From Mantamonas sphyraenae STR306 (Eukaryota > Protista > CRuMs), in assembly GCA_026936335.1 (NCBI GenBank), contig JAPMXV010000039.1:1-64000 (forward strand): a stretch of 64,000 nt of DNA. Direction: 5' to 3'. Under the pieces are notes generated by a model. It was not told the origin of the DNA, did no database searches, and saw only the letters and a list, made by a program, of their open reading frames with translations. Below are positions 1 to 64,000 of the stretch, piece after piece (positions within the stretch are counted from its first letter, which is position 1; each line of letters begins with the position of its first letter). A program made the position numbers and the translations under genes.

Positions 1-135
1 TAACCCTAAACCCTAACCCTAACCCTAACCCTAACCCTAACCCTAACCCTAACCCTAACCCTAACCCTAACCCTAACCCTAACCCTAACCCTAACCCTAA
101 CCCTAACCCTAACCCTAACCCTAACCCTAACCCTA
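1..135. repeat. Telomeric repeat array (TAACCC)n = TTAGGG on the opposite strand; chromosome left end
   Basis: About 22 tandem TAACCC units from base 1, with one TAAACCC variant near the start; C-rich strand 5' as expected at a left end. Confidence 0.98.
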
Positions 136-400
136 GGTTCCGATATCGTGTGAATGATGTGTCTGGTCTATGTCTTGTGAGTTGTGCTTGTGTCTGCTGG
201 CAGAGTGGCTGGGTTGGTTGGTGAAATGGGGCAGTGGGCAACGGGTGGGAGGGGAAATGTCGCTGGTGAGTGGCCGTTGTCCTACAACGCCGCGCAGTCA
301 GCACTGCCCATCCGCCTTCAACCAAAGTATCACCAACACCCACAACACCCTCCACCTGTCCAATACAATCCGTATACACTCCTGTACCACTTCCACCACC

Positions 401-2648
401 ATGGACAAGGACTACTCAAGCACTCCGAAGCAACAGCACACACCCAACACCTGCCCAGCGTGCGTTCTGCCTTCCACCCCGTTTTCTGACTGCCCGCTTC
501 TCCCGCTTGCTTGCCTCCTCCATGCCTCCGTCGCTTCTCTACACTCCTCCCAAGCATCTCCCCTTCCCCATCACCACCGCTGCTGCCTTCACCGCTCTTC
601 TCCGATCCACTCCCCCCTGTCACTGCTCTCCCCGTTGCCAGTTTCCCCGTCTGCCAATCTCGTCCGTTTTCCCTCTTTGCTCGTTCCAGCCTCCCTTCAC
701 CCCGCTTCTGCCCTGACGGCGTCCATCCCGCCTTCCGCTCACCGTTCACACCGCGCCCCTCTCGTCTTCCCCACAGCTATGCGTACATGGTCCCTCCCAT
801 GGCTGCCCAGCCGTTTCCGAACATGCTGCCCGTCTCTGGCGTACAAAACCCGTACCAGCACCCACAACCACCCATCATCTGGGTCCCTGTCAACACCCAT
901 CCCCAGCAGCACCACGCATATGCTCATCAGGGTCACCCATACTACGCCTACCCTCCTCCGCCGCCTCCTCAGCCGCGACAAACCGCCCAGGTGCACTTCG
1001 CTCAGCCTCCGTCGCACCCTCCGCCTGCTGAACCCACCGGAAACCACAACCGCGTCCCCAAACGCATCAGCCCTGCCTTTGTCAGTATCACACGGACCAC
1101 ATCCACCACCACATCGTCGTCCTCCTCCCACCAGACCACACAGCAGACTGGAGACAGCGACGACGACGACGCAGACCAGGACACACACACACAAGACACC
1201 GGCGACGTGGAGGACCTGATGTTCCTGAACTTTGGTCACCGTGAACCACGGTCAATGTCCAGCAACTCAGAGTGGATGACCAGCTCAGGGATGGAGGCGT
1301 ACGAAGAAGACGGCGAGGCAAAGGACGCAACCCAGCAGCACGTGGACGACGAGTTGGAAACGCAGGGTACCTTCAGCTTTGCAGACTCTGGTGATGCCAT
1401 GAATGAGGAGTACATGCCGCCAGACGACAGCGACGACGACACAGACGACATGGAGCAGGAGGACTTGGACGAGTGGCAGCCGAGACGCACAAGCAGCAGC
1501 CGCACACAGGTGGTGTTGTGCGCAAAGGGTGGACAATTGGATACTGTGACGAGCGCAGCCACAGGAACAAGAAGGAGCACACGGCACTGCTGAACCACAT
1601 GCACACTCTGGCCAATGAGCATCCCATCGACGACATCCCCGACCTCATGACCCTGCAGGCGCGTGTTGTGGTCTGTCATGGCACCCTGAGCACGCTGGTT
1701 CGACAGATTCAGCTCGCTCTGGGCAACATTCCCCTCTCCCAGGGAGACATGGCCTTCTTTCTCACCCTTCTCGGCCGTTACATGGATCAACATGCGTGCA
1801 TCCTTGCTATCAACAATGCTGGTCTGGCCATGGGTGTGACAAAGGCTGAGTTGAAGGTGTGCTGGCTGGAGGAGCCAGACGACTACGGCGACCCCAACTA
1901 CGCCCTCCTCCACCTGCTCATGTCAGAGATGGACACTCTCGGCGAGAGAACCCATCCCACCACCTGGAAGGAGTACGAGCAGACCCAGCTGTGGCTGCAG
2001 AAAGCACGACGCCCTGCTGACAACGACAGCGACCCACACTGGACACAATGCGACTACGATCATCACCTCACCACCACCAACGTGGAAAAGTGGCATCCTG
2101 AGCCTGTGCGCAGTGGCTGGAGCAAGACCGCAGACGAGCGTAGCAGCTGCACGGCGCGGGAGTTCCAGACGCTGCTGGCACACATGAAGGCACGCGCAGC
2201 CAAGCACCCTCGCCATCAGCTCACACACGAGCTCCATGCGCTGCGTGAGCTGATCAACAACGGCAGCCTGCACTCCCTCCTGCGACACATCATCCTGGCG
2301 CTGGGCAACGTTGGCGTGCCGCCTGTCGACCTGGCCTTCTTTGTCCGCCTCCTCAGGCCACACCTCACTTACCAGCACGTTGCCAATGCCATCAGCAACA
2401 CCCTCACCCGCGGTGTCACCTCCCTCTCCCTCAAGATCGCCTGGCTCGACAACCCCAAACCCAGCGACGCCACACTGCACACCCTCCTCCACACCCTCAT
2501 CGACCGCATCACACCCCACATCACCACCCGTCCTACCACCGTCGCACTCCTCAACGCCTACCCCATCCCCTCCTTCACCCTGCCCAAGCGCAAAGACCCT
2601 TCCTCCTCCTCTTCCTCCTCCTCCTCCAAACGCCAACGCCTCGAATGA
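401..2648 (+). CDS. Subtelomeric orphan protein: Pro/Gln-rich and acidic N-terminus, two copies of an unknown ~135-aa helical domain, C-terminal bipartite NLS-like motif; apparent frameshift at ~1483-1517
   Basis: ATG 401 (MDKDYSS). Intron 460-776 (GTGCGT...CTGAC...CCACAG) joins in frame to ORF 511-1593. ORF 1473-2648 holds the internal duplication and ends PKRK-S-rich-KRQRLE. Confidence 0.6.
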
Positions 2649-2678
2649 ACCACCCTTTCATTCACACATCCTTCCCAC

Positions 2679-4220
2679 TCACCCTCCCCTCCCCACCCAC
2701 CCAACCACCCTCTGCATCACCTCATCTGGCAGTGTCACCCACCCTTCCCACCCTCCCTCCTCCACATACTCCTCCATCCCTCCACACTCAAACATCACCT
2801 CCCTCTCCTCCCCATTCATCACCAACGCCACCTCCATCGCCTCATCCACCTCCACATCCCACCCTATCCAATGCCACGCCTTCCTCCACCCTTCCTCCCT
2901 CACCATCTCCACCGTTTCCGTCCTCGGCTTCGCTCCCCACTCCCGCAACACCTCAACAATCCCCTCATTCCCACCCTTCACTGCTCGCTCCAGCGAAGTC
3001 TCATTTCCACCATCCCCTGCAAAAGTATCCACAGGCACACCCCACTCCCTCAACTCTCTCATCCTCTCCACATCCCCACACTCCACAAACTCCACGTGCT
3101 TCATATGGTTCCTGTCCGACAGCAACCGCAAAGCTCCATTGCCAACGTCTCTGATTCTCCAGCACGACCGGTTGCCTTGCAATGCCTGCGCCATTGATGC
3201 TCCTGCTACTGTCCCGATGCTGTTGCCGCTGAGGTCCAGTTTCTGCAAACTGGTGTTCTCAATCAGTCCCTGCGCCAGTGCTCTAGCTCCTTTGTCCGCA
3301 ATGCTGTTGTTGTTGAGGTTCAGATTGTGCAAGCTGCTGCTCGTACTCAGTGCCTGAGCCAGTGCTGCTCCTCCTTCGTCCCCGATGCTGTTGCCGCTGA
3401 GGTCCAGTGTCTGCAAACTGGTGTTCTCAATCAGTCCCTGCGCCAGTGCTGCTGCGCCTTCTGCCCCGATGTTGTTTCCTCTGAGGTTCAGTGTCTGCAA
3501 GCTGCTGTTCTCAATCAGTCCCTGCGCCAAGGCTACTGCGCCTTTTGCCCGATGATGTTGGTGTAGAGGTCCAGATGTGTGCAAACTGCTGTTCTCACTC
3601 AGGGCCTGCCCCAGTGCTGCTGCTCCTTCGTCCCAATGCTGGTCCAGCTGAGGTCAGAGTCTGCAAGCCGCTGTTCTCACACAGAGCCCGCCCCAGTGCT
3701 GCTGCTCCTTTGTCCACAATGTGGTTCCAGCTGAGGTTCAGTGTCTGCAAGCTGCTGTTCTCTCTCAGTCCCTGTGCCAGACGCTGCTGTTCCTTCTGCA
3801 CCGATGCTGTTGTTCCAGAGGTTCAGTGTCCGCAAGCTGCTGTTCTCACTCAGGACCTGCTTCAGTGCTGCAGCTCCTTCTGCCCCGATGCTGTTCTGGC
3901 TGAGGTTCAGTGTCTGCAAGCTGCGGTTCTCAGCCAGCGCCTTGGCCAGCGCCACTGTTCTTTTGCCTCCCAGCTCCCAGCGTGCAAGCCCCAATTCCTG
4001 TGGGCGACGTGTCAACATTCGTTCCATCCTTCGTACACACCCTCCCACCCACCCTCCCACCCATCCCCCTTTCCCTTCCCCTTGTGCGACGACCAAAAGC
4101 CGTCCCTCCCGGCTCCCTCCCACCCCAACTCACCGTTCCCTCAGCCTCCAAAGCATCAACAATCCGCACATGGTCCCCACTCTGCAACAATTTCTCCCAA
4201 TCATCTTTTCCTAAGCTCAT
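2679..4220 (-). CDS. RNI/NLRC3-like leucine-rich repeat protein with C-terminal ankyrin-like repeat; frameshifted in repeats at ~3550-3790 (pseudogene or assembly errors)
   Basis: 28-aa repeats (ALAQGLIENTSLQTLDLSGNSIGDEGG) spread over three ORFs. Exon 1 is 4134-4220 and intron 3998-4133 (GTGAGT...CCCACAG). ETSLERAVKGGNEGIVEVLREWGA is ankyrin-like. Confidence 0.75.
3190..3960. repeat. 84-bp tandem LRR-coding repeat, ~9 copies
   Basis: Recurrent ctgaggttcagtgtctgcaagctgctgttctc units at ~84-bp spacing. Confidence 0.9.
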
Positions 4221-4376
4221 TTGTTCTGCATCCGGCTGCGCTTGCCATCTCGACTGTGCACCTCAGGCAAACCACCCCTGCATCAACAGGCACACGAAGC
4301 TGTCCGTGGTGAACACGACGCAAGGAATGGAAAATACGGTGCACAAGCGGAGGTGTCCATTCCTCCTCCCCTTCAA

Positions 4377-5785
4377 TCACCCACCACCACCACCACCACC
4401 ACCCCTCAACCACTCGCTCTGCAACGCTTCCCTTGCGGTCAACCGTTTGCCCGGATCCACCTCCAGACAACCACGCAGAACACTGTACACCTCCTCCGGC
4501 GCCGCCTCGGCCACACTCATCCCGCTGTCCTCCATCTGCACTGTGTTTAAACTCACACACAGCTCCCGCAGATCCACATGCTCAGGCATCGACGCCTTTT
4601 CCTCCGGCAGCAACATCACCTTCCGCCCGCCACACTCTTGCATCACTGCCTCCTTGCCCAGCACATACACAAGCTGTAGCAGCGACTCGTCGTCATCCCG
4701 TGCCGAAAAGAACGGGTAGCGCCCGCTCAGCAGCGAAAGCAGGATCACTCCGGCGCTCCACACGTCGATGGCTGTGCTTTGTTCCTGGCTCCTCATCAAC
4801 ACCTCTGGCGCACGGTAGCCCTTTGTCCCTGCCCGTGGCGCGTACATCGCCTTGCCTTTGGCCGTGCTCCGCTCCGCCTCCCCATCTTTCGATCGCCTCC
4901 TGCTCCGCACCGCCCGCTTCCCCTTGCTCCCTTGCATCATCCGCTCGTACCCGTTTTCCCCTCCCTCGTAGTGAGCCAGTCCAAAGTCCACCAGCAAATA
5001 CTGCTTCCGCTCACGCGAAAACAAAAAGTTGTACGGCTTCACGTCCCTGTGCATCACCCCGTGGGCGTGCAAGTGCGCCAGCGCCTCAAACAGCGCCCTC
5101 ATATAGTCCCGGATATCTGCTAGCGTAAACTCCGCCAGCGACTCCTGTTCCCATCCCGCGTCAGTGCCTTTCCCGCCAAAAATCCGCCTCCCGCCTCCTC
5201 ACTGCTCACCTTGAAGCTGTCGTGTTCAAAGAACGGCAGCACAAACGTCATGTGGTCTTCGTACCGCTCTGCCCGCAAACATTTCACCACGTGGTGTGCT
5301 CCCCTGTGTACACGTCAGCCCGCCCGCCTCCCATCAGCTGCCCCTCCCCTCTCGCCTCCACTTACCCATACTCGTGCAGAAAGTGAGCCTCGTTCAGCAT
5401 CCTGTCTGCAGAAGTCGTTGGCATCAGTCTTTTGAATGCCACCTGCACCGTCTCACCGTTGTCCAGCCGTGCCGTCCCCCTGTACACGTTCGAGAACGTC
5501 CCGTGCCCAATCTTTTCCTCTACCACATACCCCTTGCCCTCCCCAAGCTCAGGAAATGTTTCCTCCTCTTCTTCATCCTCCTCCTCTTCCTCTTCATCCT
5601 CTCTCCTCCTCTTCCTCCTCTTCCTCTTCTTCCTCCTCTACATCTCCTTCGGCTCCCCCGTCTCCCGCCTTCCCAACTTCCTCCCCTGACCTCAATCCAT
5701 CTCCGGTCTCCACCTCCTCCACCTCCTCCTCCTCGCCCTCATCCCTTTGTACACTCCGCCCGCCATACGAGACTTCCACGTCCAT
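4377..5785 (-). CDS. CDC7: CDC7 (DDK) serine/threonine kinase; introns ~5145-5209 and ~5304-5365; apparent frameshift in poly-Glu at ~5600; start uncertain
   Basis: KIGHGTFSNVY, HRDVKPYNFLF, LVDFGLA, APRAGTKGYRAPEVL and IDVWSAGVILLSLLSGRYPFF are CDC7-type signatures. Confidence 0.88.
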
Positions 5786-5836
5786 TGCGGCCACAATCCT
5801 GTGCCTCTCCCAGCGCGCCCGGCGCCCCAATCCACC

Positions 5837-6893
5837 ATGCCCCGCCTTCGCGCCTATATGGTCCCACAGCTCACTCCGGCCGTCCTAGCCATCCTCCACC
5901 AGCACAACATCCGCTCCGTCGAGTCTCTGATCTTTATGAACAAAGCCACGCTCGCCTCTCACCTTGACGCTGATCCCACTGTACGCCTGCACCCTCTCAA
6001 CCCCCGCCCCGCCCCGTTCCATCCTTGACCTCCCCACTCACCCATCTCCCTTCCACCCGCAGCCCCTCCTTCGCGCTCTCAAACGCGCTGCCGCCGCCCC
6101 GTCCTCCTCCGCTGCCGCTCTCTACCGCGCCGCATGTACAAAGAAACAACAACAACAAGAACATCACACCCTCACCACAGGTATCCCAGAGCTGGACTCC
6201 ATCCACCTGCCCCGTGGCCTCACAGGCGTCGTCGAGCTCACTGGCCAGCAAAACACGGGCAAGTCCCTCCTCGCCCACATGCTAGCCCTTCGCGCTGCCC
6301 AAAGCTCCACCACCTCCACAGCCGCCCATGTCGTCTACATCGACACCAGCAACGCCTTTAGCCCAGTCCTCCTCCGCCAGCTCTTCCACCACGCCGCGCA
6401 AACCGCTCACCAAACTTCAAACTGCCCCTGTGCTCCACTCCTGAGCCGCATCCACTGCATACCGGCCTACGACCTCCTCGACATCCCTCGTCATCTCTAT
6501 GCCCTCACCGACCGCGTCCTCCTCCATGCCTTCCCCCTCGCTCTCGTGGTTCTCGATTCGTTCTCGGCCGTCGCCGCTCCCCTCAACAACTCCCGCCAGG
6601 GCCTCGGCCACGCCACCATCAGCTATGCTGCTCGTTCCATGCGTATGTTTTACTGTCTCACGCGTGTCCCTGTCCTCTGCACCACCCACGTCGTCTCTGC
6701 CCACCACATCAGCGCCCAACTCCACCGGCCCGCGCTTGGCAAGTTCTGGACCCACGTTCCCGACTCCCAGATCTTCCTCCGCCTCAGCCAGACCACACGT
6801 GCACGCCACGCCGTCCTGTGCAAGTCCAACCAGACCCACCCTGGCCTCATCTCCACGCTATCCCTCACCCTCCCCAGCAGCAACGACATCTAG
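5837..6893 (+). CDS. RAD51D: RAD51 paralog D; intron ~5981-6062
   Basis: N-terminus MPRLRAYMVPQLT..LHQHNIRSVESL, Walker A GQQNTGKS, Walker B LVVLDS, and RPALGKFWTHVP typical of RAD51D. Confidence 0.85.
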
Positions 6894-7465
6894 TCGTCCT
6901 CCGGAATCTCTTCGTTCCGCTGCGCCAGCGGGCCTGCACTCTCATAGTTCAAATACAGATTATACTGGTACACCAGGTTGGGGATGCTGGGTTTGAACGC
7001 CTGCGGCTTGCATCCCAGCAGCTCTTCCATCAGCTCAGCGTTCTCCACAATCGTGCTCCCCATCACACGCCCCTCTTCCCCTTCCTTCCACAGCAGTTTC
7101 GTCGTCTCTGCGTACGCCTCCCACACTTCCCGTGTGATAAACGGCGGGTCGATCACCACATAGTCAAACGTGTGCTGCAACTCCTCCGGCACCGCCGACG
7201 GCTCGTTAAAGTCGTAAAACACGTACCCAGAGTCGCTCTCAAAGTTCCGGTCGTAGTCAAACACTCGGCTCTGCTCCTTGAGCCCCTTGTCCGACAGCGA
7301 AAAGTAGATGCTTGGCGTGCTCAGGAAAGCCACCCGTTTCGCGCCACTTTCCTGGATCTCGTTCACCATCGCCGCAATCGTTTTGCTGCTGTACCAGTAC
7401 TGGTTCAGCTCGCTGTCCTCCTTGTGCTTGATCAAGAACTTCTCCGGTCTCACCTTGCGCGACAT
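6890..7465 (-). CDS. EEF1AKMT1: eEF1A lysine methyltransferase 1 (N6AMT2/Efm5 family)
   Basis: EDSELNQYWYS, VAFLSTPSIY, FDYDRNF, FYDFNEP and VVIDPPF motifs. Confidence 0.88.
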   Translation of the reverse strand: MSRKVRPEKFLIKHKEDSELNQYWYSSKTIAAMVNEIQESGAKRVAFLSTPSIYFSLSDKGLKEQSRVFDYDRNFESDSGYVFYDFNEPSAVPEELQHTFDYVVIDPPFITREVWEAYAETTKLLWKEGEEGRVMGSTIVENAELMEELLGCKPQAFKPSIPNLVYQYNLYLNYESAGPLAQRNEEIPEDD

Positions 7466-7555
7466 CTCCTCCCTTCGTGTGGCTTCCGCGGCGCTTGTCC
7501 TGCCAACGCACTCTCCTCTTCTCGCCCACTCCCCACCGGCCACATCCACATCCAC

Positions 7556-8742
7556 ATGTCACAGACGCAATCCCTGGGCAAGGTGCACATCGGCTGCAGT
7601 GGCTACAGCTTCCCGCACTGGCGCAACGGCAAGTTCTTCCCCGCCAACATGCTGCAAAGCGAAGAGTTTGCATACTACGCCAAGAAAGTACGACACCCCG
7701 TCCACAGCACTTCCCCCCCACCGCCCATCTACCACACAACCCCGTCCTCGCTCCCGCTCGACGCTTCTTTCCCCTTTCCCGTTCCCGCAAAAAACGTCTC
7801 GTCATCGCTCACCCTCTTTTTCTCCCGGGCCCACCCCCGGCCCCATCTCCACCCGTCCTCACACACAAGTTCACCACCGTCGAGATCAACAACACCTTCC
7901 ACCGCACTCCCACGGTCGAGGTGTTTACCAAATGGCGTGATCGCGCTCCGACCGACTTCCACTACGCCCTCAAGTTCCACCGCTACCTGACCCACGAGGT
8001 GAACCTGGAAAAGTCTCTTGTTGCCGAGTCGTGGCAACACTTCACTTCCTGTGCCTCTCACCTCCAGAGCCGCCACGGCACCCTCCTCTTCCAGTTCCCG
8101 GCCAGTTTTGTCCTCAACTACGACCGCCTGGAGAACCTCATCACGCACATCAACACCACCAGTGGCTATCCATCCGACATGAGTCCTCGCGTTGCCTTTG
8201 AGTTTCGCAGCAAGACCTGGTTCTGCCAAGAGGTCTTTGATCTCCTGCGCACCCACAACCATGCCCTTGTTTTCTCCTCCCACAACACCTTTCCCTACTC
8301 TGAAGAAATCACCGCCGACTTTGTCTACCTGCGTCTCCACGGCCCCGAAGAGCTTCACGCCTCCTCCTACAGCGACGACCAGCTCGACGAATGGGCCACC
8401 AAGATCAACGCCTGGCGCGTCCTCGGCCTCGACGTCTACTGCTACTTCAACGCAGACGTCGAAGCCTACGGCCCCAACAACGCCCTCTCACTCATGAAAA
8501 AGGTCCGAGCCCTTGCTGGCGAGCAAGACACCCAACGCATCATCAACACCAAGAACGCCCCATCCGTCCTCAACTTTTTCAAGCGCAAGCCCTCGTCGTC
8601 CACCTCCTCATCCTCCTCCTCATCCTCCACCACCACCACCACCACTACCACCACCACCACCACCACCACCTCACCAAAACGTAAAACACCACCCTCCTCA
8701 CCCGAACAACAAGACACCAAACGCCAGCGAACCACATCCTGA
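7556..8742 (+). CDS. DUF72 (YecE/YunF-like TIM-barrel) protein with eukaryotic-type C-terminal tail; intron 7688-7869
   Basis: HIGCSGYSFPHW, FTTVEINNTFHRTP, LLFQFPASF, AFEFRSKTWF, FVYLRLHGP, SYSDDQLDEWA, VYCYFN. Confidence 0.88.
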
Positions 8743-8755
8743 AACTTTGTTCCCT

Positions 8756-10696
8756 TCATCCTTTCGCGTTCCACTGCACGATAAACGACCCCGACTCCCG
8801 TCGAACCCCATCAGTATTGTCTGGCGAATCCTCAGACTTGTTCCCGTTCAACATTCCATCTGCTGCCGCACTCTCCAAGGTGATAATGTTTTGCGACGTG
8901 CTGTTTGCCAGACTCATCCGATCCTGATTCAACAGTGCCGTCACGCTCTCGTCCAGCCCTCCCGGCGACGACAGCAGACTAAACACTCCCGATGTCGACG
9001 AGCTGCTCCCGTTGCTCGAATGGTTCGACCCACCGTTCCTGCTCCCGCTGTTGCTTTCATCGCTCTCCTCATCGCTCAGTCTCGACGACCGCATAGACAC
9101 GCTAAACGGCGCCTGTCCTGGCGGTCCAGATTGCGTGCGCGTCGAACGTGCTCTCCGTCGCCCTTTGACGCTTGGCAAGCCACGTTGGCTCCGCGAGCTG
9201 CTGCTTCCGCTGCTCCCGCTCCCGCTGCTGCGAGACCCACTACCCCCACTCCCTCGACTCCCTGCACTCCCAGAGTGGCTCCCTCCCGATCGCCCGCCGT
9301 CACTGTTCGAATCGTCTGTGCTTGACCCGCTCTTGCTGTCGTTCCGCTCTGTGCTCGATCCGTCGCTCGACTCGGTCTTTCCTGCCTTGCTTCCGCTCCC
9401 CAAGCTGTGCTCACTTGCAAGCGATCCTTCGCTCCCGTCCCTACCCTTCCCTCCTTGCTGTGCAGTCATGCTGCTTGTGCTGTTGCTGTCCGCACCATCC
9501 CTATGCCTCTTTTCTTCCCGCATTCGCTGCATCTCAGATTCCATCATCCGCATCGTGTTTTCCTGCGACTGCAGCTCCATCTGCATCCCTTGGATCTGTT
9601 GCATCATCACCCTCATCTGCGCCTTCAGCAGCAGCACCTCCTGCGACTTGCTCTCCACAAGTGCCATGGCTGACGGTCGTTCAGTGAACGCTCCCGCCAG
9701 TCCTACAGGCACCTCCCTCAACTGCATCAGCAACTTGTCTTCAACTCCCAACGTTTCCTCCACCCGCTGTCGCTTCGACTCTACAGAGAGATGCGCTGTC
9801 TCATCCGAGGTCTCGGACGAACTTGTCGATGTGCTTTCTCGCTCTCGCTCCCGTTTCTGCCCTTCCGTGTCAGCTCCTCCCCACACATTTCCTCCGCCGC
9901 ACCCTCCACCTACCTCTCTCCCGCTCTTCGACCCCGAGCTGCCCACGCTGCTTGCCACTTTGCCAGTCCGGGATCCCTGCCTCTGAATCAGCCCAATGCT
10001 CTCCAAATTTGTTCTCCGGAACAATCCATGACTGTAAGTGTTCTTGGCCACCTTGTGGAATCCGTAGCTGTTCAGCTGCCGTACAAACGACGAACATCGT
10101 TTGTGCCGGAATGCACTCGGCAGCACCGTTTCCTCAAACGCACGCACGTTGTGGATCACCAGCCTGCATGGATTCTCCGGGCTGCTTTCTTCAACAGCAC
10201 CGCTCCTTTCCTGCACTGCACCCGTCTTCCTTCCGTGTCGACGTCCTCCTTTCCTTCGTCGTAGAGTTGGGCCCTGCCCAAAACCACTCCCCGAACCACT
10301 CCCCGAACCCGTTTCCTTCTCCTCCTTCCCCGAGTATCTGCCCCAGTCCCACGACACGATGTCCTGCGTCTCAGGGTTCTCCAAAATCAAGTATGTTGAA
10401 ATAAGAAACTGCGCCGTCCCAGCTGGGAACACAAACACGCGCCCGTCCCCCGTGATTTCTTTCCTCCCCTCTTTCCCAAGTTTCGCCGCCTCGGCCTCCT
10501 CCTGTCGATACGGTATGAACCCCACACTTTCGGTTGATCCCTCTTGAGCAACTTCACTCATGTTTCCCAGGGTATCCTCTCTTGTAACGCCTCGATTACT
10601 GCGTTTCACGCGCTTGTGGAAGGTTTCCGTGTTTTGGGGAGTTTCGTCCGCGTTTCTTTTTTGGGGAGTCACTTTGCTCGGGTCGCGCAGCTCCAT
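8756..10696 (-). CDS. HSF-type DNA-binding transcription factor with coiled-coil and Ser-rich tail; start uncertain
   Basis: FLISTYLILENP..DIVSW and FEETVLPSAFRHKRCSSFVRQLNSYGFHKV (HSF DBD), followed by a heptad segment. Confidence 0.85.
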   Translation of the reverse strand: MELRDPSKVTPQKRNADETPQNTETFHKRVKRSNRGVTREDTLGNMSEVAQEGSTESVGFIPYRQEEAEAAKLGKEGRKEITGDGRVFVFPAGTAQFLISTYLILENPETQDIVSWDWGRYSGKEEKETGSGSGSGSGFGQGPTLRRRKGGRRHGRKTGAVQERSGAVEESSPENPCRLVIHNVRAFEETVLPSAFRHKRCSSFVRQLNSYGFHKVAKNTYSHGLFRRTNLESIGLIQRQGSRTGKVASSVGSSGSKSGREVGGGCGGGNVWGGADTEGQKRERERESTSTSSSETSDETAHLSVESKRQRVEETLGVEDKLLMQLREVPVGLAGAFTERPSAMALVESKSQEVLLLKAQMRVMMQQIQGMQMELQSQENTMRMMESEMQRMREEKRHRDGADSNSTSSMTAQQGGKGRDGSEGSLASEHSLGSGSKAGKTESSDGSSTERNDSKSGSSTDDSNSDGGRSGGSHSGSAGSRGSGGSGSRSSGSGSSGSSSSRSQRGLPSVKGRRRARSTRTQSGPPGQAPFSVSMRSSRLSDEESDESNSGSRNGGSNHSSNGSSSSTSGVFSLLSSPGGLDESVTALLNQDRMSLANSTSQNIITLESAAADGMLNGNKSEDSPDNTDGVRRESGSFIVQWNAKG

Positions 10697-10873
10697 CCAT
10701 CTGCCAAGTGCGCACCACAGTTTCCAAACCCATGGAAAAAACTGTCTACTTGCCGATCCACCTATTCGCAAGATCCTTGCACCCCCCCACTCAACCCGAG
10801 CGGCCGTTTTAAGGGCCCCGAATTTTGTTCCACATTCTTCCCGACGCTCCATTTCGCCCCACACGGCTCCCGC

Positions 10874-12520
10874 TCACTCCTTGATGGAAAAATCGATGCC
10901 CTGGGCAAGAGGCAGGCTCTTGCTGTAGTTCACCGTGCACGTCGAACGGCGCACATACTGCTTCCAGCTGTCAGAGCCAGCCTCACGGCCCCAACCGGTC
11001 TCCTTGTTGCCGCCAAACGCTCCGCCGATCTCGGCTCCGCTTGTCGGGATGTTCACGTTCACGATGCCGCAATCGCTACCCAGCGCGCCTGTCCACTTCC
11101 AGATCTTTGCCTGGTCCTGAGTAAACAGCGACGACGACAGGCCCTGTGCCACTTCGTTGTTCCACTCGATCGCCTCGTCCAGATCGCTAAACTTCATCAC
11201 GTACAGGATCGGCACAAACGACTCCTCCTGCACAATCTCCATGTCGTGCGTCGCTTCCACAATCGTGGCCTCCACAAAGTTGCCCTCGCCCTCCACGACC
11301 TTGCCGCCCGCAAGGATCTTGCCACCCTGCTCAACGGCTGCCTTGATCGTGTTCTCAAAGATCTCCACGCTTCGCTTGCTGTGCACAGGTCCCAACAGCA
11401 CGCCCTCTTCCATCGGGTCTCCCATTTTCAGCTTGCCGTAGCCTGCCACAAGGTTCTCCAGGAACGAGTCGTAGATGCTTTCGTGCAGCATCAGACGGCG
11501 GATCGATGTGCATCGCTGTCCAGCTGTGCCCACTGCGCCAAACAGAATCGCTCCAAACGCAAGCTCCAAGTCTGCGTCGTCCATCACCACCACCGCGTTG
11601 TTTCCGCCCAGCTCCAGCAGCGTGCGCCCAAAGCGGCCGTTCACCACAGAGCTCACGTGGCGACCCACCTTGGTCGATCCCGTGAACGAGATCAGAGGCA
11701 AACGCTTGTCCTGGATCATCGCCTCGCCCACAGTCTGTCCCGGGCCGTTCAGGCACGTAAACACCGCCGGGTTGATCTTGTTTGCCACAAGCACCTCGGT
11801 GATGATCTTCGTCACCGCAATCGTCACCAGCGGCGTCGTCTCGCTGCCCTTCCATACCACGCAGTTGCCTGTGATCATGGCCAGGCACGTGTTCCAACCC
11901 AGCACTGCCACGGGAAAGTTGAATGCAGTGATGCAGCCCAGCACTCCCAGAGGGTTCCACATCTCCAGGATCACGTGGCCCGGTCGCTCAGACGGAATCA
12001 CGCTGCCTGCAAACATGCGCGACAGGCCCACCGCGTAGTCGCACATGTCGATAAACTCCTGCACTTCGCCCACGCCTTCCGCCTCAATCTTGCCCACCTG
12101 CAGCGACACCAGCTTGCCCAGATCCGACAGCTTCTCACGCAGGGCCTCTCCAATTTGGCGCACCACCTCGCCACGGCGCGGCGCAGGCATCTGTGTCGTG
12201 CATACCCGTGCAACGTGTCCTCTCTGCTTGTCAGCACAAATTCCGTTCTTCCATGCACCGCAAAAAAAACGGGCAAACCCTCTCGCCACGCCACTTACGC
12301 TTGCCCAGTCGGGCCAGGCCGCACGTGCTGCCTCCACCACTGTCTCGTACTCTTCCACCGTGCTCTCCGTCACCTTGCCCACAAGCTGGCCCGTGGCAGG
12401 GTACGTCAGCTCCACCGTTTCTCCGTTGCCCGTCCACTCTGTGCCGTTCCACGTGCCCAGGTTTGTCTCCTCCAGGCCCAAGCGCTCCAGAAAATCGTAG
12501 GTCTTGTCACTGCTGCTCAT
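10874..12520 (-). CDS. ALDH7A1: Aldehyde dehydrogenase family 7 (antiquitin); intron 12191-12298
   Basis: PAPRRGEVVRQIG, ITAFNFPVAV, FTGSTKVG, LLELGGNNA, GTAGQRCT, GAEIGGAFGG.KETG.GRE.GSDSWKQY, LPLAQGI. Confidence 0.96.
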   Translation of the reverse strand: MSSSDKTYDFLERLGLEETNLGTWNGTEWTGNGETVELTYPATGQLVGKVTESTVEEYETVVEAARAAWPDWASVSGVARGFARFFCGAWKNGICADKQRGHVARVCTTQMPAPRRGEVVRQIGEALREKLSDLGKLVSLQVGKIEAEGVGEVQEFIDMCDYAVGLSRMFAGSVIPSERPGHVILEMWNPLGVLGCITAFNFPVAVLGWNTCLAMITGNCVVWKGSETTPLVTIAVTKIITEVLVANKINPAVFTCLNGPGQTVGEAMIQDKRLPLISFTGSTKVGRHVSSVVNGRFGRTLLELGGNNAVVVMDDADLELAFGAILFGAVGTAGQRCTSIRRLMLHESIYDSFLENLVAGYGKLKMGDPMEEGVLLGPVHSKRSVEIFENTIKAAVEQGGKILAGGKVVEGEGNFVEATIVEATHDMEIVQEESFVPILYVMKFSDLDEAIEWNNEVAQGLSSSLFTQDQAKIWKWTGALGSDCGIVNVNIPTSGAEIGGAFGGNKETGWGREAGSDSWKQYVRRSTCTVNYSKSLPLAQGIDFSIKE

Positions 12521-12612
12521 AGTCAAAAATGCAAAGTGTTGATTGAAAAAACTCTTTGTTTGCGTGGCTCCCTGGCCGCCGCTCCGCTCCGCTGCACACA
12601 ACAAGAAGCACG

Positions 12613-15231
12613 TCAAACCTTCCCATTGGCTTCTTTCTCCTTGGGCATGCATCGCAGGCCGTTCCTCAGGTCACCCATCCCGTTCTCCGGGCCAATCCAG
12701 CACATGGCCGACAGGAAGAAGCACATCGACCACGCCAGCGACAGCGAAATCGTCGACATGATCAGCACCGCAAACTTGGTGAAGAACGTAATGGTGCAGC
12801 CCCACAGGAACAACGACGATCCAAACGTCGTCATGGCTCCCGCAAGCACACTCACTCCCATATCCGTCACCGCGTCGCGCATCTTGTTGAATCGCAGCGC
12901 ACTTTCGCTTTCCATGTACGAGTTGCCCAGATGCACAACGTAGTCCACAGAAAATCCAATAAGAATCACCGCACTGATGCTCTCTGTCACGCCCAGCTGC
13001 CATCCCAGCAGCACCATCACTGCCAGCGTGCTCGACACAATGCCCACAATGGTCAGCGTCGCCAGACCGCCCACAATCCAGTTCGATGTGCTTACAATCA
13101 GCACCGCAAACGCCACGCTGATCGAAATCGCCATGCCCTGCACAGCATTCGTCACAAAGCTCTGTTGCGTCTCAGACCAGCCCCACTCGAAGCCCGACGT
13201 CTGGAACGCGTTGTTGACCCCCTTCGGGCTCGCTGCGTTCCGCTCATTCGCAAACTTTTCAAACTTGGCCCGCTCCGGCAGCACGTCCAGGTAAGGCTGG
13301 AACGGACGCAGATTCGCCGTCATTTCCATGCGCATAAACTTCAGCTCCCCTTTCACAAAACCAAGGTGGCGGTTCAGCAGGTACTTGCGGTACGTCGTGT
13401 TGGTGGTAAACGCAAGCAACGACTGCGTAAACATCTTCTTTTGGTCCGCTGCGTTGTCGCTAAAGTTCACAGGGAACTGCTTGTACGTGTCCAGCGCCCA
13501 CAGGCGGTAGTCTTCCATAAAGCATGTCACCAGCCCCTTGCGAACAAACTCCTTCCCAGCCGCAGATGTGCACGTGTCCAACACAGCTTGCTGGTTCGCT
13601 CGCGGGCTCGCGTCAAACTCGCTGTCAAACACAAGCTTGCCAATGTCGTCTGGATCGTACGGGTCTGTGCCCGAGCGGTCAATCGACTTCAGGCCCCACA
13701 CCATGCGCACCTTCACAGCGCTGTCTTCGTCTGACTGCAGGAATCCGTCGCGCAGCGCACGCTGAGCCTCGCCAAACGGATACCCACGCGGAAACCACTC
13801 CTCCTGGTTCGTCAGCGGCGCCAGCTGCGCCGCGATAACCACGCCTGCAACAAGCAGCAGGCCAAACAACACCACAAGCGGCACATGAAATCGCTTCACA
13901 AAGTCCGACCACTGGTGGTAGAAGAACTTTTCCACAGGACGCAGCCCGTCCAGGTTGCGGGTCTCAGTGTGCGCCGCCTCGGCTGCTGCCCGCGCTGCCT
14001 TCTTTGCCGCGCGTCGTGCCTTGCGAGCTGCACGCCGCTCCTTCATGCTCTTGCGCCCACGCTTCAGATCCTTCATCTCCACCGACTCGCTCCCGCCCGT
14101 CTCCGCCGCCTCCGGTTTCGTCTCGCCCTCCTCCGCCCCCTCGTCGTCCTCCTCCGATGACAACGATGCTTCACTCTCTTCGTCGCTTTCAGACTCCGAC
14201 TCCAGGATCTTCTTGCCGTCGAGTACCTCCACCATGTCGTTGTTCTCCGGGTGCACCTGGATCGTCTCGTTGCCGCTTGTCTTGGCGTGCGGCTTGCCTG
14301 CCTCTCCGGCCTCCACGTCCGCCTCCTCCTTCGCCTCCTTGCAGCGGAACACATAGCTCGACACACGTCCCTCGCGGAAGTTCTTGTGGTGTTCAATCAC
14401 AACCGCAGGGTAAAACGTCACCACCATCCAGTAGTTGCCAATCACAAGGAACGCGGCAAAGAAGCCAAACGTTGCGATCGGCATGATCACGCTCGTGCCC
14501 GTCGCCAGGAACGCCGCCATTGTCGTGAAACTTGTCACAAACATGGCTTTCGCCGCACGATGGAAAGCCCAGTGCATGCGCTTCTCCAGGTCGTTTGCAA
14601 GCTCCTCGTACAAACCGCCCTGCAGCCACGCGTCATAAAGCACAAAGATGTTGTCTGCACCGATGCCCAGAATGATAAAGATGGCCAAGCCGTGCAGCGC
14701 CTGGAAGAAACTGATCCCAAGCACCAATCGGTAGATCGAGTAGCTGTACGCGAACGACATCAGAATCTGAAACATGCCAAAGCTTGCCAGGAAAGCGCTG
14801 CGCGTGTGCACGCCGATGTAGAACAGCACAAACACAATCGAGCCAATCGCAAACGAAAAGTCACGGTCCGTCAGCGTCTGGAACTCCAGTTGGTTCAGCC
14901 GTCCGCCGTAGATGTACACGTGCATGTCCTTGTACTGCGCGTTGTCCAGCACATCGTTGCGCAGCTTCGTTGCGTACGGGTCGTACAAGGCCCGTTGTTC
15001 CGTCGGGCGATCATCCTTGTTCTTGTACTTCTTGCCGTCCTTCACCAGCGGTGCGCCGTAGAAGAACCCTGCGCGCGTGAACTGAGACTTGCGCGAGTCC
15101 TGCGTAAAGTTGCGTGCAAAGAAAAACTCGCTAAACAGCTCCAGGTTCTGCGTGCTGCCCAAGCTCTTTACCACGTCGTCTGGGTTGCTCACCAACGAGC
15201 CCTTGCCGGTCGGCATGCTCACGTTGTTGAT

Positions 15232-15266
<35 letters not shown>

Positions 15267-16146
15267 TCAGCCTGCGCACCGCTCGCACACACACGCACAC
15301 ACTTGCCCTCTACTTCCTTCCCCGTCCCACAACCTACCGTCTCCGGGTAAAAGTACGGAACCGAACTGAGGTACGACAGTTGTGCCGAGCAGTCCGTCGT
15401 CTTCCCATCCGTCAGACAGAACTTCTTGCGGTCCGCATCGTCCTTCAATTTCTGTATACGTGTGCCACGTGCCATGTTCTCGGGTTAGCATACGCAAAAA
15501 GCATCTCCTCCCCGCCCGCCGCCGTTTCGGAGGTTTCGACTGGAAGCCGTTCCGCCCAACCCACAAACCAACCCCCACCAGCCCCCCTTTTTCTTTTTGT
15601 TTCCCTCCCTCTCGTCCACACACCCACTTACGTCTTCCCATTTCTTCATGTGCGCAATACGCTCGCGTGTAAATACTGTTTGCGACGTGTCGTGCGTCGC
15701 ATAGATCAACTGTGCCCACCCGGTGTCAGTGGGAAAATTCCTTGGAGTGTCCCGTCCACATTCCTTCGCCCAACCCTCTTTCTTCCGCCTACCATAATCG
15801 TCCATGCATTCATCCGCTCCGATCGCTCCGGTTCATCCTTGTCCGTGTCCTCGTCCGTCAGCGACACCGATTCCAGTGCACGGATCTCCATGTCGTCTCG
15901 CTGCGAGTTGATATCGTCGCGAATGCGAAAGTCCCGACCCGTCTGCGGAGAAAACTCAAACAGGTTGAATCCCACAATGATGCCCCCCAGGATCAGCGGC
16001 AACATGAATCCCACAGCCATCACCACGCGATGGTGGCGTACAATAAAAACGGGGAACGACGGCCACGTCGACGGCTTCCAGCAGAAGGAATCCTCGGGTG
16101 CCGGTTCGTTCCACTCCTTGGCTTCGGCGACTTCGTGTTCTGCCAT
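12613..16146 (-). CDS. Dispatched/Patched-family RND (sterol-sensing/MMPL) transporter; three introns between ~15230 and ~15790
   Basis: 12-TM pattern, FIILGIGADNIFV, LIGFSVDYVVHL and AMFVTSFTTMAAF typical of DISP-like proteins. Confidence 0.88.
15235..15262. repeat. (CA)n microsatellite inside an intron
   Basis: About 14 CA units next to the 3' splice site of the Dispatched-like gene. Confidence 0.9.
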
Positions 16147-16236
16147 TTTTTTCTTTTCCTTGCTTCTGCACGCGTGACCTCATTCATTCATTTCATGGTC
16201 CCCCCACGCTGTCACCATGAAAGACATCCTCCCAAG

Positions 16237-18373
16237 CTACTGCACAACACACCCGCCATCCTCCTCCTCCTTCTTCTTCTTCTTCCGCTCCATCTCTGCC
16301 AACCGCCGCATCCGATCAATGTCTTCCTGCTCCAACCGTGCTCGCTCCGCCTCCCTCGCTCGCGCCTGCCGGGCCTCTGCACGCTCCACTTCCGCTTGCC
16401 TCTCCTGTTCCTGCAGCTTCAACGCCAGAGCATAGTCCTCATCCGCGTTGGATCCCTCTCGGCCAAGACTGCCCTCGCCTTCCGTGTTCCCATCTCCGGG
16501 CCATCCGTCCAGACCAAGCGTACCCCGTGTGCCTACAGGCACCTTTGCGTTTGCTTGTGCACGAAGCTCGGGTGTCGTCGCTGTAAACGTCTTGAAATTC
16601 GCGTGGCAAAACACGCTGTCCCCATCCACCTGATCGAACCGTTCCCACACCACGTTCCGCTCGTTGCAGTAGCCCAGATCCGTCACCAGCAGGTAAAGCT
16701 GCCCTCGGAATTTGCACAGCGTTGAAAAATGGTTGTTTCGGAAAAAAACCGCCAGCTGGTTGTCCGCCATTCGTTCGTGCAGCTGCGCCAACCCGTGGAA
16801 CGTCAGCTGGTTCCCACTCTCTGCCAGAAATAGTTCCAGACGTTTACCCAGCAGCACCGCTTCTGTCCTTTCCTCACTGCTCATCCCAGAGATCACATCG
16901 TGTGCGCTCTGTCCAGCACCACCCAACGCCTCCTCTTCTTCCTCCTCCGCCTCGCCCACGTACGCCTCCTCAAACACAGCCAGACCCCGCACCTCTGCTT
17001 CCTTTGCCATAAGCTCCTTCTCATGCTCGGTCACGTTCTTCTTGGCGATTGCATTCTCTCTCCACAGCTTCTTGTTCCGTTTCGTCGGAAGCCCCAGCCG
17101 CGCCTCCCCCATTGCAGGCATGCTTTCCAGAAGAAATTCCTCTTCGTCTTCCTCTTCATCATTCTCTTCCTCTCCTCTACCTCCTCCTCCATTCTTCTCC
17201 TCCTCCTCCTGCTCCTCCTCCTCAAACTTCCCAATCACCAGCTCCGTCTCCTCCCGCACCTCCTTCTTCAACGGCTCCGCAACTTTCCTGTCCTCCACCT
17301 CCTCCTTCCTGCTACTGCGTTCTCTTCCTCCCCGTTTTCCTCTCCTCCGCCGCTCATCTGTGCCCGAAACTCTGCCCACGGGTCCTCTTCGGGTTCGGCC
17401 TCAATCTCGTCCTCTTCCTGTGTCTCTTCCGGCCCAAACCCATCCAAGTCGGCAAACGGGTCGTCCAGCAGTTCTTGCGGTTCTACGGGGTGCCTGTGTC
17501 CTTGGCCTTGTGCCTGTGTCTGTTGCGGTCGTGGTTTCACTACCCCGAGGTCCACCAGAAGCTCTTCTCCTTCCAGCAGTTCCGCTCTTGCCCCGCCCGT
17601 CACCGTTTGCCCACGCCGATCTTCCTCCTCCAGCCACTGTGACACTTCGTTGCCAAACACCATCTTCTCCACAACCTGGTTGTACGTCATGTTTCCCACT
17701 GCCTTCACCATGGCCTCGTCCTGTTCCAACACGTGCTTGCCGTTGTCAGCTCCAGCCCACTTTTCCGCCTCCTCTCCTCACTCCTCTTCACCTACCTCTT
17801 GCTCCACCAGCCACCCATGCAGCAGATCGATGTTCAGCAGATCAAACACCACACACTCTTTTGTGTACTCAAACTGGTCGCATCTGCCGTGTCCCCAGTG
17901 TTTCCGCAAAAGTCAGCACCTGGTCATTCCCCAACGCACACTCCATTCCGACTCCCGCAAACTCACCCTGTGAATCGCACGTTGACGTCCAGACCATTCT
18001 TCAGGCTCGGCAACAGTGCAATAGCTTCCTGTAGATGAGCCTCCCAATCTGCGTGCATCTTCTTGTCCGACTGCCACCTCCCACCGCGTCAGCAAACTCC
18101 ACAAACGAACGGACCCCTACGCTGCCCGCATCCACATACAGGCTCCTTCAGCTCCATCAAATGGTTTGCCACTGCTTGGATAAGATACTCATGCGTCACC
18201 TCTGTGTATTCCACGCTGATCTTCAGCCTCCCCGTCAGCAACAAGATGTTCGCCAGCGCAATCAGCGGACACGGTCCATTCTCTCCTTGAAGCACAATTG
18301 GCACCTCGCGTTGCCCAAACCGGATTGCTTTCAGCCTGTACGTGCCCACGCCCTCGGTCTCGATCTGACTCAT
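16237..18373 (-). CDS. MINDY1: MINDY-1/2 family deubiquitinase; three introns at ~17720-18140; apparent frameshift at ~17290-17340
   Basis: QGENGPCPLIALAN (catalytic Cys), LLHGWLV, QLTFHGL, VFFRNNHFSTL (catalytic His), LYLLVTDLGY, MIU-like DEDYALALKLQEQE, C-terminal CaaX CVVQ. Confidence 0.9.
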
Positions 18374-18544
18374 GCCTGTCCACCCAAGAGGAGCGCTTTG
18401 GTTTTTTTTGGCAACCCGACGCGAATCCTATTGTACATTCATTGATCATGCTCGCATCGTCAGGGTCATCGTTCATCCTCCAATCACCACACAAAACCGT
18501 AGCAGTGTTGACAGTCGCTCCCAATCACAATCACCAAGTCACGA

Positions 18545-21500
18545 TCAACTCCTCCCCCACCGCCGCTTCACCTTCCCCTTCCCCTTTCCTCCTCTGTCAT
18601 CCCACTTGTTCTCCTCGTGCACTCCCTGTGCCGCCATCGCAACGCTCTTCCGTTTCTGCGCTCTCTGCCGCACAATCGTTGTCACTGCCGTCAATCGGTC
18701 CAGGTATCTGTGGATGGGCCGCCACACCGCTTCGTCTAGCACCAGATCTCCGGACGTCTCATAGTATGTGCTCGCCTCAAAGTATCGATGGCTGCGCAGC
18801 ACCCATGACACCACGATCGCAATCAGCTTGCTCGACATTTCCAGACGAGGTACCATGACTCCGAGGTTCTCCACCGCCCGCGCCGTCACTTGTGCCAACG
18901 TATTCGAAATCACTCGGTGCTCTGCACTTTCCAGTACCATTGCCTTTGCAATACTGCTGTGCAGCTTGTCGATCGAAAACGGCTCCACCGGCTGGCTCGG
19001 GTTGCGCTTGCGCACGTAAAACGTGCTTGGTGTCGCGCTTGTTGGCGGTAGACCCCGTCCTCGGAAGCGAGTCAGTGCACGACGCCATGCCCCAAAGCCT
19101 CGGTCGTTCCGCGCTGCCAGTGCCTCCGCATCCAGCTCCTCAAACGCCCCATAGAAACGCTTCAGCCTTCCTTGCTGCCACCTGCGAAACAGAAACAACT
19201 CGGCGATCCGCCCGGCCGCCACCTCACGCACGCACACTGCCTGGAGCAGCTTTACATGCTGTTTTCGCTCCTCAAACGGCAACGCGTCCATACCCACTAG
19301 CCGCAGGTACAGCTGACGCAGCACAACCTCGTGCGAAATCATAGGCTCCACTTTTCCCTGCCGTCCCGGCCCCAGGAAGCTGTGGCCCACCACGTTCAGA
19401 TACAACGACCGAAACCATCCATCCGGTGCCTCATTCTCACGCGGGTGACCCAGCGGCGGGGGGAGCCGACGCACAAAGTCTTGCAGCAACCGCAACGGCA
19501 TCTCTGGGGGCACTTCCTTCAGGAACACACCCTCTGGGTGCCATCGCCTCGCAAATGAGATCCAGTGCGAGTGAAACTCCACAAAGTTGGCACTCGTCAG
19601 CTTTGTGTCGTACACAAAGCTGAACCGCTGCAGCACAACTGCCACCAGCAGATTCAGAAAGATGTACGCGCTAATGCTACGCAGAAACACAACCAACCCC
19701 ACTGCTATCTGCCGCTGCCCGCAGTCTGTTGCTCCGTACCCAAACTCTCCCGCCGCCGCCGCCGTGCAGTACGGTTCCGTCAGCGACAGGTCTGCCATCA
19801 GCACGCTCCAGTTTTCGCCCGTCAGTGTGCCAAACAGCGTCAGCATCGCTATGCTTGTCGATCCAAAGTTGCTGTACTTGTCCAAGTACAACCCTTTCTT
19901 GGTTGTGCCAAACACCTGCACAAACACAATCGCAAACGTGTACATCAGCAGCAGAAACACCCACGTCAGCGAAAACACTGTGATGAACGAGTGCCGAAAC
20001 GTCACCAGAATCGTCTGCAGATTCGGCACCCGGTATGCCAGACGCACAAACACAAGGAATCGAAACTCTTTGCTTGGACGAAACGACGGCAACAGCGTGC
20101 CACCTCGCCCGCTTGCCTCGATCGACTCAAACAGCAGGCCCCCGACCACGGCCACAAACTCAAACACGTTCCACGCATTCCTCAGATAATTACGCGGACC
20201 ACTGGCGATCATCTTCAGCACCAAGTCGATCGTATAAAGCACGCTGATTGTGTAGTTTGTCCAGAACAGCGCTGTCTCCATCCATGCCCTCATGCCAAAG
20301 TGGAACGTGCACATCACCACCACATGGAAGCACAACAGCGCCAGCACGCCTGTTTCCCAGTTTCCATGCACCTTGTGCATCCATCGATCCCGATGCCGAT
20401 GTACTCGGTAGCTCGTTGGCATCACCCGTTGGCCCGAACGTCGCTTCCGCTTGCCTCCCTTGCTCCTCTGCATCTCTTTCCCATCGTCCTCTTGGTCCCC
20501 TGTCGTCGTACCGTCCCCTGTAACAATCATAGGTGCAACTCGCCGATCACTGCGCCGCCTCTGACGTGCCTCTCCTGCACTTTGTGTGCGCGCTCGCTGC
20601 CGCTGGGCCATGCACGCACTTTCACTCAGGTGACACGGCACCACAAGGCTGTAGCACACCCCTCGCACCGATTCCAGTTCCCGAGGAACACGTACAAGCC
20701 AGTTGCTAAACGTCGATCCCATAATCGATTGGATGGCACGCCAGTTTCGCTGCTTGCTCGTCAGCCACCCGATGTCTTTGCGGTCGTAGTACAGGTCCAC
20801 AACCACACCCACAAACAGTTGCACCACAAAGAACGCCCCCAACACAACCACTATCACCACAAACAGCGCGTTCAGCGGCGTGGCGCGGTCCTTTGGCTGC
20901 AGCCCCACATCTCGGACGTCCATCAACTGGAACATCAGGTAGATCATGTTGTCTGTCGACGCAAGCTCAAATACATACCGACACGCCTCCAGTACGTCGT
21001 CAAACGTTTGCTCGGGCGAGTACCACGCGCGCGGCACCAGGATCCCCTGGCTGTTCACAAACGTGCCAACACACTCTGCCACCCCGTTCACACTCGTGTC
21101 TGTGCACTCGTCCAGCTTTCCTGCATACAGAGCCACCCCGATGCACGCCGCTGTGTACCCAAACACAATCGCAAACAGCATTACGTTGAAAATGCCCGGG
21201 AGCGACTGCACAAATGGGCCCACCTGGCTCTGCAGGTCGTGCGACCGAGGCACAAACAGGTACGCCAGCAGGATCACCCGAATCACGCTCACGACATATC
21301 CGGCTGGCGACTCTCTGCCCAGCGCAAACGAGAGCACCTGCACCAATACAAACAGCACGTCCACAATCTTCCACCACCGCCGAAGAAACGCAATGGTTCC
21401 GTGGTGGTGGTGGTGGTGCCGTCCTCCATGAACCCTCAGCGGTCCAGCACGCACCACAAGCCGTTCCGCCTTGGAGTGGCCCTTGATCTCGCCCGTGCTC

Positions 21501-24500
21501 ACTCCAATCCACATCCCCTCCGCACGCCCTTGCTCCTCCACCATCGAATCCTCCTCGTGCGACGACACAGAGCCAGCTAGACTCCCGGTGCCTCGTGACG
21601 AGTCCGACACCTCGCTGATGCGAGACAAACTTCCCTGCTTCTGTTTCGTTCGAGCGCGCAGCTCGTTCAACCGACGATTTGCATTCGGCACAAGCGAATC
21701 CGCCATGGCCAGCATATGCTGTTCCTCTGCGTCGTTGTTCTTCCCGTCTCCTTGCGGAACTCCCTCTTTCTCCTCCTGCGTCATTGTCGTCAGCGCCACC
21801 TCGGCTCGAACATTCTGGCGCGACACTTGTCTCTCCAGCCACTGCAGCATCGCCTTGTACACGCTTCCTCGCGCGTTGTACACCAGACCATGTGTAATGA
21901 CCTCCAATCCCACGTCCACAAGCACCCACACGAAAAACAGCGCCTCGCATGTTACGTAGTACTCGTTTGTGCCGTCCCAACCCACCTGCGCGGGACGAAA
22001 CACGCTCTCATGCACCGTGTACACCGCAATGAGCAACATTTGCCCCCAAAAGTACACCACATTGTACACCACCGACGCACACCACATGCGCACGTTGCTG
22101 TCCAGCCCGAACACTCCCAACGAGTTGTTGGTCACTGTGCGGATCAGCACGTGCTCTCCCCACCACTCCTTTACGCTCCCCACCATGTCGCGCCATTGTT
22201 CCACCAGCTTGTTAACCCACATCGGTCCGTCCAGGTGGATGTTGTACTCGTCCGGATTCTCCACATCGGCGCCCGCCATCAGATTCAACGCCATCTCGCT
22301 CGTCTGCCGGTCACTTTCAATGATCTCCCTCACCTCTTGTGATTGTTCGGTGGACATTTCCCCGCTCAGCACAACCTGGCGCAATCGTGCCAGACGCTTC
22401 TGCAGATACTCCTTCTTCTGCAGCACGTTCTTTTCGTAGTCCGATTCGTCCAGGTCCCCCAGCACCGCGGCCACAATCATGTTCAAAATCACATACTTCA
22501 TGAACGTCATGAACGCTGTGATGAACACACCCATCGTGAACGCCCGACTTGTCCGCAAGCCGTCAAACAGCAGCGTTTGCCAGTCATCCCCCGCCATCAA
22601 CACAAACAGCGTCAACAGCGTGTCTGGAAACGTGTCATAGTTCAACCTCTGTGTGTTTTCCACCCCATCCAGCAAGCCGCGGAAGGTCAGGTTGGCAAAC
22701 AGCGCCGACGTGGCCAGAATCATAAAGATGAGCCAGAACAGATCGCGGAAACTGCGCAGCATCTTCACCAATTGGCCAAGGAACACACGAGTTGGCTCGT
22801 ACACAAACAGTACGCGCACCACGCGTCCAATCGACACGATGTTCAGCACCTCTGCGACCTGTTGGATCGCTGCCGACTCGCCGTCCAAAAGAAACAGCAC
22901 CAGATTCGGAATGCCCAACATGACCAACACAAAGTCCACACGATGTCGAGGCAGCCTGAAGTATGATGTTGCGCCCAGGCCATAGATCATCAACACCACC
23001 TCGCCCAGAAAAACAAGTGTGAACACTTGATCCAGAACCACAAGGACCTCTCGCGTCTCACTGCTCATCCCCTTGCGACGCAGCCCAAAGATAAATGCGT
23101 TGCCGATGATCAACACCGTCACAATCAGCTTCCACGTGGCCGAGTTGACCACACTCCTCACGCGCATCCTCGCCGGGCTCAGTTCTTCCTCCTCCTCCTC
23201 CTCTTCCACCAGCATGTCCACAAGGCTGATAATCCCTGCCTTTTGCTTCTTCTCAGCCGCCAATACCCGCTGCCTTGCTTCTTTACGCCGCCGCCTCTCC
23301 ATGGCCGCGGCCCCGGCCGCCGAAGAAGACCCGATCGAAACACTCGTGTCCAACTCCACGTCGTGTCCTTCCCTTTCGTTGAGCGCTTGGATGCGCACCT
23401 CGTTCTCCATCAGCTTCTTGACACCATTCACGATTCCGTGCAACGACGACCTGCGCTTCTGTTTCTTCGGTGTATCGGTTGAAGCGCCTGCGAGATGCAT
23501 GTCCTCGTTCATCATCTTGTCCGCGGGCGAATCGGTCCCTTTGAGGTTGTTGTGTGCCTGTGTACGCATGCGCGTGCGATTGATGGCCACCTGCTCGAGC
23601 AGGTGTTGGCTCGTGCCTGCGCCTGAGGAGCTGGTGGACAGAGACATGCTTAGCGTGCCATGGTCCGCGACCAGGGATCCTCCGCTGCCAACCCAGGTGT
23701 CCGACGACATGAAAGAGCCTCTGTGAAGGCGCCGCAGCATATTGCTGTGTTTCAGTGCCTCTCTGAGCGTGCGCTCCAGATCATCCCGCGCACGCGCTGC
23801 CTCACGCATTTCTCCCAAACCCAGTCCAAAGTTGTTGCCCAGCAACAACGAGCGAGCACGTGCCCACAGTTGCCTTCCGCTCCTTTCTGTGCCGCTCGAC
23901 ACAAACGGATCCAAGCGCGACCGTGCTTCGCTGTAGTTCTCAGCCAGGCCTGCAATCACCAGACTGAGTGCCAGGAAGCTGATGATGATGATTAACGCCA
24001 CAAAAAAGATGAAGGAGAAATTAAACTCGCTCTCTCGCAACGGGTGCATCAAGCCAAGCCAGCCCTCTTGGGTCACACCTTGGAACACGGCCATCAGAGC
24101 GGTGCCCACGTGATCGAACGAGTTGAACCCATAGTTTGGGTTCTCGCCCTGGACACACACCTGACCCGTGTTGCACTGGTGTCCAAAGTTCTTTCCCCCC
24201 GAACAATACGCGGTTGGAATGACGGGCAGGCCGGTCGCCTCCCACACACATGTGCGCCTCAGCGAGCCTGTGAAAGCATACAAGCCGTAGCTTGCAAACA
24301 TGACCATGAGAAAGAGAAGCAAAAGACCTGTGCGCAAGAGACTGCGCGATGCGTTGACCAAGGCATGCGACATGTTCTGAAGTGTAGCAACGAGCTTGTT
24401 CGCCCGTTGCCACGAATCCGGGAAAGGCCTGCGCATGCGCAGGATGCGAAACGGTCGCAAAGCACTCAATGGGAGCATCAGGACACGAAACACCAGGAGG

Positions 24501-25691
24501 TAGTCGCACGCAATCAGAATGAGACGCCAGGTAAACCATGGCTGCAGGATCACCTGCACTTTGTACACAATAATGAAGAGCAGGGCGTCGAGAGTAAATA
24601 CAATAGCCCAGACCAACAACAACGCCTCCTGCCACTTCATGCCACCTGTGTAATAGCTGGGGGGATCCAGCGCGAAGAAGGAAAGGGAGAGGATGTGCAA
24701 CAACATCCACCACACGACGCTGCGATTGTACAGGTTGCGTCCACTGCGACACAAAGGGTAAGAGGTGGTCAAGCGCCCGTTGTAGTGTGATTGTGAGCAT
24801 GTGCACATTCCACAGCGCAACACATGGGGACATGGGCAGGACGAAAAATGCGGGCAGTGGCGAGACACGCGAGTGCCTGCCACGCTGTTGCAAAGGCCGG
24901 ACGGCAAGGCGGTGCACAAATTCGCAATCCAAGGAAAGGCAAGCATACCGTGGGTCAAGCCATTGGCTAAGTTTCCAGCGCAGGGAACCGTCAGGGAGGG
25001 GCAGGCGCTGGCCGTCGTATTCAAGGGGCTCGGGCTTCTCCTCCTCGGCCACGTCGCTGTTGACCAGCTGTTCCATCACCGACACAGAATGAGACACGTT
25101 GGCAATGCGTTTGGCCGCTTTGCGGATATTTGCTCGGAATTCGGAGGGCGTCATGCGTCCCGCGTGCTGCTGGCCTTCCGATGTTGACGCGGCTTCTGCC
25201 AAAGGCACAGGCCGAGTGTGCGCCTCGACCATCCGTGCCGCCTTGTCCTTGCGCTTGACTCTCTCCGAAGCTTCGGCTCCTGGCTTCCTCAACGGGGTCA
25301 GAGTGGGCACCTCTGGCATGTGTGAAGGACTGTGGCCTGCATTATGGTCGCTGCCGCCGCCGCTGCTGCTGCTGCTGCTGCTAGCCGGTGACCCGATCTC
25401 GGCCGTTGCCGCGCGTGCTTCGTCCTGGCGACCGCTGTTCTCCGGCACGTCCGGGTGCTGTGCTTGAGCAGCCACCTGCGGTAAGTCCAGAGAGGCCCTG
25501 GGGCCGCTGTCTGCATCTGCATGCGAGCGCTGCGGTGAGAGCACAGGTAAACTGCCGCGGGAAGTTGGCAACGGCAAGGCGGGCAACCGCTTGTCGCCTT
25601 GTGCGTTGTTCTCCTTTGGCCCTTGCCCCGTTCCTGACTGCACTTTGGGCAGCTCCTTAATCGGAGGCAATTTGCGCGAGTCTGAGCTCAT
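18545..25691 (-). CDS. Four-domain voltage-gated-like cation channel (NALCN/Cch1-like, ~2,313 aa) with putative C-terminal ATP-cone domain; intron 24744-24948
   Basis: Four 6-TM repeats with pore loops FQGVTQEGW, FVLMAGDDW, FELASTDNM and FGTLTGENW; GENPNYGFNSFD in DI; S6 motifs such as IFLNLLVAVVLQRF. The intron restores the frame between ORFs 24021-25691 and 18545-25024. Confidence 0.92.
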
Positions 25692-25744
25692 TCAGATTCA
25701 GCAGCGCAAAGGGGGCCAAAGAGAAGAGTTTTTGGTTTGGAGCC

Positions 25745-28700
25745 ATGTCGCGGCCACTGCGCTTGAGTCAACTGCGCAGCACGCCAGGCAGTGCCCAGAG
25801 GAAGAACCGATCACCAATGCGCTCTGGATCTGCTTCGGACGCAGAGACAGAGGAGCTACTTGTTCGTATCCACCGGGAAAACACAGCGCGCAAGGCGCTC
25901 TTGTCGAAGCGGCGACGACAGCGCACCTACGAGTCGGACAACACCAACCTGTCCCACAGCATGGGTTCCGACAGCCACTATGGCCGTGTGGGAACGTCCA
26001 GCCGCTCCTCCCTGCGCATGGGTGCGTACGGGAGCAGCAGCGGACGCGTGACGGCGCCGCAGCTGCGGTCGACCCCATCGCGCTCCGACAGCCGTAGGGC
26101 GTGGGAAAGCAATGCCGCTCACGGTACACCCTCGCATGGCGTGGCCAGCAGCAGCAGCAGTCGTTCAGAAGAGAGTTTGGATGTGAGCAATGACGAGAAC
26201 GATCGCAGCAGGCACGACGACGACTTGCACGAAGCAGGTGACTTGGAAGACGCGCCCAGCTTCAACGTGTCTGCGCAACGCAGCACCCTGGAAATGTAGG
26301 TTTGCACGGATACATTGCACACACGCCTCCATACAGCATGGAACATGTGCTCGTACACTCCTCCGCCGCCCGGGTGGGGACACCGCTACGACCAGCTCGG
26401 GTTGCGGAGGAGCGCGGGAAATTTGTGTGTGCCAGGCTGCCAACGGATTTCTGACATTGCACCTCCTCGTCCATTTCACCTGGCCCCCCTTCACAGAGAC
26501 ACACTGCGCGAGCAAACAGAATTGCAGGCCAGTGTCAACATGCTTACCAAAGAGCTGGAGAAGCAAGAGAGAAGCATGGTGCTTGTGCGAGAGGAGCACG
26601 AGGCGGAGCTGGAGAAGAAAGGAGCGCGGCTGCAGGCGGCGCAGGAGAAAGCAGACATTGCACAGGAACGGCTGGCCAGTGCACGCACAGATCTCGATGC
26701 CAGTCAGCAACAAGCACGCAAGTGGGAGCAGACCGCACAGGAGCTGCAGAAGCAACTGGACAATGCAAGCCTGGAGAGCGAAAATCGCACGCGCGAATGG
26801 CAACGCGAACGAGCATCGCTGTCTGCAGAACATGTGCGCCTGGAAACCGAGGTGGCCTCGTTGCAACGACGTCTGGCCAACGCACAGACCGAGCGCCAAG
26901 AGAGCAAGCAGGCGTGCAACATTGTGTTTGAGCGTCTGCACCAAACACGCCAAACCCTCGCAGACAAAGCGGCCCATGTGGATGTGTCTGTGCTCACCGA
27001 CCGTCGCCTTGTGTCTGCCACGCAGGCCAAGGACTACATTGACAACATGATGCATGCCGTGGTTGCTGCCAACCACAGGCTGCACACAGACGCCCAGGAG
27101 GCTGCGCTGGAGCTGGAGCAGCAACAGCGTGCACACGCACAACTGCAGGAACACCATGCCCAGCTCAAGGAGCAACTGAACAAAGCATACACCATGGTCG
27201 ACGGCCTGCAGAAACGCATGCAACAGATGGAAACGCAGAACAGCGCAAGCACAGTGGCCTTGACAAGCACCCAGGAGGTGGTCGAGGCCAAGCTGGCCAA
27301 GTGCCAGAGCGAGCTGCTGCAAAGAGAGCAGGAAGTTGACGAGCTCACGCAAGCCAATGCCATCACCACAAAGAAGAACATTCACCTCATGCGCCTGATT
27401 GAAGAGACGCAGCTCAAGTACAACACAGAGGTGAAGCGCCATCGCGTCACAGCAGACTCACTACAAGCCACACGCGAAGAGCTCTCTGAAACAGAATCTC
27501 GCTTCAAACACACCCTCGACGGTGCAGAGACCTCACTCAGTCAGCGTGAGAGCATGCTGGACAAACTGCAGAAGGAACTGGGACAGTGCCACGCTCGCCA
27601 AGAACGCTTGCGCGAAACCAACAAGAGTCTGGCCGAGCAAATTGAGCAGCTCAAGGGAGAAGCTCGCGAGACGGAGGCTCACCACAACGTGGCACATGCC
27701 GAATGGCAACGCAAGTTGCACGATGCCAAGGAGACTGCTAGCCGTCTCAGCATCAAGAATGCGCGCATTGAAAGCGAGTATGCATCATGCAAGGAGGCGC
27801 TGCACAAAGCCAATGCACAGGTCACCACTCTGCAGGAGAATGCAGAAACATTGCGTGTGCAAATGCGCTCCGAACGCAACCGCAGCAGCACTGGCGAACG
27901 GATGCGCAAGGCCGAGGAGAGCAAGCGAGAACGAGAGCTGGAATCCCTTCAAAAAGCCCTCGCCAAGGCCCAAGCAGAAGCAAAGGAGGCTTCACAAGCG
28001 GTGGCTGAGTACAAAGAAGAAAACATGGATCTGCGTGTGCGCATCAGCTCGCTGAGCAAGAGCGCATCCAGCGAAGAGTCGTCGCAGCGGCAACGGACAG
28101 GAGAGTTGAAAGCCCTGCACGAACGCCTGCAGCAGGAAGCAACCAAGCGTCAGACTCTGGAGTCCACCCTCAAGACGACCTCGGGGCAGCTCAACGCAAC
28201 CGAGCGACAGGTATTGGAGCTCAAGGCACAGGTGCGCAAGGAGCGCTCCAATGCCGATGCAAACGCAGCCAACCTACACGTGAGCAACGAACAAGTGGAA
28301 AGCCTGCGACGAGAACTGGAAAAAGTACGCCAGCACATGGCAGACACGCGACGGGAGTGCTCAGCAAAGGTGAACGAGGCACGCGAGACACAACTGCGCG
28401 TGGAAGAGGCAAAATCGCAATCCGAATTGGTGGCAGAAAAGGCTCAGCAGCGAGCCATCCGAGCCAACGAACGGATTGGTACCTTGGAAGCACAAATCAA
28501 AGAATTGCAGGAGCAGGTTGAAGACCAGCGCGCAGAGAACAAAGTGCAGGAACAGGAAAAGATGAGCTTAGTGCAGAAGCACAACCAACGTATGAGCCAG
28601 GTCCGTGCAAGCAATCAGGAGCTTGAAGAAACAGTGGAGCGACTGCAATCGCAGCTGGCGAGCATGCGCGACAAGGAGAACGAGATATTGGTGGCACTCC

Positions 28701-31700
28701 AGGAGGCACAGGAGAGCAACCACAGGAACGGCGAGTCGTTCGAAGGCGTGGTGCAAGCGATGCGGGAGATGAAGGCGCAGGTGGAAGAAGACCACAGTGA
28801 GGCCAGCCAACGAGAGCAGTCGCTGATGGAAGCTCTGGACGTGCAAGAAGAACAGATGCGTTCGTTGCAGGAAATGCAAATGCGACTGGAGAACAGTCTG
28901 AAGCAAGAACGGGCCAAAACCAAAGCGAAAGCAGATCGTGTGGCCGAGCTGGTAAAGGAAGTGGAGGCACACCAAAAGGCGCTTGCGACGGCCCAGCAAA
29001 AGGCTGTGGCCAAGGAAACCAAGTTGGGCGCGAAGCTCAAGAGCATGGAGGACAAAGAAGAGGAGCTGGTGCTGCGCGTGCAAGAGTGGCAGGCAAAGTG
29101 CAACCGGGCCACAGCCAAGGTGGAGGCCCTTCAGCAACAAGTGGAGCGCATGAGCACGGTGAAGGAACGCGAGCAGAAGAAGGACGAGAGCTCCAGCGAT
29201 CAAGTGCGTCATCTACAGAGCACCAACCGGCAGCTGCAAAGCGATTTGGAGTCGTTGCGGCTGAATATGCACAGCCAGCAGCACGACAAGGAAGAAGTGG
29301 AGCGTCAGGCAGAAAGTCTGCAATCGCAGCTGGACAGCCTGAAACGAAGCAGTGGTGCTCGGCTGAGCGAGTATGCAAACGAGTTGACTGCACTGGGAAA
29401 GGCCAAAAGCGAGCTGAGCATGCAGGTCAAGTCGCTTGAAGCGTCCCTGAAAGAGCAGAGCGAGCGAGCTGAACAGCAGTCATCCAACGCTGCACGCAGC
29501 CGGGAAGAACTGAAAAACAAGAGCCGAGGGTGGGACGCGGAGCGAGAGGGGCTGGTGGCACAGTTGCGCGAAGTGGAAGCGAAACTGGAAATGGCATTAA
29601 GCGACGCAACGCAGGAACGCTCTCAGCGCGAGCTGATTGAAAAGGAGCAAAGTGCACGACTGAGCGAATTACGCGGAGAAGCAGACGAAGCGCACAGGCA
29701 GCGGGACGAGGCCTTGAAGCTGGTGCAACAGTTGCGACAGGAGGTGAAGCAAGAGAAGGCGGAAAAGAAAACGCTGCAAGCGGAGATGGAACGCAAAGTG
29801 AAGGAGCTGGAGAGTGTACAGATTGAGGTTGAGCGCGTGGAAAGGGAATTGGGACGGGCAACCGAGCAAGCAGCTGATGACAAGGCCAAGCAGTCCCAAT
29901 CTGCGCAGAGCTTGCACAAAGAACTGGCCAAGACGCGTGCGGAGTTGCAGGAGCTTCGATCATGGCCTGCCAAGTACGAAGCCAAGGAAGCAGCGCTGGT
30001 GAGGGAGCAGGAAAAGGTGGCCACTCTGACGAGCAGGCTGGAATCGAACCAAGCAGAGGCACTGCAGTTGCAACAGAGCGGCATTGAGCTGCAAGCACAG
30101 GTGAGGCAGCTGGAGAAACAGCTAAACACCCTGCGAGAGAGCAAGCACACAGTCGAACAGCAGCTAGACGTTGCACAAGAAGAGGCAACCAACGTGACAC
30201 GCGAGCTGGAGCGGCACAAGGAACAGCTGGAGGCAGTCACAGGTGAGCTGTCGGAAACACAGCACAAGCTCGAGTCGCATCGAGAATTGCATGAGCACGA
30301 GCAAGAGACATGGGCAAAGGAGGATCAGCAACTGAAGCAGAGCCTTGCCGGAAGCCAAGAGGAGCTGGCGCAAGTGAAGAAGAAGCTGGCGCAAGTACAG
30401 AGCAAGCTTGAGGCGACCGAAGGCGAATCGACGAAACTGCAGCGTGAGCATCAGAGCAGGACAAGCAACGACAAGGCAGCGCTGGCGCAGGCACGCAAAC
30501 AAGCGGAGCAGGCCAGAGAGGAACTTCAAAGCAAGGAAAAGGCATGGAAGGAGCAGGAACAAGCTCTGACGGCCCAGTTGCAACAGTGTACAGAGCGCAT
30601 CGACGTTCTGGAGACGCAAGGCGGCTCAGAACGCGAAGCAGCGCGAGACCGTGAGCGTTTGCTTGAGGCAGACGCTCAGGCAGCGACTGCAAGGGCAGAA
30701 GCATCGCAAAAGGAAGTAATTGAACTGCGCGAGAGTTTGCGTACAAGCAAACAACAGATTGGAGACCTGGAGGCCAAAGTGAAGCAAGGAGAAAAGATGA
30801 CGGCCAAGTTCCAGCAACGAGCGGACGCCCTTCTGAACGAGCGCAAAGAATGGGAAAGCAAGTTTGAAGAGGAGCACAAAGAACACCGAGGAGCCAAGGC
30901 AGCCCTGAACGCAAAGCTCAAGCTGCAGTCTCGATTGGAGTCCATCCGAGCAGCACAGGACGAGCAGCTGCGTCAAAGGATGGCTTTGGCTGACCAGCTG
31001 GCAAATGAGCTGTCTGAGCGCACACAAGAAGTGGCTTTGTTACGGGAAGAAGCAAACGCACGGGCTGCAGAGCTGGAGGAGAGCCGAGCCAAGAACATGG
31101 ACTTGGCCAAAGAGCTGGATGCTGCACACACGCACGCATCCAGCATGGAGGCAGAGCTTGAAGAGACACGCAAGGTGCTCCAGGAGACGCAAGATCGCCT
31201 GGGCAAGGAGACGGCAATGGTACAGAAGCTGGAGCACGAGCTTGCGGAACAGCAGCGAGCACAGGAGCAGCAGGTAGAACAACTGCGCAAGGAGACCAAG
31301 CGAGTGAAGGAATTGGAGGCGCTGATGGAGAAAACGGAGGGGCTGTTGAGCGAGGTCCAACGTGAGCTGAAGGAGACACGGGACGAACTGCAGCGGGAGA
31401 AGGAAGTGGGAGCTGGTGCACAAGTGAAACACCTGCAGGAGATGAACGAGCTCAAGACTGAGCACAAGGTGCAAGGAGTGAGTCTGGAGACATGCCGTGA
31501 GAAGTTGAACGAGATGTCGTCGGAGTTGAAGAGCGTGCAACAGGCACGAGCGAGTGAGACAAGTTCCCTGAAGCACGAGCTGGAACGGGCGGAGAAGGAA
31601 GCTTTGGAACGGGAACGAGACATTTCACGGCTGGAGTCGCAGGTGAGTGAGAAACAGCGAGCGTTGGAGGACAGCGCGCGTGACGCACGCAAGATGCAGG

Positions 31701-34700
31701 ACGAGCACACGGGTGCCATGCAGCAAAACAAAGAGGCGCTGCACGAGGTGCGAAGCCGACTGGAACAGGCTACGATTGAAATCAAGAACTTGGAGAAGCA
31801 GTTGGAGCAGACGACGGGTGCGTGGAACGAGAGCAAGGCGGAGGTGAAACAACTGCGCAGCGAGATGAAACAAATCGGTGTGCAGCTGAGCGAAAAGAGC
31901 GAGGACTTGCGCGAGCAACGAACGATCAATACGAGCCTGTCGAGTCAACTGAATGAGGCCCTACGCAAGTTGGACAGCCAGAGTCAGAGTTCAAGTGCGA
32001 CGCAGTCTCAGCTGAGCGAGAATGTGCAGCAGGCATCGCTGCAGGTTGCACAGATGACAGCAGAACGTGATGCATTGCGAGAGTCGGTGGGTGAGCTGCG
32101 CGCACAGCTCGCGCTGGCTCAACGCGAAAAGGAGGCAGTGGAGCACAAGCGAGAACAACTACAGACGCAGGCGCAAAGTGTGCAGAGCGCATTTGCCGAG
32201 CACAAAGAAAGCAGCGCCATGCGAGTGGAGCAGTTGAACCAGAAGCTGGAGCGAGCGCTTGCTGAAAAGCAGGCGCAAGTAAGCGAGACCGAAGCCTTGC
32301 AGCGACGATTGGATGCAAGTGTGGCTGCACATGGCGAACAAAGTACCACCGCAACGCAGTTGAAGGCAGAGATGGTGCGCTGGCAAGAGAAGCACGCGGA
32401 AGCAGTGCAAGCAGCAGCCGAAGCAAAATCGGCTCACGAGGAGCAGATCAAGCAGCTGCAGCGGGAGGCGACCGTTCGGCGGACGGAAGCAGAGCAACTG
32501 GCTGAGCGTGAGCGTGTAGAGCGCACACGGATGGAGGCCCAGGCCGAGGAGCTGCGATTGGCACTGGAGCGGCAGGCAGACGAGGGACGCGGAATCGAGA
32601 ACATGCTGAGGCAGGTGCAAGAGCGAAACCGACAGTTGGAGGTGCAAGAGCGAGAGTCAGCTATTCTGCGACAGATGATGGAGGGCCAGGCGATGGAGAA
32701 GGAAAAGGCGCTGGATGCACTGCACCGAGAACTGGAGGGCAAAGACAACGAGCTGGTGAGGCAGCGTGAGAAACTGGAACAGCGAGTGCAGGCTGAGGTG
32801 GAACAACGCACGCGTGCCCAGAACGATGCAGCAGGGGTGGAGCACATGCGTGCTCAGCTGGAACGAGAGTTGCAGACGATGCAACAAGAGCTGGTGCGCA
32901 CGCAGCAAAAGCTGGAACGTCAGGCGGAGCAGGGAGCACGCGCAGAGAAGGACAACACTGTGTTGGATGCTCGTGTGCAGCAGCTGTTGAAGGAAGTGGA
33001 AACGGCAAGCAAGGAAGCGCGAGAGCGCGAAGCACAGGTGCGAGAGTTGCAAGAGGCACAATCTGTGGCGTCGATCAAATTTGAGAACGAAAGGCGTGAG
33101 CTACGTTCGCAGTTGAGCATGCGCCAGCAGCAGGTGGCACAACAGCGCGAGGCTCTGCGAAACCTGGCCGAGGCGCGAAACGAAAGCTTTCACGCAGCCT
33201 CGGCACATGAAGAGGCTTTGGAGGAGACGAGGCGTGAGTTGAGTATGGAAAAGGAGCGACGCAGCGGCCTGGAGGCCGGGCTGAAGGAGGCCTCGACAAT
33301 GCAAAGCGAGGAAAGCAAACGGGTGGATGCACAGCTGCGGCAGCTGGAGCGAGAGAGAGACGAACTGGCTCACGTGGCCAAGTCGCTGAACGAAGAAAAA
33401 GGTCGCCTCGAGCACGCGCTGGCAGAAGCACAGACAGAGGTGAAGGAACTGCGGAGCAAGGTGGAGCAGCGCGTTGAAGAACTCAACGAAGCAAAGCGCG
33501 TTGCGAGTGAACAGTCGAGCGCACGTGCGTCTATCGAACAGCAGTGGAAGCATGAACGAGACCTGTGGCAGCAGGAGCGAAGCAATATGGTGGAGCGCAT
33601 GGAGAAGGAGAGTGCAAGGACGTTGGTGATGAACCAGACGTCCAAGAAGCTTCAGGAGGCAAACGCCCGGCTGCAAAACTCGCTGGATGCTCGAGTGCGC
33701 GATTTTGAGGCGTTGCTGGAAGCTCATAGTGCGCTTCAGCGATCTGTGATCACCGTGAAGGAGGCAAGCAAGTCATTGCGCGACAAGCTGTCCGAGAGCG
33801 AGCAGATCCGCATGCAGCAAGAACAGCACATGCAGGAGATGGCACGGTCCATCGATGAGCTGGAGCATACGACGCATGTGCAGCGCAAAGAGCTGGAGAT
33901 TTCTGGGATGGCTGCCAACGAGCTGGAGCAGCGCATGTCGCAGGCTGTGAGCGAGCTGATGAGCCGCAACCAAGACATGACCGAGCAATACGAAAAGCTG
34001 TCGGGTCGTTTTGAGGTGCTATCGATGGTGAACAGCAAGGTGGAGGAGTCGCTGGGAGAAGTGACAACAGAGATGAGCAACGAGCGCCGCGTGCGTGACG
34101 AAGACAACACCAAGCTGGCGCAGGAGGTTGAAGCACTGCTGAGCCAGAAGTTTGCGGTGGAACAGGCGCTGGAGGAGGAAAAGCACAGGGCAGAGGAGCA
34201 AACGCGGATGATCCAGTCGCTGAAGCACGAGGCGTCGCAATTGGGCATGTTTGTGGAGAACGCTAAAGCACAGAGCGAAAAGACACGTGCGGAGCAGGAA
34301 CGGGAAATGACGCGCTTGCTGGCAGCTCACACAGAGGAGGTGGGACGTGTGACACGCGAACGCGAAGAGGCCGTGCGAAAGGCAAACGAGTTGCAGGAGA
34401 GGTTGCGTGAGGCTCGTGCGCACAACGAACTGGCACAAGGGGAGCGCATTCAGTTGGAACAGACGGTGGGTGCGCTGACCGAGCGACACAAGGCTCTGAC
34501 ACGTAGCCAGCGTCGTGTGACGCGTCAACACAGCGAGCTGGTGGTCCAGCACGAGGCACTTGTGGAGCAACAGCGACAGATGGAGACCAACCTGGAGAGT
34601 AGTCAGCACAGTGTGCAGCTGCTGACCAGCCAACTGGAAGCATCCAACCGTCAGAACATGGAGGTGGCTGCCAAGTGTCGTGCGCTTGCACAGGAGCAAC

Positions 34701-37700
34701 AGAGACTGGTGGAGGTGAACGCCGAGTCAAGGCGAGTGCAAGAGGAGCTTCAGGCGCAGATGAGAAAGCAGATGGAGGAGAGCGCTGGTATGGCTGTGCG
34801 CATGCAGAGCCTGCAAGCTCAGGTTTCTCAGCTGAACGAAGACAAGATTGCACTGGAGTCGAGGGCGCAGAGCAGCGAGAAGAGCATGAAGCACATGCGC
34901 AAGCACACGGTGCGTGGTCTGGAGGCACAAAACACGGAGCTTCGTGCAGAGTTAGACAAGCGAGCCGGTGTGGCGGCTGAGTTGGAAGCTGTCCAGGGCA
35001 AGTTGGACACGGTGGAGCGCGAGAAACGAGCTCTGGTGGAGCAGATGACGGAGATGGAGCGAAAGCTGAAGAACACCCAAGCCAACGAGGAGCTTTTGAA
35101 GAAACAGCTGGACGACGCGCATGAAACGGGCAGGGGCCTGCGTGAGAGTGAACGAGACAGGCGCACGGATGTGGAACGAGTGTTGGAGGAGAAGCAAACA
35201 GTCGAAAAGCGGCTGGAACAGCGCCAGGAACAGTGGCAAGAGCAGGTGGCACGGGTGGCAGAACTGCGTGGGGACCTGAAGGCACGAGTGGAGGAAGTAG
35301 CGCAGTGGAAAGGCCAGTGTGAGGCAGCACGTATCCAAGCATCGCAGCTGATGGAGGAGAACAAGCGACTGAACGAAGAACAACGTGTACGCACTCAGGC
35401 AAGTGAGCGTGCTCGCGAAGAGGCCGTGGGCTTGAGCAAGGAGCTGGGAGCAAAGAACAGCGTGCTGGCAAAGAAGTTTGTGGAGACACGCGAGGCGATG
35501 GAGAGGGAGCAAGAGCGTGCGAACAAGCTGGAGGCGAAGCTGAACGAGGAAACGCGTCAGCTGCGGGAAGAACTGGAGGCGCTGCGCACATCGGCCAAGG
35601 GGATGGCCGGAAAGAATCGTCAGTTGAGCGACGAGCTGGTGCAGAGCAGGGAACGGTTCAACAGCCTGCAGACACTGCGAGCAGCGCTGGAGGAGCAGCT
35701 TCGCGATGCAACGGGCAAGCGAGAGGCGGAACTGGGCACGCTGCAGGGTAGGGTCCAGGAGCTGGAAGAGAGCAAACGACAGCTGGAGGGACAGCTGGCG
35801 GCACGCGAACAAAGTCATCAAGAGGCGCTGGAGAAACGTCAGAACGAGAGCAGCGAATTGAGGGCACGAAACACGCAGTTGGAGGTGCAAGTGCAGACGT
35901 TGCAGTCGCAGGTGAATACGATGGAAAAAACAAGCAGCAACGAGCGGGTGCAGATGCAGGAGACGTTTCAGAAGCAGCTGCGCGAGGCAGTGGCAGAAGC
36001 ACAAAGGAAGGAGGCCGAGCTTAGCGAGCAGTCACGCATGATGAAGGAGCGAACGTCGCAGGAGCAATTTCAACAGGCGCAGTTTGAGCACGAAAAGAAA
36101 TTGTGGCAGGAGGACAAGAAGAAGCTGGAATCGGAGGTGGACACATTGCAGCAAAAACTAGAGGCGGAAATGGGCAAAAGCTCGCAGCTGGCCAACTCGG
36201 CAGATCTGGAAGGCAAAAGAGCCAAAGCGACGCTGGAAGGTGTGCAGAAGCAGCTGGAGGAAACCCAGGCGGAGCAGCGCAGATTGGAGGGTGAACTGCG
36301 ACGTGCAGAAGCGGCACTGACGAAAACCAAGGCAGAACTGGAGGAAACGGACAAGCTGGCACGCGAGATTGCAGGCAAGCTGGACGTGGGCGCAGTTGCA
36401 GGAAAGAACACGCAAGCGGTGCTAAAGGAATGTGCTGCAGCATGCGAGATCCTTGCTGCGCAGAGCAAACGCACGGCCGCCAATCTGGAGGAGGTGGAAG
36501 AAGCTCTTCGCAAGAGTGAGGCGCACTCCAAGGCACTGGAGGTGGAAAGCAAGCACCAGGCAGAGGAACTGAAGCGACGCGAAGAAGAGGTGGCCAAGAC
36601 GAAGGAGGAGTTGAAAAAGGTGAACACGGCAAAGGAACACCTGGAGACGGAACTCAAGGCAGAGATGAAGCAGGCAAAGAAGCAGGCGGCAGAAGAGCTC
36701 AAATCACGAGAGAAACAGTGGGAGGCGGATGAGGATGCGCTGAAGAAGGAGGTGCGAAGCAAGCAAGAGCGAACGAGTGAGCTCGAGGAAAAGGTGGCTG
36801 AGTTGGAGCGACTGTTGGACATCAGCAGGAGCCGACTGGATCGACAGAAGCAAGAGATGAAGGAGAAAGAAGCCGCATTGGAGCAAAGCCAAAAGGCGAT
36901 GCTCGAGGCGAAGGAGGAGGCGAAAAAGGAAAACTCGATGCGTTTGGACAACCAGATGGAATTGAACAAGAAGATCATGGAGCTGAGCAAGGAAAACACC
37001 GGGATCAACGAGCAGCTGAAACGTCTGGCGGAGGAACATGAGAAGGAGCGCAACGACGCACGGATTCAAGCAGCCGAGCGACAAAGCGCGGCGATGACGG
37101 AGATGCGCAACAAGGTGGTTGAGGCGGAGAAAAGGACACGTGCAGTGACGCTGGAGTCTGAAAAGGCACTGGCAGAGGAGCGAGAGAAGAGGGACCACGA
37201 ACGGAGTGAGGCTGCCATTGAGAAGGAGAAACTGGAAGGGCAGTTGAAAGAGGCGGAGGCAAAGGCATCGCAAGCTCAAACGGAAAACGAGCTTCTGAAA
37301 CAAAAACTGCGCGAGGCAGAAGCCAAGGTGCGTTTGCAGCGGCCGGTCAAGTCGGCAAAGGAGAAATTGAAGGTTGCGGTGAGCAGCGTGTCTATGGTGC
37401 ACGCGGTTACCGCAAGCACTGACACGGCGGGCTCGCACAGAGCACATGAGGCGCAAGGGAGTGACTCTGGGGAACACAGCAGCAAGGACGTACAGCAACC
37501 TGCACCAAAGGAGGCAAAGAAGGAAAAGATGCCAAGTGCAGGAGTGGTGCGTGTGCAGAGTGACAACGAGCAGGACGCTCTACACAGCGCAGGCACCGTG
37601 GAAAACCCGCTACAGGCAGTGCTGAAGGACATGGAACGCATCCGATCTCAGGTGGAGGAGGAACGGACACACAGGCTGTCTGCGGAAAAGCGTGTGGCAC

Positions 37701-40186
37701 AGCTGCGCGCGGCTTCACGAGAAGAACACGTTGTGTGGGCAGCCATGATCCAAGAGGCACACGAAGGAGCAGTTGCAGCACGCGTGGAAATCCGCAAGCT
37801 TCAGGAGGAACTGGCGTTGTGTCGTGTGCGCGAAACCCTGTGTGAACAGGAGACCTCTGAGAAACACAAAGGGGAACAGCTGTGGAAGAAAGACGCAGAT
37901 ACGTGGCGCACATGGGCAGGCGAGCTGGAACAGTGCGTCGCCGCGCAGGCGCAAGAGAGGGCGAGCGTTGGCTCCGCGAGGAAAGAGGTGTTGAAACAAG
38001 GCCTTGTCAACGCGCTGGAAGCAGAGGTGAAGAAGCAACAGGAACAAATTGCGGCGTTGCAGCGGCAGTATGACGAACAGCAAACGGCGCTGCAGCGAGC
38101 GGAAAAGGAACGAACAGCGTGCGAAAGCGAAGCAGAGGACCTGCGGGCGAAGCTGGCCAGCAAACAGCTGCAATCGCGTATGTTGAGGCGCAGTTCGGTG
38201 TCTCTGAGCGACGAAGGACTTCTGTCCCCAAGATCAGTCAAGAGCGAGGAAGAGCAGGAGGCGGAACGGCAGCGGCGCAAGTCTGCGCAAGAGGCACGTG
38301 TGACCAGTGCAGCTGGCCAGCACGAAAGCTCATCCACGGGAGCTCAAGTGGGATCGCACATGCAATTGACCAACGCTGAGGAGATGCGGGACAAGGAAGA
38401 ACTCGAAACGAGGCTGAGTAGCAAGAAGCCCGCGCGACCCCGCAGCGGTAGTGCGTTTATGCGTGTGGAAGCAGATGGGGACGGCGAAAATGGCCAGAAG
38501 GAGGAGCCGGAGGAGCGGTCACGAGCGTCGTCGAGCGCAGAAGGCAGTCATCCGGCCGCATTGTTGTCTGTGGACGACGGAGGAAATCGGGAACGATCCA
38601 ACTCGGATCTTGGAGCAGTGAAGCGTCGACGAGGATCGTTTGACAAGCGACACTTGTTCCGCAAGGCCGTAAGGCAACACGCGGAGGAAAAGGCGCACGG
38701 GGAGGAAGAGGTGGTGAGTGGATCGGAGAACAGGCGTGTGGAGGAGCGAGCGGTGAGACGGAGCGTGGCACAGGTGTACACAGCGTCTGTGGTGGAAGAG
38801 GCATTGTGGAATCAGGTGCGTGAGCTGAAAGAAAGCCGCGTGCTGGAGAGTGCGCTGGACAGGAAGCACGTGTGGGAAGAGTTTGAGAGGGATGACGAGG
38901 ACAAGGTGGCAGACATGGAGGTGGTGTTGGGAGAGCTTCACTACGGGTCGGTGAACCGAATTGTGGAGTTTGTGACGTGTGATGGTCGAGAAGGGCAGGT
39001 TGCTGTGATGCTTGTGGCGTTGCGAGATGTGCTGAAGCCATGCGAGCTACTGCTGAAGCTAGCTCAGCGATGTCAAGTGCCCGAAGAGAACGACGTGGCG
39101 GTGCAGGAAGCCATCCAGGGCCATGTGGTTCATGCGTTGCGCCAGTGGTTCCATGCATATCCAGATGACTTTGATGAGTCTCTGCGTGCCAGTGCGGTGT
39201 CCCTGCTGACAAGTCTATCTGATCGCGTGCCAGGACGCGACGAGATGACTGAAGAATTCAACGCCATCCGGAAGGGGGAGAGCGGCGTCTCGGAGAATGG
39301 CACTGTGTCAACTGTGGCCTCCTCTTCCTCGTCATCCTCTTCAACGTCATCGACAGATGATACAAGTGGTGTGCAGGTGCAAGCGCCCGAACCAATTGTT
39401 CCCAAGAATGTGTTCTCGCCATCTCTGGTGTGGGAGGATGTGGACGAAGTGGAGCTGGCGCGGCAAATCACCTTGGACGACTGGGAGGTGTACTCGAGCA
39501 TCAAGGAGACAGAACTGCAGAAGCAGGCGTGGAGCAAAGAGAAGTATCGACACCTTGCACCGAATGTCCTACTCATGACATCGCGCAGCAACGGGCTGAG
39601 CGCGTGGGTGGAACATATGGTGCTGCAGGAGGAATCGCTGAAGGACCGCAGTGCGCGTCTGTCCAAGATTTTGCGTCTGCTGGAGAGTTTCTTGGATCTG
39701 CACAACTACCATGCGGCGATGGCAGTGCATGCAGGATTGACGAGTCAGGCTGTGGACCGCCTGAAACACACCAAGAGCGAGCTGAAAAAGCACGACAACA
39801 AAGTGCTTGCGCGCAGTGCAGAGTTGTGCCATCCGAACAAGAACTTCAAGGCATTCCGAGAAGCGCTCAACGAGTCGTTGGAGGCCGGCGTGGCAGTGAT
39901 GCCGTTCCTGGGCTTTCTGCTGACGGATCTGACATTTATTGAAGATGGAAACGCAGACACGCGGGATGGACTGATCAACTTTCGCAAGAAGAGCATGGTG
40001 CACGGGATTGTAGCGCTGGTAGCTCGCAGTCAACGTGTGCCGTTTGTGTTTGTGCGCGTGCCTCAAATCAGCAAATTGGTGGAGCTCGAACGACTGCTGG
40101 AAGTGTGTGTGCTGGACGAAGACGCCAAGTACGAGGTGAGCCTGCGTTTGGAGCCTCGTGGATCAGACAAGGGATCGCTGGCGTGA
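25745..40186 (+). CDS. Giant (~4,746 aa) coiled-coil protein with C-terminal RasGEF (REM + CDC25) domain; intron 26296-26496
   Basis: More than 3,800 aa of E/Q/K/R/L heptads. REM-like region (GSVNRIVEFV..VVHALRQWFHAYPDDF) and CDC25 region (VELARQITL, LHNYHAAMAVHAGL, PFLGFLLTDLTFIEDGN, LINFRK). Confidence 0.88.
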
Positions 40187-40205
40187 GGCTGCGGCAGCGG
40201 AGGCA

Positions 40206-42074
40206 ATGTCGGTTTCAATAGATGCATTGCACAACACAGGCGCCATATTGTGTCTTGGGGTGCCCGAGGGCAGCACGTTTGGCATGGATTTCCATCTGTG
40301 GCAGGTCACAGAGCGGTTCCGCGGTCTGAAGCTGATACCGCCTGGACTGCACTTTGTGTCGTACCGGCCGTTGGGAGGCACGCACGACGAGGTGGCGCCC
40401 AAGCGTGGTTTCTTCCATTGGTTTGAAGCCGGAGAGGTGGTTGTAAAGCAGTGGGATGCGCAGCTGGAGGATTTTGCTGAGGAGCTGCAGGCGGAAGATG
40501 CGCAGCGGTACGTGGACGGGTTCTTTCGGCTGGACTTTGACGTGCAGATGGCTGCGTATCCACGGGAGAAGGACATGATGCAGTTGTGGACAGAAAGCAG
40601 CTCGTGGATCACGAAAGCTGTACTGAAGCAGGTGTGCCCCGCAGGTGGCATTGTGAATTCACAGATCTCGGCACACGAAGCAGAGCTGGAAGCCCTGAAT
40701 GCAGGCAGGGAGGGGAAACAAAGGGAAGAAGTGACACAAGTGAGTGATTTGGACGGTGGAGGACCCGTGATTCCACGTGCGGATGCAATGGAAGACGAAG
40801 ACGACGAAGAAGACGTCGACGAGGAAGGTACATACGGCGACACACAGACAGTGGGAGGGAAGGAGGTGGACGTGGAGGATTCAATGGCATCAGGGAAGAG
40901 TTCGGATGGACCAGAGGAGGCGGGGAGGGAAAATGTGGTGTTCAAAAAGCGGAGAAAGGGCAAGGGCCGCAGATACAGGAACAGGCGGCAGAAGGAGGTG
41001 GAGGAGACGGTGGGAGAGAGTAGCACGGACGGTGGAGCCATACCTTTGCTGACTGGCGAAAAGGGACACGAGGAAGGAATGGCTGAGCTAAACCCATCGC
41101 CGTTTGATCGGACAATGCAATTCCACGCGATCGCCGAGAAGCCGCGGGTGCCATCAGCATCAGAGATGGGTCTGGCAGAAAGCAGACAGGCTAGCGAATA
41201 CCATGCTCGCGTGACAGAGATGGGCATGGACTGGAGCTGGTATTTGAGGCAGGTGCTGGACAGGCACTTTGGGGACGATTGGGGTCCCATGCTGGGGGAG
41301 CTGCAGGTGGCCTATGTCACATTTCTTCTGGCAGAGTTGTACGACGGCCTGCGACAATGGCAGATCGTGGTAAACCTGTTGTGCCATTGCGAGGAGGCAA
41401 TGCTGTTGTATCCGGAGCTGTATGTGGCGTTTGCACGAGTGCTGAAATGGCAACTGAAGCGTGCGCCGGTGGAATTTTTCAATGAGCAGACAGATACGTT
41501 TCTGCATGTGGGCTTGCGTTTGCTGTTTGAGACTGTGGACGCAGACAACGGCGATCGCTTGCACAAGAACGTGCTAGAGGACTTGAGGTCGCTACGGACG
41601 TTTGTCAATTCCCGGTTTGAGTGGCACATGGAACCACACACGGACAACACAACAACACACAGAGACCTGGTAATGGGATCCAAGAGATGGATCGACCGCG
41701 TTGGTGGAGGGCGGCATCGGAACCGAGAGTGGAGCGATAGCGAGGACGACACAGACATCCAAGACGAACAGAAGGGAGGATACCACGAGACAGACTCTGC
41801 GATGACGGGCATCCAAGCGACAAGTGATGAGTTGATGGATGCAATGAGTGACTTGATGGTCACCCCGGGGAGGCTGGGCAAGGACACATTGCAGGCGTTG
41901 GGGATCGACGCGGACGACGAGTATGCACCCACGTTTGTGGACCCCAACGAGTTGGCAGTGTTGCTGGAAAAGGGGTTGCGGATTCGCGACGAGGAGGAGG
42001 GTGCCATGGAGGAGAGTGATGAAACATCAGCTGAGCCGCAGGAGACGTCGGCATCGTCGTCGTCTCCTGCGTAG
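40206..42074 (+). CDS. AAR2: U5 snRNP assembly factor AAR2
   Basis: VPEGSTFGMD, FRGLKLIPPGLHFVSY, LGELQVAYVTFL..QWQIVVNLLC. Confidence 0.9.
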   Translation: MSVSIDALHNTGAILCLGVPEGSTFGMDFHLWQVTERFRGLKLIPPGLHFVSYRPLGGTHDEVAPKRGFFHWFEAGEVVVKQWDAQLEDFAEELQAEDAQRYVDGFFRLDFDVQMAAYPREKDMMQLWTESSSWITKAVLKQVCPAGGIVNSQISAHEAELEALNAGREGKQREEVTQVSDLDGGGPVIPRADAMEDEDDEEDVDEEGTYGDTQTVGGKEVDVEDSMASGKSSDGPEEAGRENVVFKKRRKGKGRRYRNRRQKEVEETVGESSTDGGAIPLLTGEKGHEEGMAELNPSPFDRTMQFHAIAEKPRVPSASEMGLAESRQASEYHARVTEMGMDWSWYLRQVLDRHFGDDWGPMLGELQVAYVTFLLAELYDGLRQWQIVVNLLCHCEEAMLLYPELYVAFARVLKWQLKRAPVEFFNEQTDTFLHVGLRLLFETVDADNGDRLHKNVLEDLRSLRTFVNSRFEWHMEPHTDNTTTHRDLVMGSKRWIDRVGGGRHRNREWSDSEDDTDIQDEQKGGYHETDSAMTGIQATSDELMDAMSDLMVTPGRLGKDTLQALGIDADDEYAPTFVDPNELAVLLEKGLRIRDEEEGAMEESDETSAEPQETSASSSSPA

Positions 42075-42099
42075 GCGACCCCATCGCAAATTCTGGCCC

Positions 42100-43106
42100 A
42101 TGTCCCAGCTTCGCACGATTCTTGAGCGACAGCGGAACGCAAGTGTGTTCAACCGCGACTTTGGGGGCATTGATGAGGAGGAGGATACGGAACTGCTGGG
42201 TGGGCGCAAGGCATCGCTGAGCAACCGCGACTCGACACAGCCGCGTTCTCTGTGGCTGAGCTTCACGACGTTTCTTACCGTGGCACAGGTATGTATCATG
42301 TATTGATGAGTGTTTGACACCCACGTAGTATCTTGGTGTCCGTGTCCTGGCACATGTGTAGGGCCAGAAGAGCAGGTCTACGCACTTTCCAGACCAGCTG
42401 ACGCAATCGTGGACCCCCGCAGGTCATCTTGTACATTGTCATTGCAGCCATGGGTGGGATTGCGCCCATTGCACAGAACCCCGTGCTCGGCCCAACGAGC
42501 CAACACTTTCTGACCCTGGGTGCATCTTCGGGTGCTGCGCTTCGAAGTGGAGGGGTCGCGCAATCGTGGCGTCTGCTCAGCAGCACGTTTATGTTCTCGG
42601 GCCTACTGGAGATGGTGGTTGCTCTTGTGATTCAGGTGCCATACTTTCTTTTTGTGGAGCAAGTGCTGGGTGGATGGAACCTCGCAGTCACAGTGGTGGT
42701 GAGCGGCGTGTGTGGAGCGCTCTTCAGCGCCGGCTTTGCCCCACCACAGGTGGTTACCACCGGTGCTTTGGCTTCCATGGTGGGTGTGGTGAGTGCTCGC
42801 TGTGTGCAGATCCTGGTGGCCAATTCCAATCACGACACGAAGAATCTGGGTGCGGAATCTCGTCTGCAACGTCGCAAGCATCTCACGGGCTCTCTCGTTC
42901 TGTTTGTCGTCCTCATGCCCCTTGGCATGCTTCCTCTCATGACAAGCATCTTCAACCACGTGGGCGCAGCTCTGGCTGCTGCGGGGCTGTCCATGGTCTG
43001 GTTTGGCGCTAGCCATCCTTCCACAGCCTCTCGCTTTGTCTGGATGGCTTTGGGTGCTATTCTCCTGGCCGGCGGCCCCGTTGCCTCGGTGATCCGGCTC
43101 AAGTGA
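42100..43106 (+). CDS. Rhomboid-like membrane protein, probably catalytically inactive; intron ~42289-42423
   Basis: NPVLGP, LGA, WRLLSSTF, about 7 TMs; GALAS in place of GASG; NHVG. Confidence 0.7.
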
Positions 43107-43165
43107 GGTTCGTGCATCCATAAACGTGAACGTGGGCAAAGGAAAACTGTTTTGTTCGGTGTGGG

Positions 43166-45001
43166 TCAGGCTTGCTTCTTTTGAGCCTCGGGTTGGCACT
43201 CGATGGGCTCGGGCAGTGCCTGCTCCAGCAAGGGGATGTCCACCTGACGTGGGTTGTTCTGAAAGTCAAACACCTGCCCAACGTGTTCGGTGCCCTTGCG
43301 GATGGTGGGGAACGGACGTCCACCCCACTGTACGCAGGAAAACGAATCGTGTTGCACAACGTTATCCTTGATGCGAGGCCAGATGTTGAGGTTGAGGAAG
43401 TGCATATCTGCCACGTAGTCCTGCTTGTTGTTCCACTTGTTGATCAAGTCCATCATGTCCGGGATGCGTTCGCTGTGGGGGAGGGGATGGAAGGCAGCGT
43501 ACCCGGCGGAGTGCAAAGGAGGGAAAAGAACGGAAAAGGAGATGTAAGCAAGATGGACACCCACCAACACGACGCAGGGTTTAGAAGTCAGGGTCACAGG
43601 CGAAAAGACGCTAAAAAGGCACTTACCGTCCACCCCACATGCCTCCACTCATGGAATAGGCTTTGTGGCTGGGATGATCACGCATGACATGAAAGCCTGC
43701 GTTCTTTTCGGTGGCCAACCATTCGTCGATGGCGGCCTTTTCGCGTGCACCCAAGCGCGAGTCCGAGTCCCGCACAATGTACACGTCCACGTCGGGGTCC
43801 TGCGCCACAAGGAATCGCCAAAACATGCCTGCGATTCCTCCTTGGATGTTCGAGGCTGCGTCGACAATCTCCACGTTGTCGTAAGATTTGAGCTCGTTGA
43901 TTTTGTCGGCCGGCACAGAGTTGTCCACGTAGAAGCGCACCGTCCAGCCAGGCCACGACTCCTTGGCAATCTTGACGTTCTCTACAGCACCTTGGGTGTA
44001 CTTGAGGTCACTTCCGTACAGTCCCATGGCCACAACCATCTTCTTGGCCTTGGTGCTCTTCTTGGCTGCCTCGCTGCTCGTCTGGTTTGCTTCGTCGTCC
44101 TTGGCATCCTCATCCTCCTCGTCCTCGCTATCCTTACTATCCTTCTTACCCTTGTTCTTTCCCTCATCTTGCGCCTCCAGCTTCTTCTTCAGCTTCTTCA
44201 CCTGTTCCTTCAGCGAATCTCGGCGCTTTTGCAGCTTTGCCACGAGCTCCTCCTTGGTCGCCAACACCTCTTTCAGCTTGTTGACCACCTTTTCCTTCTC
44301 GGCAACCTTCTCTTCGGTCTCTTCCAGCTTCTTCGTCGTGGCCTGGTGCTCTTCCTTGGTCTGAGCGGCCTCGGCTTTGCATTTGGTGGCTGCCTCCTCC
44401 AGCTCGTCGTTCTTGTCGGACAGCGCCTGCTGCTTTTCCAGAACCTTCATCTTTTCGTCATCTGTGTCTGCTTGCAACACCTGCAGCTGCTCTTGCACCT
44501 TCCCGTGCTCCTTCTTCAGCTTGCGGTGCTTCGATTGGATTTTGGAAATGGAGCGTGTGGCCACTTCCAGGTCCTTTTCCCGCTGCATGTACTGCTGCTC
44601 CAGCTCCATGTACTGTTTGCTCACCTCGCTCTGTCGTGACGCTGTGTACACGTTCCAAAACACCAGGGCCATGCCCAGCACCACAAGAATCACCTGCACG
44701 CCTGAGGTTTGTCCCGTTTCCCGACACCCCGACCCAACGCCGTGTCAGTGTCTCTCCTCCTTCCTCACTCCAACAATACACACAAGTGGCATGCCAACAC
44801 CCTGTGCAAGCAATTGCACAGGCGCTTCCTCCTATGTGATCACTTGCCCCTGCGCTCTTCCAGCTCCAGGGGAGCAGAGAGCGGCGACCCCAGAACAGCG
44901 TCCCATGGAAACTCACTCTTCCTGTGGAACTCGGCGTCAGTATGCTGTGCGTTGTTGCCCCACCGTGTTTGTCGTGGATACTTTTGCCCTTTGAACCACA
45001 T
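43166..45001 (-). CDS. Type II membrane protein with coiled-coil stalk and uncharacterised glycosyltransferase-like domain; intron ~43474-43626; 5' exon structure uncertain
   Basis: N-terminal TM, K/E-rich stalk, then WPGWTVRFY, GMFWRFL, VDVYIVRDSDSRL..REKAAIDEW, FHVMRDHPSH, GGMWG and HDSF. Confidence 0.7.
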
Positions 45002-45348
45002 GATGATGCTTCTCTCGTGCCTCAACTCACATCTGTTGCGTTGGTTTTTGTTGCGAAAAACTGGCTGCGGCAGCGCACTTGAGTCATGCCGAGAGAGACA
45101 AGTGTGGACCTGTAGCAAAAGGTCAGAGGGGCGGCAACTCAAGTGTCCTTTGTTCAGTGCACCTCATCGTTCAGGAAATGTGGCAATTGCTGCAGCTTTT
45201 TTCTCTCTGCTGCCCAGGTGCAGTGACGTCAGCACGTGAGGACATGGTCGACATCACATCCCAAGCACACAACAATGCATGCGTGCTCGGTGAGCAATTG
45301 GGCAAACCGTGTCAACTTTGCGGATCAAGCGCTGGCGGGAGCAAAACG

Positions 45349-48300
45349 ATGTCGAGTGCAGACGAGAGCGCAAGCTCGGGCGGGGCAGATGCAGCAACGC
45401 TGTTCAAGCAAGGAAAGGCACTGGCGAAGAAACGAGACTACAAAGGGGCGTTGGAGCTGTACAACCAGGCCCTAGAAGCGAGTCCTGACAACGCCAAGAT
45501 TCTGTTCAACATTGGCAACTCCTTGTGCTCCATCAAGCGCTACAAAGAGGCATTGCCCCACTACGAGCGTGCACTCGAGGTGGATCCAAAGAACGATCGC
45601 ATCTACAACAACTTTGGACTGGCATGCAAGGTATGTCAAGAGAGAGAGGGTGTCCCTTTGGAGTGTTCCCTGTTGATCGTTGCCAAGTTGCTTCACGGTT
45701 TCGAGCTCTGACACGCGGATCCGTCGACGACAACGGGACAGAACATCGGGGAGTACCAGCGTGCAGTGGACATCTTCAAGCGGGGCCTGGAGATCAAGTC
45801 GAAGGACAGCATGCACAACAACCTGGGCTCGACCTACGAAATGCTGGACCGGTGCGTTTCCCCGCCGCACGTCTTTTGGGCCAGCGGTCACATCTCCACA
45901 CACGCCTACGCACTGAACTGACATTCGTACAACACACACCGCGTTGCCTAATGATCCCCCCTGTCGCTGAACCTGCAAAGATACGAGGAGGCCATCGAGC
46001 AGTACGAGCTCGCAGTGGCCCAGAACCCAAGTGAGTTTGCGAGTTTGTGTGTGTAGAGAGAAACGGACACATAGTTGGCTTCTTGTGAAGACTACACCGT
46101 AGAGCATACACTGACCGTTGTTGCTGACATCATGTTGGTGGATCATCGCCCATGCACAGAGTACGACAACGCGTTTTACAACTGGGGGATTGCCTTGAAG
46201 AATCTGGGCAAGTTCGAACTGGCAATCGACGTGTACAAGAAGGCCCTGGACATCAACCCAAAGTTTGACAAGTGCGAAACAAACTGGGGCTATTGCTTGT
46301 ACAAGCTGCGCAGGTACGAAGAGGCCATCGAGCATTACGAAAAGGCGGTGGAGGTGAACAGCAAAGCGGAAGGTGCCCACCTGAACTGGGCCCAATGCCT
46401 CCGTCACCTTGGACGTCACGACGAAGCGGTGCCTGTTGCAAAGCGCGCTGTGGAACTGAAACCCAAGGACGATCGGGCCATGAATTTGCTTGGAACGTGC
46501 TATGCCAAGAGCGGACAGCATGAAGAAGCCATCGAGTGCTTCAGCAAGGCCACAGAGATGAACGAGAAGAACGACGAGGCACACTTCAACTGGGCCAACG
46601 TGTTGTTTTCCATGAAGTCGTACGATGAGGCCATCGAGCAGTACCGACGAGCCACTGCGGTGAATCCGCGTGGCCACCAAGCTCATGCCAACTGGGGCAA
46701 CGCACTCATCAAGATGGGCAAGTATGAGACGGCCGTGCATCAGTATCAAGCCGCTGCTGCGGCACAGGGATCAGAAGATGCTGAAATGGCCCCAGGAATT
46801 CACCACAACTGGGGCAACGCCTTGAAGCACCTGGGTCAGTTTGAGGCGGCGGCCGAACAGTACCGCAAAGTGCTGGACAAGGCGGAAGACGATGACCGCG
46901 CAGCCAACTCACTTGGGTTCTGTCTGCTGAGCATGGGGCGAGTGGAGGAGAGTATCGAGGAGTTTGAGCGAGCCAACGCCATCAACCCGGACAACAGGGC
47001 CGTACACACAAACTGGGGCAATGCGCTGAAGCGCTTGGGACGCCTGGAAGAGGCAATGGAGCATCACGAGCGTGCATTGGAGCTTGCAGCGGAGCAAGAA
47101 GCCGATGGGGAACAGCCGGGTGGCGCATCGGGGGCCCAGGAAGAAGGACACGGTCCAGGGCGCAAGGAAGCCAAGAAACATCATACCACGGCCACATTGA
47201 ACACAATGGCCCAGTCATTGGTGGAAATGGGACGCTATGATGAAGCAGTGGACAAATACGAGAGCTCGTTGGCGACGGATCCGGACAACGTGCACACGCT
47301 GGTCAACTATGGGATTGCGTTGAAGTACCTGGGACGGTACGACGAAGCCGTGGAGGCGTACAAGCGGGCGCTGGAACTTGACCCAAAGATGGACAAGGCA
47401 GAAACGAACATGGCGTTTGTGCTGTTCAAGCAAGGGGACTTTGAAGGGTGTATTGAGCACAACAAGCGTGCCTTTGAGATGAACAGCAGCAACACACGTG
47501 CGCTGAACAACATTGGAAACGCATATGTGCAGCTCGGGGAGCTGGACAACGCCCTGGAGTCGTATCGCCAGGTTCTGTCAATTGTTGCAAACGAAGGCAA
47601 GGCGATGATGAACATTGGTCACGTGTTGGACCTGCAAGGCAAGTACGAGGATGCGCTCAAAATGTACCAGGCTGTGCTTGCCAGCAGCGACAGCGGGACG
47701 GAGATCAACTCGTTTGCGCAGAACTGCATGGCCACGGATCTGATGCGCTTGGAGCGGTGGGACGAGGCGGCTGAGCACTACGAAGCGTCCTTTATGCACG
47801 ATGAAGCGACGTACAATTCGTGTGCACTTGCCCTGAAGCATCTGGACAGACACGAAGAGGCGATTTCGTGGTGCAAGAGCAGCCTGAGCATCAACGAACG
47901 GTACGAACCGGCGCACATCAACATGAGCAATTTGTTGATGAGCGTGGGACGCATGGAAGAGGCCGTGGATCACCTGAAAGTGTGCGTAGAGGTGAATCCG
48001 AGCAATAGCGTGGCGTTCTTCCACTTGGGTCTTGCGTACGCCTCTATGAACAGGCCCGAGGAGGCTGTGGAGAGCATGCGGGAGGCACTTTCGATCAACC
48101 CGCAGCTGGTGGAGGCGTATGAGGTGCAAAGCAAGCTACTGTACACGCTGGGACGAGTGGAAGAGGCACGCAAAGCACAAGGATCTGTTGTGGCCATCGA
48201 GAACGAAGACGCACAGTACAGGGCAAAGAAGATGCTTGTGCAGTTGCTGCAGGAACTGGAGGACCACGACGGTGCTTTGCATGTGTTGGAAGAGTGTGAC

Positions 48301-48549
48301 GAGAGCCAGACATTCACACACACCGCTAGGTGCCAAAGCCTGCTTGCAAAAGGCCAATTGGAAGAGGCTGCACAGGCTCTTGGGCAAGTGACCGGTGTGG
48401 AGCTGAACACTGGGATGTGCAAACTGTTGGCTCACATGTATGTGAAGCTGGGGGACTTTGACCGGGCATTGCAGGCATTGGAGAACGTGGAGGGAGACAA
48501 AGAGGCCGACGAGTTGCGTGTGGATTTGCGCGCCGTGGCCACGCGCTGA
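45349..48549 (+). CDS. Multi-TPR repeat protein (>20 TPRs); several short introns at 45630-46160
   Basis: Repeated 34-aa motifs such as AHFNWANVLFSMKSYDEAIEQYRRATAVNP. Confidence 0.9.
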
Positions 48550-48587
48550 TGGGAGCAACCAGTCACCAAAAAAAAGCAAGATTGACC

Positions 48588-50835
48588 ATGAGCATGTCTG
48601 TGTTGCCTCTGCGAAAGCTGGCATTGAGTTGCATGCTGGTTCTGGCGTTGGTGTGGTCGGTGGAAGGAGTGGTGGGCCCCAACACGCTGACCGGGTATTC
48701 TGCGCGTTGGCGCTCGCATACGACCTACAAAGACGGACGTCCTAGTGTGCACGCCTCGGGCGAGTTGTTTGTGGACAAGTACGAAGAAGATGGAAGGAGA
48801 AAAGGGTGTTTCCTTGCATTGCTGGATTCCGGATCATCGCTGACACACCCTCCGCGAATCACCATCAATGTTCAGGAACGCACAGGTGCTGCGTATTGAC
48901 GGCGACATGAGCCGTGGTACCGCGCACTCGGAGGCAGTGACCATCTATCAGGGGGTAGGTTGCACGGTGAGAAAATTCCGGCCCGGTCCCTTTTTTGACA
49001 CCCGCCGGCGATCACTTCCACTTCCACAGAGCTACCGCTGGAGGATCCGGCAGAACGTGACGATGCCCAACAGCAACATCACGTGCCACTTTGAGGCGAA
49101 CCACACGTCGCCGTTCCTGGGCAATGCATTTGAACCCACGAAATACCGTGGGGTGCAGTTCTGGCGTGGCCGCTTGGCGGATGTGTGGGACGAAGTGCCG
49201 ACGTTTGGAGGCCCCATGCGTGAGGGACCGCCCGTTACCTACTACGAGGACCACTTTGAGCACAAGCCGCTTGCGTATCACCGTGAGACGAGCACATACA
49301 CGTACGAAGTGACGTTTTCCGACTTTGGGGAGCCGCCTGCAGACGTGACGACGTTCACGGTGCCCAAGCACATCACTTGCGACGGGAGCAACGAAAACAA
49401 CGTGGAAACACGTCCAGAGCATATTCCGCCGCGCCCTTCGGCCCCGAAGAACTGGGAAACGTGGATCGGTTACACGAGCGCAGACGGCAAGGTGAACGGC
49501 CGAGGCTTCTTTGCCACGTCGCACGACGCCAACGCCGTGCACTGGCGGGGCGATTTCTACAACTCGCAGCGTTCGCGTGGTGTGCCTCCGTCGACAGTGG
49601 CAACGTCCATCTACCACGACGGAAAGCTGACCAACATCTACGAGCACGACGACACCAACCACGAAAACGGACCGATCCGCTGCACAACGACGGTGAACGA
49701 CACCAACCCTTGGGTGGATCTGTTTAACCACCATGCGTACCACAAGGCCAAGTACATGGGGCTGCAGTTCCTGAACAACGGCTTCAAGAACGCTCAACTG
49801 GTGGAGGTGTGGCACAACGTGTCGTTGCCCTCGTTCGGCAGCGCCAACTTCACGGACATCCTCTACATCGACGCATTCAACAAGAATCCCGTGCGACTGG
49901 CTGTGGAAAACAACGGAACGACGCTGTTTGTCAACTTCTACGCCGTCGTGACGACGGCTGCGATCAACGCAGACCTGTTCCTGGTTCCGCAGCAGCTGAA
50001 GTGCACTGGGCCGCCTGCAAGCGGGCTCAAATTGCACAGGCCGCCTTTGAACCCGCACTGGCACTCGTACTTCTTCCAGCGGGTGGACGGCGCCCTGAAC
50101 CACACGCGGGACTTTGGCCGCCTGTTTGTGGACCGTGGCAACGAGTTTTTCCGTTCTGACAACAGCGTGTTTGAGCAGGGATCGCGAGAGCGCCACCATG
50201 CCATCCACATCCGCCACAAGAACTTTGAGTGGCACATTGACGACCGCACAGGGACGCCTATGTGCACGTTCAACTGGAACGTGACCACCCCCGTGTATGA
50301 GAAGGACCCATTCCGTGACGCTGTGTTTGCAGGTGTGCGTGTCAAGAACGGACGCTTTGTGGATGTGTGGGACAAGGTGCACCTGTTCCAGCGACGCGGC
50401 AGCGCTCCGTACATCGACGTGCGCTACCACGCTGACCTGTTTACGCATGAGCTGGTGGAGCTGGAGTTTCAGACACCACGTGGAGACAACGTGACCCTGA
50501 GTACATTTGTACACAGCGACGAGCCGACGTCGCTGGACGTGGCCACTGTGGGTCGGGAGTTGAACTGCCGGGATATCACGCCACACGATCACCCCGAGGA
50601 CAACAACAAGGGAGACGCGGGCAAGAGCTCGTCTGGAAGCGACCAGCCTGCACCGAAGCCCGACCCGTGTGTGGGCAAGGTGGAAAACGGAGTCATGGCG
50701 GGAGTCAGCGTGGCCTTGTTTGCCGTGGGACTTGTCCTCGGTGCCATTGCCTACCGCGTGTTCAACAAGCGCAAAGCTGGTTCGGGCAACAGTTTCAACG
50801 AGCTGGACGAGGTGGGAACGGGAACGAGTGCATGA
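48588..50835 (+). CDS. Type I membrane protein with signal peptide and three tandem ependymin/LolA-like (EPDR-like) domains; intron ~48779-48875
   Basis: Signal peptide LALSCMLVLALVWSVEG; three ~190-aa repeats (G.LFVD..., (Y/F).G...G..V.VW..V, F.VP...C); TM GVSVALFAVGLVLGAIAY; short tail. Confidence 0.7.
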
Positions 50836-51047
50836 TTTGATCGGAATGGAGCACGTTTGAACGTTTGATGTGAGATGGGCCGCTGGCTGTGGACCGGCTG
50901 GAATTGCACCGCTGACGACGACGCACGAGTGGTGTTCCATGAGCACCCTGAGGTTGATTCTGATGGGTGTGGATCGGGAGTCTGTGTTGCCCTGTGCAAA
51001 ACGTGTGCTGCGGCCGATGCGCGCAGGCAGCCAAACCCAATTCAAAA

Positions 51048-53074
<2,027 letters not shown>

Positions 53075-53246
53075 ACACGCTCACTGACTGCCACATGTTC
53101 CCGCCTTGCAAGAATCGTCTTGTTTCATTCGTTCAGTGTGCGTTTTTGGGGTGGGCACCACGAGATCCCATCCCATCAACCGAGTTTTCATGTAAACTCA
53201 ACTCGGCCATGGAACAAGAAACACCCACACCTCTTCATCACCATCA

Positions 53247-54465
53247 TTAATCCACCTGCATTTCCTTCCCGCCACCCTGTGCAATGTCCAGCGTCTCCTT
53301 GCGCGCCTGCTGAAAGATGCCCACCAGAGCGCCAGCTTGCAGCTTCTCGTTGGCCCCGCTTGCCAGTCGGTACTCCAGCTCCGCCAAGTTGGTGACCAGA
53401 TTCATCAACACCTTGTCTGGAAAGTCGATGGTCATCACGTACTCGTGCACTCGTGTGACAATGTCCGTCAGGGCCAACCCCCGCTCAGTCTTCAATGCAT
53501 ACAATTCGGTGTACGCTTCCTTAAACGACGAGTTCAACAGCCACTGAGTGATGGACTCGATGTCTTTGGGCGTCGCCGTTCCTGTCGACAGGTACACCGC
53601 TTCCTCGTCAATCTGCCTCCCACGGTGACTCATAGCAGTTGCCTGCAACACATTCAGCGTTTTGCGCATGTCACCTGCTGCAAGCTTCAACAAGGCATCT
53701 TTCGCCTCCTCAGAGATATCCAGCTGCTCTTGCTCAACTACCGTCTCCAGCCGCGCGCGCATGTCCTCCTCCGCCAGCGGGCCGAATCGAAACCGCGTGC
53801 AACGCGACTGGATGGCGCTCGAGATCTTGTTTACATGGTTGCAAATGAAGCAAAACCGCACGTTCTTTGTGTACGTCTCAATCACTGCGCCTGTGTAAGT
53901 CTCTGTGTCGCGTCTGCGCCTGCCAAACTGCAAACTCCCCTTCCGTCTTGATCACCCACCCGCAGCACCTTTTTTTGTCACCCCTTTTGTGTGCTCTCCC
54001 ACCTCTCCTGCCAACCATCCCCCACCTAAGCACACACTTACCTCGACGCAGCGCACTCTGTGCATCTCGTGTCAGCGCATCCGCCTCGTCCAGGATAATC
54101 AGCTTTGTGTCGGACGAAAAGATCGTGCGTGTGCTCGCAAACGACTTGATCTCGTTCTGCACCACACTCAGACCTCGCTGGTCTGACGCGTTCAGCTCCA
54201 GCACCATGCTCCCCTGATTCTTTGCATACAGCTGGTTTGCCACAGCCAGAATCGTCGATGTTTTGCCGCTGCCCGGCGGGCCGTACAGCAAAAGATGTGG
54301 CAGCCGTCCCTGGTCGATAAACTTGTTGATCGTGCTGATAATCTCGCCCTGTCCGCTGATTTCCTCCAACGACGCAGGACGATACTTTTCAATCCACGGA
54401 AGGGAGTCCCCTTGCGACCCCTTGCCCGACGACGAAGACGACGATGCGGCGCTTTCAACGTCCAT
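53247..54465 (-). CDS. RFC5: Replication factor C small subunit (human RFC5 / yeast Rfc3); intron 53885-54041
   Basis: PWIEKYRP, PHLLLYGPPGSGKTSTI, LELNASDQRG, IILDEAD, IQSRCTRFRF. Confidence 0.93.
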
Positions 54466-54580
54466 GGCTTTTTGCTGGCTTTGGCTCCGCATGCGCTCCC
54501 CACCCTCAACACCATATTCTTTTCACCCCACACTTGTTTCCCGGTGCACGTGCATTTCCAAAAATCACCCTTTCTGTCTC

Positions 54581-56681
54581 TCACCGGCCAGATGGACTTG
54601 CCAACAGCCTGCTGTCCACTTGGTACGCCGAGTCTTGACTCACATCTGCCAGTCGCATCAACTTGCGCTTCAGTCCGTTCACATCCGTTTCCAGCACACG
54701 CATGTTGTTGTTCACCTGACTCTGCATCTCCTCCATCGCCTGTGCACTTGCTGCCAGGCGCTCGCGCACATCCCTCACCCGTTCCCGTGTCTCCTTGCGG
54801 TTGCTCTCGCTTGCTTCCGTCACAGCCTGCTGCACACTCGCCATCTTTCTGTTCAGTTCGTCGTGGTCCACCAGCGTGCGTACACGTGCTTCCAGCGACG
54901 TGTACATCTGCGACATCTGCTCCGCATCCGCCGCCTTCCGCAGCAGCGCCGTGTTGTCGTGCACGTATGCCTGCAGTGCCTCCAACTTCCCATGAAGGGT
55001 CTCTTCCATGCTCTGCACGTCTTTGATCGACGTCTCGCTCAGCGTGTGCACCCGTCGTTCCAGCTCTTCCACCTTGCGATCCAGCGAGGCACCAATGTCT
55101 TCGATGATCCGCTTCTCCAACGACACAGCCACATCTTGGCTCTGTTTGCCCACCTGTGTTTCCATATCCTTCAGGATGCGCCGCTCCAGCCGTTCCGCAA
55201 TCCCCTGCGACTGCACGTTCACCGTCTCGCTCACCAGCCGGTCCACCTTGTCGGCCACCACCTTCATCTGCCTCTCAAACTGTGCGTCCATCTTTGCGTG
55301 CAGGTCTTGGCTCATTTCCTTCTGCAGCGCCCCCTTGACACTTTTCATCTCCGCCTCAATCAGCTCGTGCAGTTTCTTCACCACCTTTCCATGCTCCTCA
55401 CGCATCTCCTCCGTCACCCTCCGGATTTCACTCTTCAATGAGTGTGCGTACGTGTCCTGCATGTCCTGCAGCCTGCGTTCCATCTCCGACCGAAGCATAC
55501 GCACCACCTCGTCTTCCGATGCCTGCAGCTTCGCCGATAGCGACTTGTGCACGTCACTCTTTACATTCTCTGCCAGCACCTGTTCCAGGTGTTGCACATT
55601 CATGCTGTGCTGCTGTTGTGCTGCTGCCTGCACCTGTCCCGCCAGCTGCGAGTGCGACTGCTGTCCTGCATTCCCCCATGCCTCTACGTTTGCCTGCAGC
55701 CGTCGTTCCATCTGCTTCAGTTCGCTTTGGTAGTGTCCTCGCAGCATGCTCGACACCTCCATCGGGTCCAGTTTCGCCAGCTTGGCTTCCACACGCGCAT
55801 CCAGTTCCTCCTTGTGCGACTCCAGCACCTCTGCCAGCTCCTCCGTCAGCACCGTCTCACGTTGCATCTTCACAAAGTCCTGCTGCAGCGAAAACAGCTC
55901 CTCGTCCACTTTCAGCCGCTGTTCCACCTTGGCCACGCGTTCTCCAAGCGCATCCAGTTTCTGATTCGACGCCTGCCGCACACGCTCCAGTGAGTCGCTC
56001 AGCTCGTACATGCTGTTTGTGTGAAACTCCACATGTCGTGCCAGCGCAAGTGTCGAGTTGGTTGCCCGCGCCGTCTCTTCCGGCTGTTCACCCCGCACCA
56101 GTGTGTGCCTCGTTGCGTGTCAGCATGTTTGCCTTTTTGGCCGTTGGCTGGCCACACTCCTTTTTCTTCCCGCACGCCCCTACCTTTGGACGCATGGACG
56201 CAGATGACGACGCCATGCCCGAACGACTGCTTCTGTGCATGGACTGCTGACCTGGCGAACTCAGAGCAATTTTCGACAACGAGGCACGCAGTTCTTGCGC
56301 CTGAGCGCTCGCGCTGAAACTGCGACGTGGCGAGGTTGGCGGCGAGCTTTCCCGCGACGATGACTCACTCGACAGGGGAGAGGGCAGCCTAAAGTCGTCG
56401 TCCACAGGCACCACCAGGTCCTGTTTGCTCAACCCTCCGCCTCCTCCGCCTCCTCCACCAGGCGACATTGTGTTTTGGGCCGACGTGCTCGACGACGCGC
56501 CAAACCCACTCGAGCCACCGCCCAGGCCCGACCGTCCATCTCCATGCAGCGAAAGCGACGCCAGCGAGGATGCAAACATGGACGAGCCCAGGCCCGAGCC
56601 CAAACCGCCCGTCGATTTGGTCGGGTCCCAAAGAGGGGACTGGGGAAAACTCGTCATTTCGGGTTGCATTTGGAAGCGCAT
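54581..56681 (-). CDS. Uncharacterised protein with Ser/Gly-rich N-terminus and long coiled coil; intron ~56085-56183
   Basis: ORFs 56088-56777 and 54581-56098 can be joined by a GT-AG intron with a CTGAC branch; heptad-rich. Confidence 0.65.
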
Positions 56682-56686
56682 GTTGG

Positions 56687-59600
56687 TCACACAATCAATC
56701 GCATCACGAGCTCCTCGTGCTCTTGGCTCAGTCCTCGCGTGTAGGAATCCAGCTCGCCTCCCATCACATCTGCACACTTGCGGATCAGCGCATTGTTGGC
56801 CTTCTTGATGTCAATCTTCTTGGCATTCAGCAGGGCAAACGACGACTTGAGCACATACTTGCCAATCAAATGAGCTCCCTTTTCCTCCCACAGCGGCTCC
56901 ACAAGGTCCATGAGGATGCCCAGCACCACGGGGCGTGTGCGTGTGTTGCCGTTGTCCACTAACGACGTAAACGGCTGCACCAGCAGCGACGCACGCACAT
57001 GCTCCACCAGCGCCCGCATTCCAGCCTCTGCCAGCGTCTGTACCTTTTTCTTGGAGCTCGACAGGCTCGAGGTCATGCCCAACACCAGTGTCGGCAGCAC
57101 CGTTTCCACGTGGTCGCCCAGCGATTCCGCCAGCTTTGGCACACACTCAAGCGCGGCAAGCAGTACCTTGAGGTTGCCGTCACTCAGACGTGGTGTAAAG
57201 CCGTCAAACAGTTTGGGCAGCACGTGCACGCTCTCGCTCGGGTATTCGTCGACAAGAGCACACATCTCCTCCATCCCTTCCAGCCTGTCCTGCCACAGCT
57301 TCGAGTCCAGCTTCTCCACAATCGTCGAAACCTTGTCAAACGCCTTGGGAAGTTTTGTCGACAGGAATGCGTTGCTGCTACTGCTACTTCCGTGCCTCTG
57401 CCTTGGTGGACGGCGTCCCCCACTTCCGCCCCGACTCGTCGCATTACGCACTACGGGACTCGCCAGTCCACTGCTGCTTGCCCCACTGGTGGTACTGCTG
57501 CTGCTGCTGCTGCTGCTGCTCCCACCACTGCCAAACACGTCTCCGGCCTCGCTCCCATTCCTACTCGCCCTGCGACCGTTCCGTTTGGCACTCATCGTGC
57601 GCTGGCTCAGCCCCACTGTGGAGTACCGTCGCCTTTGCTCGGCCGTCAGCTTGCTTACGGGCATTTGGCTTCCGCCGTTCTGCTTGGCGGTCGCCACCGC
57701 CTCCTTCAGTGCGTTCAGCATCCGCTCGCTGATGTTTGCTCGCATCGCACGCTTTTCAAACTCGCTGTCCGACGATCCACACGCCTCCCACACTTGGTAC
57801 GCCATGTGTCGACCAATGTTGCGCGTCACGCTGTTGCCCTCGCCCACGCTGTTGGCCACAACTTGCAGCAGCCGTTCAAACCCTTTGATCTGCACCACGC
57901 GGCTGCCCACCCTTTCAATGAGCCGGTCCAGATAGAACGCAGAGTTTCCACGCACCTGTGGGTTCTTGTGTGCACACATGGTCAACAGCGACGCAAGCAC
58001 CTTGGAATCCGTTGCGTTCTGAACCATCAGCTCCAGGGCACGGTCCACCGCATCCGTGATAAACACGTTCGTTTCGCCCGTCTTCTTCACCAGCACTGGC
58101 ACAATATAGTCCAGTTCAGAGTCCAGTGAGCGCGCAATGTGTGCAAACATGTCGCCGTAGCACGTGATCGCGTTCTTGCTGATTTGCGACCGCAAGTTGT
58201 TCACCGCCGCGTTCAGCAGCAACACAAGCGAGTGCAGATCGTTGCCAAGCAATACTTGGCTGTGAAACACAGCTGCGCGTCGCACTGTGTTCAGCGCCTC
58301 GTACTGCGTATCCCATTTGCTGTTGTCGTCCTCCAGATCCCGCAGAGCAGCCTTCACCTCCCGCGACGGCGACTCCAGCTCCGTCAGGTCCTCACTTGCC
58401 ATTTCGCCCAGCGGTTTGGCACTCGTCTCCATCAGTGTCTGCCTACGCCCGCGTCCCCCAGGCGTCGATCCCACGCTCGCGGCGCTGCTTGCTCGGCTCT
58501 TGCTTGTCCGTCGCGATCCAGTGGAAACACCCGAGCCATCCGAATCCACCGAAGCCGGGCTGTCACGGCTGTCTTCGCTCTCTATGGCCATCGTCGACAG
58601 CAAACTGCCGCTTCCCTTGCGTTTGGCCTCCTCCCCCGACGCAAGCCGCCGCCGCGTTGCACTGCTCAATCGCTTGGTCGACGGCGAGTATCCATACCCG
58701 TCACCTTCGCCATCTTCTTCTGAGCTCGACGTGCCTGTCGAGCCCTTCGACGGCGAGATTTCTGCTTCGGTGTACTTGTTCAGCGCGGCCAGATATCCAC
58801 CACCTCCACTGACTCCCTGAATGGGCCGCTCGTCGCCCATGTCTTGCTTGCGCGTCGACGACGATCCGTTGTTGTGTGCGCTCGCCTTTTTGGTCGTCAC
58901 TCCACCCAGCAGCTCGTCAAGATCTTCGCTGTCCTCATCATCGCTGTCCATCACAGACATGCGTGCTTTGAGGGCATTGACCTCGCGTAGGCTTGCACGT
59001 CGTTGCTCCCTTGCAGACAATTGACGTGCTTTCGTCTTTTTGTCCGTAGTCACGTCGGCGCTCTGTACACGCCGTCCATACATCGCCGCATATCCTCCTT
59101 CCTTTGATGGCTGTTGTTGACGAGCACCTCCCGCGCGACGTGCGCTCTTGGATCCTGTTGTCCGTTTCGACTGTGGAGGTGCCGACGATTCGTTGTCGGT
59201 GTTCCTTGTGGCGTCCGCACTCACATTCGACAGCAAGCCACTCCGCGCTGCATCCGCCAGATCCTTGCTTCCCGACCGTGCCATGTTGTTGTGACGCTTG
59301 CGCAGCGACGCACTCAGCTGTGGCGAGCGCAGAGGCACGTCCGTGTCCTCACCGTACCCAAACTCTTGCGCTTCATCGTGCGAGGCACGCAGCTTGTGCC
59401 GCGACGGCGCACGCCTACCGCCTCCTCCCCCTGCCGTTTCGTCGCCTCCTCCGTCTCGGCCTCCTCTGGACAGCTCGCGCCGCGGTTTGAATGGGTCGAA
59501 ATCATCGTCTCCCTGCTGTTGCTGTTGCTGCTTTTGCTGCTGCTTGCTGTTGGCCTTACCTCGGTGTTTCTTTGTACTTGCTGCAGACGAGGACATAGGT

Positions 59601-62420
59601 TCTCCTGCGTCCACCTCGTGCTCCTCTTCAAACATGTCTGGCGTTTTGGCGCCGTCTGGGAACGGGAACGCCCCTTCGCCGCTGCTGTGACTGTCCTTGT
59701 ACGGAGTGCCTGGCGAAAGGTGCCACTCAAAGATACCCTGCGAGTCTGCGCCCGGGGACGGCATGCCCGAGTTGACGTTTGCGTTGGTGTGGTAAAAGCC
59801 CACCGAGCCTGCAAACGCGCTGTCTGGCTGATCTTCCTGGTACACGAGATCCAGGTTGTACCCAAGCTGCCTGTCCGTGTCGTTGCCATCAATGTCCGGC
59901 TCCAGGTCGTTGTCGCTGTCTTCGCTTCGATTTGCCGGCATCTCCAACTGGAAGTTGCCGCTGGTGGATGAGGTGCTCTTGCGCATGTCGCCGTATCCAA
60001 ATGCACTTGCGTCGCTGTCGCCACTGCTGCGTGTGCTCGTCGAACTCGTGTGTGTGGTCGTGCGTCGTGCGCTCGTGGCACGTGGTTTGCTCACTTGGAA
60101 CGGCAGCCTGCCTGCACTGTTGTTCACCTCTGACCCCGCGCTGCTGCGCGGCGAAAACACATTCTCGCTGCTGCGGCTGGGGATCAGCTGAGGCGTCGAG
60201 GTACGATTCATAAAGGTGTGCTCCACAAGGCCGTTCTTGCGATTGATGCTGGGCAGGTCGGGCAGCATGAAGCGAGTTTCCAGCACAGCCATGGTGTCCT
60301 CGGACATGAAGTTGGTCATGTCAAAGATGTCGTCACCCACGGCCTCGTAGATGACAGCCAAGGCTTCGATGCCCACCAGCTTCACCTTTGGTTTCTCGTC
60401 CATCAGCACGGCATCCAGAGACTCGATCAGCCACTCGTAGTCAAAGTCGTGCCCTCGGAACGTTAGCATCGCCATGATGATTGTGTTGATCACATCCTCG
60501 CGCACGTGTGCGTTGTGGTGTGACAGAGCTCCCACAAGGTACACCAGCACGGGCGCTGGGCTCAGGCTCTGCATCAGCGCCTTGAAGATGCGCATGGATG
60601 TCTCTCGGACAATGGTCTTGTTTTCTCCCAGCTTCTCGATGAGGTGTGGCACAAATTCGCTGAGCACGGCCTCCATCTCATGGCCCATCAGCACACACAG
60701 CTGTTCGATGATGCCCATTGTCGTCATGGCGATTTTAAAGTTGGCGTCGCTGAGCGGGTTGCCGGTTAGGAATTGCAGCAGCTCGCCAAGATGCGGTTGC
60801 AGCGCACGTGGATTGTCCACGCTTTCAATCACATTGTACATCTGCAGAAAGAGTGGAGGGAGACATCGCACGGGAGGCGTGGGTGTCCAGGTGTGTGAGC
60901 AAATGCAGTGGGACGCAGACGGAACACCTGGCGCAAAATAGGACAAACTCACCTCTTCGATCCCTTGCGAGCGCTCTCGCCAATTTGACTCATCAGCAAT
61001 CTGGTTGATCACAGCCACAGGGATGATGCCAAAGCGAAGATCATCCAGTTGTGAGTGCTGGCCTGTCCGAGCTCCTGCATCAGAGTTTGAGCTGCTTGCC
61101 CCTTGCAACTCATGCTGGCCAAAGTGTTTGCTGTATGCGCTTTGATGGTGGCTGCTCATGTCGCGCAGCGTACGTTGCCATGAGATATCCAGCACTTTGC
61201 GCATGTGCTCCAGCGCCTGTGTGGTGTACGTCACGTGCACATGTGTGCCGTGTGCGAGTCGGGAAACCAAAAGCGCGTCAGCGTCGTTGAGCGCCCTCCA
61301 GGCCGCCTTTCCCCCCCCCCTCCCCCCTTGTTGTCCATGCAATTCCTACCTCTGTCGCGGCCTGTGCTACGTCTGCATCAACATCGTCCAGACGCGAGGT
61401 CAGAGACTCCAGCAATAATACATAGTCTGCGCCAGGCAGGAAGCTGTCCAGAATCTGCGCAACCGCGTTGCAGCTGTGCCGCCTCAACGCTCGCTGTGTC
61501 ATCCACCCCGCGTGTCAGCCCCTCGCTCCACCTCATCCCTCATCTCCACATCCACAGGCACACGAGTGTATGGGCCGTGCCCGTGTCTTGTTTCAACCCT
61601 CGTATGCCTCTCTTGCAGCCTGCCAGAGCCACGCCAACGAACTTTGGGGCTCCACACGATTCCAACACGTGTCCAGCCTCCACGTTCCTTCCCATCTTCC
61701 ACTTTCGCTGGCGCCTTACCTTTTCGCTTTCAATGCCCTGCGAAATGAGCACGCCAAAAAGCGCTTCTGTGTTCTGCGTAAACTTGAGGAATCGTGCAAG
61801 GACACGCACAGCAGCGCGGCGAATCAACGCCCTGGAATCGCCCAGGTTGAGCACCAAGTTCGGCAGCAGCATGCTCATGTGCGATTCGAGCTCAGGTCCG
61901 AACTCGGGGATAATTTCATACAAGTACTGCTCAGTTTGCTCCACCACTCCCTGTTCATCCAAAGCGTCAGCGACCCAACATGGGCAAAAAAAACGCCCGC
62001 AACTGCCAAGTGGCCTGGTGCAACCACAGAGCACGGCATGGCTTGCATGCGCGCTGCAAGCCGTGCCCCACACAACCTCCAACCACCACATGTGTGATAT
62101 CAACGCGTCCACCTACCCAGTTCTCGTCCACCAGCCTCAACTTCAGCAGCTGGAAGAGCCGTTTGAGGTTGCTAATCAACACATGGCCGTCGTTCTCCTC
62201 GGCCGATGCAATCAGTTTATCCAGTGTTGTCGAACGCACGCTGGCGCTGCTGTCATCCAATCTGAACAGGGACGTGTGCAACGGGCGGTGTAAGAATGCA
62301 GGTTTCACACAACGTGCCACTTCAGGTGCACAGACTCGATGTGGTGTATCTTGCGCCCAAGTGACACTCAACCATCCTTTCAGTGACTTCTTACCCTTTG
62401 AAAACAGCGCTTGCGTCCAT
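56687..62420 (-). CDS. TOGARAM1: TOG-array microtubule regulator, crescerin/CHE-12 type (2 TOG + long linker + 2 TOG); several introns at 60840-62395
   Basis: HEAT/TOG motifs NWRERSQGIEE, DANFKIAMTT, KWDTQYEALNTVRR, NLRSQISKNA, KLWQDRLEG and DGNLKV in 2+2 arrangement. Confidence 0.8.
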
Positions 62421-62611
62421 CCTGACGACCAGAGAAGTTTTGGCCGGGTGTGCGGTGCGGCGGACTTCTTGGCTCCATCTTGTGCCGCCCTGTGCTCGCA
62501 GTCACGGATACAAATCCGTCACCAATGCTGCCTACTTTGTCCACGCTGGGCATAGGATGGGACGGTGGAGTGTCATTCCCGTCCGTCGCCGCCTGGAGCA
62601 GAACAACGGCC

Positions 62612-64000
62612 ATGGACGAACACAGCACGCTGGCTCAGTCGATGCCAGTGTCCAGCACTCAGCCGCGCGTGGAAGCGTCGCAACCGGGCAGTATGACACC
62701 AGGGAGAGCTGGTTTGTCATCGTCGTCGTCGTCGTCGTCGTCGTCGATGTCTTCGTCGTCAGGAGCAAGCACTTTGTACACCAAATGGGGGCTCAACACA
62801 AGCTCTACCACCCTGTCTTCCGGAATGGCAGGCCACAATAGCCCCATGGTGAATGCCACTGTCAACTCGGAGAACCTGCGCATGCTGATTAACCAGAAGG
62901 AGGCTGAGCTCAGTGAAATTCAGTCCTTCCGCTTCCGGGCACTTGAGGAAGCCCTGCAGACCAAAGACAAAGAGGTGGGTTTGCCTTGTCTGCCCTGTGC
63001 GTGTCAATCACCCCTGTGCTCGGGTCCAACAGTCGACGGTGTCCTGTCTGAGGTGCTTGTCTTGCACAGGCCGCCCGCTTCGCTCTCGTCACGCAACGTT
63101 CAGCGCGCGCTGACACCCCGCCTCGGCTCTTTTGCCTCCCCCTACACAGCTTGCCGCCGAGCAAACACGCTTCAAACATCTCAAGGACGACTTTGATTAC
63201 AATCTTCAGCTTCTGCAAGAACGAGACAGTGAGCTGGATCGGTACGAGTCGGCTTTCGCTGCGATGCAGAACGCGCTTCAAGACAAGTAAGACAAACTCA
63301 CGATCGCTCTTGCCGGCCTCTGCTTTGCTCATTTTTGCTGACACGTTGCTTCACAATGTCCCTTCCGGTATGTTTACTGAACTACATCTGCCTGGGCCCT
63401 TCTATTGTCCATTCTGGCCTCAAAAGGGACGCGCAAATCAGTGAGAGCAGAATTGCGCTGGCCGATGCCGAGTCGCAGAACAGACGTCTGACCGCACAAC
63501 TGGCTGAAACGCAGAAGCACTTTCAACACAAAGTCGCCGAAGAGCGCACACGCACGGAACAGGTGCAGGTGCTCAAGCAGGACGAGCTGCACAGGCAGCG
63601 CGAACAGTTCGAAGGGATCCAGCGTGACCTGCAACGGCAGCTGGAGCAGAGCCAGGATGAGCTGGTGCGCCTGCGCAAAGAACTGACGCAGAGCTTTGAC
63701 GAGGCCTTTGACAAGCGTGAGGCCGAGTACCAAGAAGTCGAAGCGGAGTATCTGGAGGCCATCTCACAGCGTGACCAAGCCTTGCGAGAGGCACACAAAC
63801 AGGGTGAGTCACTCCAAGCGGCACACAGGGCGGCCATGGACAGCGTGAAGGACATGCAAGCGGCCATGGAGAACATGGATCGGGTGTCGAGCAAAAAGGC
63901 ACGCGAGTTGCAGAGTGTGGTCAACGCACAGCAGGATCGCATCGAGGAGCTGGAGGAGGAGAGGAAAGCGCTGTTGGTCGACAAACAGAAGCTGTTGGAC
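62612..64000 (+). CDS. CCDC57: Centriolar coiled-coil protein CCDC57-like; 3' truncated by the window; introns ~62975-63149 and ~63287-63425
   Basis: LINQKEAEL...FKHLKDDFDYNLQLLQERDSELDRYE resembles the conserved CCDC57 N-terminal motif (LQEDFVYNLQVLEERDLELERYD). Confidence 0.75.

Follow-up and report, generated by a model that had tools for sequence, protein, structure and literature searches.

A gene on the minus strand of the window (the 64,000-nucleotide stretch of the Mantamonas sphyraenae STR306 genome analyzed here, contig JAPMXV010000039.1) is predicted to encode a four-domain cation channel whose C-terminal tail contains, very probably, a divergent homolog of the ATP-cone. This is a new domain architecture made from two known parts. 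The hallmark of the ATP-cone is the binding of ATP or dATP together with a change of oligomeric contacts, and research on it has been confined almost entirely to nucleotide metabolism, namely to ribonucleotide reductases (RNRs) and NrdR. If the assignment holds, no other membrane channel with an ATP-cone would be known to us, nor any other ATP-cone in eukaryotes apart from that of ribonucleotide reductase.

The channel frame is free of stops over 2159 aa (ORF 18545–25024, minus strand), and residues are numbered here according to this ORF. The segment that the earlier note had assigned to an ATP-cone (18761–19021, minus strand) corresponds to aa 2002–2088, in frame with the channel, and its translation was reproduced exactly. 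Inspection of splice signals identified one well-formed intron in the channel gene, of 205 nt, and joining of the two predicted exons (Table 1) gave a stop-free product of 2313 aa. The length and stops of this product were counted by script, which is all that the join was checked for; the predicted protein was searched exon by exon. Pfam searches returned no match for the product of exon 1 and none for the basic terminal tail.

Table 1. Predicted features of the channel gene (positions are those of the window)
Feature	Positions	Strand	Basis
Predicted exon 1, ATG at 25691, ~247-aa low-complexity N-terminus	24949..25691	-	ORF 24021-25691; donor at 24948
Predicted intron, 205 nt, GTATGC donor, GCTCAC branch, CAG acceptor	24744..24948	-	sequence signals
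Predicted exon 2: four channel repeats, C-tail and ATP-cone-like domain, to TGA	18545..24743	-	ORF, Pfam, splice signals
Repeat I; filter E320; regular Arg series in S4	23915..24721	-	Pfam, alignment
Repeat II; filter D813; S4 helix with just two Arg	22448..23137	-	Pfam, alignment
Repeat III, part C-terminal to a large insertion; filter D1358; single Arg in S4	20783..21394	-	Pfam, alignment
Repeat IV; filter E1737; S4 partly degenerate	19607..20362	-	Pfam, alignment
Proximal C-tail (very diverged EF-hand/pre-IQ/IQ-equivalent region) and ~37-aa linker	19022..19606	-	weak Cav/Nav-tail match
ATP-cone-like domain, aa 2002-2091: beta-hairpin (2-residue insertion) and four helices	18752..19021	-	profiles; alignment-guided model
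Nucleotide-site signature V2004, K2006, R2007, E2014, F2016, K2020	18965..19015	-	column conservation
Post-cone 30-residue helix, kept in M. plastica; candidate dimerization/coupling helix	18644..18733	-	alignment, model
Basic low-complexity terminal tail	18548..18643	-	sequence

The earlier identification of a four-domain cation channel was borne out. Pfam recognizes four Ion_trans repeats with P-loops in one chain (383 bits), and the ORF aligns with Cav1.2 with an E-value of 1.5e-84. Four repeats, P-loops, and a lysine-free acidic filter are features that the Mantamonas channel shares with its nearest known four-domain counterparts; its database matches among Cav, Nav, NALCN, and Cch1 proteins are 21–31% identical to it. 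The selectivity filter reads E-D-D-E and is neither the EEEE nor the EEDD of Cav (HVA/LVA). All four residues are acidic, so that Ca2+ permeation is plausible; Ca2+ as the permeant ion, proposed in the earlier note, is deduced from these filter residues. In Cav and Nav, the S4 segments of all four repeats are rich in Arg and Lys, whereas repeats II and III of the Mantamonas channel are charge-poor; most of the other channel repeats sampled in M. sphyraenae keep 5–8 charges over the same interval of S4. Charge-poor S4 segments are also found in NALCN and Cch and in certain channels of protists, and are a mark of voltage-insensitive four-domain channels (PMC5824947). A tree of repeat IV grouped the channel with Cch1 (92/90) and not with NALCN, a join flagged as a long-branch one. 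Large insertions in which no well-formed intron signals were seen lie in the III–IV linker (20369–20719, minus strand) and in repeat III (21401–21919, minus strand), the latter including a poly-His run; neither matched a Pfam family. Beyond repeat IV, the phmmer alignments to Nav and Cav extend to about aa 1860, and the proximal C-tail resembles Cav/Nav tails weakly, with 3.5 bits at a pre-IQ-like stretch. The degenerate IQ-like helix that had been placed after the DIV S6 gave no statistical signal against Cav/Nav tail profiles.

The tail had been described as continuous with the channel, and the gene model agrees with this. All nine introns read by eye in the M. sphyraenae genome have GTA.GY or GTGAGT donors, and the inspected introns with a visible 3' end have a branch of the CTRAC/CTCAC type; beyond aa 1444 the ORF is stop-free and no donor of this type was found. 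The opposite case, that the cell does not make the fusion, would take one of two forms: either the cone belongs to a small gene of its own that assembly indels or splicing have attached to the channel, or an in-frame intron (weak donor at 19231/19237, acceptor at 18992) takes out the IQ-like region together with the K-R hairpin. We regard this as improbable. Synonymous codon usage supports the ORF frame in both halves of the cone and is ambiguous across the 37-aa linker, where the channel frame scores -0.18 vs +0.01 for the frame in which the ATG at 19088 lies; yet scores this low also occur in other disordered loops of the channel gene, and the N-terminal half of the cone has the highest codon-usage score of the tail (0.38). 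Position 19182 has a pyrimidine-rich AG and position 19076 a branch-like ACTGAC, which could be read as splice signals, and the fragment from Mantamonas plastica described below opens with unrelated sequence. On the other hand, two separate genes would require two compensating events, the cone frame contains no ATG from the IQ-like region to M2029, and the assembly is based on PacBio reads, Illumina-polished, at >100x (PMC10492846). A 54-nt in-frame intron at 19235–19182 was also considered and rejected (weak donor, no branch site); the fusion would stay intact even if it were spliced.

The assignment of the tail to the ATP-cones rests on several partly independent tests, which uphold the resemblance pointed out in the earlier note; the agreement with its pattern is incomplete in that other residues stand in place of the DG in the KRDG turn. 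The Pfam ATP-cone family (PF03477) is the top match of the isolated segment (23.5 bits, E = 8e-5, aa 2003–2084). The score does not reach the gathering cut-off of 25.8 bits, and the segment is therefore classed as a divergent homolog and not as a threshold member. Scanning of the whole M. sphyraenae genome (25,061,354 bases, 78 contigs) with PF03477 gave two matches, the RNR R1 and the channel tail (22.1 bits). A profile built without the query, from 80 ATP-cones taken from the genomes of bacteria and archaea and from the host RNR, gave the segment 14.3 bits, a score attained by none of 2000 shuffles, and no domain in the 228,000 compared residues, drawn from other channels and from decoy frames, did better. 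The hhalign score of the segment against the cones was 28.8, with a null maximum of 14.9. Two further comparisons were set aside: one had the query in both profiles and was circular, and the other used a strict motif pattern composed with the query in view. The two halves of the cone, with boundaries chosen by us, were also scored separately. The N-terminal half (the first 30 residues) alone reached 19.5 bits vs a shuffle maximum of 5.7; the C-terminal half alone was below significance in local HMM mode and gave z = 4.6 in end-to-end alignment (0 of 400 natural decoys).

A chance or convergent resemblance, in which an unrelated helical tail domain happens to display the V-x-K-R...E-x-F...K pattern, appears improbable in light of these results, since the two halves score independently with the right spacing and the tail is the sole non-RNR match to PF03477 in the genome. 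The low identity to any cone (at most about 25%) and the sub-threshold Pfam score would be expected of such a resemblance, as would the value of 0.87 for the ESM feature neighbors of the segment, which is below 0.9; these neighbors fall in ATP-cone clusters and provide a lead only. A blind single-sequence search of 301 archaeal genomes was nevertheless enriched for cones, which made up 6 of its 20 weak matches, including the top two, and no other family emerged when the ATP-cone clusters were excluded. The segment had no match in PDB sequences, NCBIfam, PHROGs, or plasmids, and no relevant match in viral and metagenome scans. Two other hits were discarded: a tail-region hypothetical protein of a Rhizobium phage (E = 9e-3), which is not a cone and was matched by chance, and a repeat-containing fish RhoGAP, which was spurious.

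Structure prediction gave different results depending on the input. AlphaFold2 produced no cone from the single sequence (pLDDT 54), an uninformative outcome that would also suit a chance resemblance. With the cone alignment as input, the pLDDT rose to 88, and the model consisted of a hairpin, four helices, and the extra 30-residue helix. This model superposed on NrdR (7P37; Z = 12.4, rmsd 1.8 over 87 residues) and on NrdD (9D3X; Z = 13.2), matches that are circular because the cone alignment imposed the fold. The modeling thus indicates compatibility of the segment with the ATP-cone fold and no more.

The N-terminal ligand signature of ATP-cones, V-x-K-[RK]...E-x-F-x3-K, is present in the segment, and its six residues (Table 1) occupy columns that are 62–95% conserved in the 80-cone profile. 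Their equivalents in Streptomyces coelicolor NrdR are V48, K50, R51, E56, F58, and K62, the start of the 7P37 alignment placing V2004 on V48. Substitution of V48, K50, E56, or K62 in that protein impairs nucleotide binding (PMC9110341; PMC12176259). In the last helix, no Arg or Lys is conserved between the two Mantamonas sequences, and the Arg/aromatic set of the outer site in two-nucleotide cones (RFASVY or Y-I-L-Y-R) is absent. These missing residues are the ones that serve the second nucleotide and the discrimination between ATP and dATP in NrdR/NrdD-type cones. We infer that the Mantamonas cone would have at most one adenine-nucleotide site, the inner one.

The cones of NrdR are among the closest known counterparts. 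NrdR of S. coelicolor (7P37) and of E. coli (9FVR/9FZF) has the V-x-K-R...E-x-F-x3-K signature in common with the segment, helix 3 starts much as in E. coli NrdR (EMSSKLIAIVV vs EVPSKMIGNLV), and in both proteins the cone lies C-terminal to the effector domain and is followed by a further helix. The two differ in that NrdR has a Zn ribbon partner, whereas the Mantamonas cone resides on a eukaryotic channel; the identity is about 20–25%, the hairpin of the Mantamonas cone has a two-residue insertion, and F124, V127, and Y128 of the NrdR outer site (the RFASVY motif) are missing. The cones of RNRs (NrdA/RRM1, NrdB, and NrdD/NrdJ types) share the same N-terminal ligand signature and, according to the model, the topology, and the start of the last Mantamonas helix resembles the G-[FH]-x-[DE]-x-A turn of the NrdD type. 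RNR cones are, however, N-terminal, while the Mantamonas cone is C-terminal and without the YILYR arginines. Small stand-alone ATP-cone proteins of 112–118 aa, with the last helix truncated, were observed in Archaea of the Woesearchaeota-containing phylum.

HMMER searches of 1.84 billion representative sequences found one real homolog of the tail, a 129-aa ORF in a transcript of M. plastica that is 50% identical over aa 2032–2127, namely the second half of the cone and the next helix. The identity points to selection on helices 2–4 and the post-cone helix, and, since the ORF comes from a transcript, a relative transcribes this region. The fragment aligned end to end with the profile of the C-terminal cone half at z = 4.1. 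Its first ~20 residues are unrelated, and it contains neither the K-R/E/K motif nor any part of a channel; the 50% identity consequently bears on neither the binding motif nor the link to the channel. The unrelated residues are perhaps derived from a retained intron, and the fragment has no contig on record. Word-based homolog searches found no full-length ortholog, a result that carries little weight because the same searches overlooked the M. plastica fragment. In a tree of cones, the segment was placed among those of NrdR, with a very long branch of 5.4 changes per column. A sister grouping with the cone of the host RRM1 was rejected (p-AU 0.009, with a long-branch caveat), and an origin from NrdD/NrdJ-type cones was not (p-AU 0.16). 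An old acquisition of a prokaryote-type cone is plausible.

We tentatively propose that the Mantamonas channel binds one adenine nucleotide through its C-terminal ATP-cone homolog and is modulated by it. In this proposal, Mg-ATP or ADP (or dATP) would be seated in the inner site beneath the hairpin roof, and its occupancy would shift the last helices in an NrdR-like manner. The shift may alter cone–cone or cone–tail contacts via the conserved post-cone helix, and the change could be passed through the proximal C-tail to the S6 gate of repeat IV or could control channel clustering. With weakened voltage sensors, the nucleotide status would help to set the open probability and hence the entry of Ca2+. 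The outer site, which discriminates dATP, looks lost, so that the energy charge (ATP/ADP) is a likelier signal than dNTP pools, and sensing or modulation by ATP/ADP suits the sequence more than sensing of dNTPs or gating by the nucleotide as the sole trigger. A stronger version, in which much of the voltage sensing has been traded for direct gating by ATP, ADP, or dATP through a cone of probably prokaryotic (NrdR/NrdD-type) ancestry, seems doubtful to us.

It is also possible that the domain is a true descendant of ATP-cones that acts not as a gating sensor but as a structural or interaction module for dimerization, clustering, trafficking, or docking, perhaps with a constitutively bound nucleotide. 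The very long branch, the last helix without basic and aromatic residues, and the conservation in M. plastica of helices 2–4 and the extra helix would all suit such a module, and cellular ATP at mM levels would saturate a site of sub-micromolar affinity (NrdR Kd values, PMC12176259). Degenerate, non-binding cones do exist as the second cones of RNRs; the ligand residues vary in them (PMC9669993), whereas these residues are the best-kept part of the Mantamonas cone and the place where its signal peaks. The retention of the inner-site residues favors binding, and we keep modulation by a bound nucleotide as the preferred reading.

Several channels possess cytoplasmic nucleotide modules, such as NUDT9-H of TRPM2, the CBS pairs of CLC, and the CNBD of CNG and HCN, and KATP channels also belong here. 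These channels are alike in principle to the Mantamonas channel as proposed above, having a C-terminal cytoplasmic nucleotide-binding module coupled to the pore, and differ in the fold and in the channel class. We know of no four-domain channel with a built-in nucleotide module. The earlier statement that no ATP-cone is known on Cav, Nav, NALCN, or Cch1 channels is in line with the finding that none of 53 channel matches carried PF03477, and no report joining ATP-cones with channels was found in a literature search of incomplete coverage. An ATP-cone on an ion channel would carry the module into membrane excitability and would provide four-domain channels with a built-in sensor of metabolism, comparable to those in TRPM2, CLC, or CNG. 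Mantamonas is a deep-branching marine protist whose lineage lies close to the base of Amorphea, and the architecture therefore bears on how ligand control was grafted onto voltage-gated scaffolds. A test would be cheap, as the domain is soluble, measures 130 aa, and has ligand residues that can be predicted, and the protein may offer a natural model for the engineering of channels that sense nucleotides.

The M. sphyraenae genome contains 92 Ion_trans matches, which makes it rich in channels for a flagellate with 25 Mb of DNA. Among them are at least five more four-domain channels, whose S4 segments are intact and whose filters are acidic, as well as several two-repeat channels; the tails of these paralogs were examined by genome-wide profile scans and through their flanking sequence. 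Within the window, the start of the channel gene (25691, minus strand) lies head-to-head with a plus-strand ATG at 25745, with ~53 bp between them, which suggests a tiny bidirectional promoter. The plus-strand neighbor is a very large gene with an ORF of 4623 aa that ends at 40186. On the other side, a gene for a MINDY deubiquitinase (Pfam PF04424; 16237–18373, minus strand), with at least three short introns, begins ~170 bp beyond the stop of the channel. The second gene downstream of the channel (12613–16146, minus strand) encodes a Patched/Dispatched-like sterol-sensing membrane protein, which was recognized by eye. An aldehyde dehydrogenase-like ORF (10874–12652, minus strand) holds a stop-free in-frame intron (GTAAGT...CAG), indicating that long ORFs in M. 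sphyraenae can conceal introns.
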